In this document: one piece after another, positions 1 through 64,000 of the stretch
How the letters are laid out: each line of letters begins with the position of its first letter
Position numbering within the stretch: the stretch's first letter is position 1
From: Macrostomum hystrix
Lineage: Eukaryota > Animalia > Platyhelminthes
Assembly (NCBI GenBank): GCA_950097015.1
Contig: CATNEN010000008.1
Span: forward strand, 124,001-188,000
DNA length: 64,000 bases
Direction: 5' to 3'
Notes under the pieces: model-generated
Databases searched by the model: none
Told to the model about the DNA's origin: nothing
What the model saw: only the letters and a program-made list of their open reading frames with translations
Translations under genes and position numbers: made by a program

Positions 1-535
1 AGCTGGTGTTTGTGTCAGGTAGCGTCAGTGTAAGCTGGTGTCTGTGTCAGTGTCAGCTGGTGTGTGTGTCAGCTGGTGTTTGTGTCAGCTGGTGTCTGTG
101 TCAGTGTCAGCTGGTGTTTGTGTCAGCTGGTGCTTGTCAGTGTCAGCTGGTGTCTGTGTCAGTGTCAGCTGGTGTCTGTGTCAGTGTAAGCTGGTGTCTG
201 TGTCAGTGTCAGCTGGTGCTTGTCAGTGTAAGCTGGTGTCTGTGTCAGTGTCAGCTGGTGTCTGTGTCAGTGTAAGCTGGTGTCTGTGTCAGTGTCAGCT
301 GGTGCTTGTCAGTGTAAGCTGGTGTTTGTGTCAGTGTCAGCTGGTGTTTGTGTCAGCTGGTGCTTGTCAGTGTAAGCTGGTGTCTGTGTCAGTGTCAGCT
401 GGTGTTTGTGTCAGGTAGCGCCAGTGTCAGCTGGTGTCTGTGTCAGTGTCAGCTGGTGTTTGTGTCAGGTAGCGCCAGTGTCAGCTGGTGTCTGTGTCAG
501 TGTCAGCTGGTGTTTGTGTCAGCTGCTGTCAGTCA
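1..535. repeat. Degenerate ~22-bp minisatellite (GTCAGTGTCAGCTGGTGTCTGT-like) in the first intron of the PARG-like gene; runs off the window edge
   Basis: Tandem reiteration seen directly; lies just beyond the minus-strand donor GTGAGT at 557-552. Confidence 0.9.
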
Positions 536-557
536 GATCCAGCAAGGTCAAACTCAC

Positions 558-915
558 GCAGATTCTGCCTTGAATAATTCAAGGTCTCCCGATGCGTCTC
601 CAGTGCCAGCACCCGGTCCACAATAAACGGCAGGGTGGCGCCGAAGAACTGTCGCCTCTCGTCCGGCCGCAGGCAGCTTTCTAAGAAACGACCCAAGCCG
701 GCAAAGCAGGACCTGCTGCGGCCAGCACCGGCGGTGGTGCCGCCAACACAGCTGGCGTGCAGCTGATCTAAGGCCCGCATCAGAGTGGAAGTTTTTCCGT
801 CATTCTGACGCAACAAAAGCAACAATTTGCGCAACTCCGGCCAGTTAGGAAGATCGACGGGCAATCTGACCGCAGATATGTGCAACGAATGAGGCGGCTG
901 CTGCTGCTGCTGCAT
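558..915 (-). CDS. PARG: Poly(ADP-ribose) glycohydrolase-like protein, first coding exon (rest lies outside the window)
   Basis: ATG at 915 (MQQQQQPPHS...). VRLPVDLPNWPELRKLL and FAGLGRFLE...ERRQFFGATLPFIVDRVLAL resemble the N-terminal helical part of invertebrate PARG-like proteins. Exon ends at CTGC|GTGAGT (558/557). Catalytic GGG-x-QEE motif not in window. Confidence 0.6.
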
Positions 916-1613
916 GGTCGGGTCTCTCAAACAAGAAACTAACCGATACAGTAGCTACAGAATAGTACAAAGTGTACTTAACGATTTTGAATCGTTCAGG
1001 CTGTTGCTCTAGCTTCGGAAGACTGGAATGAGATTTTTTACGGTAGCACTCATCGTAATAACCCCGTAAAAACGGAACATGGTACAAAAAGGCTAAAGTG
1101 TGACAGTGTTCCGTTTGATAAATTCTGTATAACTTTATAAACTTCAAAATGACGTTTCAAATTATCGCCTATGGTCTAACCTCTTGTTTATTTTACCAAT
1201 CTAGAGTGCCAAGAAAAATGAAATAAGAAAAAAACTGAAAAACAACTAGCGCGGTACAATATCACTCGCATCATAACGCTCTCCAGATTTCTCGTGTATT
1301 TCGTGAAGGGTCAATTAAGTTAATCTAAGCAAAATTAGAATTTAAGAAACTAGGCATTTGCTGTTTGTGTCTGGGGGAGGCCGACGCATGGGTCCAAATA
1401 TCTCTAACCAAATTACTATGAGTAGGATCTAAAGAATGTGCGAAAATCCCTTTGTTAACTATATACCCATTAAAGTACACATGCACTTTAAAAAGTGCGA
1501 GTTATCTACTTTAAAGTACACGTGTACTAAAAAAGTACTAGCGAAAGGACATTGGTAGGCTAAAGTGACAGAATATGAAAAGTACATCCGTTGCTACAAT
1601 AAATGTAATTTTT

Positions 1614-1931
1614 TTATTCGGACCCAGACAGCAGGCCGCGACAGGCGGATGTTAAACTGCTGGGCGCTCGCGCGAGCCAGGCGCAAGCGGCGGCGACTCC
1701 GCTATTCCATTGGCCGGCCGCGTTGTCAACTAGTTGGCCCCCGCTAGGCGCCGAGTCGACCATTGCCGCTGCCTCCGGCAGGATTTCGCGTCGCAGCCTG
1801 GTTGCAGCCGGATTCGGCAGGCCGGCCTGGAGGCTCCAGACGCCGGCTGAGTGCGTGGCCCATAGGGCGCCGCCGACTAGGCTCAGCTTGCTAGCGCGAA
1901 TCAGCCACGGGATTAGAACAGCCTGCAACAT
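1614..1931 (-). CDS. MICOS13: MICOS complex subunit MIC13 (QIL1), single exon, 105 aa
   Basis: KLSLVGGALWATHSAGVW and WNSGVAAACAWLARAPSSL match the MIC13 patterns (GSVAGGAVY...; WNAGIMTVMSALSVAPSK); size fits. Confidence 0.8.
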   Translation of the reverse strand: MLQAVLIPWLIRASKLSLVGGALWATHSAGVWSLQAGLPNPAATRLRREILPEAAAMVDSAPSGGQLVDNAAGQWNSGVAAACAWLARAPSSLTSACRGLLSGSE

Positions 1932-1960
1932 GATTGGTCAAAAACTAACATGAAAGAAAC

Positions 1961-2621
1961 GAAAACTACCGAGAATCTACTATGAATGGAGTGGAAACTA
2001 CCGAGAATCTACTATGAATGGAGTGGAAACTACCGAGAATCTACTATGAATGGAGTGGAAACTACCGACGATCTACTATGAATGGAGTGGAAACTACCGA
2101 CGATCTACTATGAATGGAGTGGAAACTACCGAGAATCTACTATGAATGGAGTGGAAACTACCGAGAATCTACTATGAATGGAGTGGAAACTACCGACGAT
2201 CTACTATGAATGGAGTGGAAACTACCGAGAATCTACTATGAATGGAGTGGAAACTACCGACGATCTACTATGAATGGAGTGGAAACTACCGACGATCTAC
2301 TATGAATGGAGTGGAAACTACCGAGAATCTACTATGAATGGAGTGGAAACTACCGAGAATCTACTATGAATGGAGTGGAAACTACCGAGAATCTACTATG
2401 AATGGAGTGGAAACTACCGAGAATCTACTATGAATGGAGTGGAAACTACCGCCAATCTATTTTGAAGGGAGTGGAAACTACCGAGAATCTACTATGAATG
2501 GAGTGGAAACTACCGAGAATCTACTATGAAGGGAGCGAAAACTACCGACAATCTACTATGAATGGAGTGGAAACTACCGACAATCTACTATAAAGGGAGT
2601 GGAAACTACCGAGAATCTACC
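1961..2621. repeat. 32-bp minisatellite GAAACTACCGAGAATCTACTATGAATGGAGTG (~20 copies)
   Basis: Direct tandem repeats beginning ~30 nt upstream of the MIC13 ATG. Confidence 0.95.
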
Positions 2622-2677
2622 ATGTACTATTATATGTACTACTAGTATAATGTACTACTCTCGAAGGACTACTCTAG

Positions 2678-4412
2678 GAAGAATGATGGGCATTGTGACT
2701 CTTGAAGGACAAGAATGATGAGCAATGTGACTCTTGAAGGACAAGAATGATGAGCAATGTGACTCTTGAAGGACAAGAATGATGAGCAATGTGACTCTTG
2801 AAGGACAAGAATGATGAGCAATGTGACTCTTGAAGGACAAGAATGATGAGCAATGTGACTCTTGAAGGACAAGAATGATGAGCAATGTGACTCTTGAAGG
2901 ACAAGAATGATGAGCATTGTGACTCTTGAAGGACAAGAATGATGAGCATTGTGACTCTTGAAGGACAAGAATGATGGGCATTGTGACTCTTGAAGGACAA
3001 GAATGATGAGCATTGTGACTCTTGAAGGACAAGAATGATGAGCATTGTGACTCTTGAAGGACAAGAATGATGAGCATTGTGACTCTTGAAGGACAAGAAT
3101 GATGGGCATTGTGACTCTTGAAGGACAAGAATGATGGGCATTGTGACTCTTGAAGGACAAGAATGATGAGCAATGTGACTCTTGAAGGACAAGAATGATG
3201 AGCAATGTGACTCTTGAAGGACAAGAATGATGAGCATTGTGACTCTTGAAGGACAAGAATGATGAGCAATGTGACTCTTGAAGGACAAGAATGATGAGCA
3301 ATGTGACTCTTGAAGGACAAGAATGATGAGCATTGTGACTCTTGAAGGACAAGAATGATGAGCAATGTGACTCTTGAAGGACAAGAATGATGGGCATTGT
3401 GACTCTTGAAGGACAAGAATGATGGGCATTGTGACTCTTGAAGGACAAGAATGATGGGCATTGTGACTCTTGAAGGACAAGAATGATGAGCATTGTGACT
3501 CTTAAAGGACAAGAATGATGAGCAATGTGACTCTTGAAGGACAAGAATGATGGGCATTGTGACTCTTGAAGGACAAGAATGATGGGCATTGTGACTCTTG
3601 AAGGACAAGAATGATGAGCAATGTGACTCTTGAAGGACAAGAATGATGAGCAATGTGACTCTTGAAGGACAAGAATGATGAGCATTGTGACTCTTGAAGG
3701 ACAAGAATGATGAGCAATGTGACTCTTGAAGGACAAGAATGATGAGCATTGTGACTCTTGAAGGACAAGAATGATGAGCAATGTGACTCTTGAAGGACAA
3801 GAATGATGGGCATTGTGACTCTTGAAGGACAAGAATGATGAGCATTGTGACTCTTGAAGGACAAGAATGATGAGCAATGTGACTCTTGAAGGACAAGAAT
3901 GATGAGCAATGTGACTCTTGAAGGACAAGAATGATGAGCATTGTGACTCTTGAAGGACAAGAATGATGAGCAATGTGACTCTTGAAGGACAAGAATGATG
4001 AGCAATGTGACTCTTGAAGGACAAGAATGATGAGCAATGTGACTCTTGAAGGACAAGAATGATGAGCAATGTGACTCTTGAAGGACAAGAATGATGGGCA
4101 TTGTGACTCTTGAAGGACAAGAATGATGGGCATTGTGACTCTTGAAGGACAAGAATGATGAGCAATGTGACTCTTGAAGGACAAGAATGATGGGCATTGT
4201 GACTCTTGAAGGACAAGAATGATGGGCATTGTGACTCTTGAATGACAAGAATGATGAGCAATGTGACTCTTGAAGGACAAGAATGATGAGCAATGTGACT
4301 CTTGAAGGACAAGAATGATGAGCAATGTGACTCTTGAAGGACAAGAATGATGAGCAATGTGACTCTTGAAGGACAAGAATGATGAGCATTGTGACTCTTG
4401 AAGGACAAGAAT
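2678..4412. repeat. 32-bp minisatellite GTGACTCTTGAAGGACAAGAATGATGAGCAAT (~54 copies)
   Basis: Direct tandem repeats; source of the 268-579 aa artefactual minus-strand ORFs. Confidence 0.97.
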
Positions 4413-4920
4413 GAAATGAGTTCCGGAGGTTTAAGGAAACAGTAGTCTTAAGTTGTTAGATAGGCAAGCAAATAAAAAAGTGAATGACGCAAAAAGAATG
4501 TTTTTAAAAGCCTTGTACTTGCTAACATGTATTTATACAACTATTCTGTAAATTTCGCTGTCATTCACCGCAACAGTTCAGGATAATACTTACAAATTAA
4601 AATAAGTTTAAAAACACATTTATTAGCTATTGGCAACCATAACATGATTTTTGTAGAATTTTTCAGGACAAAAATGTTTCTTTTTTAAAACGATCCGTGG
4701 CACGCCTAATATTGACTGAGCAGAGGATACGAGTAACTTGGCCAATTATGGAAGAAACAAATAAAAATTCATTAGTTACCTTAATGTGAGAACTCGCTAC
4801 TCGTCTTATTTTAACTCAACTAACTTCAAAATTAGACATAAAAGTTGAAAGAATGCTGTGCGATAGTGAAGGAAAATGTTGATATAGAAACCGCCTGTGT
4901 CAGCAAACTAGCATCCCTTG

Positions 4921-5815
4921 CACATTGGGATCTGGGATTGATAGAGCTCTGCGTACATTAGGATCTGGGATTGATAGAGCTCTGCGTACATTAGGATCTG
5001 GGATTGATAGAGCTCTGCGTACATTAGGATCTGGGATTGATAGAAGTCCGTGTACATTGGGATATGGGATTGATAGAGCTCTGCGTACATTAGGATCTGG
5101 GATTGATAGAAGTCCGTGTACATTGGGATCTGGGATTGATAGAAGTCCGTGTACATTGGGATATGGGATTGATAGAAGTCTGTGTACATTGGGATCTGGG
5201 ATTGATAGAAGTCTGTGTACATTGGGATCTGGGATTGATAGAAGTCCGTGTACATTGGGATATGGGATTGATAGAGCTCTGCGTACATTAGGATCTGGGA
5301 TTGATAGAAGTCCGTGTACATTGGGATATGGGATTGATAGAGCTCTGCGTACATTAGGATCTGGGATTGATAGAAGTCCGTGTACATTGGGATATGGGAT
5401 TGATAGAAGTCTGTGTACATTGGGATCTGGGATTGATAGAAGTCCGTGTACATTGGGATATGGGATTGATAGAGCTCTGCGTACATTAGGATCTGGGATT
5501 GATAGAGGTCTGCGTACATTAGGATATGGGATTGATAGAAGTCTGCGTACATTGGGATATGGGATTGATAGAAGTCTGCGTACATTAGGATCTGGGATTA
5601 TAGAGCTCTGCGTACATTAGGATCTGGGATTGATAGAGCTCTGCGTACATTAGGATCTGGGATTGATAGAGGTCTGTGTACATTGGGATATGGGATTGAT
5701 AGAGCTCTGCGTACATGAGGATATGGAATTGATAGAAGTCTGCGTACTTAGTGATATGGGATTGATAGAAGTCTGCGTACTTAGTGATATGGGATTGATA
5801 GAAGTCTGTGTAAAT
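4921..5815. repeat. 33-bp minisatellite TACATTGGGATCTGGGATTGATAGAGCTCTGCG (~27 copies)
   Basis: Direct tandem repeats with two main variants; 11-aa periodicity in the ORF track. Confidence 0.95.
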
Positions 5816-6340
5816 TAGATATGCAATCGGTAAGTTAATTAAAAAACCTTTGAAAAAATTTAAATCAAACGAATATTTACAAAAAATATGTTATTTATAC
5901 ACCAGATAGCGATATGCACTTTTCTCTAAGGGAAGTTAGTAACAATGAGTTAACTGTCGGTAATTTAACTGGGTCACGTCAGTTAAAAATAATTCTAAAC
6001 TGATATAGAAAACACAGTAAACAAATAACCTTAGTAATTTAGTCTCGAAGTAATTTAGTGACAATTAAAAAAAGCAAAACAAACAGAATACCAAAAATTA
6101 ATATTTGATTCATATTAACAATTTTTCTGGGAAGAAACTCAGAAAAGCAAACACAATTCAAAATTATCTTTAAACATTGAAAAATTTCAAAATCGCTGTG
6201 TAAATGTTAAGTACACAATGATTTGTTAACGGAATTGTTGCTAACAAAAATTAAGCATTAACAATATAAGCCCTGCTTGCCGTTTGATTATGAGATAGCT
6301 GCATTGTCCCTTCATCTGGGGCATTCATTCAGAAATCTTT

Positions 6341-8873
6341 CAGTGCAATCGATAATCCGTTCCTCCAAGTCATTAAGTGCAATCGCTAACCCGTTCCTCC
6401 AAGTCTTTAAGTGCAATCGATAATCCGTTCCTCCAAGTCTTTAAGTGCAATCGCTAATCCGTTCCTCCAAGCCTTTAAGTACAATCGCTAATCCGTTCCT
6501 CCAAGCCTTTAAGTGCAATCGCTAATCTGTTCCTCCAAGCCTTTAAGTGCAATCGCTAATCCGTTCCTCCAAGCCTTTAAGTGCAATCGCTAATCCGTTA
6601 CTCAAAGTCTTTCAGGGAAATCGATAATATATATTTTATATTTACAAGTCTTACAGTGCAATCGATAATCCGTTCCTCCAAGTCTTTAAGTGCAATCGAT
6701 AATCCGTTCCTCCAAGCCTTTAAGTACAATCGATAATCCGTTCCTCCAAGCCTTTAAGTGCAATCGCTAATCCGTTCCTCAAAGTCTTTCAGTGCAATCG
6801 ATAATCCGTTCCTCCAAGTCTTACAGTGCAATCGATAATCCGTTCCTCCAAGTCTTACAGTGCAATCGCTAATCCGTTCCTCCAAGTCTTTAAGTGCAAT
6901 CGATAATCCGTTCCTCCAAGTCTTTAAGTGCAATCGCTAATCCGTTCCTCCAAGCCTTTAAGTACAATCGATAATCCGTTCCTCCAAGCCTTTAAGTGCA
7001 ATCGCTAATCTGTTCCTCCAAGCCTTTAAGTGCAATCGCTAATCCGTTCCTCCAAGCCTTTAAGTGCAATCGCTAATCTGTTCCTCCAAGCCTTTAAGTG
7101 CAATCGCTAATCCGTTCCTCCAAGCCTTTAAGTGCAATCGCTAATCCGTTACTCAAAGTCTTTCAGGGAAATCGATAATATATATTTTATATTTACAAGT
7201 CTTACAGTGCAATCGATAATCCGTTCCTCCAAGTCTTTAAGTGCAATCGATAATCCGTTCCTCCAAGCCTTTAAGTACAATCGATAATCCGTTCCTCCAA
7301 GCCTTTAAGTGCAATCGCTAATCCGTTCCTCCAAGTCTTTCAGTGCAATCGATAATCCGTTCCTCCAAGTCTTCAAGTGCAATCGCTAATCCGTTCCTCC
7401 AAGTCTTACAGTGCAATCGCTAATCCGTTCCTCCAAGTCTTACAGTGCAATCGATAATCCGTTCCTCCAAGTCTTTAACTGCAATCGCTAATCCGTTCCT
7501 CCAAGTCTTTAAGTGCAATCGATAATCCGTTCCTCCAAGTCTTTAAGTGCAATCGCTAATCCGTTCCTCCAAGCCTTTAAGTGCAATCGCCAATCCGTTA
7601 CTCAAAGTCTTTCAGGGAAATCGATAATATATATTTTATATTTACAAGTCTTACAGTGCAATCGATAATCCGTTCCTCCAAGTCTTACAGTGCAATCGAT
7701 AATCCGTTCCTCCAAGTCTTTAAGTGCAATCGCTAATCCGTTCCTCCAAGTCTTTAAGTGCAATCGCTAATCGTTCCTCCAAGTCTTTAAGTGCAATCGA
7801 TAATCCGTTCCTCCAAGCCTTTAAGTACAATCGATAATCCGTTCCTCCAAGCCTTTAAGTGCAATCGCTAATCCGTTCCTCCAAGTCTTACAGTGCAATC
7901 GCTAATCGTTCCTCCAAGTCTTTAAGTGCAATCGATAATCTGCTCCTCCAAGTCTTACAGTGCAATCGCTAATCCGTTCCTCCAAGCCTTTAAGTACAAT
8001 CGCTAATCCGTTCCTCCAAGTCTTTAAGTGCAATCGCTAATCCGTTCCTCCAAGCCTTTAAGTACAATCGATAATCCGTTCCTCCAAGCCTTTAAGTGCA
8101 ATCGATAATCTGTTCCTCCAAGCCTTTAAGTGCAATCGCTAATCCGTTCCTCCAAGCCTTTAAGTGCAATCGCTAATCCGTTACTCAAAGTCTTTCAGGG
8201 AAATCGATAATATATATTTTATATTTACAAGTCTTACAGTGCAATCGATAATCCGTTCCTCCAAGTCTTTAAGTGCAATCGATAATCCGTTCCTCCAAGC
8301 CTTTAAGTACAATCGATAATCCGTTCCTCCAAGCCTTTAAGTGCAATCGCTAATCCGTTTCTCCAAGTCTTTCAGTGCAATCGATAATCCGTTCCTCCAA
8401 GTCTTACAGTGCAATCGATAATCCGTTCCTCCAAGTCTTTAAGTGCAATCGATAATCTGCTCCTCCAAGTCTTTAAGTGCAATCGCTAATCCGTTCCTCC
8501 AAGCCTTTAAGTGCAATCGATAATCTGCTCCTCCAAGCCTTTAAGTGCAATCGCTAATCTGTTCCTCCAAGCCTTTAAGTGCAATCGATAATCTGCTCCT
8601 CCAAGCCTTTAAGTGCAATCGATAATCTGCTCCTCCAAGCCTTTAAGTGCAATCGCTAATCTGTTCCTCCAAGTCTTTAAGGCAATCGCTAATCTGTTCC
8701 TCCAAGCCTTTAAGTGCAATCGATAATCCGTTCCTCCAAGCCTTTAAGTGCAATCGATAATCTGCTCCTCCAAGCCTTTAAGTGCAATCGCTAATCCGTT
8801 CCTCCAAGCCTTAAAGTGCAATCGCTAATCCGTTACTCAAAGTCTTTCAGGGAAATCGATAATATATATTTTT
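6341..8873. repeat. 34-bp minisatellite AAGTGCAATCGCTAATCCGTTCCTCCAAGCCTTT with a recurring AT-rich variant unit
   Basis: Unit spacing 6375 to 6409 = 34; variant ACTCAAAGTCTTTCAGGGAAATCGATAATATATATTTT recurs near 6600, 7150, 7600, 8185, 8835. Confidence 0.95.
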
Positions 8874-9015
8874 CAAGACTATAAGGCCAATTGCTAATCC
8901 CTCCCTCTAATCCTTTCAGGGCAATCGCTAATCCCTTTCTCTCAGTCTTTCAGTGCCGCTTTCATTATTGAAAGCATTTCAGGTGCCACATAGGCTTTTC
9001 AAAGCATAATAAATT

Positions 9016-12000
9016 CTATGCATCTGTGGTGTCAGCCTGTTTGACATCGGGCAGGGCCTCAGATACAGTTGAGTCTGTGGTAGATCGAATGCTGCGAATA
9101 TAATCGCGCAGCTCTTGCACACTCTGATTGCCAATATCGCGGAGGGCGGCTTTCAAAGCAGCCTGCAAAGGTCCGTCTAGGCCGGGATCGTGGCGCAGTA
9201 GCATCTTCACAACCGTGGCAAATGTATCACAGTCCTGCCTATACATTGATTCTATGTCGGCTTTACGGCGTCGAACCAACTCGCCGGCGGTTAGCGAGGA
9301 GGCTGCTGGCGGAGTAGCTGGTCGCGGAGGCGTAGAAGCACCGGCCGGATTAATCCTCTGACCTACGGGGGAACGCGAGCGGGATCCACTAGGAGAACGG
9401 GATCCCGACTGGGATCGATGGTTTGCAGTCACAGGCGACGTAGGCGACTTTTGCCTGTGCAGCGGCGCCGACGGTGGAACAGGACGACGCTTTGATCTGG
9501 GAGTGAACAGCATTGCGAAGTGGCTGCTGATGCACTTAAATTGCGACAGATAACCTAGGTGTACCACAGTAAAAGCTTTCATGGCATGAACAGATTCGGC
9601 GGACTCAACAGGGTCTGTGTACACTGGAATGGGGTTTGATAGACGTCTGTGTACACTGGAATGGGGTTTGATAGACGTCTGTGTACACTGGAATGGGGTT
9701 TGATAGACGTCTGTGTACACTGGAATGAGGATTGATAGGAGTCTGTGTACAGTAAAATAGGGTTTGATTATTGATAGAGGTTTGTGTACAGTGGAATGGG
9801 ATTGAACGGGGTACAGTGGGATGTGAGATAGATCACGGGTCGGTATGCATTTGCTTTGGAGGTTCGATTCGGGTTAGGAGAAAGTGGGATCAAAGGGTGG
9901 CATTGGAGATAGATCACAACGTTCTCTTGTACATGCAATGAGAATGGGAATTGAGGTCCTGCAGACATGGAGAATAATTGGTCAGAGCAATTGTCAGAGC
10001 AAAAGACCCAGCTCACCTGGACTCGCTTCCCCTGCCGCTCTGAACAGAGCGAGAACGCGACGAACGACTCGACGACTTCAGCGATGCCGCCACCGACGCA
10101 GGCCGGTCGTCGTCGTTTCGATCGTAATTATCGTAGGAGTCCCGGCGCTGCTGCTGCTGCTGCCAGCCGCTCCCAACGTCGCCTCCGCCCAGTCTTTTAG
10201 CCATAGACGACGAAAACTGTCCACTGCCGGACGACGAAGGATAAGCCGAGGCGGGCAGGGCGCCGCGCTCTTCTAAGCGACGACGCAGCTCCGGGTCGTT
10301 GCGAACGCGTTCCTTAGCAGCTTGCAGATCTTTAAACCAGACAATGTTGAGCCGGCAGCCCAGCACCGGCTTGCGACCATCATTGTAGCGACGGAGTAGC
10401 TGACATAACATTTAAGATGGTGCAAATGCGCGTTGAATTCGAGTATGTCGGCTGGCAAACACTAGGCAAAAAACATCCGGCGACATGATCCATCCACATC
10501 ACTGTTTAAAATCATTCCTATCAAAAATAGTAGCCTCCTATTTAAAAGCACACGGACTCCGATCATCCCTATATCCAGAAGTACACAGACCCCAATCAAT
10601 CAGTATCAAATAGTACACAGACCCCAATCAATCAGTATCAAATAGTACACAGACCCCAATCAATCAGTATCAAATAGTACACAGACCCCAATCAATCAGT
10701 ATCAAACAGTACACAGACCCCAATCAATCAGTATCAAATAGTACACAGACCCCAATCAATCAGTATCAAACAGTACACAGACCCCAATCAATGATCAGTA
10801 TCAAATAGTACACAGACCCCTATCAATCAGTATCAAATAGTACACAGACCCCTATCAATCAGTATCAAATAGTACACAGACCCCTATCAATCAGTATCAA
10901 ATAGTACACAGACCCTATCAATCAGTATCAAATAGTACACAGACCCCAATCAATCAGTATCAAACAGTACACAGACCCCTATCAATCAGTATCAAATAGT
11001 ACACAGACCCCTATCAATCAGTATCAAATAGTACACAGACCCTATCAATCAGTATCAAATAGTACACAGACCCCAATCAATCAGTATCAAACAGTACACA
11101 GACCCCTATCAATCAGTATCAAATAGTACACAGACCCCTATCAATCAGTATCAAACAGTACACAGACCCCTATCAATCAGTATCAAATAGTACACAGACC
11201 CCTATCAATCAGATCAAACAGTACACAGACCCCTATCAATCAGTATCAAACAGTACACAGACCCCAATCAATCAGTATCAAACAGTACACAGACCCCTAA
11301 CAATCAGATCAAACAGTACACAGACCCCAATCAATCAGTATCAAATAGTACACAGACCCCTATCAATAAGTATCAAATAGTACACAGACCCCTATCAATC
11401 AGTATCAAACAGTACACAGACCCTATCAATCAGTATCAAATAGTACACAGACCCCAATCAATCAGTATCAAACAGTACACAGACCCCTATCAATCAGTAT
11501 CAAACAGTACACAGACCCCTATCAATCAGATCAAACAGTACACAGACCCCTATCAATCAGTACAAAATAGTACACAGACCCCAATCAATCAGTATCAAAT
11601 AGTACACAGACCCCAATCAATCAGTATCAAATAGTACACAGACCCCAATCAATCAGTATCAAACAGTACACAGACCCTTATCAATCAGTACAAAATAGTA
11701 CACAGACCCCTATCAATCAGTACAAAATAGTACACAGACCCCTATCAATCAGTATCAAATAGTACACAGACCCCTATCAATCAGTATCAAACAGTACACA
11801 GACCCCTATCAATCAGTATCAAATAGTACACAGACCCCAATCAATCAGTATCAAACAGTACACAGACCCCTATCAATCAGTATCAAACAGTACACAGACC
11901 CCTATCAATCAGATCAAACAGTACACAGACCCCTATCAATCAGTACAAAATAGTACACAGACCCCAATCAATCAGTATCAAATAGTACACAGACCCCAAT

Positions 12001-15000
12001 CAATCAGTATCAAATAGTACACAGACCCCAATCAATCAGTATCAAACAGTACACAGACCCCAATCAATCAGTATCAAACAGTACACAGACCCCAATCAAT
12101 GATCAGTATCAAATAGTACACAGACCCCTATCAATCAGTATCAAATAGTACACAGACACCTATCAATCAGTATCAAATAGTACACAGACCCCTATCAATC
12201 AGTATCAAATAGTACACAGACCCTATCAATCAGTATCAAATAGTACACAGACCCCAATCAATCAGTATCAAACAGTACACAGACCCCTATCAATCAGTAT
12301 CAAATAGTACACAGACCCCTATCAATCAGTATCAAACAGTACACAGACCCCTATCAATCAGTATCAAATAGTACACAGACCCCTATCAATCAGATCAAAC
12401 AGTACACAGACCCCTATCAATCAGTATCAAACAGTACACAGACCCCAATCAATCAGTATCAAACAGTACACAGACCCCTAACAATCAGATCAAACAGTAC
12501 ACAGACCCCAATCAATCAGTATCAAATAGTACACAGACCCCAATCAATAAGTATCAAATAGTACACAGACCCCTATCAATCAGTATCAAATAGTACACAG
12601 ACCCTATCAATCAGTATCAAATAGTACACAGACCCCAATCAATCAGTATCAAATAGTACACAGACCCCAATCAATCAGTATCAAATAGTACACAGACCCC
12701 AATCAATCAGTATCAAATAGTACACAGACCCCAATCAATCAGTATCAAACAGTACACAGACCCCAATCAATCAGTATCAAATAGTACACAGACCCCAATC
12801 AATCAGTATCAAACAGTACACAGACCCCAATCAATGATCAGTATCAAATAGTACACAGACCCCTATCAATCAGTATCAAATAGTACACAGACCCCTATCA
12901 ATCAGTATCAAATAGTACACAGACCCCTATCAATCAGTATCAAATAGTACACAGACCCTATCAATCAGTATCAAATAGTACACAGACCCCAATCAATCAG
13001 TATCAAACAGTACACAGACCCCTATCAATCAGTATCAAATAGTACACAGACCCCTATCAATCAGTATCAAATAGTACACAGACCCTATCAATCAGTATCA
13101 AATAGTACACAGACCCCAATCAATCAGTATCAAACAGTACACAGACCCCTATCAATCAGTATCAAATAGTACACAGACCCCTATCAATCAGTATCAAACA
13201 GTACACAGACCCCTATCAATCAGTATCAAATAGTACACAGACCCCTATCAATCAGATCAAACAGTACACAGACCCCTATCAATCAGTATCAAACAGTACA
13301 CAGACCCCAATCAATCAGTATCAAACAGTACACAGACCCCTAACAATCAGATCAAACAGTACACAGACCCCAATCAATCAGTATCAAATAGTACACAGAC
13401 CCCTATCAATAAGTATCAAATAGTACACAGACCCCTATCAATCAGTATCAAATAGTACACAGACCCTATCAATCAGTATCAAATAGTACACAGACCCCAA
13501 TCAATCAGTATCAAACAGTACACAGACCCCTATCAATCAGTATCAAACAGTACACAGACCCCTATCAATCAGATCAAACAGTACACAGACCCCTATCAAT
13601 CAGTACAAAATAGTACACAGACCCCAATCAATCAGTATCAAATAGTACACAGACCCCAATCAATCAGTATCAAATAGTACACAGACCCCAATCAATCAGT
13701 ATCAAACAGTACACAGACCCTTATCAATCAGTACAAAATAGTACACAGACCCCTATCAATCAGTACAAAATAGTACACAGACCCCTATCAATCAGTATCA
13801 AATAGTACACAGACCCCTATCAATCAGTATCAAACAGTACACAGACCCCTATCAATCAGTATCAAATAGTACACAGACCCCAATCAATCAGTATCAAACA
13901 GTACACAGACCCCTATCAATCAGTATCAAACAGTACACAGACCCCTATCAATCAGATCAAACAGTACACAGACCCCTATCAATCAGTACAAAATAGTACA
14001 CAGACCCCAATCAATCAGTATCAAATAGTACACAGACCCCAATCAATCAGTATCAAATAGTACACAGACCCCAATCAATCAGTATCAAACAGTACACAGA
14101 CCCCAATCAATCAGTATCAAACAGTACACAGACCCCAATCAATGATCAGTATCAAATAGTACACAGACCCCTATCAATCAGTATCAAATAGTACACAGAC
14201 ACCTATCAATCAGTATCAAATAGCACACAGACCCCTATCAATCAGTATCAAATAGTACACAGACCCTATCAATCAGTATCAAATAGTACACAGACCCCAA
14301 TCAATCAGTATCAAACAGTACACAGACCCCTATCAATCAGTATCAAATAGTACACAGACCCCTATCAATCAGTATCAAACAGTACACAGACCCCTATCAA
14401 TCAGTATCAAATAGTACACAGACCCCTATCAATCAGATCAAACAGTACACAGACCCCTATCAATCAGTATCAAACAGTACACAGACCCCAATCAATCAGT
14501 ATCAAACAGTACACAGACCCCTAACAATCAGATCAAACAGTACACAGACCCCAATCAATCAGTATCAAATAGTACACAGACCCCTATCAATAAGTATCAA
14601 ATAGTACACAGACCCCTATCAATCAGTATCAAATAGTACACAGACCCTATCAATCAGTATCAAATAGTACACAGACCCCAATCAATCAGTATCAAACAGT
14701 ACACAGACCCCTATCAATCAGTATCAAACAGTACACAGACCCCTATCAATCAGATCAAACAGTACACAGACCCCTATCAATCAGTACAAAATAGTACACA
14801 GACCCCAATCAATCAGTATCAAATAGTACACAGACCCCAATCAATCAGTATCAAATAGTACACAGACCCCAATCAATCAGTATCAAACAGTACACAGACC
14901 CTTATCAATCAGTACAAAATAGTACACAGACCCCTATCAATCAGTACAAAATAGTACACAGACCCCTATCAATCAGTATCAAATAGTACACAGACCCCTA

Positions 15001-15834
15001 TCAATCAGTATCAAATAGTACACAGACCCTATCAATCAGTATCAAATAGTACACAGACCCCAATCAATCAGTATCAAACAGTACACAGACCCCTATCAAT
15101 CAGTATCAAACAGTACACAGACCCCTATCAATCAGATCAAACAGTACACAGACCCCTATCAATCAGTACAAAATAGTACACAGACCCCAATCAATCAGTA
15201 TCAAATAGTACACAGACCCCAATCAATCAGTATCAAATAGTACACAGACCCCAATCAATCAGTATCAAACAGTACACAGACCCCTATCAATCAGTACAAA
15301 ATAGTACACAGACCCCTATCAATGATCAGTATCAAATAGTACACAGACCCCTATCAATCAGTATCAAATAGTAAACAGACCCAATCAATCCCTATACAAA
15401 AGTACAGACTCCGATCAATCCGCATTAAAAAGTACACAGACCCCGATCAACCCCTAACTTAAAGTACAAGGAACCCGATCTATCCCTATTCAAAAAGTAC
15501 ACAGACTCTGATCAATACATTTTAAAAGGTACACATACCCCGATCAACCCTAGAACTAAAGTACACAGACTCCGATCATCCCTTCCAAAAGTCCCCACAT
15601 ACCGCACCTCACGGAACTCACCTGACTGGCTTCATCGTGCGAGTCGAATCGCAGTGCAACATTCAGCAAGCCCTGCTTATTAATTGAAAACACAACAGTA
15701 CAATTGTGGCCGTGATCAACAAAGAATCGGCGCACCTCGTCTGGTCTAATATTGGGTCGTAAGCCGCGCAGATACAGGGTGTGACGCGATGGTCGCACCA
15801 GCGCCGGATCGATATCTAACGCGCTGTCTAACAT
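9016..15834 (-). CDS. PPHLN1: RRM-containing Periphilin-like protein (N-terminal RRM, RS/low-complexity middle, Periphilin C-terminal helical domain), 3 exons, ~358 aa
   Basis: Exons 15834-15622, 10399-10017, 9496-9016 with canonical GT/AG and matching phases (0, 2). C-terminus RRKADIESMYRQDCDTFATVVKMLLRHDPGLDGPLQAALKAALRDIGNQSVQELRDYI matches Periphilin-1 (YRQDCETFGMVVKMLIEKDPSLE...). N-terminus HTLYLRGLRPNIRPDEVRRFF...VALRFDSHDEASQLLRRYNDGRKPVLGCRLNIVW has RRM spacing. Confidence 0.85.
9611..9790. repeat. 32-bp minisatellite GTCTGTGTACACTGGAATGGGGTTTGATAGAC (~5 copies, degenerating) in periphilin intron 2
   Basis: Direct tandem repeats, spacing 9613 to 9645. Confidence 0.85.
10583..15380. 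repeat. 32-bp satellite AGTACACAGACCCCAATCAATCAGTATCAAAT (~150 copies) filling periphilin intron 1; degenerate copies continue to ~15580
   Basis: Direct tandem repeats; rare ATGATC variant at 10791/12834 and 12099/14142 (both 2043 bp apart) indicates a higher-order duplication. Confidence 0.97.
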
Positions 15835-16169
15835 TTTGCTGAAATACGGGTCACATTTGTAAGGCTTAGGCCTGAACAGAGCGATGCACGAAAATTTCGC
15901 AGACTTTTTTCGATTTTCGATGAAAAAAATTTGTTGTAAAAAACGAAATACAAGAGAGTCGACAAATCGATAAAAAAGAAAATAAACTCACAATTTGCGA
16001 CGTATACTACTAACAAGTTTATTATGCATAAACTGACAACAAATTACATTAGGAGTTAAAATCATCGTTTATCAGCATTAGATCGTCATCAAGGACAGAA
16101 AATCAAAAAACTGAATTCTGGATCTATAAGAGGCTATGCAAAATAACACGGTAAGTGATTGACAGTAAG

Positions 16170-16350
16170 GGATGGTCAGTAGAGATTGACAGGTAGGCAT
16201 GGTCAGTTAGAGATTAACAGGTGGGAATAGGCAGTAGATATTAACATGTAGGGATGGACAGTACAGATTGACAGGTAGGGATGGACAGTACAGATTGACA
16301 GGTAGGGATGGACAGTACAGATTGACAGGTAGGGATGGACAGTACAGATA
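16170..16350. repeat. 27-bp minisatellite GTACAGATTGACAGGTAGGGATGGACA (few copies)
   Basis: Direct tandem repeats between TMEM199 and the periphilin-like gene. Confidence 0.8.
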
Positions 16351-16515
16351 GAGAGTATTTGGACTGTAGGTAGACAGGTAGAAGCAGACAGACAGGTGAA
16401 CAGGTAAATATCAATCATTTCAATACGTTGTGTAACTAAAAGATAACTATACGAGCGTAAACGTAGATGCATTTCTAGTTATTAGTTAAGAACAGAATTT
16501 GACTTGAAACAAACC

Positions 16516-17223
16516 CTAATCAGTCCTCCTCTTGCCACTCAGATAGTCGATCTTGACAACAAAGTACAAATCGGCGAAGAACACAATAGCGCCCAGTAGA
16601 AGGCCAAGGCTTAGTTTATAAGCCAACGGAGCTGTGCCATTCTCGCTAGACAATTCGCAAGCCTTATAACCGAATGCGAAGGCGGCTCCTACTGTTATAA
16701 TAAAATTTGCCACAGTGGCTAATTGTCGATTCACAATGCGAAACTGGCTGCCCAGACTATCTAGCTGATTGTCTCGCTGGCTACTGCGGTTGAATCCCAA
16801 CTGGGTAGATCGAATATTAGCCGTCATCCGATCGTACTCGCGCTGCTCTTGTTCTGCTCTAAGCTTAGCCAGGCGAGCTACTAGCTCAGGATTTGGCGAA
16901 GGCTTGGATGGCTGCGGTAGGGACAGACCGCCGCCAGCGATTAGACGCCACAATGGCGGTGGCGACGGCTGTGTTGACTCCGATCTTGTAGAATACAAAT
17001 CAACTAGATGATCGTGTATCGATTTTAGCAAAGTAAAACTGATACTAACATTAGCAATCTGATTGTCATTGTCTAGAATTTGTTTAATATTAGACAGACA
17101 GTCTGGAGACAAACTGGAGCATTTGACAGCATTGTTAAGAAATTCTAGAAGAGCTGGAGTGAGCTGAACGCCTATTGATGCGTCGATGCGGCAGTCATTG
17201 GGCATTGACTTCGATACTGGCAT
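16516..17223 (-). CDS. TMEM199: Transmembrane protein 199 / Vma12 V-ATPase assembly factor, single exon, 235 aa
   Basis: PELVARLAKLRAEQEQREYDRMT followed by two TM helices (RQLATVANFIITVGAAFAFGY; LGLLLGAIVFFADLYFVVK), the Vma12 architecture. Confidence 0.9.
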   Translation of the reverse strand: MPVSKSMPNDCRIDASIGVQLTPALLEFLNNAVKCSSLSPDCLSNIKQILDNDNQIANVSISFTLLKSIHDHLVDLYSTRSESTQPSPPPLWRLIAGGGLSLPQPSKPSPNPELVARLAKLRAEQEQREYDRMTANIRSTQLGFNRSSQRDNQLDSLGSQFRIVNRQLATVANFIITVGAAFAFGYKACELSSENGTAPLAYKLSLGLLLGAIVFFADLYFVVKIDYLSGKRRTD

Positions 17224-19049
17224 TGCTGGCTGAAGTGTTTGTAAGCATTGGAGTGCATGTAAACCTATTATTAAATTCTGATTAATTCTGATTATTCAGC
17301 ATATTTTTATCTACAAATTAAAACTATCTAAATTTTAGTTTAGAATCAAGTGTTCCTAATCATAGCAATTGTTTTGAGCAATCAAAAATAAAAAATATAG
17401 CACTAAGACAATCCATAGCTACAGAAGAAATTCTATAATAAACTAATATATAACAAACATAAACTCAAAGGTAACAGTGGACACCCATGCAATATAGATC
17501 AGTAGAGTACGAGCTATGTGGATATCTGGTCTCTTTTTTAAGGAAACTAGCAGGCCTTGAAACCATTAAGTTTAGTCAGCTAGAGCAGTTTTTGCACAGC
17601 CATGATTGACAGCATTTTGTTGCTAGTTGCTACATGTCCAAAGCTTAAGGGAGCTTTTACCTCCTGGAAACTAGGGCCCTGGGACCATAACATTTTTGAA
17701 AAAGTGCAATTTTAATGCAACAAAGCAATGCTTCATGTGAGCTCCAAAGTAGCCATAAGTTAAAAATTTCATTATATTTACAAAAAAGCCAATCTAAGGT
17801 GCAACAGATGCAACTGTGGGCTATACAAAATTGAGCAAAGACATTTTATTCAGACAGCCGTTAAACAAGGCCACAAGTGCCCATCTTTGCATTATTTTTA
17901 TAACTATTCATTTGAACATGATTCTGTACATTACAAAAAAACTGTTTTTTGATGGCATTGTGAACAAGCCTTTAGAGAGTCTAATTGGTAGGCCATAAAT
18001 TGACAACCAAACAAGACCAAATAGTGACATGCTAGCAGGAGCTACTAGTACTAAAGCTTAATATGGACCTTCTCATGATCTGATCATGAGGCCTGCATGT
18101 GTATAGCCAACACTTCCCAGACAAGGCCTACAGCTGCCCTTCAAAATGCCCCAAAGAAGGCACTAGTCTACAGTGGGATGCAATGTCCCCTAGGAAGCTA
18201 GTGCTTCATTGCCTTGTTTGCATGGACCAGCTAGGCCCTACTTATTGTGCAAAGGGCAGATGACGAAGCAGACAATATGTAGGCCTACCCACCAGTTCTG
18301 GAGCCAATTAGTAAACAGCATGCTCTTAAGCTAAGCCAACCAAGGAGCAGAATTTCTGTAGCAGAGAACTCTCGCCTCGTACCTCTCAGCTTGAGTGGCC
18401 TATCTAGTAAATATAGTATCTGTGGGCAGAGGTAGGTCTAAAGAACAAAATCCATTTTCTTTTCAGATGCAAATGGGACAGATACAAAAATGTTTGGGGA
18501 AAATATACAGTTGATATTTCCAACAAAGTTAAAAACTTTGCATTTTAAGAACATCAGACAAAGCCTTCTACTTGATGGATACTAGTTCAAGATAGGCCTA
18601 GTGAATTAACAGAGTTGCTAGCTAATTACATAGAACAGATGACAAAGGCTTGAGAAACAGCTGCTATATACTAGGCCCCTATACTATATAGGCCCTAGCT
18701 GATTTTTGCTTCCTAAACAACACACTTTGAATAACCGAAATAATTGAATTTCTCTTTTAATTTTGAGTCATTGCAATGTAGATAGTTCACATTTTTTAGT
18801 TACAAAAATATTTTTTACCTAAATTTTTTTATTGCTTAGGCCTACATTCAGTATATTTGATTCCGTTTTTTACAATGTGTTTAAATTTACCTATTTTTAA
18901 TTAAATAAATAAAATATCAGCACCCTATATTGTACTTGCAATTTGGTAATAATAATAAGAATAATAATAATATCATATTGTAAAGGTTCAAAGAAACCCA
19001 GTATAATATATAGATCATGTAGAAGTGGGAGGGTAAGATTAGGAAAAAA

Positions 19050-20066
19050 GGCGATCTTTCGGTTTCCCGCTCTAAATTATTTTAACGCTTTTTTCAAACT
19101 TTTCAGAGTCGCAGAAGCACAGAAGCAGAAGCCTACGTTCAGGTAAAGTTCAGGTGAGTAAAATAGTAAGTTAATTACTAATTAGACAGGATAGTAGTGG
19201 GTGATCAAGTAGCGGATGTTGCCAAACTGATATTCTGGGAAAGCTCGACACAAAATGAAATCTCTTTGAGAAAAAACATTTTCTGGATTATTAATAATAT
19301 TTCGAATAAACTATTAAATTAATTTCGAAATTTATGTCGTCGCGGCAGACAAACACAGAACAATATTGTACTGTTCAGCCGCAGCTGGCCACCCGTGTTG
19401 ACAGAGATAGGGTCTAAGAAACAGTAATCGAACATGCGCGACGGTCGCCTAATAGGCAACTTCGAACATGTTCTTTGTTCCGAGAACATGTTCTTTTAAA
19501 TTAATAAGGCTACTTAATGTATTTTAATAAATTAATAACATGAAGAAAAAACGATGCCTTCGTTGGTATGAGGTCAACAAACAAGACAGTTAAACCCATA
19601 CTATGTCTAGTATGGTTCAACACACACACATGGTTTAACTGTCTTGTTTGTTGACCTCATGCCAAGGAATGCATAGTTTTTTCTTCATGTTATTAATTTA
19701 TTAATATACATTAAGTAGCCTTATTAATTTAAAAGAACATGTTCTCGGAACAAAGAACATGTTCGGAGTTGCCTATTAGGCGACCGTCGCGCATGTTCGA
19801 TGTAGCCTAAGAGTCGTCAACACGGCTGAGCTGGCCGAGGGAAGTTCCGGCTTTGATTTTTGTTTATTCGAAAATAATAATTTAACCAATGCAACCAGTC
19901 CTCGATGATTGACATCAATGTCACACAGAACTATGCTGTTGAGGACTTCGGCGGCTGGGACAATGGTCTGTGGCGCAGGAGGTCGACCAGCCATACTAGC
20001 AGTAGCTGCATGAAAAGTTAGAAAAAAGCGTTTAAATAATTTAGAGCGGGAAACCGAAAGATCGCC
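19050..20066. mobile_element. Non-autonomous DNA transposon, 1017 bp, 55-bp TIRs, 8-bp TSD GGAAAAAA
   Basis: 19050-19104 and 20012-20066 are inverted copies (GGCGATCTTTCGGTTTCCCGCTCTAAATT..., 2 mismatches); GGAAAAAA flanks both ends (19042-19049, 20067-20074). Confidence 0.8.
19427..19801. mobile_element. 375-bp foldback/MITE with ~170-bp near-perfect inverted arms, nested in the 1017-bp element
   Basis: ATCGAACATGCGCGACGGTCGCCTAATAGGCAAC... at 19427 mirrors ...GTTGCCTATTAGGCGACCGTCGCGCATGTTCGAT ending 19801; ~35-nt loop. Confidence 0.8.
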
Positions 20067-23000
20067 GGAAAAAATACTACATCGATAGCAAAAAGAGATA
20101 TAATCATCACTGTTTCAATGCTCCTTTGATAAAAATCTATTTGTTTAACTATAGTATGAGTCTAACTCTACCTTGTAATCTATCGAAGTAATGAAGGTTT
20201 AGCAAAAAATGGTAAGTCCCAGATCAAGTTATTTATAATCTAATAATTAGACCCCTAGCTACAACTAACAATAGATTAAGTTATTATGTCACTGATATAG
20301 GATTCCAAGACTTAGTGACTAGCAACAAATATAAAATTTGTACTTAAGGTACTAATGTTTAAAACAAAACTAAAGCCCTTTAAAACACTTTACTTTATTG
20401 TTTTACTTTTTGAGAAGTCGAGATGACAAAAAAGTTTTCTTAAGATTACTGAATTCTCAATTCTCTTATATGGGGTTCGTTCTAACAAACGCAGTGCCGA
20501 GACTTCGTAACGAATCTTCTTGCGTCTGCATGGAATTTTCTTGCAGATGATGACAGATCTAGCTTTTCACTGTTTCACTGGATTTCAGCGATTTGAATAT
20601 TCAGTAAAACTGGACAAGTTGACTGCATCGGTCTGCTGTCTTTGCCGCTTAATTATGCTTAAATTATTCGTTTCTAGTTAAGAATAAAATTTGGACGTTA
20701 ATAAAATTTCAACCAGCCCCAAGTGAATTCGATATGCGTCATTAGTAGTAATTATTGCATAAATATCTGTGCATATATAAAATTTAAACTGCAGCACGAC
20801 TTAATTAATGGCCGCATATATACATCTATTAAAGAGTACTCGTGGTGTTTCTTAAGAAAACCTATCTAGATATTAAATTATATAATACTACGGTGCGTAA
20901 ACTTATTTAATAGCTGTGTACGATCAAATTGTGTATAAAACCATGCCCAACGTTTCGTACAATCAAGAGGACTTTCTTCCTTCCTAGCTAATTATTTCGT
21001 CTGTAAGTGAGGTGAAATGAATTGTAGTTTTTTGAATAAAAGAAGTCGATTTATTATTAACAGTAAATACACAGGCAAACAAAGACGAAGTCAGGCTTGA
21101 TCACGTTGTGCACACACTTCACAGTGACACACGAACGCACACGTGCATATTCTATAGGCTAAAGGCATATTTGTCTATGATTCAATGTGTATTATAGACA
21201 ATACTGCCGCAGATGCAGATGATCAGTCAGTCATAAGTCAAGCAAACTTTAATCCCTTAACTTACAGTAATGCATGTGAAAAGTTCGCATGACTTCGTGG
21301 CCGGGTGGGTTGGGTAGATACACACAAACAGCGAATATAACACAGTCTGTGTGCACTGCATTTACAGTTGAGCAAATACACTGCTCGCTCATGCTATACT
21401 ATTTGCAACCACTGCGATGGCGTGATTCTGGACTGCAAAGTGAGCCGCGGGGCCTCAATTGATACAGTGTGTATTAAAGTTCTATCTGAGTCTGATCCCA
21501 TGTTGGGATTAGGAGATAGAGGTGGGATTAAAAGTGCACAGGACTGAGTAAAATTTATAATTCGCAAAAGTTATAGATCTTTTAAATGAGCAACATGGGG
21601 CAAGATAATTTATTTTGAGTTAAGTAGACATTGAATTCTATAGTGGATTGAATAATGATTTAGCAGTAAATGGTCCCCAACGACTTGCTTTAGTTGAGTC
21701 AGATGGCAAGAAACAATCAAGCATAAAAGAATTCTAGGACTTCAATTTAGATCGAATTTAAACTCCACTTAAAAATTAAGCATTGGCTTGATGAAGCTCT
21801 TGTATTTGAATCGGGCGAGAAATCGCCTTTTATATTTTTAATTCGGATCAAAGTGCCCTTTGATTTCTGGAGGGGAGCGTGCGGCTAGTCGATCTGTCTT
21901 TTGAGCTGGCAAAGAAATTTCAATCTTCAAATTGTGCCGCCTCTCTTGATTTGTCTTCCAACCTGGCAACTCAGTACTTGGCGTTGATCAACTGTGAGCA
22001 GGAAGCTCTATGGAAACCTGAGAGCCCTGTCTACACTGATAGTCGCTGGCTCTCTGCAGTCGCCTTTGAAGCTTTTGCTCGACGCTATATAGGGAGAATC
22101 GGAGGCTGCGGGCTTGGCCAAACGGAATAGGCTCGGATTGAGACACATGATGGGTTCAAGGTCGCTGCATATCACGCGATGGACTTGAAATTGGAGCCAT
22201 TTATCCCGCTCACCTTACCCTTTTTTCTCATATCGGCCTCATTTTTGCTATTCCCCACTTTCATCCCAATATTTCTTTCGCTGGGACATGGCAAGGCAGC
22301 AGGCGCAGTTTCTGCTTCCTTGTTGCTACTTGTGATCTCGACCTGTTTGATGCTGGCCGAACTGCAGAACTGATAGATGAATGAGGCAGGCCAGAGAGCT
22401 AATATGAGATTAAAAAATGAGAGAAGAATGAGACCACACGGTGTATAGTGAGGCCAGAATTGTTGCTGCTGGGGAATGAAGTGCATGGACGCTTTAGTCC
22501 AGCGGGAATCGCGAGGGTCTCCGGGTCTGCGAAAAAACCTTCCATCGACAACGTTGCCACCGTGTGTGGATAATTTTTTACCCCCTGCCTTTTTCCCCTC
22601 TGGGGAGGTGGCGACTGCAGCTCAGCCTGGGGCCGCATCGGCTGCGGACAGGGTTGTGGGGTGGTTGGAGCGAGCAAGGCCATTGCTGTGGACTGTTGAA
22701 ACCCCCTGAGAGACATTTCTTTGCCTTGGCTATAGCTAATCGCTGTATAGGTTAAAGGCCTTATTGCATGAGTCTCTTCAATTGGGGTGGCTGGCTTCGG
22801 GCTTTCACAGCCAAGTCTCGGGCTGCTCATGGCAATTGCGGCGCTCATCAAACGCCGCGACCGACTCGAAGGGGGGGGTGGAGCGACTTATTTCCCAGCC
22901 AGTCAGAAATTTAATCCTTCTGGACAATTCGAATTTAGTTTGCCTATTTTTTTTCCAAATTTGCCGCGCCGCGCAATTCGAATTGGAACGGCCCATCTAT

Positions 23001-23884
23001 AGGAGCGGCACAAAGTAGGCTAATTTTTTATAAGAAATGCTTTTTTCTCTAATTTAGCTTCGCATCGTAGAATTACGTTGTTTATTTCTAATCTAAAACC
23101 TTTGTAACCCTTGTCTCAAACTTTCAAACGGTAAACAAAAAGGACGAAAATAGATCCCAAGAATTTAGAAAGTCAAAAGACCAATATGCTACACATTCTC
23201 TCATGAATTGACTGTCTCCCTCTCTTAAAATGGATCATGGTATGAAATCCAATAGTTTAGCTGGAATCTGATCAGGAATGGATCTGGGATGAATCGAGCC
23301 AATCAGTTAATGAGACCAATCGATCAGGCTATTTCTGAAGCCAACCGCGGTGGACCTTTAACTATTCCAAGGTCGTTAATTATTTGGTTGCCTTACTTTG
23401 AGTTCATCCAATATAGCTCGCATATATATGTGAAATTATATATTTAGTGGAAAAGTAAATAGAAATGGATATTGGCGACAACAAACTGATAAATAGGACA
23501 CTAGATAACTAAAAGTACATTTTTTATCTTCAGTGTAAGTCATTAAAATTTTTAATTTGAATATTGTACTCAATCATATAGATACGAGTAATTAAGGCGT
23601 TTCCTAGAAATAAAAAAATTAAACTAAAATTGTAAGTTTATCAGTTCCGCAAACCAATGGTATTTGCTAAAAATTCATATGAGTACATTTCGTCCATTTT
23701 TTAGACAGGCAAAGTGCTGCTTTTAGTAGAATTTTACATTGAATTTGACTTTTTCTGAAACTGTCTTTATTTCAAATTCTTTTTAAGCGGACAGAAACCA
23801 TTCAAACTCTGCGTGAATCTATTTAAATCTCAAGATAAGCATTACAGTTTCATTACAAATCTTTCTCAATCTGATAAAATGTTA

Positions 23885-24302
23885 TCAGAAGCGTTCATGA
23901 CAGATACCTGTTAGACAGAAGCGTTCATGACAGATACCTGTTAGACAGAAGCGTTCTCGACAGATACCTGTTAGACAGAAGCGTCTGTGACAGATACCTG
24001 TCAGACAGAAGCGTCTATGACAGATACCTGTCAGACAGAAGCGTCTATGACAGATACCTGTCAGACAGAAGCGTCTGTGACAGATACCTGTCAGACAGAA
24101 GCGTCTATGACAGATACCTGTCAGACAGAAGCGTCTATGACAGATACCTGTCAGACAGAAGCGTTCATGGCAGATACCTGTAAGACAGAAGCGTTCTCGA
24201 CAGATAACTGTTAGACAGAAGCGTTCTCGACAGATACCTGTTAAACAGAAGCGTCTGTGACAGATACCTGTCAGACAGAAGCGTCTGTGACAGATACCTG
24301 TA
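23885..24302. repeat. 30-bp minisatellite CAGAAGCGTCTATGACAGATACCTGTCAGA (~14 copies)
   Basis: Direct tandem repeats; 10-aa periodic ORFs on both strands. Confidence 0.95.
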
Positions 24303-24954
24303 AGTTTGGAGTGTAAATTGATGTTATACTTATTCATAACAACTACCTGTTCAACTGTTATATTTGATAAAATACTAAAACGCATTGGACAGTCGGTTCT
24401 TCATCTAAGCTCATCGTCATAAAGCACAGAAATTTGAGGCTTTATGAAACTATAAAAATATGAAAATGTAGACTTCGGAATTTATTATAGTCATTTTATG
24501 CAGGCTTTTAGCGCGGATTAGAAAATTTGATGGGCGAAAAGGTTTAAACTGAACTAAATCTTAGTTCAATAGACAAGGCTTATAGACAAGTCGTAAGAAT
24601 GTTCGACATTTTTTAATCTGCAGGAAATTATGTTTAAATTTATTTTATTCCCTAACAGTTTTCAAAGTCTCAAGATTAAAAATGTGTAAGAATAAGCTTA
24701 CAGAAGCGAAAATATTTTTGAAAGTAAAAAATGACAATCGGTTTTTTACGAACAGGATTGAACGTTCAGAATAAAAGAAATTTTTGCAAGAAAAGTGCCA
24801 CTGATCAGAAAAAACACAAAACACAAAACACAAGCACTTTGCTGTTCACTCTAGGCTCAATATAAAACAAAATGGCAACGTTAGGGCACGATTGTTGACT
24901 TTCAATATTCCATTGTGTCTTAGGCGCTCAAATGTTTATTATCTTGACTTTATT

Positions 24955-25009
<55 letters not shown>

Positions 25010-25010
25010 T

Positions 25011-25053
<43 letters not shown>

Positions 25054-25054
25054 T

Positions 25055-25111
<57 letters not shown>
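24955..25111. repeat. (GCCA)n microsatellite in the presumed 3' UTR of the EF-hand gene
   Basis: ~39 units directly after the stop; AATAAA follows immediately on the minus strand. Confidence 0.95.
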
Positions 25112-25112
<1 letters not shown>

Positions 25113-25113
<1 letters not shown>

Positions 25114-25577
25114 TACCTGCCCAGTGTATTCATAACTTCGGGTGTCTGCAATATGCGCAGCAGGTCGGGCTGAAGCAGGCAGCCGTCGACAAACTCCTCG
25201 TGCGAGATCTCGCAGTTCCGATCGGTATCCAGCAGTCTGAAGAACTCCTCGCATACTTCCTCCGGAGTCTTGCTCAGCTGGATGCCGCGGTCTCTGGCCG
25301 TGTGAAACACGGTGTGCATGATGGCCAGCACTTCGTCCCTGGAGATGCTGCGGTCCTTGTTGCTGTCGAATAGTTCAAAGAACTGCTGCGCCTTCTTGCG
25401 CGCCAGCTCCAGCGAGCTGTGCCGCTGTGCCACCAGGTTGAGAAAGTCGGAGGTCTTGCCGTCGGGCTTGGCGGCTTTGAATTCGGCGAACAACTGGCGA
25501 ATTTCCTGACCGCTGAGACGACTGGCTTCGACAAGAAACGCCACAGACTGGGCGTCGAGCTCCTGCGGCGCTGCCAT
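25113..25577 (-). CDS. Neuronal calcium sensor (recoverin/hippocalcin/NCS-1 family)-like EF-hand protein, 154 aa, single exon
   Basis: NCS-like N-terminus (LDAQSVAFLVEASRLSGQEIRQLFAEF), EF loops DSNKDRSISRDE and DTDRNCEISHEE, and TPEE...F...D...EEFVDGC...P.LLRIL typical of the NCS C-lobe. Confidence 0.8.
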
Positions 25578-25887
25578 CGCGAAAATCGGTTTGTCGCGAA
25601 TTCAGAATCGATTTTTTAAGGGGTTCTTATCGACTTGCGCCTGCAATGTTCTCTTAGAAAAGCTCTTCTTTCAGGCTTTGCCCCAGCCAGCATGAAATTG
25701 TTCATTCGCCAACCAGTTTTCACTCTTTGCCTTATCTGTCTCTCCTAACTGTCTCCCCACTCCGCAGACAACCACCCTCCCTCCCAGCCCCACCTCAAAC
25801 TCAATTTTGGTCAAGCCTATGCGTGCATTTGCCAAGTCGTTGATAAGAAGCTCGGCCGTCGAATGAAGGAAGACACGACCAAAGCCG

Positions 25888-25922
25888 GACCAATCAAAAG
25901 TGGGCTAAAGTTTGGATTGGTC
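25888..25922. promoter_or_regulatory. Pair of inverted CCAAT boxes ~310-345 nt upstream of the EF-hand gene
   Basis: GACCAATC (25888) and GATTGGTC (25915); function is inference. Confidence 0.25.
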
Positions 25923-27042
25923 AGTCAGCTGAAATACAGGTCATCAAAAAAACTGACCTTGCGAGCAGTTCGATACCAAGCGTAGAAAAAAAAGAAATTT
26001 GCTATTACAACCCATATTAACTACTGACAAAATATTAAGCAACTATCCAAAGTCACAATTTCCTTGCTCCGTTTCCGTCATTCGCGTGGGAATAAATGCT
26101 AAAAGTCCATTAAGCATGGCGATGGAAGCCAACAATTAGCCAATGCGAATTCAGAAAGACATGAGACAGAAAACTCATTCACATGTCTGCCAGGTGGGCA
26201 TGCCTCGATTGAAAGAAGCCCTTTCCCATGGAGAATAATGCTCCTGCTGCATACAGTCTTCATGAGGACGCGGAAAAAGAAGCAAATAATAGCGACTGTC
26301 TCCATCAGCTTCCCAGCAGCTTCCCTTGAAATGCATTGTGTTTCTTTTCCCGTGCAGTAAATCTTGTTTTGCACGATAACGCAAGTGCCTGAATCCTATT
26401 AGACATAGGTAAAATGCACCTGATAGTTCTCACGTTTGCTTATCACCTCACATGCGTTACAAGCACCTGAGGTCCACCCTAGCAACAGCAGCTCAACACA
26501 GCTCAGAAGCACTTATATGATACAATTGTTAGCCCAAAATTTGTTGAAATCTGTTTCTTCACTGCCTTTGTTGAGCTGGGTTGTATTTCAGGAATAATTT
26601 CCCACGTATCCAAGGCCAAGACTTCATATCGATGCCTTCTGCAGTTGGAGTAGGAACAAACGACAGGTGACAAAGTGGTTTGGCAGAATGGGGGACTAAA
26701 GAAATTCGCGAAATTGTGAACAAGTTTTCAGAGGCCATGCAATTGCGACCTACAGGTTGAGTACCTATTTTCTAGTTCTCTCTACTCAAGCTAGCTTGAC
26801 AAAACTGCCTTTCTGAGCACATTGCGCTTGAGGGCAAAAATCAATAATGCAGCCCAGTCCTGAGCTCCGCGGTATCGGGGGAAACATAGCTCCACCCACT
26901 ATATTCCAAGCTTTACAACAATATACCTTTGTGCCTCTGTCGTCAGCGTTTGAACATAATTCAGTGTCTACGCAAAACAATAAAAAAAAATTTCTCAGTG
27001 TGGTGCACTTAAAAGCTGTGCTTTACTGTTCGTTTTTAGCTC

Positions 27043-30000
27043 AATCCACTCTGATAACTCACTGATTCCACTCTGATAACTGACTGATTCCACTCTGATA
27101 ACTGACTGATTCCACTCTGATAACTGACTGATTCCACTCTGATAACTGACTGATTCCACTCTGATAACTCACTGATTCCACTCTGATAACTGACTGATTC
27201 CACTCTGATAACTCACTGATTCCACTCTGATAAGTCACTGATTCCACTCTGATAACTCACTGATTCCACTCTGATAACTCACTGATTCCACTCTGATAAC
27301 TCACTGATTCCACTCTGATAACTCACTGATTCCACTCTGATAACTCACTGATTCCACTCTGATAACTCACTGGTTCCACTCTGATAACTCACTGATTCCA
27401 CTCTGATAAGTCACTGATTCCACTCTGATAACTCACTGATTCCACTCTGATAACTCACTAATTCCACTCTGATAACTCACTGATTCCACTCTGATAACTC
27501 ACTGATTCCACTCTGATAACTCACTGATTCCACTCTGATAACTCACTGATTCCACTCTGATAACTCACTGATTCCACTCTGATAACTCACTGATTCCACT
27601 CTGATAACTCACTGATTCCACTCTGATAAGTCACTGATTCCACTCTGATAACTCACTGATTCCACTCTGATAACTCACTGATTCCACTCTGATAACTCAC
27701 TGATTCCACTCTGATAACTCACTGATTCCACTCTGATAACTCACTGATTCCACTCTGATAACTCACTGATTCCACTCTGAAAACTGACTGATTCCACTCT
27801 GATAACTCACTGGTTCCACTCTGATAACTGACTGATTCCACTCTGATAACTCACTGATTCCACTCTGATAACTCACTGATTCCACTCTGATAACTCACTG
27901 ATTCCACTCTGATAACTCACTGATTCCACTCTGATAACTCACTGATTCCACTCTGATAACTCACTGATTCCACTCTGATAACTCACTGATTCCACTCTGA
28001 TAACTCACTGATTCCACTCTGATAACTCACTGATTCCACTCTGATAACTCACTGATTCCACTCTGATAACTCACTGATTCCACTCTGATAACTCACTGAT
28101 TCCACTCTGATAACTGACTGATTCCACTCTGATAACTCACTGATTACACTCTGATAACTCACTGATTCCACTCTGATAAATCACTGATTCCACTCTGATA
28201 ACTCACTGATTCCACTCTGATAACTCACTGATTCCACTCTGATAACTCACTGATTCCACTCTGATAACTCACTGATTCCACTCTGATAACTCACTGATTC
28301 CACTCTGATAAGTCACTGATTCCACTCTGATAACTCACTGATTCCACTCTGATAACTCACTGATTCCACTCTGATAACTCACTGATTCCACTCTGATAAC
28401 TCACTGATTCCACTCTGATAACTCACTGATTCCACTCTGATAACTGACTGATTCCACTCTGATAACTGACTGATTCCACTCTGATAACTGACTGATTCCA
28501 CTCTGATAACTGACTGATTCCACTCTGATAACTGACTGATTCCACTCTGATAACTCACTGATCCCACTCTGATAACTGACTGATTCCACTCTGATAACTC
28601 ACTGATTCCACTCTGATAAGTCACTGATTACACTCTGATAACTCACTGATTCCACTCTGATAACTCACTGATTCCACTCTGATAACTCACTGATTCCACT
28701 CTGATAACTCACTGATTCCAGTCTGATAACTCACTGATTCCACTCTGATAACTCACTGATTCCACTCTGATAACTCACTGATTCCACTCTGATAAGTCAC
28801 TGATTCCACTCTGATAACTCACTGATTCCACTCTGATAACTCACTGATTCCACTCTGATAACTCACTGATTCCACTCTGATAACTCACTGATTTCACTCT
28901 GATAACTCACTGATTCCACTCTGATAACTCACTGATTCCACTCTGATAACTCACTGATTCCACTCTGATATAACTCACTGATTCCACTCTGATAACTCAC
29001 TGATCCCACACTGATAACTCACTGATTCCACTCTGATAACTCACTGATTCCACTCTGATAACTCACTAATTCCACTCTGATAACTCACTGATTCCACTCT
29101 GATAACTCACTGATTCCACTCTGATAACTCACTGATTCCACTCTGATAACTCACTGATTCCACTCTGATAACTCACTGATTCCACTCTGATAACTCACTG
29201 ATTCCACTCTGATAACTCACTGATTCCACTCTGATAACTCACTGATTCCACTCTGATAACTCACTGATTCCACTCTGATAACTGACTGATTCCACTCTGA
29301 TAACTCACTGATTCCACTCTGATAACTCACTGATTCCACTCTGATAACTCACTGATTCCACTCTGATAACTGACTGATTCCACTCTGATAACTCACTGAT
29401 TCCACTCTGATAACTCACTGATTCCACTCTGATAACTCACTGATTCCACTCTGATAACTCACTGATTCCACTCTGATAACTCACTGATTCCACTCTGATA
29501 ACTCACTGATTCCACTCTGATAACTCACTGATTCCACTCTGATAACTCACTGATTCCACTCTGATAACTCACTGATTCCACTCTGATAACTCACTGATTC
29601 CACTCTGATAACTCACTGATTCCACTCTGATAACTCACTGATTCCACTCTGATAACTGACTGATTCCACTCTGATAACTCACTGATTACACTCTGATAAC
29701 TCACTGATTCCACTCTGATAACTCACTGATTCCACTCTGATAACTCACTGATTCCACTCTGATAACTCACTGATTCCACTCTGATAACTCACTGATTCCA
29801 CTCTGATAACTCACTGATTCCACTCTGATAACTCACTGATTCCACTCTGATAACTCACTGATTCCACTCTGATAACTCACTGATTCCACTCTGATAACTC
29901 ACTGATTCCACTCTGATAACTGACTGATTCCACTCTGATAACTCACTGATTCCACTCTGATAACTGACTGATTCCACTCTGATAAATCACTGATTCCACT

Positions 30001-32098
30001 CTGATAACTCACTGATTCCACTCTGATAACTCACTGATTCCACTCTGATAACTGACTGATTCCACTCTGATAACTGACTGATTCCACTCTGATAACTGAC
30101 TGATTCCACTCTGATAACTCACTGATCCCACTCTGATAACTGACTGATTCCACTCTGATAAGTCACTGATTCCACTCTGATAACTCACTGATTACACTCT
30201 GATAACTCACTGATTCCACTCTGATAACTCACTGATTCCACTCTGATAACTCACTGATTCCACTCTGATAACTCACTGATTCCAGTCTGATAACTCACTG
30301 ATTCCACTCTGATAACTCACTGATTCCACTCTGATAAGTCACTGATTCCACTCTGATAAGTCACTGATTCCACTCTGATAACTCACTGATTCCACTCTGA
30401 TAACTCACTGATTCCACTCTGATAACTCACTGATTCCACTCTGATAAGTCACTGATTTCACTCTGATAACTCACTGATTCCACTCTGATAATTCACTGAT
30501 TCCACTCTGATAACTGACTGATTCCAGCCTGATAACTGACTGATTCCACTCTGATAACTCACTGATTCCACTCTGATAACTCACTGATTCCACTCTGATA
30601 ACTCACTGATTCCACTCTGATAACTCACTGATTCCACTCTGATAACTCACTGATTCCACTCTGATAACTGACTGATTCCACTCTGATAACTGACTGATTC
30701 CACTCTGATAACTGACTGATTCCACTCTGATAACTGACTGATTCCACTCTGATAACTCACTGATTCCACTCTGATAACTGACTGATTCCACTCTGATAAC
30801 TCACTGATTCCACTCTGATAAGTCACTGATTCCACTCTGATAACTCACTGATTCCACTCTGATAACTCACTGATTCCACTCTGATAACTCACTGATTCCA
30901 CTCTGATAACTCACTGATTCCACTCTGATAACTCACTGATTCCACTCTGATAACTCACTGGTTCCACTCTGATAACTCACTGATTCCACTCTGATAAGTC
31001 ACTGATTCCACTCTGATAACTCACTGATTCCACTCTGATAACTCACTGATTCCACTCTGATAAGTCACTGATTCCACTCTGATAACTCACTGATTCCACT
31101 CTGATAACTCACTGATTCCACTCTGATAACTGACTGATTCCAGCCTGATAACTGACTGATTCCACTCTGATAACTCACTGATTCCACTCTGATAACTCAC
31201 TGATTCCACTCTGATAACTCACTGATTCCACTCTGATAACTCACTGATTCCACTCTGATAACTCACCGATTCCACTCTGATAACTCACTGATTCCACTCT
31301 GATAACTTAGTGATTCCACTCTGATAACTCACTGATTCCACTCTGATCACTGACTGATTCCACTCTGATAACTCACTGGTTCCACTCTGATAACTCACTG
31401 ATTCCACTCTGATAACTCACTGATTCCACTCTGATAACTCACTGATTCCACTCTGATAACTGACTGATTCCACTCTGATAACTCACTGATTCCACTCTGA
31501 TAACTCACTGATTCCACTCTGATAACTCACTGATTCCACTCTGATAACTCACTGATTCCACTCTGATAACTCACTGATTCCACTCTGATAACTCACCGAT
31601 TCCACTCTGATAACTCACTGATTCCACTCTGATAACTTAGTGATTCCACTCTGATAACTCACTGATTCCACTCTGATCACTGACTGATTCCACTCTGATA
31701 ACTCACTGGTTCCACTCTGATAACTCACTGATTCCACTCTGATAACTCACTGATTCCACTCTGATAACTCACTGATTCCACTCTGATAACTGACTGATTC
31801 CACTCTGATAACTCACTGATTCCACTCTGATAACTGACTGATTCCACTCTGATAACTCACTGATTCCACTCTGATAACTGACTGATTCCACTCTGATAAC
31901 TCACTGATTCCACTCTGATAACTCACTGATTCCACTCTGATAACTCACTGATTCCACTCTGATAACTCACTGATTCCACTCTGATAACTGACTGATTCCA
32001 CTCTGATAACTCACTGATTCCACTCTGATAACTCACCGATTCCACTCTGATAACTCACTGATTCCACTCTGATAACTCACTGATTCCACTGACTGATT
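27043..32098. repeat. 22-bp satellite ACTCACTGATTCCACTCTGATA (~230 copies)
   Basis: Highly homogeneous tandem array, ~5.05 kb. Confidence 0.98.
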
Positions 32099-33021
32099 CC
32101 AAAGGTCCGTGAGCATCGTGAGTGAAGCAACAAAACAAAAAAACTTATTTTTTATATAATGCAGTGAAGTCGTATTTTCCATTTTCTCTCATTTCCGTTA
32201 TCCCCTAGAGGCGGGCACAATTTCCTGCCAAGAAAAAATGCTGCGCTTTGGGAGTATGCGATCTAATTAAAACTTTTCCCAGATATCCTCGCCTTCTGAC
32301 TGATTTAATCTGAGATTTTTTAAGAAATGCGCTCTTTGATTGCCTTCTCTAAGGATGCCAGCTGTTTTGGTCAACGGTTCTCAAGTTCAAATTCAAATAC
32401 AGGATTCCAAGAAATCTGTCAGCTAAAATATAATAGGATATCCGACTGACTAAGAGTGGCACAAACCAGAAATGAATTTTCGATGTCGTTTGAGACGTTC
32501 GATGAAAAGTCCCACGTAGGAAATTCTTACAGAATGTGTGTGAAGTTTTGAGTGGACTGCTCAAAGGGACAAGCCGCAGTGACCAAGCATTCAGTGAGTC
32601 AGTTAACTTTGAGAAGTCAATCAACCAGTGGCTTTTATCGCTTTTATTAACATTTAATTATAAATTAATACGAAGAAGGTCGAGTCGTTTTGGTCATCTT
32701 TTTATTTTAGTTTCAAACGAGATGAGGCCTAAATGTAAGAGTACTTTCTAGTGACGCTTCCGAATATAATGAATATATAATTAAACACATAAAAAGTTTA
32801 CATATTGTCAGTTAGCATTCCCTTAAGAACAAGTGAAAAATTTAAAAAACATTTCTAGATATGCTATTAAAAGAACAATGAAATTTCTTGGTTTCATCTA
32901 AATAATACGAGTAAAAAAGTAATATGATCACATTTGAAAAATGCTCTACAACAACGATAAGAAAACTTAGTTGATAAAATCACTTGTGCGCCATACAGAC
33001 TACTTTAGTCAAGCATTCGCA

Positions 33022-33741
33022 TCAGTAGTATCTAGCGCTCGGAGTATCTGCGCGTCGGAAAAAGAACGGCCTACAGGCGTAAGGCCAGTCGGCTGGGCCG
33101 TCTAGAGAGGTCTCCGCTCCGGCGGGCCGCGCGTCCCACCGGCCATACTGGTATCGCGCTGCCACCAGCTCCTCCAGATCGTTGCCGCGGTCGGTCCTGA
33201 CGTCGTCTAGCAGAGTTCCACGATCCGCCCAGGGGTACTCGTTGGGCTCGTAGACCCGGGCAGTCCTCCAGCAGTTCTCCTCCCAGCAGCATTTGGCTGA
33301 GCCACAGGCACCATTGTCGACCTCACCATCAAAGCCTGTCATCAAAGGAGGCGTCGGCGGGGGCGATGGCAGCTGCACCTGGCGCGGTGGAAGTTTCCAC
33401 TGAGACAACTTCGTTTCATCGATGCGACGCAGCTTTCGTTCCAGGAAGACTCGAGCTCCGGCACTTTGGTCTTCGTCGAATTTCGACAGCGGCGGAAGAC
33501 TCTTAAACTCGGATTGCTGCTTGAGTCCGAGACTGGAGTCTCCAAAGCTTGAGTAGTCGGCGGTTCGGCCATTGTACCAAGTGCTACTGGGTGAGCGCGT
33601 GTAGTCTTCACAGCCGCTCCTGCTGTCCATTTCCAGGTGCCACTTCAGCGACTTCACCGCCGCCTCATGTCGGGCAATGGACGCTGCTAAACTGCGTTCG
33701 ATTTTCGAATCTGACACATCGGCATCGCCGAAGTCGTTCAT
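33022..33741 (-). CDS. Uncharacterised 239-aa protein (probable start MNDFGDADVS...)
   Basis: Non-repetitive GC-rich ORF in AT-rich surroundings; TTGCAG acceptor 8 nt upstream of ATG at 33741; no family recognised. Confidence 0.6.
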   Translation of the reverse strand: MNDFGDADVSDSKIERSLAASIARHEAAVKSLKWHLEMDSRSGCEDYTRSPSSTWYNGRTADYSSFGDSSLGLKQQSEFKSLPPLSKFDEDQSAGARVFLERKLRRIDETKLSQWKLPPRQVQLPSPPPTPPLMTGFDGEVDNGACGSAKCCWEENCWRTARVYEPNEYPWADRGTLLDDVRTDRGNDLEELVAARYQYGRWDARPAGAETSLDGPADWPYACRPFFFRRADTPSARYY

Positions 33742-34133
33742 TGTTTGAACTGCAATTGATAATGAAGGTAGAAAGAATAAAACAAAAAACCATGACAGCT
33801 CAAAAAAGATATTGCGCTGCTCACACAGCGAATTAGCTAAACATTTGTCTTGTATAATCGTTGACCACCGCACTTATGTACTCCGTACGAACTGGGCTTA
33901 ATTGCTCTCGACCTGGTGTTATCTACCTGTCTATACCCCTCTGTGCGCTTTGGCGAAAGTTGACACAGCTAGACCACATTCATAGCATGCAATGCATATA
34001 TTAGGCAATATAAAAATAGAAGGAAGAGCGAATTAAGGCTAAGAAGGTTAAGCAACAGAAAGCAAGTCGTACCTCCCAATTGTGCATGCTTGTTGACAGT
34101 CTTGCTACAGTCTAAACAGATACTCGAAGCGAG

Positions 34134-34498
34134 GCGACACCCCAGAACACTCCAATTCAATCTGAGACACCCCAGAACACTCCAATTCAATCTGAGACAC
34201 CCCAGAACACTTCAATTCAATCTGAGACACCCCAGAACACTTCAATTCAATCTGAGACACCCCAGAACACTCCAATTCAATCTGAGACACCCCAGAACAC
34301 TCCAATTCAATCTGAGACACCTCAGAACACTCCAATTCAATCTGAGACACCCCAGAACACTCCAATTCAACCTGAGACACCCCAGAACACTCCAATTCAA
34401 TCTGAGACACCCCAGAACACTTCAATTCAATCTGAGACACCTCAGAACACTCCAATTCAATCTGAGACACTCCAGAACACTCCAATTCAATCTGAGAC
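34134..34498. repeat. 30-bp minisatellite GACACCCCAGAACACTCCAATTCAATCTGA (~12 copies)
   Basis: Direct tandem repeats ending ~20 nt before the acceptor of the channel exon. Confidence 0.95.
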
Positions 34499-34932
34499 GA
34501 CATTACTCTACTCCGCAGCTGTGGAACTTTCCAATGGACACCCAGCTGTGCCCGTTGGAGATCGGTAGCTATGGTTTCGCCTCATCCGACCTGGAATTCG
34601 CCTGGATGAGCAGCCGGTCAGCTGTACTGCTCAACAGCCAGATGATGCTTAACGAATTCGAACTGCCTGATGTTCGCACGGGCAGCTGCAGTAAAGTGTA
34701 CAGCACCACTGGCCAATTCGCTTGCCTATTTGTTGAATTTAAATTGGTGCGAAAATTCGGATTCTATCTGATCTACACCTACCTGCCCTCGATTCTGGTT
34801 GTGGCCATCTCCTGGATCTCGTTCTGGATCGACTACAAAGCTGTGCCGGCTAGGATCACCATCGGCCTTCTGTCCGTACTGGCCCCGATGACACAGGCTG
34901 CAGCCACTTTCCAGATGAAACTCCGTTGCTAA

Positions 34933-37900
34933 TGGCGCCCAGTCCTTAGAGATTGGCGCCCAGTACATAGAGATTGGCGCCCAGTCCTTGAAGATTGGCG
35001 CCCAGTACTCAGAGATTGGCGCCCAGTACTCAGAGATTGGCGCCCAGTACTTAGAGATTGGCGCCCAGTCCTTGAAGATTGGCGCCCAGTACTCAGAGAT
35101 TGGCGCCCAGTACTCAGAGATTGGCGCCCAGTACTCAGAGATTGGCGCCCAGTACTCAGAGATTGGCGCCCTGTACTCAGAGATTGGCGCCCAGTACTCA
35201 GAGATTGGCGCCCAGTACTCAGAGATTGGCGCCCAGTACTCAGAGATTGGCGCCCTGTACTCAGAGATTGGCGCCCAGTACTTAAAGATTGGCGCCCAGT
35301 ACTCAGAGATTGGCGCCCAGTACTTAGAGATTGGCGCCCAGTACTTAGAGATTGGCGCCCAGTATTCAGAGATTGGCGCCCAGTACTCAGAGATTGGCGC
35401 CCAGTACTTAGAGATCGGCGCCCAGTACTCAGAGATTGGCGCCCAGTACTTAGAGATTGGCGCCCAGTACTCAGAGATTGGCGCCCAGTACTTAGAGATT
35501 GGCGCCCTGTACTCAGAGATTGGCGCCCTGTACTCAGAGATTGGCGCCCAGTACTTAGAGATTGGCGCCCAGTACTCAGAGATTGGCGCCCTGTACTTAG
35601 AGATTGGCGCCCTGTACTCAGAGATTGGCGCCCAGTCCTTGAAGATTGGCGCCCAGTACTCAGAGATTGGCGCCCAGTACTCAGAGATTGGCGCCCAGTA
35701 CTTAGAGATTGGCGCCCAGTCCTTGAAGATTGGCGCCCAGTACTCAGAGATTGGCGCCCAGTACTCAGAGATTGGCGCCCAGTACTCAGAGATTGGCGCC
35801 CAGTACTCAGAGATTGGCGCCCTGTACTCAGAGATTGGCGCCCAGTACTCAGAGATTGGCGCCCAGTACTCAGAGATTGGCGCCCAGTACTCAGAGATTG
35901 GCGCCCTGTACTCAGAGATTGGCGCCCAGTACTTAAAGATTGGCGCCCAGTACTCAGAGATTGGCGCACAGTACTTAGAGATTGGCGCCCAGTACTTAGA
36001 GATTGGCGCCCAGTATTCAGAGATTGGCGCCCAGTACTCAGAGATTGGCGCCCAGTACTTAGAGATCGGCGCCCAGTACTCAGAGATTGGCGCCCAGTAC
36101 TTAGAGATTGGCGCCCAGTACTCAGAGATTGGCGCCCAGTACTTAGAGATTGGCGCCCTGTACTCAGAGATTGGCGCCCTGTACTCAGAGATTGGCGCCC
36201 AGTACTTAGAGATTGGCGCCCAGTACTCAGAGATTGGCGCCCTGTACTTAGAGATTGGCGCCCAGTACTCAGAGATTGGCGCCCAGTACTTAGAGATTGG
36301 CGCCCAGTACTTAGAGATTGGCGCCCAGTACTTAGAGATCGGCGCCCAGTACTTAGAGATTGGCGCCCAGTACTCAGAGATTGGCGCCCAGTACTCAGAG
36401 ATTGGCGCCCAGTACTCAGAGATTGGCGCCCAGTACTTAGAGATTGGCGCCCAGTACTCAGAGATTGGCGCCCAGTACTCAGAGATTGGCGCCCAGTACT
36501 CAGAGATTGGCGCCCAGTACTTAGAGATTGGCGCCCAGTACTCAGAGATTGGCGCCCAGTACTCAGAGATTGGCGCCCAGTACTTAGAGATCGGCGCCCA
36601 GTACTCAGAGATTGGCGCCCAGTACTCAGAGATTGGCGCCCAGTACTCAGAGATTGGCGCCCAGTACTCAGAGATTGGCGCCCAGTACTCAGAGATTGGC
36701 GCCCAGTACTTAGAGATTGGCGCCCAGTACTCAGAGATTGGCGCCCAGTACTTAGAGATTGGCGCCCAGTACTTAGAGATTGGCGCCCAGTACTTAGAGA
36801 TTGGCGCCCAGTACTTAGAGATTGGCGCCCAGTATTCAGAGATTGGCGCCCAGTACTTAGAGATTGGCGCCCAGTACTCAGAGATTGGCGCCCTGTACTC
36901 AGAGATTGGCGCCCAGTACTCAGAGATTGGCGCCCAGTACTTAGAGATTGGCGCCCAGTACTTAGAGATTGGCGCCCAGTACTTAGAGATTGGCGCCCAG
37001 TACTCAGAGATTGGCGCCCAGTACTTAGAGATTGGCGCCCAGTACTCAGAGATTGGCGCCCAGTACTCAGAGATTGGCGCCCAGTACTCAGAGATTGGCG
37101 CCCAGTACTTAGAGATTGGCGCCCAGTACTCAGAGATTGGCGCCCAGTACTTAGAGATTGGCGCCCTGTACTTAGAGATTGGCGCCCAGTACTTAGAGAT
37201 TGGCGCCCAGTACTCAGAGATTGGCGCCCAGTACTTAGAGATTGGCGCCCAGTACTCAGAGATTGGCGCCCAGTACTCAGAGATTGGCGCCCAGTACTCA
37301 GAGATTGGCGCCCAGTACTTAGAGATTGGCGCCCAGTACTCAGAGATTGGCGCCCAGTACTCAGAGATTGGCGCCCAGTACTTAGAGATTGGCGCCCTGT
37401 ACTTAGAGATTGGCGCCCAGTACTTAGAGATTGGCGCCCAGTACTTAGAGATTGGCGCCCTGTACTTAGAGATTGGCGCCCTGTTCTTAGAGATTGGCGC
37501 CCTGTTCTTAGAGATTGGCGCCCTGTTCTTAGAGATTGGCGCCCTGTACTTAGAGATTGGCGCCCTGTTCTTAGAGATTGGCGCCCTGTACTTAGAGATT
37601 GGCGCCCTGTTCTTAGAGATTGGCGCCCTGTTCTTAGAGATTGGCGCCCTGTTCTTAGAGATTGGCGCCCTGTTCTTAGAGATTGGCGCCCAGTACTTAG
37701 AGATTGGCGCCCAGTACTTAGAGATTGGCGCCCAGTACTTAGAGATTGGCGCCCAGTACTCAGAGATTGGCGCCCAGTACTTAGAGATTGGCGCCCTGTA
37801 CTTAGAGATTGGCGCCCAGTACTTAGAGATTGGCGCCCAGTACTCAGAGATTGGCGCCCAGTACTTAGAGATTGGCGCCCAGTACTTAGAGATTGGCGCC

Positions 37901-38708
37901 CAGTACTTAGAGATTGGCGCCCAGTACTCAGAGATTGGCGCCCAGTACTCAGAGATTGGCGCCCAGTACTCAGAGATTGGCGCCCAGTACTCAGAGATTG
38001 GCGCCCAGTACTTAGAGATTGGCGCCCAGTACTTAGAGATTGGCGCCCTGTACTTAGAGATTGGCGCCCAGTACTTAGAGATTGGCGCCCAGTACTCAGA
38101 GATTGGCGCCCTGTTCTTAGAGATTGGCGCCCTGTTCTTAGAGATTGGCGCCCTGTTCTTAGAGATTGGCGCCCTGTTCTTAGAGATTGGCGCCCAGTAC
38201 TTAGAGATTGGCGCCCAGTACTTAGAGATTGGCGCCCAGTACTTAGAGATTGGCGCCCAGTACTCAGAGATTGGCGCCCAGTACTTAGAGATTGGCGCCC
38301 TGTACTTAGAGATTGGCGCCCAGTACTTAGAGATTGGCGCCCAGTACTCAGAGATTGGCGCCCAGTACTTAGAGATTGGCGCCCAGTACTTAGAGATTGG
38401 CGCCCAGTACTTAGAGATTGGCGCCCAGTACTCAGAGATTGGCGCCCTGTACTCAGAGATTGGCGCCCAGTACTCAGAGATTGGCGCCCAGTACTCAGAG
38501 ATTGGCGCCCAGTACTTAGAGATTGGCGCCCAGTACTTAGAGATTGGCGCCCTGTACTTAGAGATTGGCGCCCAGTACTTAGAGATTGGCGCCCAGTACT
38601 TAGAGATTGGCGCCCAGTACTTAGAGATTGGCGCCCAGTACTTAGAGATTGGCGCCCTGTACTTAGAGATTGGCGCCCTGTTCTTAGAGATTGGCGCCCT
38701 GTTCTTAG
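34933..38708. repeat. 21-bp satellite AGATTGGCGCCCAGTACTCAG (~180 copies) in the channel intron
   Basis: Tandem array; TCCTTGAAG variant pairs recur 651 bp apart; source of the 1243-aa artefact ORF. Confidence 0.98.
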
Positions 38709-40329
38709 ATAAGGCGTGATTCTGATCTTAATTTATGTGAATGCACAGAATGCATGATTCTGGAACCAATACGAATTTCTCGCTCTCGGAAATCTAAGCC
38801 TGATTCTTGGAAATTAACTCCTAATTCTTAGAAACTGGACTCTTAGTCTTAAAATGGTACTTGATTCTTAGAATAACATAACTTCTTTTAAAATGACCCT
38901 TGATTCTAAGAAATATACACTTTCCTAGAAATATAACTTGATTCTTTGAAAACTAGACGACACTTTAAGAATTTGACGCCTCCTTTTTAGAATCAAGAGA
39001 AAATTTTTAGAAATTCGTTATTGATTCTAGCTAACTTTATAAAAAGTAATTACTAAGTAATGAATACGAGACTAGCATATATTCTTAGCCCTTTATATCC
39101 TCAATTTTAAAAAATGTGCTAATCAAATCAAGCTTCGATGTGATAGGACCACGGAGTGTCCTCTTCATCAATAAATCAGCACAGATAATGTTTTCTAACC
39201 AAATAGATCAAGTAAGTGAAAAATTTGAAAATTGAATTTTCGCTCGCATCTCGATAATAGTGCTGAATTAAGACTGTGAAAAAATATATACTTAATCGAG
39301 TATATTTGGCTATCAGGCAGGCCAGCCGTTGAGTCCATTGAGACCCATTCTGAGTTTCAGACGATGCCAAGATAATCTGATAGCAGATTTACGGAGTCTG
39401 TAAATCGATAAATCATTGCATAGTGCACTGCTGGATGCTTCTTAAAAGCATCTGCGGATTTATACAGAGGGATGAGTTTTAATTTCATCAGGATTATCGT
39501 GCATGTGTATTTGAGTAGCTGCACTGGACTCAGATTCGAGCTTGGAACCAATTTCGATAGTCTCATCCCAGTCTATGCCGCCTGTCTCTCTGTTTCTGTC
39601 TCCTATGCGACTGATTCTGTAGCCTAAAGCAATAACAATTATTGACCAAAGGACCGCTAGAAGAAGGACGGGACACTTTGTTTCTTGGAAAAAAATTAAA
39701 GGCAGATTTTTCGCGGAAAAATACACTAACGAGATAGGAACTTTTCATGCTTTTCACATTTAAATGTTGATAACTTTTTATTGAAAGCAGATCCATTGCT
39801 GTTATTTCAACATAGCATAGCAACCAAGCAGAAATATAATTTACCTACAACTTAGCCTACTGATCTGTTAATGAAAATTTCTAAATTATTCTGGTAAAAA
39901 CAAACTGGTAAACAGAATTATTTGAAGCTAGCACTATATTTTATAGTCTCTTGCACTCCCAAAATAACATAATTTTTTTCAGAGGGGCTGTTGCAACTGA
40001 CGCACCATTTCGTGATAGTCGACACGCTCAAGTTTCTATATACGAGCCGTATATAAATATTAATAATCGGAAACAAAAGGCTTGTTTCCAAATAGCTCGT
40101 AGTTTTGTTGTTTTTGGAAGATTAACGCATTTTTAAACACTGCTGCAAGGGCTGGCATGTAGAGAAAGGGAAGAATATAGCTCGTAAAATCGATATTTTC
40201 ACAGATGAAGGTTATTTTTTGTCGAAAACCAGCCTCCTAAACGTTTTCTAGGAAACGTGGTTTCCCGTCTTTCCAACTAGTCCTTCGATTTTTTGGCATT
40301 ATGCAATATCATTCCAATATCTAGCTTAC

Positions 40330-40795
40330 ATTATAATAATAATGATTTTAGGCCCCGGATATAGGATATGATTAGGATTAGAATGATTAGAATGATTAGG
40401 ATATAATAATAGTAATAATAGTTGGGCTGTGGGCTGTGGGCAAAAGAGGGCTGTGGGCAATGGCACATCATTTGGTGACAGTAGACCAGCAGTCTGCGAG
40501 GAGGCAATTCTGCCCATTCCGCTGACTCCTGAGCACACAAACACACGGATACTGTACGCATGCAGGCACACGCTCAAATACGTAGGTGCGAACATCTGCC
40601 CTGACTTTGTCATCGTCAGGCAGTGTACACTTCACTGTTCCTTGGGGGTTGGCCCTCAGGAGCGTAAATTACACGACAAGCCCCCAAGCCTTCTCTCCGT
40701 GTCTTCGGAGAGAATGAATGCGGCCTCGCTGCGGAATCGAGCTCAGGGACCTTGGCGCGAGAGGCAAACGCGTTAACTGCTCTGCCACCGACCCC
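40330..40795 (-). mobile_element. tRNA-derived SINE family A, copy 1
   Basis: Minus-strand head GGGGTCGGTGGCAGAGCAGTTAACGCG...CTCGATTCC (A/B-box-like); body closely similar to copies at 43463-43840 and 61026-61385; (ATT)n-like tail. Confidence 0.85.
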
Positions 40796-43462
40796 ATCAC
40801 TAGCATCTTTACTTGTAGATTTTCGGTATCGACTCAACCCGCAGAAGCTGCCCAGAGTGTCCTAAGTAAAGGCCATAGATGTTTGGCTATTCGCGTGTCT
40901 GGCTTTCGTTGTGGCCTCCCTGCTGGAGTTCACGCTGGTGAACATGATCGCTCGACGCAGGGAGCAACGTCGGGCGCGCGACGATCTTCGCAACATGATG
41001 CGCCGCGAGATGCGAATGCTTCGCGGAAATCTGCTTCCACAGCAGCAGCAGAAGCACGGTCCCGGAGGCAACGACGCCGACACTGGCGCCGATGAAGCCG
41101 ACGATGGCAAGTCAGACGGCGACGCTGTGGCTGTTGTGGCTAGTCGGCGAACTCGGGCGACGTCACGACCGGCGGAGAAAGCTTCGGCAATGCCAGCAAT
41201 GATGCCTGCAGCCGAGGATGAATTCAATCCAGACAGTGTGGACAATGTTTTCGCCATTGTCTATCCGGTCTGCTTTCTGGTGTTCAATCTGGTCTACTGG
41301 TTGACTTACACATTCTATAGGGCAATCTAGATTCCTACTCTATTTCTAGACTATTTTCAGGGGCAGATGGACAGTTATTTGGTAGATCAATTTCCATTTA
41401 TTCCAGAGAATTAAACCAGTAAACGATTATACCTAAGGTAGAAAGGACTGACTGATGTGCGTCTATGTGCGTCTAAAACTGTAGCCAATCAGTAAGGTGG
41501 CGGAGTGAGGTTGTTGATAAAGCGTGGTGACTTGCTGTACACTCTCAAGGGCGTGAGATTGGGGTCAGAAGTATCGGCAATGCACATCGTATCTTTTTTC
41601 ATCGTTCTGACTGTTCACGAATTTAGTGGAAATATTCATACAAATTTAATTCAATATATTTTTTACCTATACCTCTCCTATAATTTATGCGAGTACATTA
41701 CGTAGTAATTGCATAAATTTACTTCTTTCATGCTTTCATTTTTGACTATATTACTGACAAGTATCTTTTTGCAGGAATATACCTCATTGAAAAGAAGATT
41801 TCTGACTCAGTTCTACTTCTTAACACTGAATTCATTTATAAGTAGGGGCACCGTAAGACTTAAAAGAACTTTGCACTTTTAATGATTGTTTTAGAAAGAA
41901 CTGAGTCAGCAGTCTCAGAATTCGATTTTAATCTTACAATCCTTCTTAAAATATAAATAAAGCAGTGGCGTAGCCACAATTTTTTCTGTCAGGCAATATC
42001 CACACTTGTAACAACCATAAGGGGTAGAAGCCTAAGTCGAGTTGCGATTGGAATCAATCATGATCCTCCGTCAGGGACTAGAACCCTGTTGGATCCCGTA
42101 CATACACCACTGAATGGGGACATTTTTATAACAGCCTAATGAAAATGCAAAATGTTTTTTAAATAATATTAACAAGAAATATACAAGCATTAAGCCACCA
42201 AAATTTAAAGCGAACTTGTATCAATATAGCTGTCATCCGAGATTCTTTAATAACAAATATTTCTTTGCCACTGCACACGGTTATACGAGTAACAAGACTA
42301 ATATTGGCAAGTTATTAGTTTTGCCATTAAATTTATTTATTTCAGAAATTTAATAATGACCTGTATCATTGAAACGTAATATCGTATTCGTAAAATGTAT
42401 ACTCGCTCGTAGAATTTATATGTAGGAACGAAATAGATGCTGCATCAATAGCGGGTCCTACTGCATGAGTTTTCACGGTAATGTTATGAAGCCAGTATAA
42501 GGCATCGCATCAACAACCATACTTAGTAGCGAATTAAATTAACTTGTCCTTGTGCGTACATTTGGTGTTCACTCGTCAAGATCGACGAGTTACAATTCAA
42601 CGTACTATATGCATTTCTGCCGCTATAGGGAAATACCGAAATATGTGACGAGTCCACCCAGGAAAATATTCCGTCACAGTCACACGAAGAAACGGCCAGT
42701 TTCTGTTCAGGGCTGTTTCGTTCTAACATCGCGATATAACATGCAAAAGGACGCATTTGCATCGATCTATAACATGTTAGATGTTGTGTGTAAAATATTC
42801 TTATTCCAAGAAATAATAAAATAAATGACAAGAAATAGGCCTAATATTTATGTACCTAGCGAGCTATATAAATTGTCAATATTACCTATAGCTAGCCTAG
42901 CTAAACTAGCCTAGCTATAGCTAGTAGACATTTTTCTTATTGCTACACTGCTAGTAAGGGGCTTTCTATTAGGATTACTTCAAGGTTAAAGTATGCATTA
43001 ACGCAACATCTAAATATAACATGTTATAAACCGATGTACATATGCCAAATTTTAGCATTAACGCAACTTCTAACATGTTATACACCAATGTACATGCCCA
43101 CTTTTTGCATGTTATAATCCGAAGTTAGAACGAAACATTAGTGTTTCTGTTGCAAATTATATTCATCAAAGAATGCAAACCTGCCTATTTCACGAGTTTT
43201 GGTTAGAAGAAAAACAAAAAGAAAGGACAATATTTTAGTATACGTTAAAACAAACTAAGTATTTTATTTTTTTGTAAAACATTTAAAAAATTAGAACCAA
43301 ATTGCTAAAATAGTAAATGTTGAATCACTGCATTAATTGCAATATTAAATCAGGATTTGTCTATTATATATTTATTACTTACTGCTACAATGCAACAGAT
43401 AAGCTTACTTGCAGCTGGCTTGCACTGCTACTTGGGTCACATGAAACTAATATTTGCGTATT

Positions 43463-43840
43463 AATAATAATAATAATAATAGTTGCAGGAGGGCTGCGGG
43501 CAATGGCACATCATTTAGTGAAATTAGTGACACTAGACCCGCAGCCAGCGAGGAGGCAATTCTGCCCATTTCGCTGACTCCTGAGCACACACGCACACAG
43601 ATACTGTACGCAGGCATACGCTCACACAGGCGTGTACCTCTGCCCTGACTTTCTCATCGTCAGGCAGCATACATTTCACTGTGCCTTGGAGGTTGGCCCT
43701 CAAGGGCGTAAATTGCACGACCAGCCCTCAAGCCTTCTCTCCGCGGCTGCGCCCCAAATAAAAGTGGCCTCGCCGTGGAATTTAACTAAGGGACCTTGGT
43801 GCGAGAGGCAAACGCGATAACCGCTACGCCACCGACCCCC
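43463..43840 (-). mobile_element. tRNA-derived SINE family A, copy 2, with TSD
   Basis: Same head and body; (ATT)n tail; flanked by AATATTTGCGTATTAA / AATATGTGCGTATTAA (16-bp TSD, 1 mismatch). Confidence 0.9.
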
Positions 43841-44494
43841 AATATGTGCGTATTAAAGTTTCCTTGCGTATAAGTAGCCTACAGCTTTCAAATCTCAAGA
43901 CCAATGAATTGATACTTTTCCAAATTAGTTTCGGAGTAGGCCTATCCATAAGCGGAAAATGTAAACCAGAAAATATGTGCTCTGCTACAACCGACCAACG
44001 GAGTCAACTCCACATAGTTACTTCCTCTAAGCCCCTAATGGTTATGTAGCAACAATATTTGTTTAGGGTTTATAAAAGCGAGTATAAGCACTACATGAAA
44101 GAGGAAATTCGCTTGTTAGATTTTTCTGTCAAATTCCATTATCATATCAGATCTTCATGTATAAGGATAGGCATAGTAATTTTAGCAGAAAATTCATCAT
44201 GATTTGTCTGTACAGCTATCTTTGTTATGAAGTGTAAAGTGAAGCAACAAATAGGCCTAGCAATGCCACCACTTGACTCCACTCACGAGCTCAGGCAAAT
44301 CAAACAAGGTAGTCCACACTTTGTCGCAGATTATATCTTTAATTGAATGTGATGCTTTTACCATGATACAGATCCCACAGGCAAATGAACCTTATATACT
44401 GACATTGCAAGCCAGGCTTTACTTTCAGACCACATAATCTTAGTAATAGTAGGAAGAGATTTGCTTGAGATTCAAGATGCTTGTTAAGCTAGGT

Positions 44495-44775
44495 CATACA
44501 TGCGCAACCTCCCAAATCTTAGCCGGCCTTGCGACTTAGTTTTTGCTCTCATTTGCGACTTAGTTCGTTTCATTGCTCTATTTACGACTTAGTTTGCTCT
44601 CATTTGCTATCTTTTTCTCTCCCCTTTTTCCTTTTCTTCACGCCTTCCTTTTTTGTCCCTTGATCCCCCCTTTGATTTTTTTGCGCTTGGTCGATTGGTT
44701 TTTGCGACTTACCTTGCTTGGCCCTCGTTTCACCCGGCCGGTTCGGCCGGCTCGGCCGGGTGTTGCGCATGTATA
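44495..44775. mobile_element. 281-bp MITE, 14-bp TIRs, 8-bp TSD AGCTAGGT (hAT-like)
   Basis: CATACATGCGCAAC...GTTGCGCATGTATA; AGCTAGGT at 44487-44494 and 44776-44783. Confidence 0.8.
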
Positions 44776-45188
44776 AGCTAGGTAGTCACTAATGCACAGT
44801 TGGATATTTATCTAATAATATTTACCTTTTTGTTTTATAAAGTTTTCACTATCTTTTTTATATATTTTAATGTATTTGTGACAGTTGTCTCATTGTAAAT
44901 TACTATGTTAGGTTATTATTGCTTTGTCAATTTGGCAGCTTTAAGATTCAAGAGTATAAATGCATTAAAACTTTGGTTAGGTTTTAATATTGCACCAATC
45001 ATTTTACATACCTGCCCTATTTGAATGTTAATAGACAATTAGTAAATTTCATTTTGTGTACTGTTAATGAGGTATAAAATTCTAGAGATATGAGAATATT
45101 AGAAAAACTTGATGTGACTTTAGGGGTTTCTTAAACCTTAAAATTATAAAATAGTTCTAGCTTTAGTAGATATAAAATTTATATCTAA

Positions 45189-45492
45189 GAGGTTGTAGCC
45201 TTGTGGTTAGAATATCAGACTCAACTTAAAGGTCTGGGGTTCGATTCCTGACTCCACTGGAACAATTTCTGCCCTTTAGCAAGACACTTAACTCTGAATT
45301 GCTTCAGTTCACCCAGCTGTTAAATGGGCATCAGCATTAGGCTTAGCTGGGATAAATAACGGTAGGTGTGGCATCCCCTAGTCCATGGACTGATCAGCCA
45401 TACACAGCCTTCAGATGCGTGGTATAATAGCTGCAGCTGTGCTGTTGGCTGCACATCTGGCCCAATCAGACAGGTGTAATCAATCAATCAAT
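45189..45492 (+). mobile_element. tRNA-derived SINE family B (CORE-like), copy 1
   Basis: Head with GGTTCGATTCC B box; GCAAGACACTTAACTCTGAATTGCTTCAGTTCACCCAGCTGTTAAATGGG resembles the MIR/CORE domain; (CAAT)n tail; homologous to 49419-49641 and 56153-56395. Confidence 0.8.
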
Positions 45493-46660
45493 ATCTAAAA
45501 ATGTTTTAGTGGTGCTAAGTTAGAAAAAACAATTTGTTTGTATCTACAACCATATGGAATAGCTTCCCTAACACAGGATTACAATACTTTGGGGTATATA
45601 TAGAATTAGTAATTTTTTAAAAGAATATTTTTGTTTCATGTTTCTATGGGAGAATTGCAAATAAATAAATGTGAGAGCAACAACTGCATTCTTGTAATAA
45701 AGCTCTTATTGTTCATAAAGAAAAGTAAATCAAGACTAGTTTTAACTTTATTTTTCATAAAACTATAAGCCAACTTGTACTAATTGCATTATATATACAA
45801 TTTTTTAATTTATAGCCTATAGGCAAGCTACAAACTTATAAAAGATAGGGGTTCAGTTATCATCACACTCATAGACCCACTAGAAGACCATAAAACTGTC
45901 CATAAAATTTCTGACTGTTTAAACCAATATATATAGCAATGCACAGTTTTAACTACTTAAAAGATGAAGAAAAAAGTAGTTTTGTGGAGCAATTAGAGTT
46001 TTCCTACTTTTTTATTTACTTATTTAATTGCAAAAACAATTAACTTGCAGTTTAAGGTGCAGTATGTATCACACACTAAATATACTACTGGCTGACATAC
46101 TGCTGACTACTGATTATAAAAGCAACTAGCATGCAATTTAAATTAATGTGTGGTTTGTCCTGCTACTTGTAAAACTACATTTTCCTCATCTTCTAAGTAG
46201 TTTAATCTGTGCATTGCTGTATATATTAGTTTAAATAGTCAGAAATTTTATGACCAGCCAATCAGAGTTTTATTGGCAATTTGAGATGCAACTGCATATT
46301 TTAATGTGGTTTTACATGTGGCACAAGTCATATGTGTGAAAATTTGTGCTTTGGCAGAAGTGCCTTTTAGCACAGTTTTACATTTTATCAAGGAAAACAT
46401 ATTTTCTGAAGAAGATTAGCATTTTTAAAAGCTTTTTTATTATTCTGATTTTTAGGCCCCTACTGAGTACACATTATAAATATTTAGAATACAAATATAA
46501 ATTAGTGTTATTTATACTTTAGATTTTGTTTCGCTAATGAGGTTGCAGATGACTGCTTTTTCATATAGGCTCTATATATTATTTTTATTGTTGTTTTATT
46601 GATGACATATTTGAGTATTGCAAAAATGATAGTGGCAATTTTTTGCCTAAAATTTTCCAG

Positions 46661-48880
46661 GAACGAAAAGCATCTCAGCAGGGCACCTGCTATCGACTAT
46701 CCCAGGTAGCTGGTTATGGAGGTCGCCGCAATGACCTAGTATATGCCTGTCGTCCAGCTAATCGATTGGTGGGCAGCGCCGACAGATTAATTGTGTACTT
46801 TGGCGGCGATGTTCAGGACTACGTTGAAAATATGGACAAACATGGTGAGAACATGATTTTATACAAGCGTAATAGAGCATAACAGCATAAATATTCCGTA
46901 CTAGCGTTTTTAGTCATCTAAAATGAATTAATTATTTTATCCTATAATTTATTCTTCTTTAAGTATCATTGCTAGCATTCTACCTGAGAAAGTGGCAGCA
47001 TTTTACCTGAGAAAGTGGTAGCATTCTACCTGAGAGGTCATTGCTAGCATTCTACCTGAGAGAGTGGTAGCATTCTATCTGAGAGATAGAATGCATTCTA
47101 CCTGAGAGGTCATTGCTAGCATTCTACCTGAGAGAGTGGTAGCATTCTATCTGAGAGAGGTAGCATTCTACCCGAGAGGTCATTGCTAGCATTCTACCTG
47201 AGAGGTCATTGCTAGCATTCTACCTGAGAGAGTGGTAGCATTCTACCTGAGAGAGTGGTAGCATTCTACCTGAGGTCATTGCTAGCATTCTACCTGAGAG
47301 GTCATTGCTAGCATTCTACCTGAGAGAGGTGCAGCATCGTGATATCCAACGCTGAACACTCAGGTGATAACTGTCGCCATCGTCAGTGGAATCTCGAGGC
47401 TACAGCTCGCCTGCTGTTGGCTAGATTTGGCGATACGAACAGCGAAGTGATTGTAGTTCGACCGCGCCGCATGGAATCCGGGACCTACAGCGTGTACGCA
47501 AACTTTGTGGACGACTGGTCAGACAGCAAAGGTGCGCCGGTGTTCCAGCGGCCCTACAATCCGGGCGTTGGGCAGCACGCCGCACAGCACTTGGCGGAGC
47601 TGCTAGCGCGGGCAAAGCGAGAGCTGACCGCGCGTCAAACTGCCGATGAAGAAGACGAAGACAATCAATTGGCGGAGGTAACTTCCGACGACAGGATAGA
47701 TAAGGCGGCTAGTCACGGCGCTGCGGCTGTTGCTAAGCAACAGCGTCTCACATTGGTAAGAATGGGATCTGTGTGTTTGTGCGGTTTTTAATCGTGGGAT
47801 CAAAGAGCACTAAATTCCTAAAATAAGATTTCCGATCCTCAAATCGGATTTCAGATCCTCAAATATTCCTCAGGTCCTCAGATGGGACATCAGATCCTCA
47901 AATAGGACATCAGGTCATTAGTGGGACATCAGATGCTTAAATGGTACATCAGATCCTCAAATGGGACATCAGATCCTCAAATGGGACATCAGATCCTCAA
48001 ATGGGACATCAGATCCTCAAATGGGACATCAGATCCTCAAATGGGACATCAGATCCTCAAATGGGACATCAGATCCTCAAATGGGACATCAGATCCTCAA
48101 ATGGGACATCAGATCCTCAAATGGGACATCAGATCCTCTAGTGCATTGCACAAGCAAGAACACTAGACTCTTATACATCTCCAGTTGGTTCAAGCGATAG
48201 CCATTCTCGCACTGACTCCCGCAGGTTGGCTTCAGCAAAGGCTGCGTCCCGTTGAATCAAATAGTCCGAGAGCTCAGCCACGATCAGTCTGGCCGCCTGC
48301 CCGGACTCTCCGATATCTACTGGCTAGACGGCGGACACTCTGGCCAGACCGACACCTGGCTGACTGATCCGACAGATTTGACCTGCCTACAAGGTGCACT
48401 TAAAGTGCGGGCCTATGCCACGCCTTATCAGGTATGTCAATGCGCCCTTAACTGTATCTAACTAAGGTTCATTTTATGTCCTTTCTTTCTTCTACCTATT
48501 CGCTGTTTTGTGCAATTCGTGTCCTCTAAACGTATTTGTCTAATATTTCCGCGTTTCTCCTTAATCTTCAGACCTACCCCTGTATCTATCATGCCCTCTG
48601 CTAAATTCTTGGGGTTTTTTCCATGAATCCTTCAGGCCTCTCCCTGAATCCTTCTTACAATGATGGCATTGTAAGTAACCATGCAAGTTTTTTCAAACTA
48701 CCCTTATAGGTTCGCGACTCTAGCCGACCTTGGATAGGTCGCGAGTTCGAACGCTTCCTAGCCGCCTGCTCAACCCCGCCAGTGGCCAGTCCTGATCTGC
48801 GCAGCGGCGTACTCTGCCAAGATTTGCCAGTCTCTATTGATGCCCACTTTCGCCTACTGGAAGTCTTTCCTACTGATTAA
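46661..48880 (+). CDS. C2orf69: C2orf69 (UPF0565) mitochondrial protein homolog; 4 exons seen, start codon not located
   Basis: Exons 46661-46844, 47364-47755, 48225-48431, 48710-48880 with consistent phases. Motifs IVYFGGDVQDY, WNLEATARLL, VGFSKGCVPLNQ, IYWLDGGHSG..DTWLT, TPYQVRD..RPWIGRE, SIDAHFRLLEVF. Confidence 0.88.
46975..47330. repeat. ~23-25-bp minisatellite GCATTCTACCTGAGAGAGTGGTA / GAGGTCATTGCTA in a C2orf69 intron
   Basis: Direct tandem repeats with two alternating variants. Confidence 0.9.
47880..48139. repeat. 20-bp minisatellite ATGGGACATCAGATCCTCAA in a C2orf69 intron
   Basis: ~12 near-perfect copies. Confidence 0.95.
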
Positions 48881-49418
48881 AGTTACATTCATTTTTATCG
48901 TTCGTTTTTAGCTTCCCTTAGTTGTGCATAACTACTTACAAGTAGTGAATGAAGTAAATTTTATATGATATTAAATAATTAATCTAAGAATATTCTTATT
49001 CTTTGTCTTTTTGTTTAATTGATTGGCCGCTTAGTCGATTTATATTCCAAAGGCATTTGTTGTTAGCAAATAGTCTTATTAGCTATTTAAAAGTGTCCAT
49101 GTTTCGTTTGAAATTACTACGTAGGTGTCACGTAGGTTTGAATATTTTGAATTCATTTTTATTTGCTTTGTGTTCAATACAGATGATAAAATACAAAGGC
49201 AATAATGTCCAGAAATGTTACAGGTATACTCTGGCTGCAGATTGATTTTCGCTTTCCAAAGATCAATTTTATATTCTGTAGATTAGCTCCTTTATAAAAT
49301 AGTTTAATTAGTTATCTAAGATTTTCGCTACTGTTTCATAAATTATAGGTTTTCCCTAGTCTAAAAAGTCTAAAAGTAGATATTTCCTTATTATTAACTG
49401 TCTATAGGCTTGGGCCGT

Positions 49419-49641
49419 GAGGTTTTAGTCATGTGGTTAGGCCGGACTCACGACGTTAAGGTCTGGGGTTCGATTCCTGGCTCTACTGGAACAATTTATG
49501 TCCTTTTGAAAGACTGCACTTTAACTACGCATTGCTTCAGTTCACACAGCTGTTAAAATGGGTATCCCCCCAGTCCATGGACTAAACAGTTGTACGCAGA
49601 CTTCAGATTCGCGGCGCAATAGCTGCTGCTGTGCTGTCAGC
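49419..49641 (+). mobile_element. SINE family B, copy 2, ~110 nt upstream of the FKBP12 ATG
   Basis: GGTCTGGGGTTCGATTCCTGGCTCTACTGGAACAATTT...CTTCAGTTCACACAGCTGTTAAAATGGG...CAGTCCATGGACT shared with copy 1. Confidence 0.8.
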
Positions 49642-49747
49642 AATATAATGCACCAAGTCTATAGTAAAAATATTATGGTTTATTATTAATCGCGGCCTTC
49701 TATTGTTCCAGTGAGTTTAAAAACCACCGATTCTAGACAATATCGCA

Positions 49748-50074
49748 ATGGGCGTCAAAGTTGAAACTGTCAAGCAGGGCGACAATAGTTCCTATCCGCA
49801 GAAGGGCAACACTGTCACCGTGCACTATGTTGGCACCCTGACCAACGGTTCCAAGTTCGATTCTAGCCGGGATCGCGGCAAGCCATTCCAGTTCCGTATT
49901 GGCGCCGGCGAAGTCATCAAGGGCTGGGACGAGGGCGTGGCCCAGATGAGCAAAGGCGAGGTTGCTAAGCTCACCTGTACGCCGGACTATGCCTACGGAG
50001 CCAAAGGCTATCCGCCAGTGATTCCGCCAAATTCTACACTGGTATTCGAAGTTGAGCTCATTAGCTTCAAGTAA
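49748..50074 (+). CDS. FKBP1A: FK506-binding protein 12 (peptidyl-prolyl isomerase), intronless, 108 aa
   Basis: MGVKVET...[46 protein letters not shown]...PDYAYG...[13 protein letters not shown]. Confidence 0.98.
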
Positions 50075-50736
50075 AAAGGCTGATTAACTTCATGATGCAA
50101 TTGTGTCAGGTTAGATTTTTAGCAGTTTGTTAGTCATCTAATAAGTCAGCTTGCTAGATTGGTTCGTGTGTCTGTTAATGCTTGTTCCTATTATCTCTCT
50201 CTTTTATAATTTCAATCACTAAGAATGTTCTTTTTTGTTAATTCTACAAAAGTTTCCTTTAAAAATTAGTTTCCCTTTTTTCAGTAAGTTTAACAAACCT
50301 ATTTGATTAACCCGGTCTCTGTTTAATGTAAATTACTATTTAGTAACTATACATCGTTTATTAATATTAATATTGCTATAGTCTTTAGAAAATTAAATTC
50401 AACAATAGTTATTTTATAAGCAATATGTTGTGTGTTACCATCTATTTGAATTTGAAAATTACGAACAACACTTTAGTTTATAACAAAATATAATGACAGC
50501 TTCTAGTTTTAGAATGTTGTGTTAATAAATGAGGCTTTCTTTTGCTTCCTTATTTAGGTACGTCCATAATAGTATGAAAAATGATTTCTAGTTAAATTTT
50601 TTAATTCTATCCTTGTTAAATTTTCCCAAATATGAGTGTAAATATAATTTTACATGATTTTTCTTCGTTTCAGAGACCATTGTAAGCTTAAAAATAGAAT
50701 AAAAGTATTCATAAAAAATTAATATTTCACGGCAGC

Positions 50737-53700
50737 ATGACTCTAGACAAAAATGAGCCAGCGAAAGTGTTTCGCATTAAAATTGTCAGCATGGGCAATT
50801 CTGACACAGGAAAGGTAGGTTAAACATTTTATTATATCTGCATAATATAATACTTTCGGTAGTGCGTTACCAAATGCCAACTCAAAAACTTTCCACTCTC
50901 CAGAGTTGCATTATTAAGCGCTACTGTGAGAAACGATTTGTACAGAAGTACCTGATGACAATCGGCATTGATTTCGGCGTTACCAAGTAAGTAATGCGTA
51001 TTCAGTTGCACGCCTGCATCAAATAAGGGATGTGGCTCAAGATCCATCAACTAGGGGATGTTGCTCAAGATCCATCAATTAGGGGATGTTGCTCAAGATC
51101 CATCAATTAGTGGATGTTGCTCAAGATCCATCAATTAGTGGATGTGGCTCAAGAAACATCAAATAGGGGATGTGGCTCAAGATCCATCAATTAGGGGATG
51201 TTGCTCAAGATCCATCAATTAGGGGATGTGGCTCAAGATCCATCAATTAGGGGATGTTGCTCAAGATCCATCAATTAGTGGATGTTGCTCAAGATCCATC
51301 AATTAGTGGATGTGGCTCAAGAAACATCAAATAGGGGATGTGGCTCAAGATCCATCAATTAGGGGATGTTGCTCAAGATCCATCAATTAGGGGATGTGGC
51401 TCAAGATCCATCAATTAGTGGATGTGGCTCAAGATCCATCAATTAGTGGATGTGGCTCAAGATCCATCAATTAGGGGATGTGGCTCAAGATCCATCAATT
51501 AGTGGATGTGGCTCAAGATCCATCAATTAGGGGTTGTGGCTCAAGATCCATCAATTAGGGGATGTGGCTCAAGATCCATCAATTAGGGGATGTGGCTCAA
51601 GATACATCAATTAGGGGATGTGGCTCAAGATACATCAATTAGTGGATGTGGCTCAAGATCCATCAATTAGGGGATGTGGCTCAAGATACATCAATTAGGG
51701 GATGTGATTTAGGATCCATCGAAAATAGGATTTGATTTAAGATCCATTCAATAGAGGATTGATTTAAGATCTTAGGGGCTGTGACTAAAAAGCCCATAGA
51801 TTCGCTCGTGATTATCGTGATTCCCCTTTTCTAACAGAGTGACTGTCGGTGATCGCGATGTAAAGGTGAACATTTTCGACTTCGCTGGTCACCCAGTATT
51901 CTACGAGGTTCGTAACGAGTTTTACCGTGACGTACAGGGCGTCATGCTGGTCTATGACGTCACTAATCGAGCCAGCTTTGAGTCGTTGGATGCCTGGATT
52001 AAAGAGATGAAGTCTGAACTGGGCGCCAAGCATAGTGCCGAGTTCGATTCGGCATTCTTTGTTGTCTGCGCTAATAAGGTAAGACAAATTTCAGGCAGAC
52101 ATTCAGTCCCATCTTCAGACTCCATTCAGCCCAATCTTCAGGCTCCATTCAGTCTAATCTTCAGACTCCATTCAGCCCAATCTTCAGACTCCATTCAGCC
52201 CAATCTTCAGACTCCATTCAGCCCAATCTTCAGACTCCATTCAGCCCAATCTTCAGACTCCATTCAGCCCAATCTTCAGACTCCATTCAGCCCAATCTTC
52301 AGACTACATTCAGCCCAATCTTCAGACTCCATTCAGCCCATCTTCAGACTCCATTCAGCCCAATCTTCAGACTCCATTCAGCCCAATCTTCAGACTCCAT
52401 TCAGCCCAATCTTCAGACTCCATTCAGCCCAATCTTCAGACTCCATTCAGCCCAATCTTCCGACTACATTCAGCCCAATCTTCAGGCTACATTCAGCCCA
52501 ATCTTTAGACTACATTCAGCCCAATCTTCAGGCTACATTCAGCCAATCTTCAGACTCCATTCAGCCCAATCTTCAGACTCAATTCAGCCCAATCTTCAGA
52601 CTCCATTCAGCCCAATCTTCAGACTCCATTCAGCCCAATCTTCAGACTCCATTCAGCCCAATCTTCAGACTCCATTCAGCCCAATCTTCAGACTACATTC
52701 AGCCCAATCTTCAGACTCCATTCAGCCCATCTTCAGACTCCATTCAGCCCAATCTTCAGACTCCATTCAGCCCAATCTTCAGACTCCATTCAGCCCAATC
52801 TTCAGACTCCATTCAGCCCAATCTTCAGACTCCATTCAGCCCAATCTTCCGACTACATTCAGCCCAATCTTCAGGCTACATTCAGCCCAATCTTCAGACT
52901 CCATTCAGCCCAATCTTTAGACTCCATTCAGCCCAATCTTCAGGCTACATTCAGCCAATCTTCAGACTCCATTCAGCCCAATCTTTAGACTACATTCAGC
53001 CCAATCTTCAGGCTACATTCAGCCAATCTTCAGACTCCATTCAGCCCAATCTTCAGACTCAATTCAGCCCAATCTTCAGACTCCATTCAGCCAATCTTCA
53101 GACTCCATTCAGCCCAATCTTCAGACTCAATTCAGCCCAATCTTCAGACTCCATTCAGCCAATCTTCAGACTACATTCCCATTTCCTGCTCCAGGTGGAC
53201 AAGAAGCAGGCAAGGCTGGTTGATGAACTAGAAGGTCGCCTTTGGTCCGACGCTCGCGGCTATCCTTATTTCGAGACATCGGCATTGACCGGCGATGGCG
53301 TCGGCGAGATGTTCAAATGCCTCTTCGACGGCGTAGTGGAGGCGGTGGTGTCTGGCAAGAAGCCACAGGCCATTCCAGTTCAGCTGGGCTACAATACTGA
53401 CCAGATTGAAGCTATTAAAAAGCTGAAGAATGGCAAGGATAACTATGAGAGACTGGGCATCACTCAGTATGCCACTAAGTGAGTCTGGTCTATTGTGCTG
53501 CCGTCCACTACCGTTCTAGACCCATCCACTCTCCCTGTCCACTCTCCCCACCATCCACTCTCCCTGTCCACTCTCCCCACCATCCTCACCCTGCCTACTC
53601 TCCCCACCATCCTCTCATCCTGCCTACTCTCCCCACGATCCTCTCACCCTGCCTACCCTCCCCACGATCCTCTCACCCTGCCTACTCTCCCCACGATCCT

Positions 53701-54173
53701 CTCACCCTGCCTACTCTCACCACGATCCTCTCACCCTGCCTACTCTCCCTACCATCCACTCTCCCTGCCCACTTTCCCCACCATCCACTCTCCCTGCCTA
53801 CTCTACCCACCATCCACTCTCACTGCCTACTCTCCCCACCATCCACTCTCACTGCCTACTCTCCCCACCATCCTCTCACTGCCTTTTCTCACGACCATCC
53901 ACTCTCACTGCCTACTCTCCCCACCCATCTACTCTCCCTGCCTACTCTACCCACCCTGCACTCTCCCTGCCTATTTTCCCCACCCATCCGTCTGGCTTGC
54001 AATGCACTGTGATCCCCTAATTGCTCAAATATCTCAGAGACGACATCAACAAGGCCTACAGGAAGCTGGCTGTGCTGCTACATCCTGACAAAAGCGTTGC
54101 ACCGGGCAGCGAGGAGGCCTTCAAAATCTTGGTCAACGCCCGAAACCAACTGTTGTTAAATGTTAAGCAATGA
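50737..54173 (+). CDS. DNAJC27: DnaJ homolog subfamily C member 27 (Rab-like GTPase + J domain, RBJ), 5 exons
   Basis: Exons 50737-50814, 50904-50986, 51838-52078, 53195-53478, 54038-54173 with GT/AG and consistent phases; [68 protein letters not shown]. Confidence 0.96.
51030..51720. repeat. 28-bp minisatellite GGGGATGTGGCTCAAGATCCATCAATTA in DNAJC27 intron 2
   Basis: Spacing 51063 to 51091. Confidence 0.95.
52100..53175. repeat. 23-bp minisatellite CCCAATCTTCAGACTCCATTCAG in DNAJC27 intron 3
   Basis: Tandem array filling almost the whole intron. Confidence 0.95.
53520..53990. repeat. ~29-bp C-rich minisatellite (CTCTCCCCACCATCCTCTCACCCTGCCTA) in DNAJC27 intron 4
   Basis: Degenerate tandem repeats. 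Confidence 0.85.
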
Positions 54174-54814
54174 GCTCGGCTGTTACTATTAAAGCACATT
54201 AAGCAAAGCTTTCATTTCTTTGTAGATGTCTGTTTAATAGATTTCTAATTTGCAAGCTAGTGCCTTAACTACCTTAACTAAGGTAGTTTGGTTTGTAAAC
54301 CTTGGCCTATTTTCATTTAGAAGGTCGAAAATTATTTTACTTGTTTCTGAAGATGCACTAGCATTTTTGGGTTTTGATTATTCAAATATCAATACTCAGT
54401 TAGTATATTTGCCTTCCTTATCTGGCACTATCTGTGATCTTCATTTATTTTTTGATCTGCCAGAACTCCGTCCTTTTTTGCACTTTAAGTGCCTGATAAC
54501 ATGTCTAATTATTGTAGTGTAGCATTGTTAGTTAATGTATTAGGGTCAATTTATAACTAATCTATTTTACGTGTGTCTTTACCTACTTAATGTGATATCG
54601 TGTTTGTAAAGTAGACTTGTTATGCTTTATTTGCTTTTCACTGTCTTAAATTTTATATTAGTGCGCAAGTAAATGTGTGGAACAAATCTCTTCTATATTT
54701 CCGTGAGTTGCATAATTCTATCATTATTTTGAAAACTTATAATGCTATTAAACAAGAATGGCAGTTTAAACAAGGAACAAACTAGTTGTTAAAATAATAG
54801 AGATTAGGATAAGC

Positions 54815-55140
54815 AGAGAGTGAGGTGGCTGCTGCCGGAATGAGGGGTTAAGAGAGGCAGAGGGTGAGGTGGCTGCTGCCGGAATGAGGGGTTAGGAGAG
54901 GCAGAGGGTGAGGTGGCTGCTGCCAGAATGAGGGGTTAAGAGAGGCAGAGGGAGAGGTGGCTGCTGCCGGAATGAGGGGTTAAGAGAGGCAGAGGGAGAG
55001 GTGGCTGCTGCCGGAATGAGGGGTTAGGAGAGGCAGAGGGTGAGGTGGCTGCTGCCGGAATGAGGGGTTAGGAGAGGCAGGGAGTGGGGTGGTGCTACGA
55101 TAATGTGGTTTAGGAGAGGCAGGAGTGAGGTGGTGCTACT
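54815..55140. repeat. 44-bp minisatellite GAGGTGGCTGCTGCCGGAATGAGGGGTTAAGAGAGGCAGAGGGT
   Basis: Spacing 54822 to 54866; ~6-7 copies between DNAJC27 and UQCRQ. Confidence 0.92.
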
Positions 55141-55285
55141 GAAAGATATTATTTGTGAAGCTTTTCGGAACTATTTAAATGTTTTCCACCGAATTTCAGC
55201 GAGTTGAACCATTGGCTTAGACTAATTCTAAGCAGACAAATTCCCTCCGGTTCCAACAGCAAACAAACAATCTGATAAACAAGCA

Positions 55286-55558
55286 ATGGGCCACAAGGCT
55301 TTCGGCCAGGGCATGGCATACGTGCGCGGCATCATTTACTACGGTGTGTCGCCCAACGAGCTGCACCCGTTTCGCGGCATGCTGACCAAGGCTCCCTGGA
55401 ACGGCCTGCGTCGAGTGAGTAGCGAATTCTTTCGCGTTGTTCCGCCATTCGTTGGCGCCTATCTCCTAATCGCCTGGGGCAAGGATGCCAACGAGAAGAC
55501 CAAGCGCAAGGATCCGGCATTCTTTGATGCCGAGGCCGCCACGAATGGCGAGCTGTGA
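55286..55558 (+). CDS. UQCRQ: Cytochrome b-c1 complex subunit 8 (QCR8), intronless, 90 aa
   Basis: MG..FG..AYVRGIIYYGVSPNELHPF...N.LRR...FFRVVPPF...YL...WG......KRKDPA.F. Confidence 0.93.
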   Translation: MGHKAFGQGMAYVRGIIYYGVSPNELHPFRGMLTKAPWNGLRRVSSEFFRVVPPFVGAYLLIAWGKDANEKTKRKDPAFFDAEAATNGEL

Positions 55559-56152
55559 ACTCTGAAACTAAAAAAGCGCTACACCCTACTATTGTAAGTA
55601 GTATTAGTGAGTAGCATGTGACTCTAGGTTAATATAAGCACAGCAGGACTTCGGTTTCCAGCTAACTAATTTAGTGTGTTAATCTTGTGCGCTTGTGCAA
55701 CAATGATCACTGATGTAATGTGAAAATAAACTAGTTTAGACTACTCACTCCCTCCTGTCACCATTTTAACCGATTTAGAATATTTCAAATAACTATTTCG
55801 TGTACTGTCTTACTTGTATCATCACAAGAAAACTGCAGAATTAGCTCTATATAACAAAACAGGGCTTATAATATTGAAAATTATTGAAGCCATTGTATAA
55901 ATGATCTTGGCTCTGACTTCTTTCTCGGTATTTGGTCATTTTTAGTTCACAGATAACAAAAATAGGAAATCGTGGCAATGAGAATTGTTAAAACGGCCCA
56001 ATTTAGGTCCACCGCTGTGAAGGTCATTTGTGATTAACGAACGAGGCACTAATCTTTAAGTAAAAAATCTGCTTTAACAAAACGAACGATAAATTCCAAC
56101 CTACAGCATATATAGAAACATAAATGTATAGAAATTATAATATTTGTAGTAT

Positions 56153-56395
56153 ATGATTACGCCTGCCCAAATCGGGCCAGATGTGCAGCCGACTGCACAG
56201 CCGCAGCTATTGCGCGGCGCATCTGAAGGCTGCGTACGGCTGTTCAGTCCATGGACTGGGGAGCCGACACTCGCTGAAGCAATACAGAGTGTCTTGCTAA
56301 ATGATACAAATTCTTCCTTATCAATGCTTAATACAAAACTTGTGAAGACAAGAATCGAACCCCCGACCTTCAAGTCGTATTACTTGTACATGGAG
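56153..56395 (-). mobile_element. SINE family B, copy 3 (reverse orientation)
   Basis: Minus strand: AAGGTCGGGGGTTCGATTC head, then GCAAGACAC..ATTGCTTCAG..CCCCAGTCCATGGACTGAACAGCCGTACGCAGCCTTCAGATGCG..GGCTGCACATCTGGCCC..GTAATC, matching copy 1. Confidence 0.8.
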
Positions 56396-57279
56396 TCGGT
56401 CGTCTCGCTTCCAAGCAGGGCTGGATGCGCCACGTCAAGCTGTCCATTGGTCAGCGTCCAATTTTTAGCGTTAGGAGCATGGTCTTCATAAAAATTCCAT
56501 TGACTTCGCTTTTATACTATTTGTTTAACTGCTACCACTACCATTAAAATTTCCCCATTGAATTTGTGTAAATGGATTTCCATTCCACTTCTGTTTCTAA
56601 GTAATATACTTATCCTAACAACCCTTTGAATGCTATCCCCATAGTTCAGGCTATACTCTTATAATCCATAGAAAACCGGTAAAAGTACAAGTACATTAGC
56701 TGTCGTTCATTTTTTATCCTATATTGCAAACATTTGCATGTATACGCTCGTACTACTATAAACATGATCATATTGAGTAGTATATATGCACAAAAAACTG
56801 CTCCAATCGTTAAAAGTCAGTATCTTACATGGCAATCTGTTTAACCAGCATGTCGAGCGGAAATCTCAAACACTGATTTCTAAATAGACCAACGCTGTAA
56901 CTAACTTTTAATACGAGAAGACTAATGCACATGTACACACTCAAACCCTGGATCTGGATTTTGCAACTAAATCTTTACTGTCCTAGAAGTAGATAAAGTG
57001 TTAAATATTCACGTATTTATTTGCTTGCGTGAATCCAACCAGATGTGCCAATGGCATTGGACTGGCTTGTGTTTACAATAAAATCTTACGCCTTGCCATT
57101 TCTTAGATTTTTACCCCGAAATTCCTACAAGACTAGCTTTGAACTGCTCACATACTGTCAACTTGTTTAGATTCTGGAACCGGTAACGGTGAGTTGCTAA
57201 AGTATTTTTAGTTGCACTTCCCAATCCGAAAGATTCTTAAATCTATTATCTTCCCAATTCCCAAACTTTAAAGCCTCAC

Positions 57280-58445
57280 AATCACTAAAAGCTTCACAAC
57301 CCCAAGCTTCACAATCCCCAAACTTCACAACCCCCAAACTTCACAATCCCTAAGCTTGACAATCACCAAACTTCATGGTCCCCAAACTCCAAAATCCCCA
57401 AGCTTCACAATCCCCAAACTTCACAATCCCTAAGCTTGACAATCACCAAACTTCATGGTCCCCAAACTCCAAAATCCCCAAACTTCACAACCCCCAAACT
57501 TCACAATCCCTAAGCTTGACAATCACCAAACTTCATGGTCCCCAAACTCCAAAATCCCCAAGCTTCACAATCCCCAAACTTCACAACCCTAAGCTTCACA
57601 ATCCCCAAACTTTACGATCCCCAAACTCCAAAATCCCCAAGCTTCACAATCTCCAAGCTTCACAATCCCAAAACTTCACAATTCCCAAACTTCACAATTC
57701 CCAAGCTTCACAATCCCCAAGCTTCACAATCCACAAGCTTCACAATCCCAAAACTTCATAATCCCTAAACTTCAAAATTCCCAAGCTTCACAACCCCAAG
57801 CTTCACAATCCCCAAACTTCACAACCCCAAGCTTCACAATCCCCAAACTTCACGATCCTCAAACTCCAAAATCCCCAAGCTTCAAAACCCCAAGCTTCAC
57901 AACCCCAAGCTTCACAATCCCCAAACTTCACGATCCCCAAACTCCAAAATCCCCAAGCTTCACGATCCCCAAACTCCAAAATCCCCAAGCTTCACAATTC
58001 CCAAGCTTCACAACCCCAAGCTTCACAATCCCCAAACTTCACAACCCCAAGCTTCACAATCCCCAAACTTCACGATCCCCAAACTCCAAAATCCCCAAAC
58101 TTCACGATCCCCAAACTCTAAAATCCCCAAGCTTCACAATTCCCAAGCTTCACAACCCCAAGCTTCACAATCCCCAAAAATCACAACCCTAAGCTTCACA
58201 ATCCCCAAACTTCACGATCCGCAAACTCCGAAATCCCCAAGCTTCACAATCTCCAAGCTTCACAATCCCAAAACTTCACAATTCCCAAACTTCACAATTC
58301 CCAAACTTCACGATCCCCAAACTCCAAAATCCCCAAGCTTCACAATCTCCGAGCTTCACAATTCCCAAAACTTCACAATCCCAAAACTTCACAATCCCAA
58401 AACTTCACGATCCCCAAAACTTCACGATCCCCAAAACGTCAAAAT
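57280..58445. repeat. Complex ~16-17-bp minisatellite (CCCAAACTTCACAATC / CCCAAGCTTCACAATC) upstream of ilvD
   Basis: Degenerate tandem repeats between a donor-like GTGAGT (57189) and the acceptor preceding the ilvD ATG. Confidence 0.9.
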
Positions 58446-58530
58446 TCTCAAAACATAAAACTATGTACACTGCCTATGCGAACAAGATTGAAATCCCGAC
58501 ATTCAAAATCCCCGCAACCTGATTGTCCAG

Positions 58531-61500
58531 ATGGCCTCCTGCTCCTCTGCCTCCTCTGCGGCCTCTCTGCCGCGCCTCCACTCGTCGCTAGTCGTGGACG
58601 GTCCCGACCGGGCCGGCGCCCGCGCCATGCTACGCGGCGTAGGCCTGAGCAGTGCGGATTTCACCAGACCCCAGGTGGGCGTTGTGTCCTGCTGGGCCAC
58701 TGTGACGCCGTGTAATTTGAATCTGCGCGAGCTGCAGGATCTGGCCGGCGAGTCCGTTCGGGAGGCCGGCCTAGTGCCTATGCACTTTAACACCATCACG
58801 GTGAGTGACGGCATCAGCATGGGCACGCCCGGGATGCGGCTGTCCTTAATTAGCCGCGAGGTGATCGCCGACTCGGTTGAAACCGTCGCCCAGGCTGAAG
58901 GCTTCGACGGTCTGGTTTGTCTAGGCGCCTGCGACAAGAACATGCCTGGCATGGCCATGGCGATGCTCCGCCTGAACCGACCGGCTTTGTTTGTCTATGG
59001 CGGCAGCATAATGCCCGGCTGCGGCCGCGACGGCGCCAAGGTCGACATTCGATCTGTCTACGAGGCCATCGGAGGCTATCACAAAGGCAGCGTCAGCGGC
59101 AAGGTTAGCAAACATTGGAACTTTAGCAATATTATAGAAAAGTATACCCACCAGACCAATCCTTCAAAAGCCGCTCCAACCAATCGGGTCGCGCGTATCG
59201 CTTACCACCAAAGAAACTCTCTAACCCCTCGTCGCTTTTCCAGCCAATACTATGACACCTGACACAAGCCACCCCAAAAACTATCTATACCCTCGGGAGC
59301 TGCTCCAGCCAATCATATCACACCTGACATTAGCCACCCCAAAAACTATCTATACCCTCGGGAGCTGCTCCAGCCAATCATATAACACCTGACACTAGCC
59401 ACCTCAAAAACTATCTATACCCTCGGGAGCTGCTCCAGCCAATCATATAACACCTGACACTAACGACACTATGCCAAACACCCAGCTCCCATAAAACTAT
59501 CCGAGTTTCGCTTTTATTTTGAAACAGTTCTATTTGTTTTTTTAACGATAGAAATTTAAATAATCGATTTCCAACACAGCCCCAAATTAATGCAGCTTAG
59601 CAGCGGATTCGAGCTCAGGGATCTTGGTGCGAGAGGCAAACGCATCCCTTCTCCCTTCGTCTCCCCTTCGCCATCTCCCATCTAGGAGCTGTCCGACATT
59701 GAAGAATGCGCCGTGCCAGGGCCAGGCTCATGCGCCGGTATGTACACTGCCAACACAATGTCCTGCGCGCTGGAGGCAATGGGCCTCGCCCTACCCGGAG
59801 ACGCCTCGCCGCCGGCTGTCAGTGAGGAGAAGCGCAGCGAGGCGCGCCTTCAGGTTGGCGCCGCCGTTGCGAATCTGCTGCGCAAGGGAATTCGACCGCG
59901 CGACATTGTGACTTGGGAGGCGATGGAGAATGCGGCTGCCGTAGTGTCTGCTTTGGGCGGCTCAACCAACGCCTGCCTGCACCTGGTGGCCATCGCCAGG
60001 GAGGCCGGCCTCGCTGACTTCGGGCTGGACAACCTCCAGGCGGTGTTTCAACGAACCCCTGTACTGGCCGACCTGTTTCCCAGCGGGTGTCACGCCATGG
60101 CCGATTTGCACGCTGCTGGCGGACTGCGGCCGCTGCTACGGCGCCTGCTGAAAGCCGGCCTGCTACACGGATCGGCAGTAACTTGTACAGGACGTACGCT
60201 GGCTGAAGATCTGGAAGGTGTCGAAGATTATCCGGCCGGACAGAAAGTCATTAGGCCATTGTGTGAGTAATGAGTTGCGTCTTCCGACCAATCCAGAAGT
60301 CTTAAGGGTTGACCACCCCAAAATTTCTCTATCCCTTTTGGAGCCGCTTCAACCAATCAGGTCACGCTTAACAACCGCCACTCCAGAATTACTCTACCCA
60401 TTTAGGAGCCGCCTCAACCAATCAGATTACCCTCGTTTTTTCTGACCAGCCGATCCAATCAAAGCCACCGGCCACCTCGTTATCTTTCGCGGCAATCTCT
60501 GCCCGGGCGGCGCGGTTGGCAAACTAATCGGCGACGAAGGCGACAGCTTCTCCGGTCCGGCCGTGGTCTACGACAACGAGGAGGCCGCCTACGCTGGCGT
60601 CTCGCGCGGAGATGTTCAGGCCGGCCAAGTTGTTGTTGTGCGCAACGAGGGCCCTGTTGGCGGCCCCGGCATGCGGGAGATGCTGGCTGTGACTGCGGCC
60701 ATTCAGGTGAACACCTTGGCTTAGTCATTTGCAATAGAAGTCCACGGGGAGTGTTTCAATCGCCCACATTTTTCTTTTTTCTGTATCTCTTAAAATATTC
60801 AACCAGTTGCCGTGAAAATCCACACCACGGCCTATAATTTTCGGCTCTATCCGATGAAACAACTTCCAGAATCGCTAAAGAATTCAAAGATATCCAACAA
60901 TTCTCGTCGGTGTGTCTAGTGGCAAAAACCACCAATGTAGGCAAAAAGATTCTGCTCACAAAATTTCATTATGTAGTCATGTCTATTACTTTTTATCAAA
61001 TTGTATTGATTTTTGGTTGATTTATGGGGGGTCGGTGGCAGAGCGGTTAACGCGTTTGCCTCTCGCACCAAGGTCCCTAAGTTAGATTCCACAGCGAGGC
61101 CACATTTATTTGGGGCGCAGCGGCGGAGAGAAGGCTTGGGGGCTTGTCTTGCAATTTACGTCCTTGAGGGCCAACCTCCAAGGCACAGTGAAATGCACAC
61201 TGCCTGACGATGAGAAAGTCAGGGCAGATGTACACACCTGTGTGAGCGTATGCCTACGTACAGTATCTGTGTGCGTGTGTGCTCAGGAGTCAGCGAAATG
61301 GGCAGAATTGCCTCTTCGCTGGCTGCGGGTCTAGTGTCACTAAATGATGTGCCATTGCCCGCAGCCCTCCTACAATTATTATTTTTTTTTGATTTATACA
61401 CTTTTGAACCAATATGGATTCACCAGAGGTTTATAACAGAGCAATGTATCCTTGTCACCAGGCCAAGTGGTAGCTGTCGCGAAGCTATTTTGTTTCCTCG

Positions 61501-62194
61501 GGGAAAAATAGCGTAATCTTGTTGTGCCGTGCATATGCACTTTGCCCTGCTCTGTGTGTGACCCGTGTTTATGTCTGCCCCACCCCTTCCTACGCCCGTG
61601 CCTGCCTAGGTCAGGGTTTGTAAGAGTGAACTCTCGCTAGTCCCACTCCCAGGGTGGTTGGTTCTGCGAACTCTCGCGGAACCAATCAGACTTGTTAGGC
61701 CTAGGCAGGGTTGGGCTGGGACCTGGGTGTCTCGGGCGGTGGACCCTATCCCATCTCCCTCCGTCGGCCATTAGGCCAAGACACAACACTTTTTACTGTT
61801 AAGGATTTTGGCGAAAAATGGCGAAAGATTTTTTATTTCACATTTTTCCTAGGGCCGCGGCTTAGCTGGCCGGGTGGCTCTCATCACGGATGGCCGGTTC
61901 TCCGGTGCCACCAAGGGCTTTGTTGTAGGTCACGTGACCCCAGAATCGGCCATCGGCGGACCAATAGCCGCCCTGCGCACGGGGGATCTGATCGACATCG
62001 ATGGTCCCGGCCGGAGCATCAGCGTCAGACTGGGCGAGGCTGAATTCGCCACTCGAATGCGAAATGCGGCCGCGGTGGCGTCGGCTGCGGATACCGCAGC
62101 GCTGGCTCATCCGCCAGGCGGTTCGCGCACCTCCGTGCTGGCCAAGTACAGACGGCTGGTCAAGCAGGCCGATGAGGGCGCCATTGTGGCCTGA
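58531..62194 (+). CDS. ilvD: Dihydroxy-acid dehydratase (IlvD/Edd family), 4 exons, ~582 aa
   Basis: Exons 58531-59103, 59686-60262, 60450-60706, 61853-62194 (1749 nt, phases 0/1/0, all GT-AG). Motifs [102 protein letters not shown]. Confidence 0.97.
59255..59460. repeat. 65-bp tandem triplication in ilvD intron 1
   Basis: CTATCTATACCCTCGGGAGCTGCTCCAGCCAATC at 59281, 59346, 59411. Confidence 0.9.
59603..59645 (-). mobile_element. Fragment of the SINE family A head in ilvD intron 1
   Basis: GGATTCGAGCTCAGGGATCTTGGTGCGAGAGGCAAACGC matches copies 1 and 2 (e.g. 40734-40772). Confidence 0.7.
61026..61385 (+). mobile_element. tRNA-derived SINE family A, copy 3, in ilvD intron 3, with TSD
   Basis: GGGGGTCGGTGGCAGAGCGGTTAACGCGTTTGCC...; ATT tail; TTGATTTAT on both sides. 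Confidence 0.9.
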
Positions 62195-62239
62195 TCTGCA
62201 GACTCCGAGGGACTTTCGGGCTAATGGCCAACTCGAGTG

Positions 62240-62660
62240 GATTATTGACCGAGTCGAGTACTTTTCGGGTAATGACCGACTCGTGTACTTTTGGGCGAAT
62301 GACCGACACGTGTACTTTTGGAGTAATGACCGACTCGTGTACTTTTGGAGTAATGACCGACTCGTGTACTTTTGAAGTAATGACCGACTCGTGTACCTTT
62401 GGGCTAATGACCGACTCGTGTACCTTTGGGCTAATGACCGACTCGTGTACCTTTGGGCTAATGACCGACTCGTGTACTTTTGGGGCAATGACCGACTCGT
62501 GTACTTTTGGGGCAATGACCGACTCGTGTACCTTTTGGCTAATGACCGACTCGTGTACTTTTGGGGCAATGACCGACTCGTGTACTTTTGGGGCAATGAC
62601 CGACTCGTGTACCTTTGGGCTAATGACCGACTCGTGCACTTTTGGGGATATGACAGACTC
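62240..62660. repeat. 27-bp minisatellite GTACTTTTGGGCGAATGACCGACTCGT just downstream of the ilvD stop
   Basis: ~15 copies; 9-aa periodic ORFs. Confidence 0.95.
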
Positions 62661-63211
62661 GGTTAGATCATTTCTGACTAAATAATTTCTGGTATTTACT
62701 CCAAATTGAGAACTAACTAAGCTACCGGCTAACTTAAAGTCAATTTTCGAATCGACTAAGTTTTATGTAACTATTTTCAATTTTCTTAGCTCCAATACAC
62801 TACTTAGATTCACTATGAGTAGTGAGAGTGTGCAATCTATTGTTACTTTCATAATTTCCGCTAGCTAACGAATAAGAAGTGTGATTTTAAATAAAAAAAA
62901 TTTTTGTGACACAAGGAATCAAATGAAAACAATGTTACCTTTCACAGGTTAGTACAAATATACTAAAGCAAAACTTTCCATGCTTTCTACTTTTTTTTCA
63001 ATTAAGTCACATTTATCATTCAAATGTGAATGTGAATGTTTTACAATTAGCTACAGCAATACCAAACCCATAATACAGCCACCCACCTGCCGACTTCCTA
63101 ATGAAATTTATTCGATCCAAAATTAAAACTTTTTTTTGCTCGCAACAAAATTGCCGACAAAAAGGACAGCACAGACTGCCGATTTCATTGTGTTCTCCCT
63201 TCTAGCCCCGT

Positions 63212-63246
63212 TTTCTGATTGGCCGCCGATACCGCCAGCCAATTGG
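63212..63246 (+). promoter_or_regulatory. Candidate CCAAT boxes upstream of Dbx
   Basis: CTGATTGGCC and GCCAATTGG ~110-145 nt upstream of the ATG at 63358; function is inference. Confidence 0.3.
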
Positions 63247-63400
63247 ACGGATCGATTTCTTTATTAACCATTTAGCGGCCCTACAAACGGAACTGGGACA
63301 GTTGGAATTTATATAGTCTCACATATTCCATTGCTTTACAACTCGAACTCTTGAAAAATGGATTTGTCACCAATCGCTTTATCTCCCGCTTCCGCCCCCG

Positions 63401-63864
63401 TTGGATTTGCGGTACCAGCATCAGGTCCAGCTTCACCGTCAGCCTCATCAGTTCCAAGCGACTGCCGACATTCAAATCAGCGGCGTCAGCAGCGGACGCG
63501 TTGTCAACAGCGGCGTCCTGCGCCGCGCCGTGTTCAGCGACGCCCATCGACGCGGCCTTGAGAAGGCCTTCCAGCGCCAGAAGTACATCGGCAAGCCGGA
63601 CCGCAGGCTTCTGGCCGATCGTCTGGGTTTAGGCGACTCTCAGGTAAGCTGATGTCGCCTGGGCTTGTGAGACCGGTCTGGAACTGCTCTCCGGTCCAAA
63701 ATTGCTTTCCAGATAAGTGCCAAATTGATGCCGTTTAGCGCCACTCTAATCTGCAGGTGAAAATTTGGTTTCAGAACCGTCGCATGAAATGGCGCAACTC
63801 CAAGGCGGCGGAGGCGGACTCGATGAACAACGATGCGAGCCGGACTAGCCAGGTGCAATCTTGA
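63401..63864 (+). CDS. Dbx: Dbx-class homeobox transcription factor (5' end unresolved)
   Basis: GVLRRAVFSDAHRRGLEKAFQRQKYIGKPDRRLLADRLGLGDSQ|VKIWFQNRRMKWRNSK; intron 63644-63756 at the common helix-3 position; Dbx-diagnostic RRAVFS, KPDR and WRNSK. Confidence 0.92.
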
Positions 63865-64000
63865 GAACAGAGAACTGCTAGGAATAAGTCTTCTTCTTCA
63901 GCTACTGCCGCTGCTGCTGCCGCTGCCGCTGCTGCTGCCTCTTCTGTTGCCACTGCTGCTGCCTGTTCTGCTACTCATAATTCTACTGTTGCTGCTCCTG

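What the first reader, a model, noticed from the sequence alone, without database searches (positions are those of the whole stretch)
58531..62194. Intact bacterial-type dihydroxy-acid dehydratase with three spliceosomal introns in an animal genome
Seen: complete ~582-aa ORF retaining the three Fe-S cysteines (PCN, GACDK, PGPGSC) and catalytic Ser (DGRFSG); flanked by clearly animal genes (UQCRQ, Dbx); introns hold host SINE sequence. The N-terminus ([17 protein letters not shown]; [10 protein letters not shown]) and [11 protein letters not shown] resemble proteobacterial IlvD more than yeast Ilv3 as I recall them, with no obvious long mitochondrial presequence. Established: IlvD is step 3 of Val/Leu/Ile synthesis, a pathway animals generally lack, though DHAD homologues are reported sporadically in animals. 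Inference: a domesticated horizontal transfer; role may be partial BCAA synthesis, symbiont complementation or another dihydroxy-acid substrate.
Basis: partly seen in the sequence, partly recalled or inferred. Interest (0 to 1): 0.8.

Follow-up and report, generated by a model that had tools for sequence, protein, structure and literature searches.

The report
Bacterial-type valine-pathway enzyme gene in flatworm
A Macrostomum flatworm carries, splices and expresses an intact gene for dihydroxy-acid dehydratase, a step of valine/isoleucine synthesis that animals normally lack. It groups with bacterial versions, not fungal or plant ones, so it was most likely captured from bacteria, as already reported for bdelloid rotifers.

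Summary
Four exons (58531-59103, 59686-60262, 60450-60706, 61853-62194, + strand) give an uninterrupted 582-aa IlvD-type dihydroxy-acid dehydratase (DHAD). RNA contigs from three public runs carry exactly these three GT..AG joints.

The gene lies between a host UQCRQ gene and a Dbx-like homeobox gene. Its GC3 matches host genes, and intron 3 holds a host dispersed repeat. The genome is a Macrostomum flatworm: M. lignano has two 84-88% identical proteins, one modelled as a UQCRQ-DHAD fusion, which suggests the same neighbour there.

Every other close relative found is bacterial, at 53-58% identity (Verrucomicrobiota, Gammaproteobacteria and others). A fungal DHAD is 42% identical. In a maximum-likelihood tree Macrostomum sits on a long branch beside a 25-row bacterial clade (99/95). 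A clade with fungi is rejected (AU p = 7e-8).

The window protein keeps 67 of 68 near-invariant family residues, including the three cluster cysteines, the CDK metal site and the catalytic serine.

Verdict: an old, domesticated bacterium-to-animal transfer; the donor is not resolved. Whether the worm makes valine or isoleucine is untested, and no KARI or acetolactate synthase could be searched for. The scan also noted a second IlvD copy on another piece of this genome. This is a new member of a known kind.

The parts
58529..58530 (+). Splice acceptor AG directly in front of the start codon. In the RNA contigs it is joined to 42-128 nt of sequence that is not collinear with the genome; this is probably the spliced leader.
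   Evidence: the contigs align from 58530 onward, with 128 (X2, X3) or 42 (X4) further 5' letters that do not lie on 58450-58529.
58531..59103 (+). DHAD exon 1 (codons 1-191). Carries the start ATG, TPCN (Cys61), the SDG motif and GACDKNM (Cys134, Asp135, Lys136).
   Evidence: joint 59103/59686.
59104..59685 (+). Intron 1 (582 nt, GT..AG, phase 0). Holds a 65-bp x3.4 tandem repeat (59239-59462) and a stretch at about 59593-59680 that is highly represented in RNA contigs.
59686..60262 (+). DHAD exon 2 (codons 192-384, first base of codon 384). Carries PGSCAGM (Cys207).
60263..60449 (+). Intron 2 (187 nt, GTGAGT..AG, phase 1).
60450..60706 (+). DHAD exon 3. Carries GPGMREML (Glu460).
60707..61852 (+). 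Intron 3 (1146 nt, GT..AG, phase 0). Holds a host dispersed SINE-like repeat at about 61026-61400.
   Evidence: contig depth in the thousands; the core recurs at 40750 and 43794.
61853..62194 (+). DHAD exon 4. Carries [10 protein letters not shown] (catalytic Ser486) and a lineage-specific insertion of about 12 residues; stop TGA at 62192-62194.
62195..62238 (+). Start of the 3' UTR covered by RNA contigs. A 27-bp tandem array follows at 62246-62661.
55286..55558 (+). Host UQCRQ (complex III subunit 8) gene, a single 90-aa ORF 3 kb upstream on the same strand. Its first 52 residues are fused to DHAD in one M. lignano protein model.
63401..63864 (+). Host Dbx-like homeobox gene. Two homeodomain-coding exons (about 63401-63643 and 63757-63864) are separated by a GT..AG intron.

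Best explanation
This is a functional animal gene for a bacterial-type, short-form, probably [2Fe-2S] dihydroxy-acid dehydratase (IlvD, EC 4.2.1.9). An ancestor of at least two Macrostomum species acquired it by horizontal transfer from a bacterium, and it has since been domesticated. It gained three spliceosomal introns, host-like codon composition and host repeats in its introns. It lies on the same strand 3 kb downstream of the host UQCRQ gene.

Shown: the gene model, the splicing, the presence of mRNA, the bacterial affinity and the residue conservation.

Inferred, step 1: the 5' acceptor directly in front of the AUG receives the worm's spliced leader. This would let a gene without its own promoter be expressed, possibly from the UQCRQ transcription unit.

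Inferred, step 2: the 582-aa protein binds an Fe-S cluster through Cys61, Cys134 and Cys207, and Mg2+ through Asp135, carbamyl-Lys136 and Glu460. Ser486 abstracts the C2 proton of 2,3-dihydroxy-isovalerate or 2,3-dihydroxy-3-methylvalerate, and the cluster removes the C3 hydroxyl, giving the 2-keto acids.

Inferred, step 3: the animal's own branched-chain aminotransferase can convert these keto acids to valine and isoleucine. With no N-terminal presequence encoded in exon 1, the enzyme is probably cytosolic.
For: Gene model and expression; one search shows three runs each with one contig of about 2 kb carrying all three GT..AG joints.

Family. The M. lignano orthologue P0270 scores 729 bits on NF002068 (cut-off 644) and 653.5 bits on the TIGR00110 ilvD equivalog (cut-off 618). 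The best solved structures are DHADs.

Host context. GC3 is 0.715, against 0.74 for UQCRQ and for the homeobox gene. A host repeat lies in intron 3.

Shared with M. lignano: P0001 and P0270 are 84-88% identical to the window protein, and P0270 is modelled as fused to UQCRQ.

Bacterial affinity: the top 120 hits are bacterial wherever a name is given, and the 80 best GTDB loci are all bacterial. The window protein is 53-58% identical to bacterial proteins and 42% to a fungal DHAD. None of the 60 best 50%-identity clusters is closer to Macrostomum than to the named bacterial, plant or fungal rows. In the careful tree Macrostomum plus the 25-row bacterial clade has 99/95 support. The AU test rejects Macrostomum + Fungi at p = 7e-8. 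The signatures TPCN and GMREML are shared with 25 of 25 of those bacteria and not with fungi or plants.

Constraint: 67 of 68 columns that are at least 96% conserved in the family are kept.

Mechanism and class motifs: PMC9314677. Precedent: foreign KARI and DHAD transcripts in the bdelloid Adineta ricciae, PMC3499245.
Against: Macrostomum sits on a long stem (1.2 substitutions per site) beside the bacterial clade, not nested inside it, so no donor is identified and long-branch effects cannot be excluded. Attachment to the whole fungi + plants + allies group is rejected only weakly (p = 0.02, and that group was named after the tree was seen).

Eukaryote sampling in the tree is thin: 7 basidiomycetes and 2 plants, with no algae, protists or rotifers.

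No partner enzyme (KARI, acetolactate synthase) could be searched for in this genome. Earlier scan notes contain none, which proves nothing.

The SGxx motif is SGAT, which PMC9314677 reports in promiscuous DHADs, not the SGGT it reports in strict branched-chain enzymes; the bacterial neighbours in my tree have SGGS or SGGT.

The letters of the 5' leader were not seen. Enzyme activity, cluster type and localisation are all untested.
Confidence: 0.8

Rival explanations
1. The gene came from an unsampled eukaryote, for example an algal or protist prey organism, that itself carried a bacterial-type short IlvD, rather than directly from a bacterium.
For: The long unbroken stem and the lack of any specific bacterial sister leave room for an unsampled intermediate. 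From my own knowledge, these worms are fed diatoms in culture. Eukaryote sampling in the tree is thin.
Against: No eukaryotic protein other than M. lignano's appears among the named top hits. None of the 60 nearest 50%-identity clusters is closer to Macrostomum than to named bacterial, plant or fungal rows. The only plant-like unknown, P0009, groups with plants and away from Macrostomum.
Confidence: 0.1
2. The protein is no longer a branched-chain DHAD. It has been recruited for another 2,3-dihydroxy or sugar-acid substrate (glycerate, gluconate, pentonates) or for a non-catalytic role, which would explain a lone pathway enzyme in an animal.
For: No partner enzymes are known in this genome. 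The motif is SGAT, as in promiscuous DHADs, rather than SGGT. There is a long stem branch and a lineage-specific 12-residue insertion. The IlvD/EDD family includes sugar-acid dehydratases.
Against: The protein has CDKNM, the motif of branched-chain DHADs, not the CDKTT of sugar-acid or promiscuous enzymes. L-arabinonate, xylonate and Edd models score far lower than ilvD models. Conservation of 67 of 68 family-invariant residues argues against loss of catalysis.
Confidence: 0.15
3. The gene was inherited vertically from the opisthokont or eukaryote ancestor, kept only in Macrostomum and lost in other animals.
For: Fungi and plants have DHADs of the same short type. The gene has introns and host-like composition.
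Against: A clade of Macrostomum + Fungi costs 100 log-likelihood units (AU p = 7e-8). The window protein is 42% identical to a fungal DHAD against 53-58% to bacterial ones. It carries signature motifs of the bacterial clade. No other animal protein appeared near it.
Confidence: 0.03
4. Bacterial contamination or a chimeric assembly.
For: The exons are GC-rich (0.64-0.66) compared with the introns and the window as a whole.
Against: RNA confirms three spliceosomal introns. A host repeat lies in an intron. Host genes flank the gene on both sides of one contig. The M. lignano model P0270 implies the same UQCRQ neighbour there. GC3 equals that of neighbouring host genes.
Confidence: 0.01

Closest known systems
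Bacterial short-form dihydroxy-acid dehydratase (IlvD; NCBIfam NF002068/PRK00911, TIGR00110), as in Verrucomicrobiota, Steroidobacteraceae/Woeseiaceae/SAR86 Gammaproteobacteria and Dadabacteria
   Same: Full-length collinear match at 53-58% identity. Same N-terminus without a presequence. Same TPCN, CDKNM, GSC(A/G)GM and GMREML motifs and catalytic Ser. 67 of 68 family-invariant residues are kept.
   Different: Encoded in an animal nuclear genome with three spliceosomal introns. Sits on a long private branch. Has SGAT instead of SGGS or SGGT, GACDK instead of GGCDK, and an insertion of about 12 residues near the C-terminus.
Foreign KARI and DHAD transcripts of the bdelloid rotifer Adineta ricciae (Boschetti et al. 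2012, PMC3499245)
   Same: An animal expressing a horizontally acquired dihydroxy-acid dehydratase, proposed to complete a route to valine and isoleucine.
   Different: A different phylum, presumably an independent event; the relationship was not tested here. In the rotifer a foreign KARI accompanies DHAD; no KARI is known here. Here the genomic context, introns and a second species are documented.
Fungal Ilv3 and plant chloroplast DHAD (e.g. PDB 5ze4)
   Same: Same enzyme family and short form; the exon pieces match plant DHAD structures at E 1e-47 to 1e-50.
   Different: The window protein is 42% identical to a fungal DHAD (Wallemia). Fungal and plant enzymes carry N-terminal extensions and the NPCN/NTCN and GMPEML motifs. 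They form a separate clade, and monophyly of Macrostomum with fungi is rejected.
Hydra flp, a horizontally transferred gene incorporated into a trans-spliced operon (Dana et al. 2012, PMC3273482)
   Same: A foreign gene placed downstream of a host gene on the same strand in an animal that uses spliced-leader trans-splicing, with an acceptor at the start of the foreign gene.
   Different: Here an operon is only a hypothesis. The spacer is 3 kb, the leader letters were not read, and the only link to UQCRQ is an M. lignano fusion model.

Membership tests
IlvD/EDD dehydratase superfamily | N-terminal (PF00920) plus C-terminal (PF24877) domains in collinear order | tested here: met
   Exons 1 and 2 cover PF00920 positions 1-141 and 144-315. 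Exons 3 and 4 cover PF24877 positions 8-93 and 96-191. E-values range from 1e-26 to 1e-60.
Dihydroxy-acid dehydratase, short form (NF002068 / TIGR00110 ilvD) | Whole-protein score above NCBI's curated cut-off | tested here: met
   The spliced window protein cannot be passed to the tool by reference. Its four exon pieces sum to about 680 bits on NF002068 (cut-off 644) and about 603 bits on TIGR00110 (cut-off 618). The 88%-identical M. lignano orthologue P0270 scores 729 and 653.5, passing both. P0001 scores 663 and 593.
Dihydroxy-acid dehydratase, short form | Three Fe-S cluster cysteines, the CDK Mg2+/carbamyl-lysine site and the catalytic serine of the SGxx motif | tested here: met
   Cys61, Cys134, Cys207, Asp135, Lys136, Glu460 and Ser486 are all present. 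Their roles are taken from PMC9314677.
Branched-chain-acid class of [2Fe-2S] DHADs (classification of PMC9314677) | CDKNM around the second Cys; G(A/S)CGG around the third Cys; SGGT motif | tested here: inconclusive
   CDKNM is met. The third-Cys motif is GSCAG, a variant also found in 2 of 25 bacterial neighbours. The SGxx motif is SGAT, which that paper reports in promiscuous DHADs.
E. coli-type long IlvD (NF009103, [4Fe-4S]) | Score above the 710-bit cut-off; length of about 616 aa | tested here: not met
   383-420 bits for the M. lignano orthologues and a summed value of about 405 bits for the window exons. The window protein is 582 aa.
Sugar-acid and 6-phosphogluconate dehydratases (NF009559, TIGR03432, TIGR01196) | Score above the curated cut-offs (882, 808, 708) | tested here: not met
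   190-344 bits.
Horizontally transferred gene domesticated in an animal | Physical linkage to host genes, spliceosomal introns, expression, and phylogenetic placement with non-animal sequences to the exclusion of vertical relatives | tested here: met
   The donor lineage is not resolved.
Enzymatic DHAD activity / valine-isoleucine synthesis in vivo | Dehydration of 2,3-dihydroxy-isovalerate; presence of KARI and acetolactate synthase | not testable with these tools
   No whole-genome search of this animal was available. Scan notes hold no acetolactate or reductoisomerase entry, which is not evidence of absence.

The most novel reading that the evidence does not exclude
Macrostomum flatworms use this captured enzyme to make valine and isoleucine. 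The route would be either de novo, together with a still-unfound foreign KARI and an acetolactate-forming enzyme, or by salvaging dihydroxy-acid intermediates from diatom or bacterial food. That would make them partly independent of two 'essential' amino acids. The foreign gene would have been switched on by landing behind UQCRQ and receiving the spliced leader.
Probability: 0.12. Interest if true: 0.85.

Novelty: new member of a known kind. Interest (0 to 1): 0.55.

Why it matters
Animals are textbook auxotrophs for branched-chain amino acids. Apart from bdelloid rotifers, I found no report of an animal genome with a conserved, expressed DHAD, and no paper linking Macrostomum to this gene.

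M. lignano is a transgenic, RNAi-tractable model and has the orthologue. Whether a lone captured pathway step does anything in an animal can therefore be tested directly by knock-down, 13C tracing and localisation.

The locus is also a clean example of how a bacterial gene is naturalised. It has gained introns, host codon usage and host repeats, and it has a splice acceptor placed exactly at the start codon in a species that trans-splices.

Tried and rejected
1. The spliced protein has no reference, so exon pieces and the M. lignano orthologues were used for all database tools.

2. The look-up of encoding contigs with P0270 found nothing on record. M. lignano genomic DNA, intron positions and dN/dS were therefore not available.

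3. The Rfam scan of 55000-64000 gave no match, so the intron repeat could not be tied to a tRNA family.

4. The ESM Atlas look-up of P0001 only returned bacterial DHAD clusters.

5. The first tree contained two loci (L010, L044) for which my longest-ORF rule picked the wrong frame, plus several very long or fragmentary rows. These were removed before the careful tree.

6. I considered cis-splicing from the UQCRQ exon as the source of the 5' leader. The consensus donor at 55414/55415 would give an in-frame fusion of exactly 129 nt. However, the contig letter next to the start codon matches the genomic G at 58530, not the A at 55414. The only G|GT donor in UQCRQ (55343/55344) would be out of frame. 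In run X4 43 non-collinear letters (42 plus the G at 58530) precede the start codon, which fits a 45-nt spliced leader ending in AUG better.

7. Earlier scan notes were searched for acetolactate and reductoisomerase; there were no entries.

8. The supplement of the metazoan HGT compendium is not held as text.
Full report
**Observation.** The + strand between 58531 and 62194 holds four open segments. Joined at canonical GT..AG sites (exons 58531-59103, 59686-60262, 60450-60706, 61853-62194; intron phases 0, 1, 0), they give a 1749-nt CDS and a 582-aa protein with no internal stop. Each exon piece matches the IlvD/EDD domains in collinear order: PF00920 positions 1-141 and 144-315, then PF24877 positions 8-93 and 96-191. 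Among NCBIfam models, the best match is the short dihydroxy-acid dehydratase model NF002068, followed by the ilvD equivalog TIGR00110. The E. coli-type long IlvD, L-arabinonate, xylonate and Edd models score far lower. The closest solved structures are DHADs, including 9ix7, 6nte, 6ovt and the plant enzyme 5ze4.

**Expression and splicing.** One search for public runs found four runs of one 2020 study that hold about 48% of the sampled words of the 3.8-kb stretch, which is close to the exonic share. Laying three of them shows, in each, a single contig of 1.9-2.0 kb. It covers all four exons and skips exactly 582, 187 and 1146 nt at GT..AG ends, and it has one differing letter (59868 T>G). The gene model is therefore confirmed by RNA-derived assemblies. 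These are contigs, so they say nothing about expression level.

**The 5' end.** The contigs stop being collinear with the genome at 58530, the G of an AG that directly precedes the ATG. They carry 42 (X4) or 128 (X2, X3) further letters. Earlier notes of this scan describe a 45-nt spliced leader ending in AUG in this genome. The 43 non-collinear letters in X4 (42 plus the G at 58530), and the terminal G, fit that leader.

I tested the alternative of cis-splicing from the upstream UQCRQ exon. The consensus donor at 55414/55415 would give 129 nt in frame, but its last base is A, not G. The only G|GT donor (55343/55344) is out of frame.

**Host context and species.** The window is clearly animal. 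It contains Vma12, a periphilin C-terminal domain, EF-hand, Ras-family, FKBP and C2orf69 ORFs. A complete UQCRQ ORF lies at 55286-55558 (Pfam UcrQ, 8.6e-24). A two-exon homeobox lies at about 63401-63864; from my own knowledge its homeodomain resembles Dbx.

DHAD exons are GC-rich (0.64-0.66) against introns of 0.46-0.48. However, GC3 (0.715) equals that of UQCRQ (0.74), the homeobox gene (0.74) and the EF-hand gene (0.78). Composition is therefore host-like. The intron-3 repeat core occurs twice more in the window, with 0 matches expected by chance, and it has contig depths in the thousands.

Earlier scan notes call the genome a Macrostomum flatworm. I confirmed this indirectly. The only close relatives of the protein are two Macrostomum lignano UniProt entries: P0001 (A0A1I8IYW7, 578 aa, 84% identity) and P0270 (A0A1I8ISI1, 632 aa, 88% identity). 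The window's own protein is not in that database, so the window is probably from another Macrostomum species.

P0270 is named cytochrome b-c1 subunit 8 because its first 52 residues are UQCRQ, 85% identical to the window's UQCRQ, fused in frame to DHAD. P0001 starts without Met, with the same two residues ('TA') that follow the fusion point in P0270. This is what a leader-trimmed trans-spliced transcript would give. A scan note (s1-408222) reports a second intron-containing IlvD on another piece of this genome; I did not check it.

**Origin.** With the full-length M. lignano protein as query, the list drops from 100% straight to 55% or less. Every hit that carries a name is bacterial: Opitutaceae, Limisphaera, Verrucomicrobiota, Candidatus Mycalebacterium. 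The 80 best loci among 185,579 GTDB species genomes are all bacterial. They include Verrucomicrobiota; Steroidobacteraceae, Woeseiaceae and SAR86 Gammaproteobacteria; Dadabacteria; Acidobacteriota; Lentisphaerota; Kiritimatiellota; and Omnitrophota.

The spliced window protein is 53-58% identical to these and 42% identical to a fungal DHAD from Wallemia. Of the 119 unnamed top hits, 117 are at least 72% identical to a row already kept in the redundancy filter. None of the 60 best 50%-identity clusters is closer to Macrostomum than to named bacterial, plant or fungal rows.

A careful maximum-likelihood tree was built with 51 rows and 576 columns under LG+C20+F+G4 PMSF. Its results are:
- The three Macrostomum rows form a clade (100/100) on a stem of 1.2 substitutions per site.
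- This clade is sister to a 25-row bacterial clade (95/96), and the union has 99/95 support.
- Seven fungi (99/97) and two plants lie on the other side, together with a Chitinophaga and a Planctomyces protein.

Forcing Macrostomum + Fungi costs 100 log-likelihood units (AU p = 7e-8). Forcing Macrostomum onto the whole fungi + plants + allies group costs 11.7 units (p = 0.02). That group was named after I saw the tree, so this is weak evidence.

Signature motifs agree with the tree. TPCN and GMREML are shared with 25 of 25 rows of the bacterial clade, whereas fungi and plants have NPCN/NTCN and GMPEML. The N-terminus aligns residue for residue with bacterial N-termini, while fungal and plant enzymes carry extensions.

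I conclude that this is a bacterium-to-animal transfer. The caveats are that the donor is not resolved, the branch is long, and eukaryote sampling is thin.

**Function.** Of 68 alignment columns that are at least 96% conserved in the 48 non-Macrostomum rows, the window protein keeps 67; the exception is A501S. The conserved set includes Cys134-Asp135-Lys136, Cys207, Glu460 and Ser486, and Cys61 sits in TPCN. PMC9314677 describes the three cluster cysteines, the catalytic serine and class-specific motifs. The worm enzyme has CDKNM, the branched-chain DHAD type, not the CDKTT of sugar-acid enzymes. Its SGxx motif is SGAT, which that paper finds in promiscuous DHADs, rather than SGGT.

P0270 passes NCBI's ilvD equivalog cut-off (653.5 against 618) and the NF002068 cut-off (729 against 644). 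The best-supported reading is therefore an active DHAD. It is probably of the [2Fe-2S], oxygen-tolerant type, by homology with its closest solved relatives, and it would make 2-keto-isovalerate and 2-keto-3-methylvalerate. From established knowledge, animal branched-chain aminotransferase can convert these to valine and isoleucine. Whether substrate is available in the worm is unknown. I could not search the genome for KARI or acetolactate synthase, and the scan notes hold no such entry.

**Comparison with what is known, and novelty.** Foreign KARI and DHAD transcripts were reported in the bdelloid rotifer Adineta ricciae (PMC3499245). Incorporation of a transferred gene into a trans-spliced operon was shown in Hydra (PMC3273482). 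I found no paper in the searchable library that links Macrostomum, or any flatworm, with DHAD or with this transfer. The M. lignano proteins exist only as automatic UniProt entries.

This is therefore a new member of a known kind: a domesticated bacterial metabolic gene in an animal. It is well documented here, but its physiological role is unproven.

Noticed in passing
window 55286-55558 and M. lignano protein P0270: UniProt A0A1I8ISI1 of M. lignano joins UQCRQ residues 1-52 in frame to the whole DHAD. Either a real read-through or cis-spliced chimeric mRNA exists, or the model merges two neighbouring genes. In the window species no in-frame donor compatible with the RNA contig was found.
   Followed up: partly
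window 57292-58435, 59239-59462, 62246-62661: Tandem arrays surround the foreign gene: a 16-bp unit x72 ending 95 bp before the start codon, a 27-bp unit x15 starting 52 bp after the stop codon, and a 65-bp unit x3.4 inside intron 1.
   Followed up: no
window 61034-61073 (+), 40750-40789 (-), 43794-43833 (-); also about 59593-59680: A dispersed SINE-like repeat with very high depth in RNA contigs. It looks tRNA-like by eye, but Rfam gave no match.
   Followed up: partly
window 51839-53482: A Ras-family exon (Pfam Ras, 1.2e-18) runs in the same ORF into a 23-bp x47 tandem array (52100-53178). It is unclear whether the repeat is coding.
   Followed up: no
window 34988-38719 (+) and 34929-35969 (-): A GC-rich region with a 1243-aa ORF and an overlapping antisense 346-aa ORF. 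Both give only weak coiled-coil or repeat-type Pfam hits; this is probably a repetitive coding exon.
   Followed up: no
window 63401-63864: A two-exon homeobox gene whose homeodomain resembles Dbx (from memory). It lies 1.2 kb downstream of DHAD on the same strand.
   Followed up: partly
window protein residues about 541-553 (exon 4, about 62070-62110): An Ala-rich insertion of about 12 residues near the C-terminus, present in all three Macrostomum proteins and absent from every bacterial, fungal and plant row. The C-terminus is reported to matter for activity in related sugar-acid dehydratases (title of PMC11316719, not read).
   Followed up: no
run X1 (organism A, 2024), window 59923-60177: A second, unrelated study holds a 255-nt exon-2 piece identical to the window, so the gene is present in an independent sample.
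   Followed up: no
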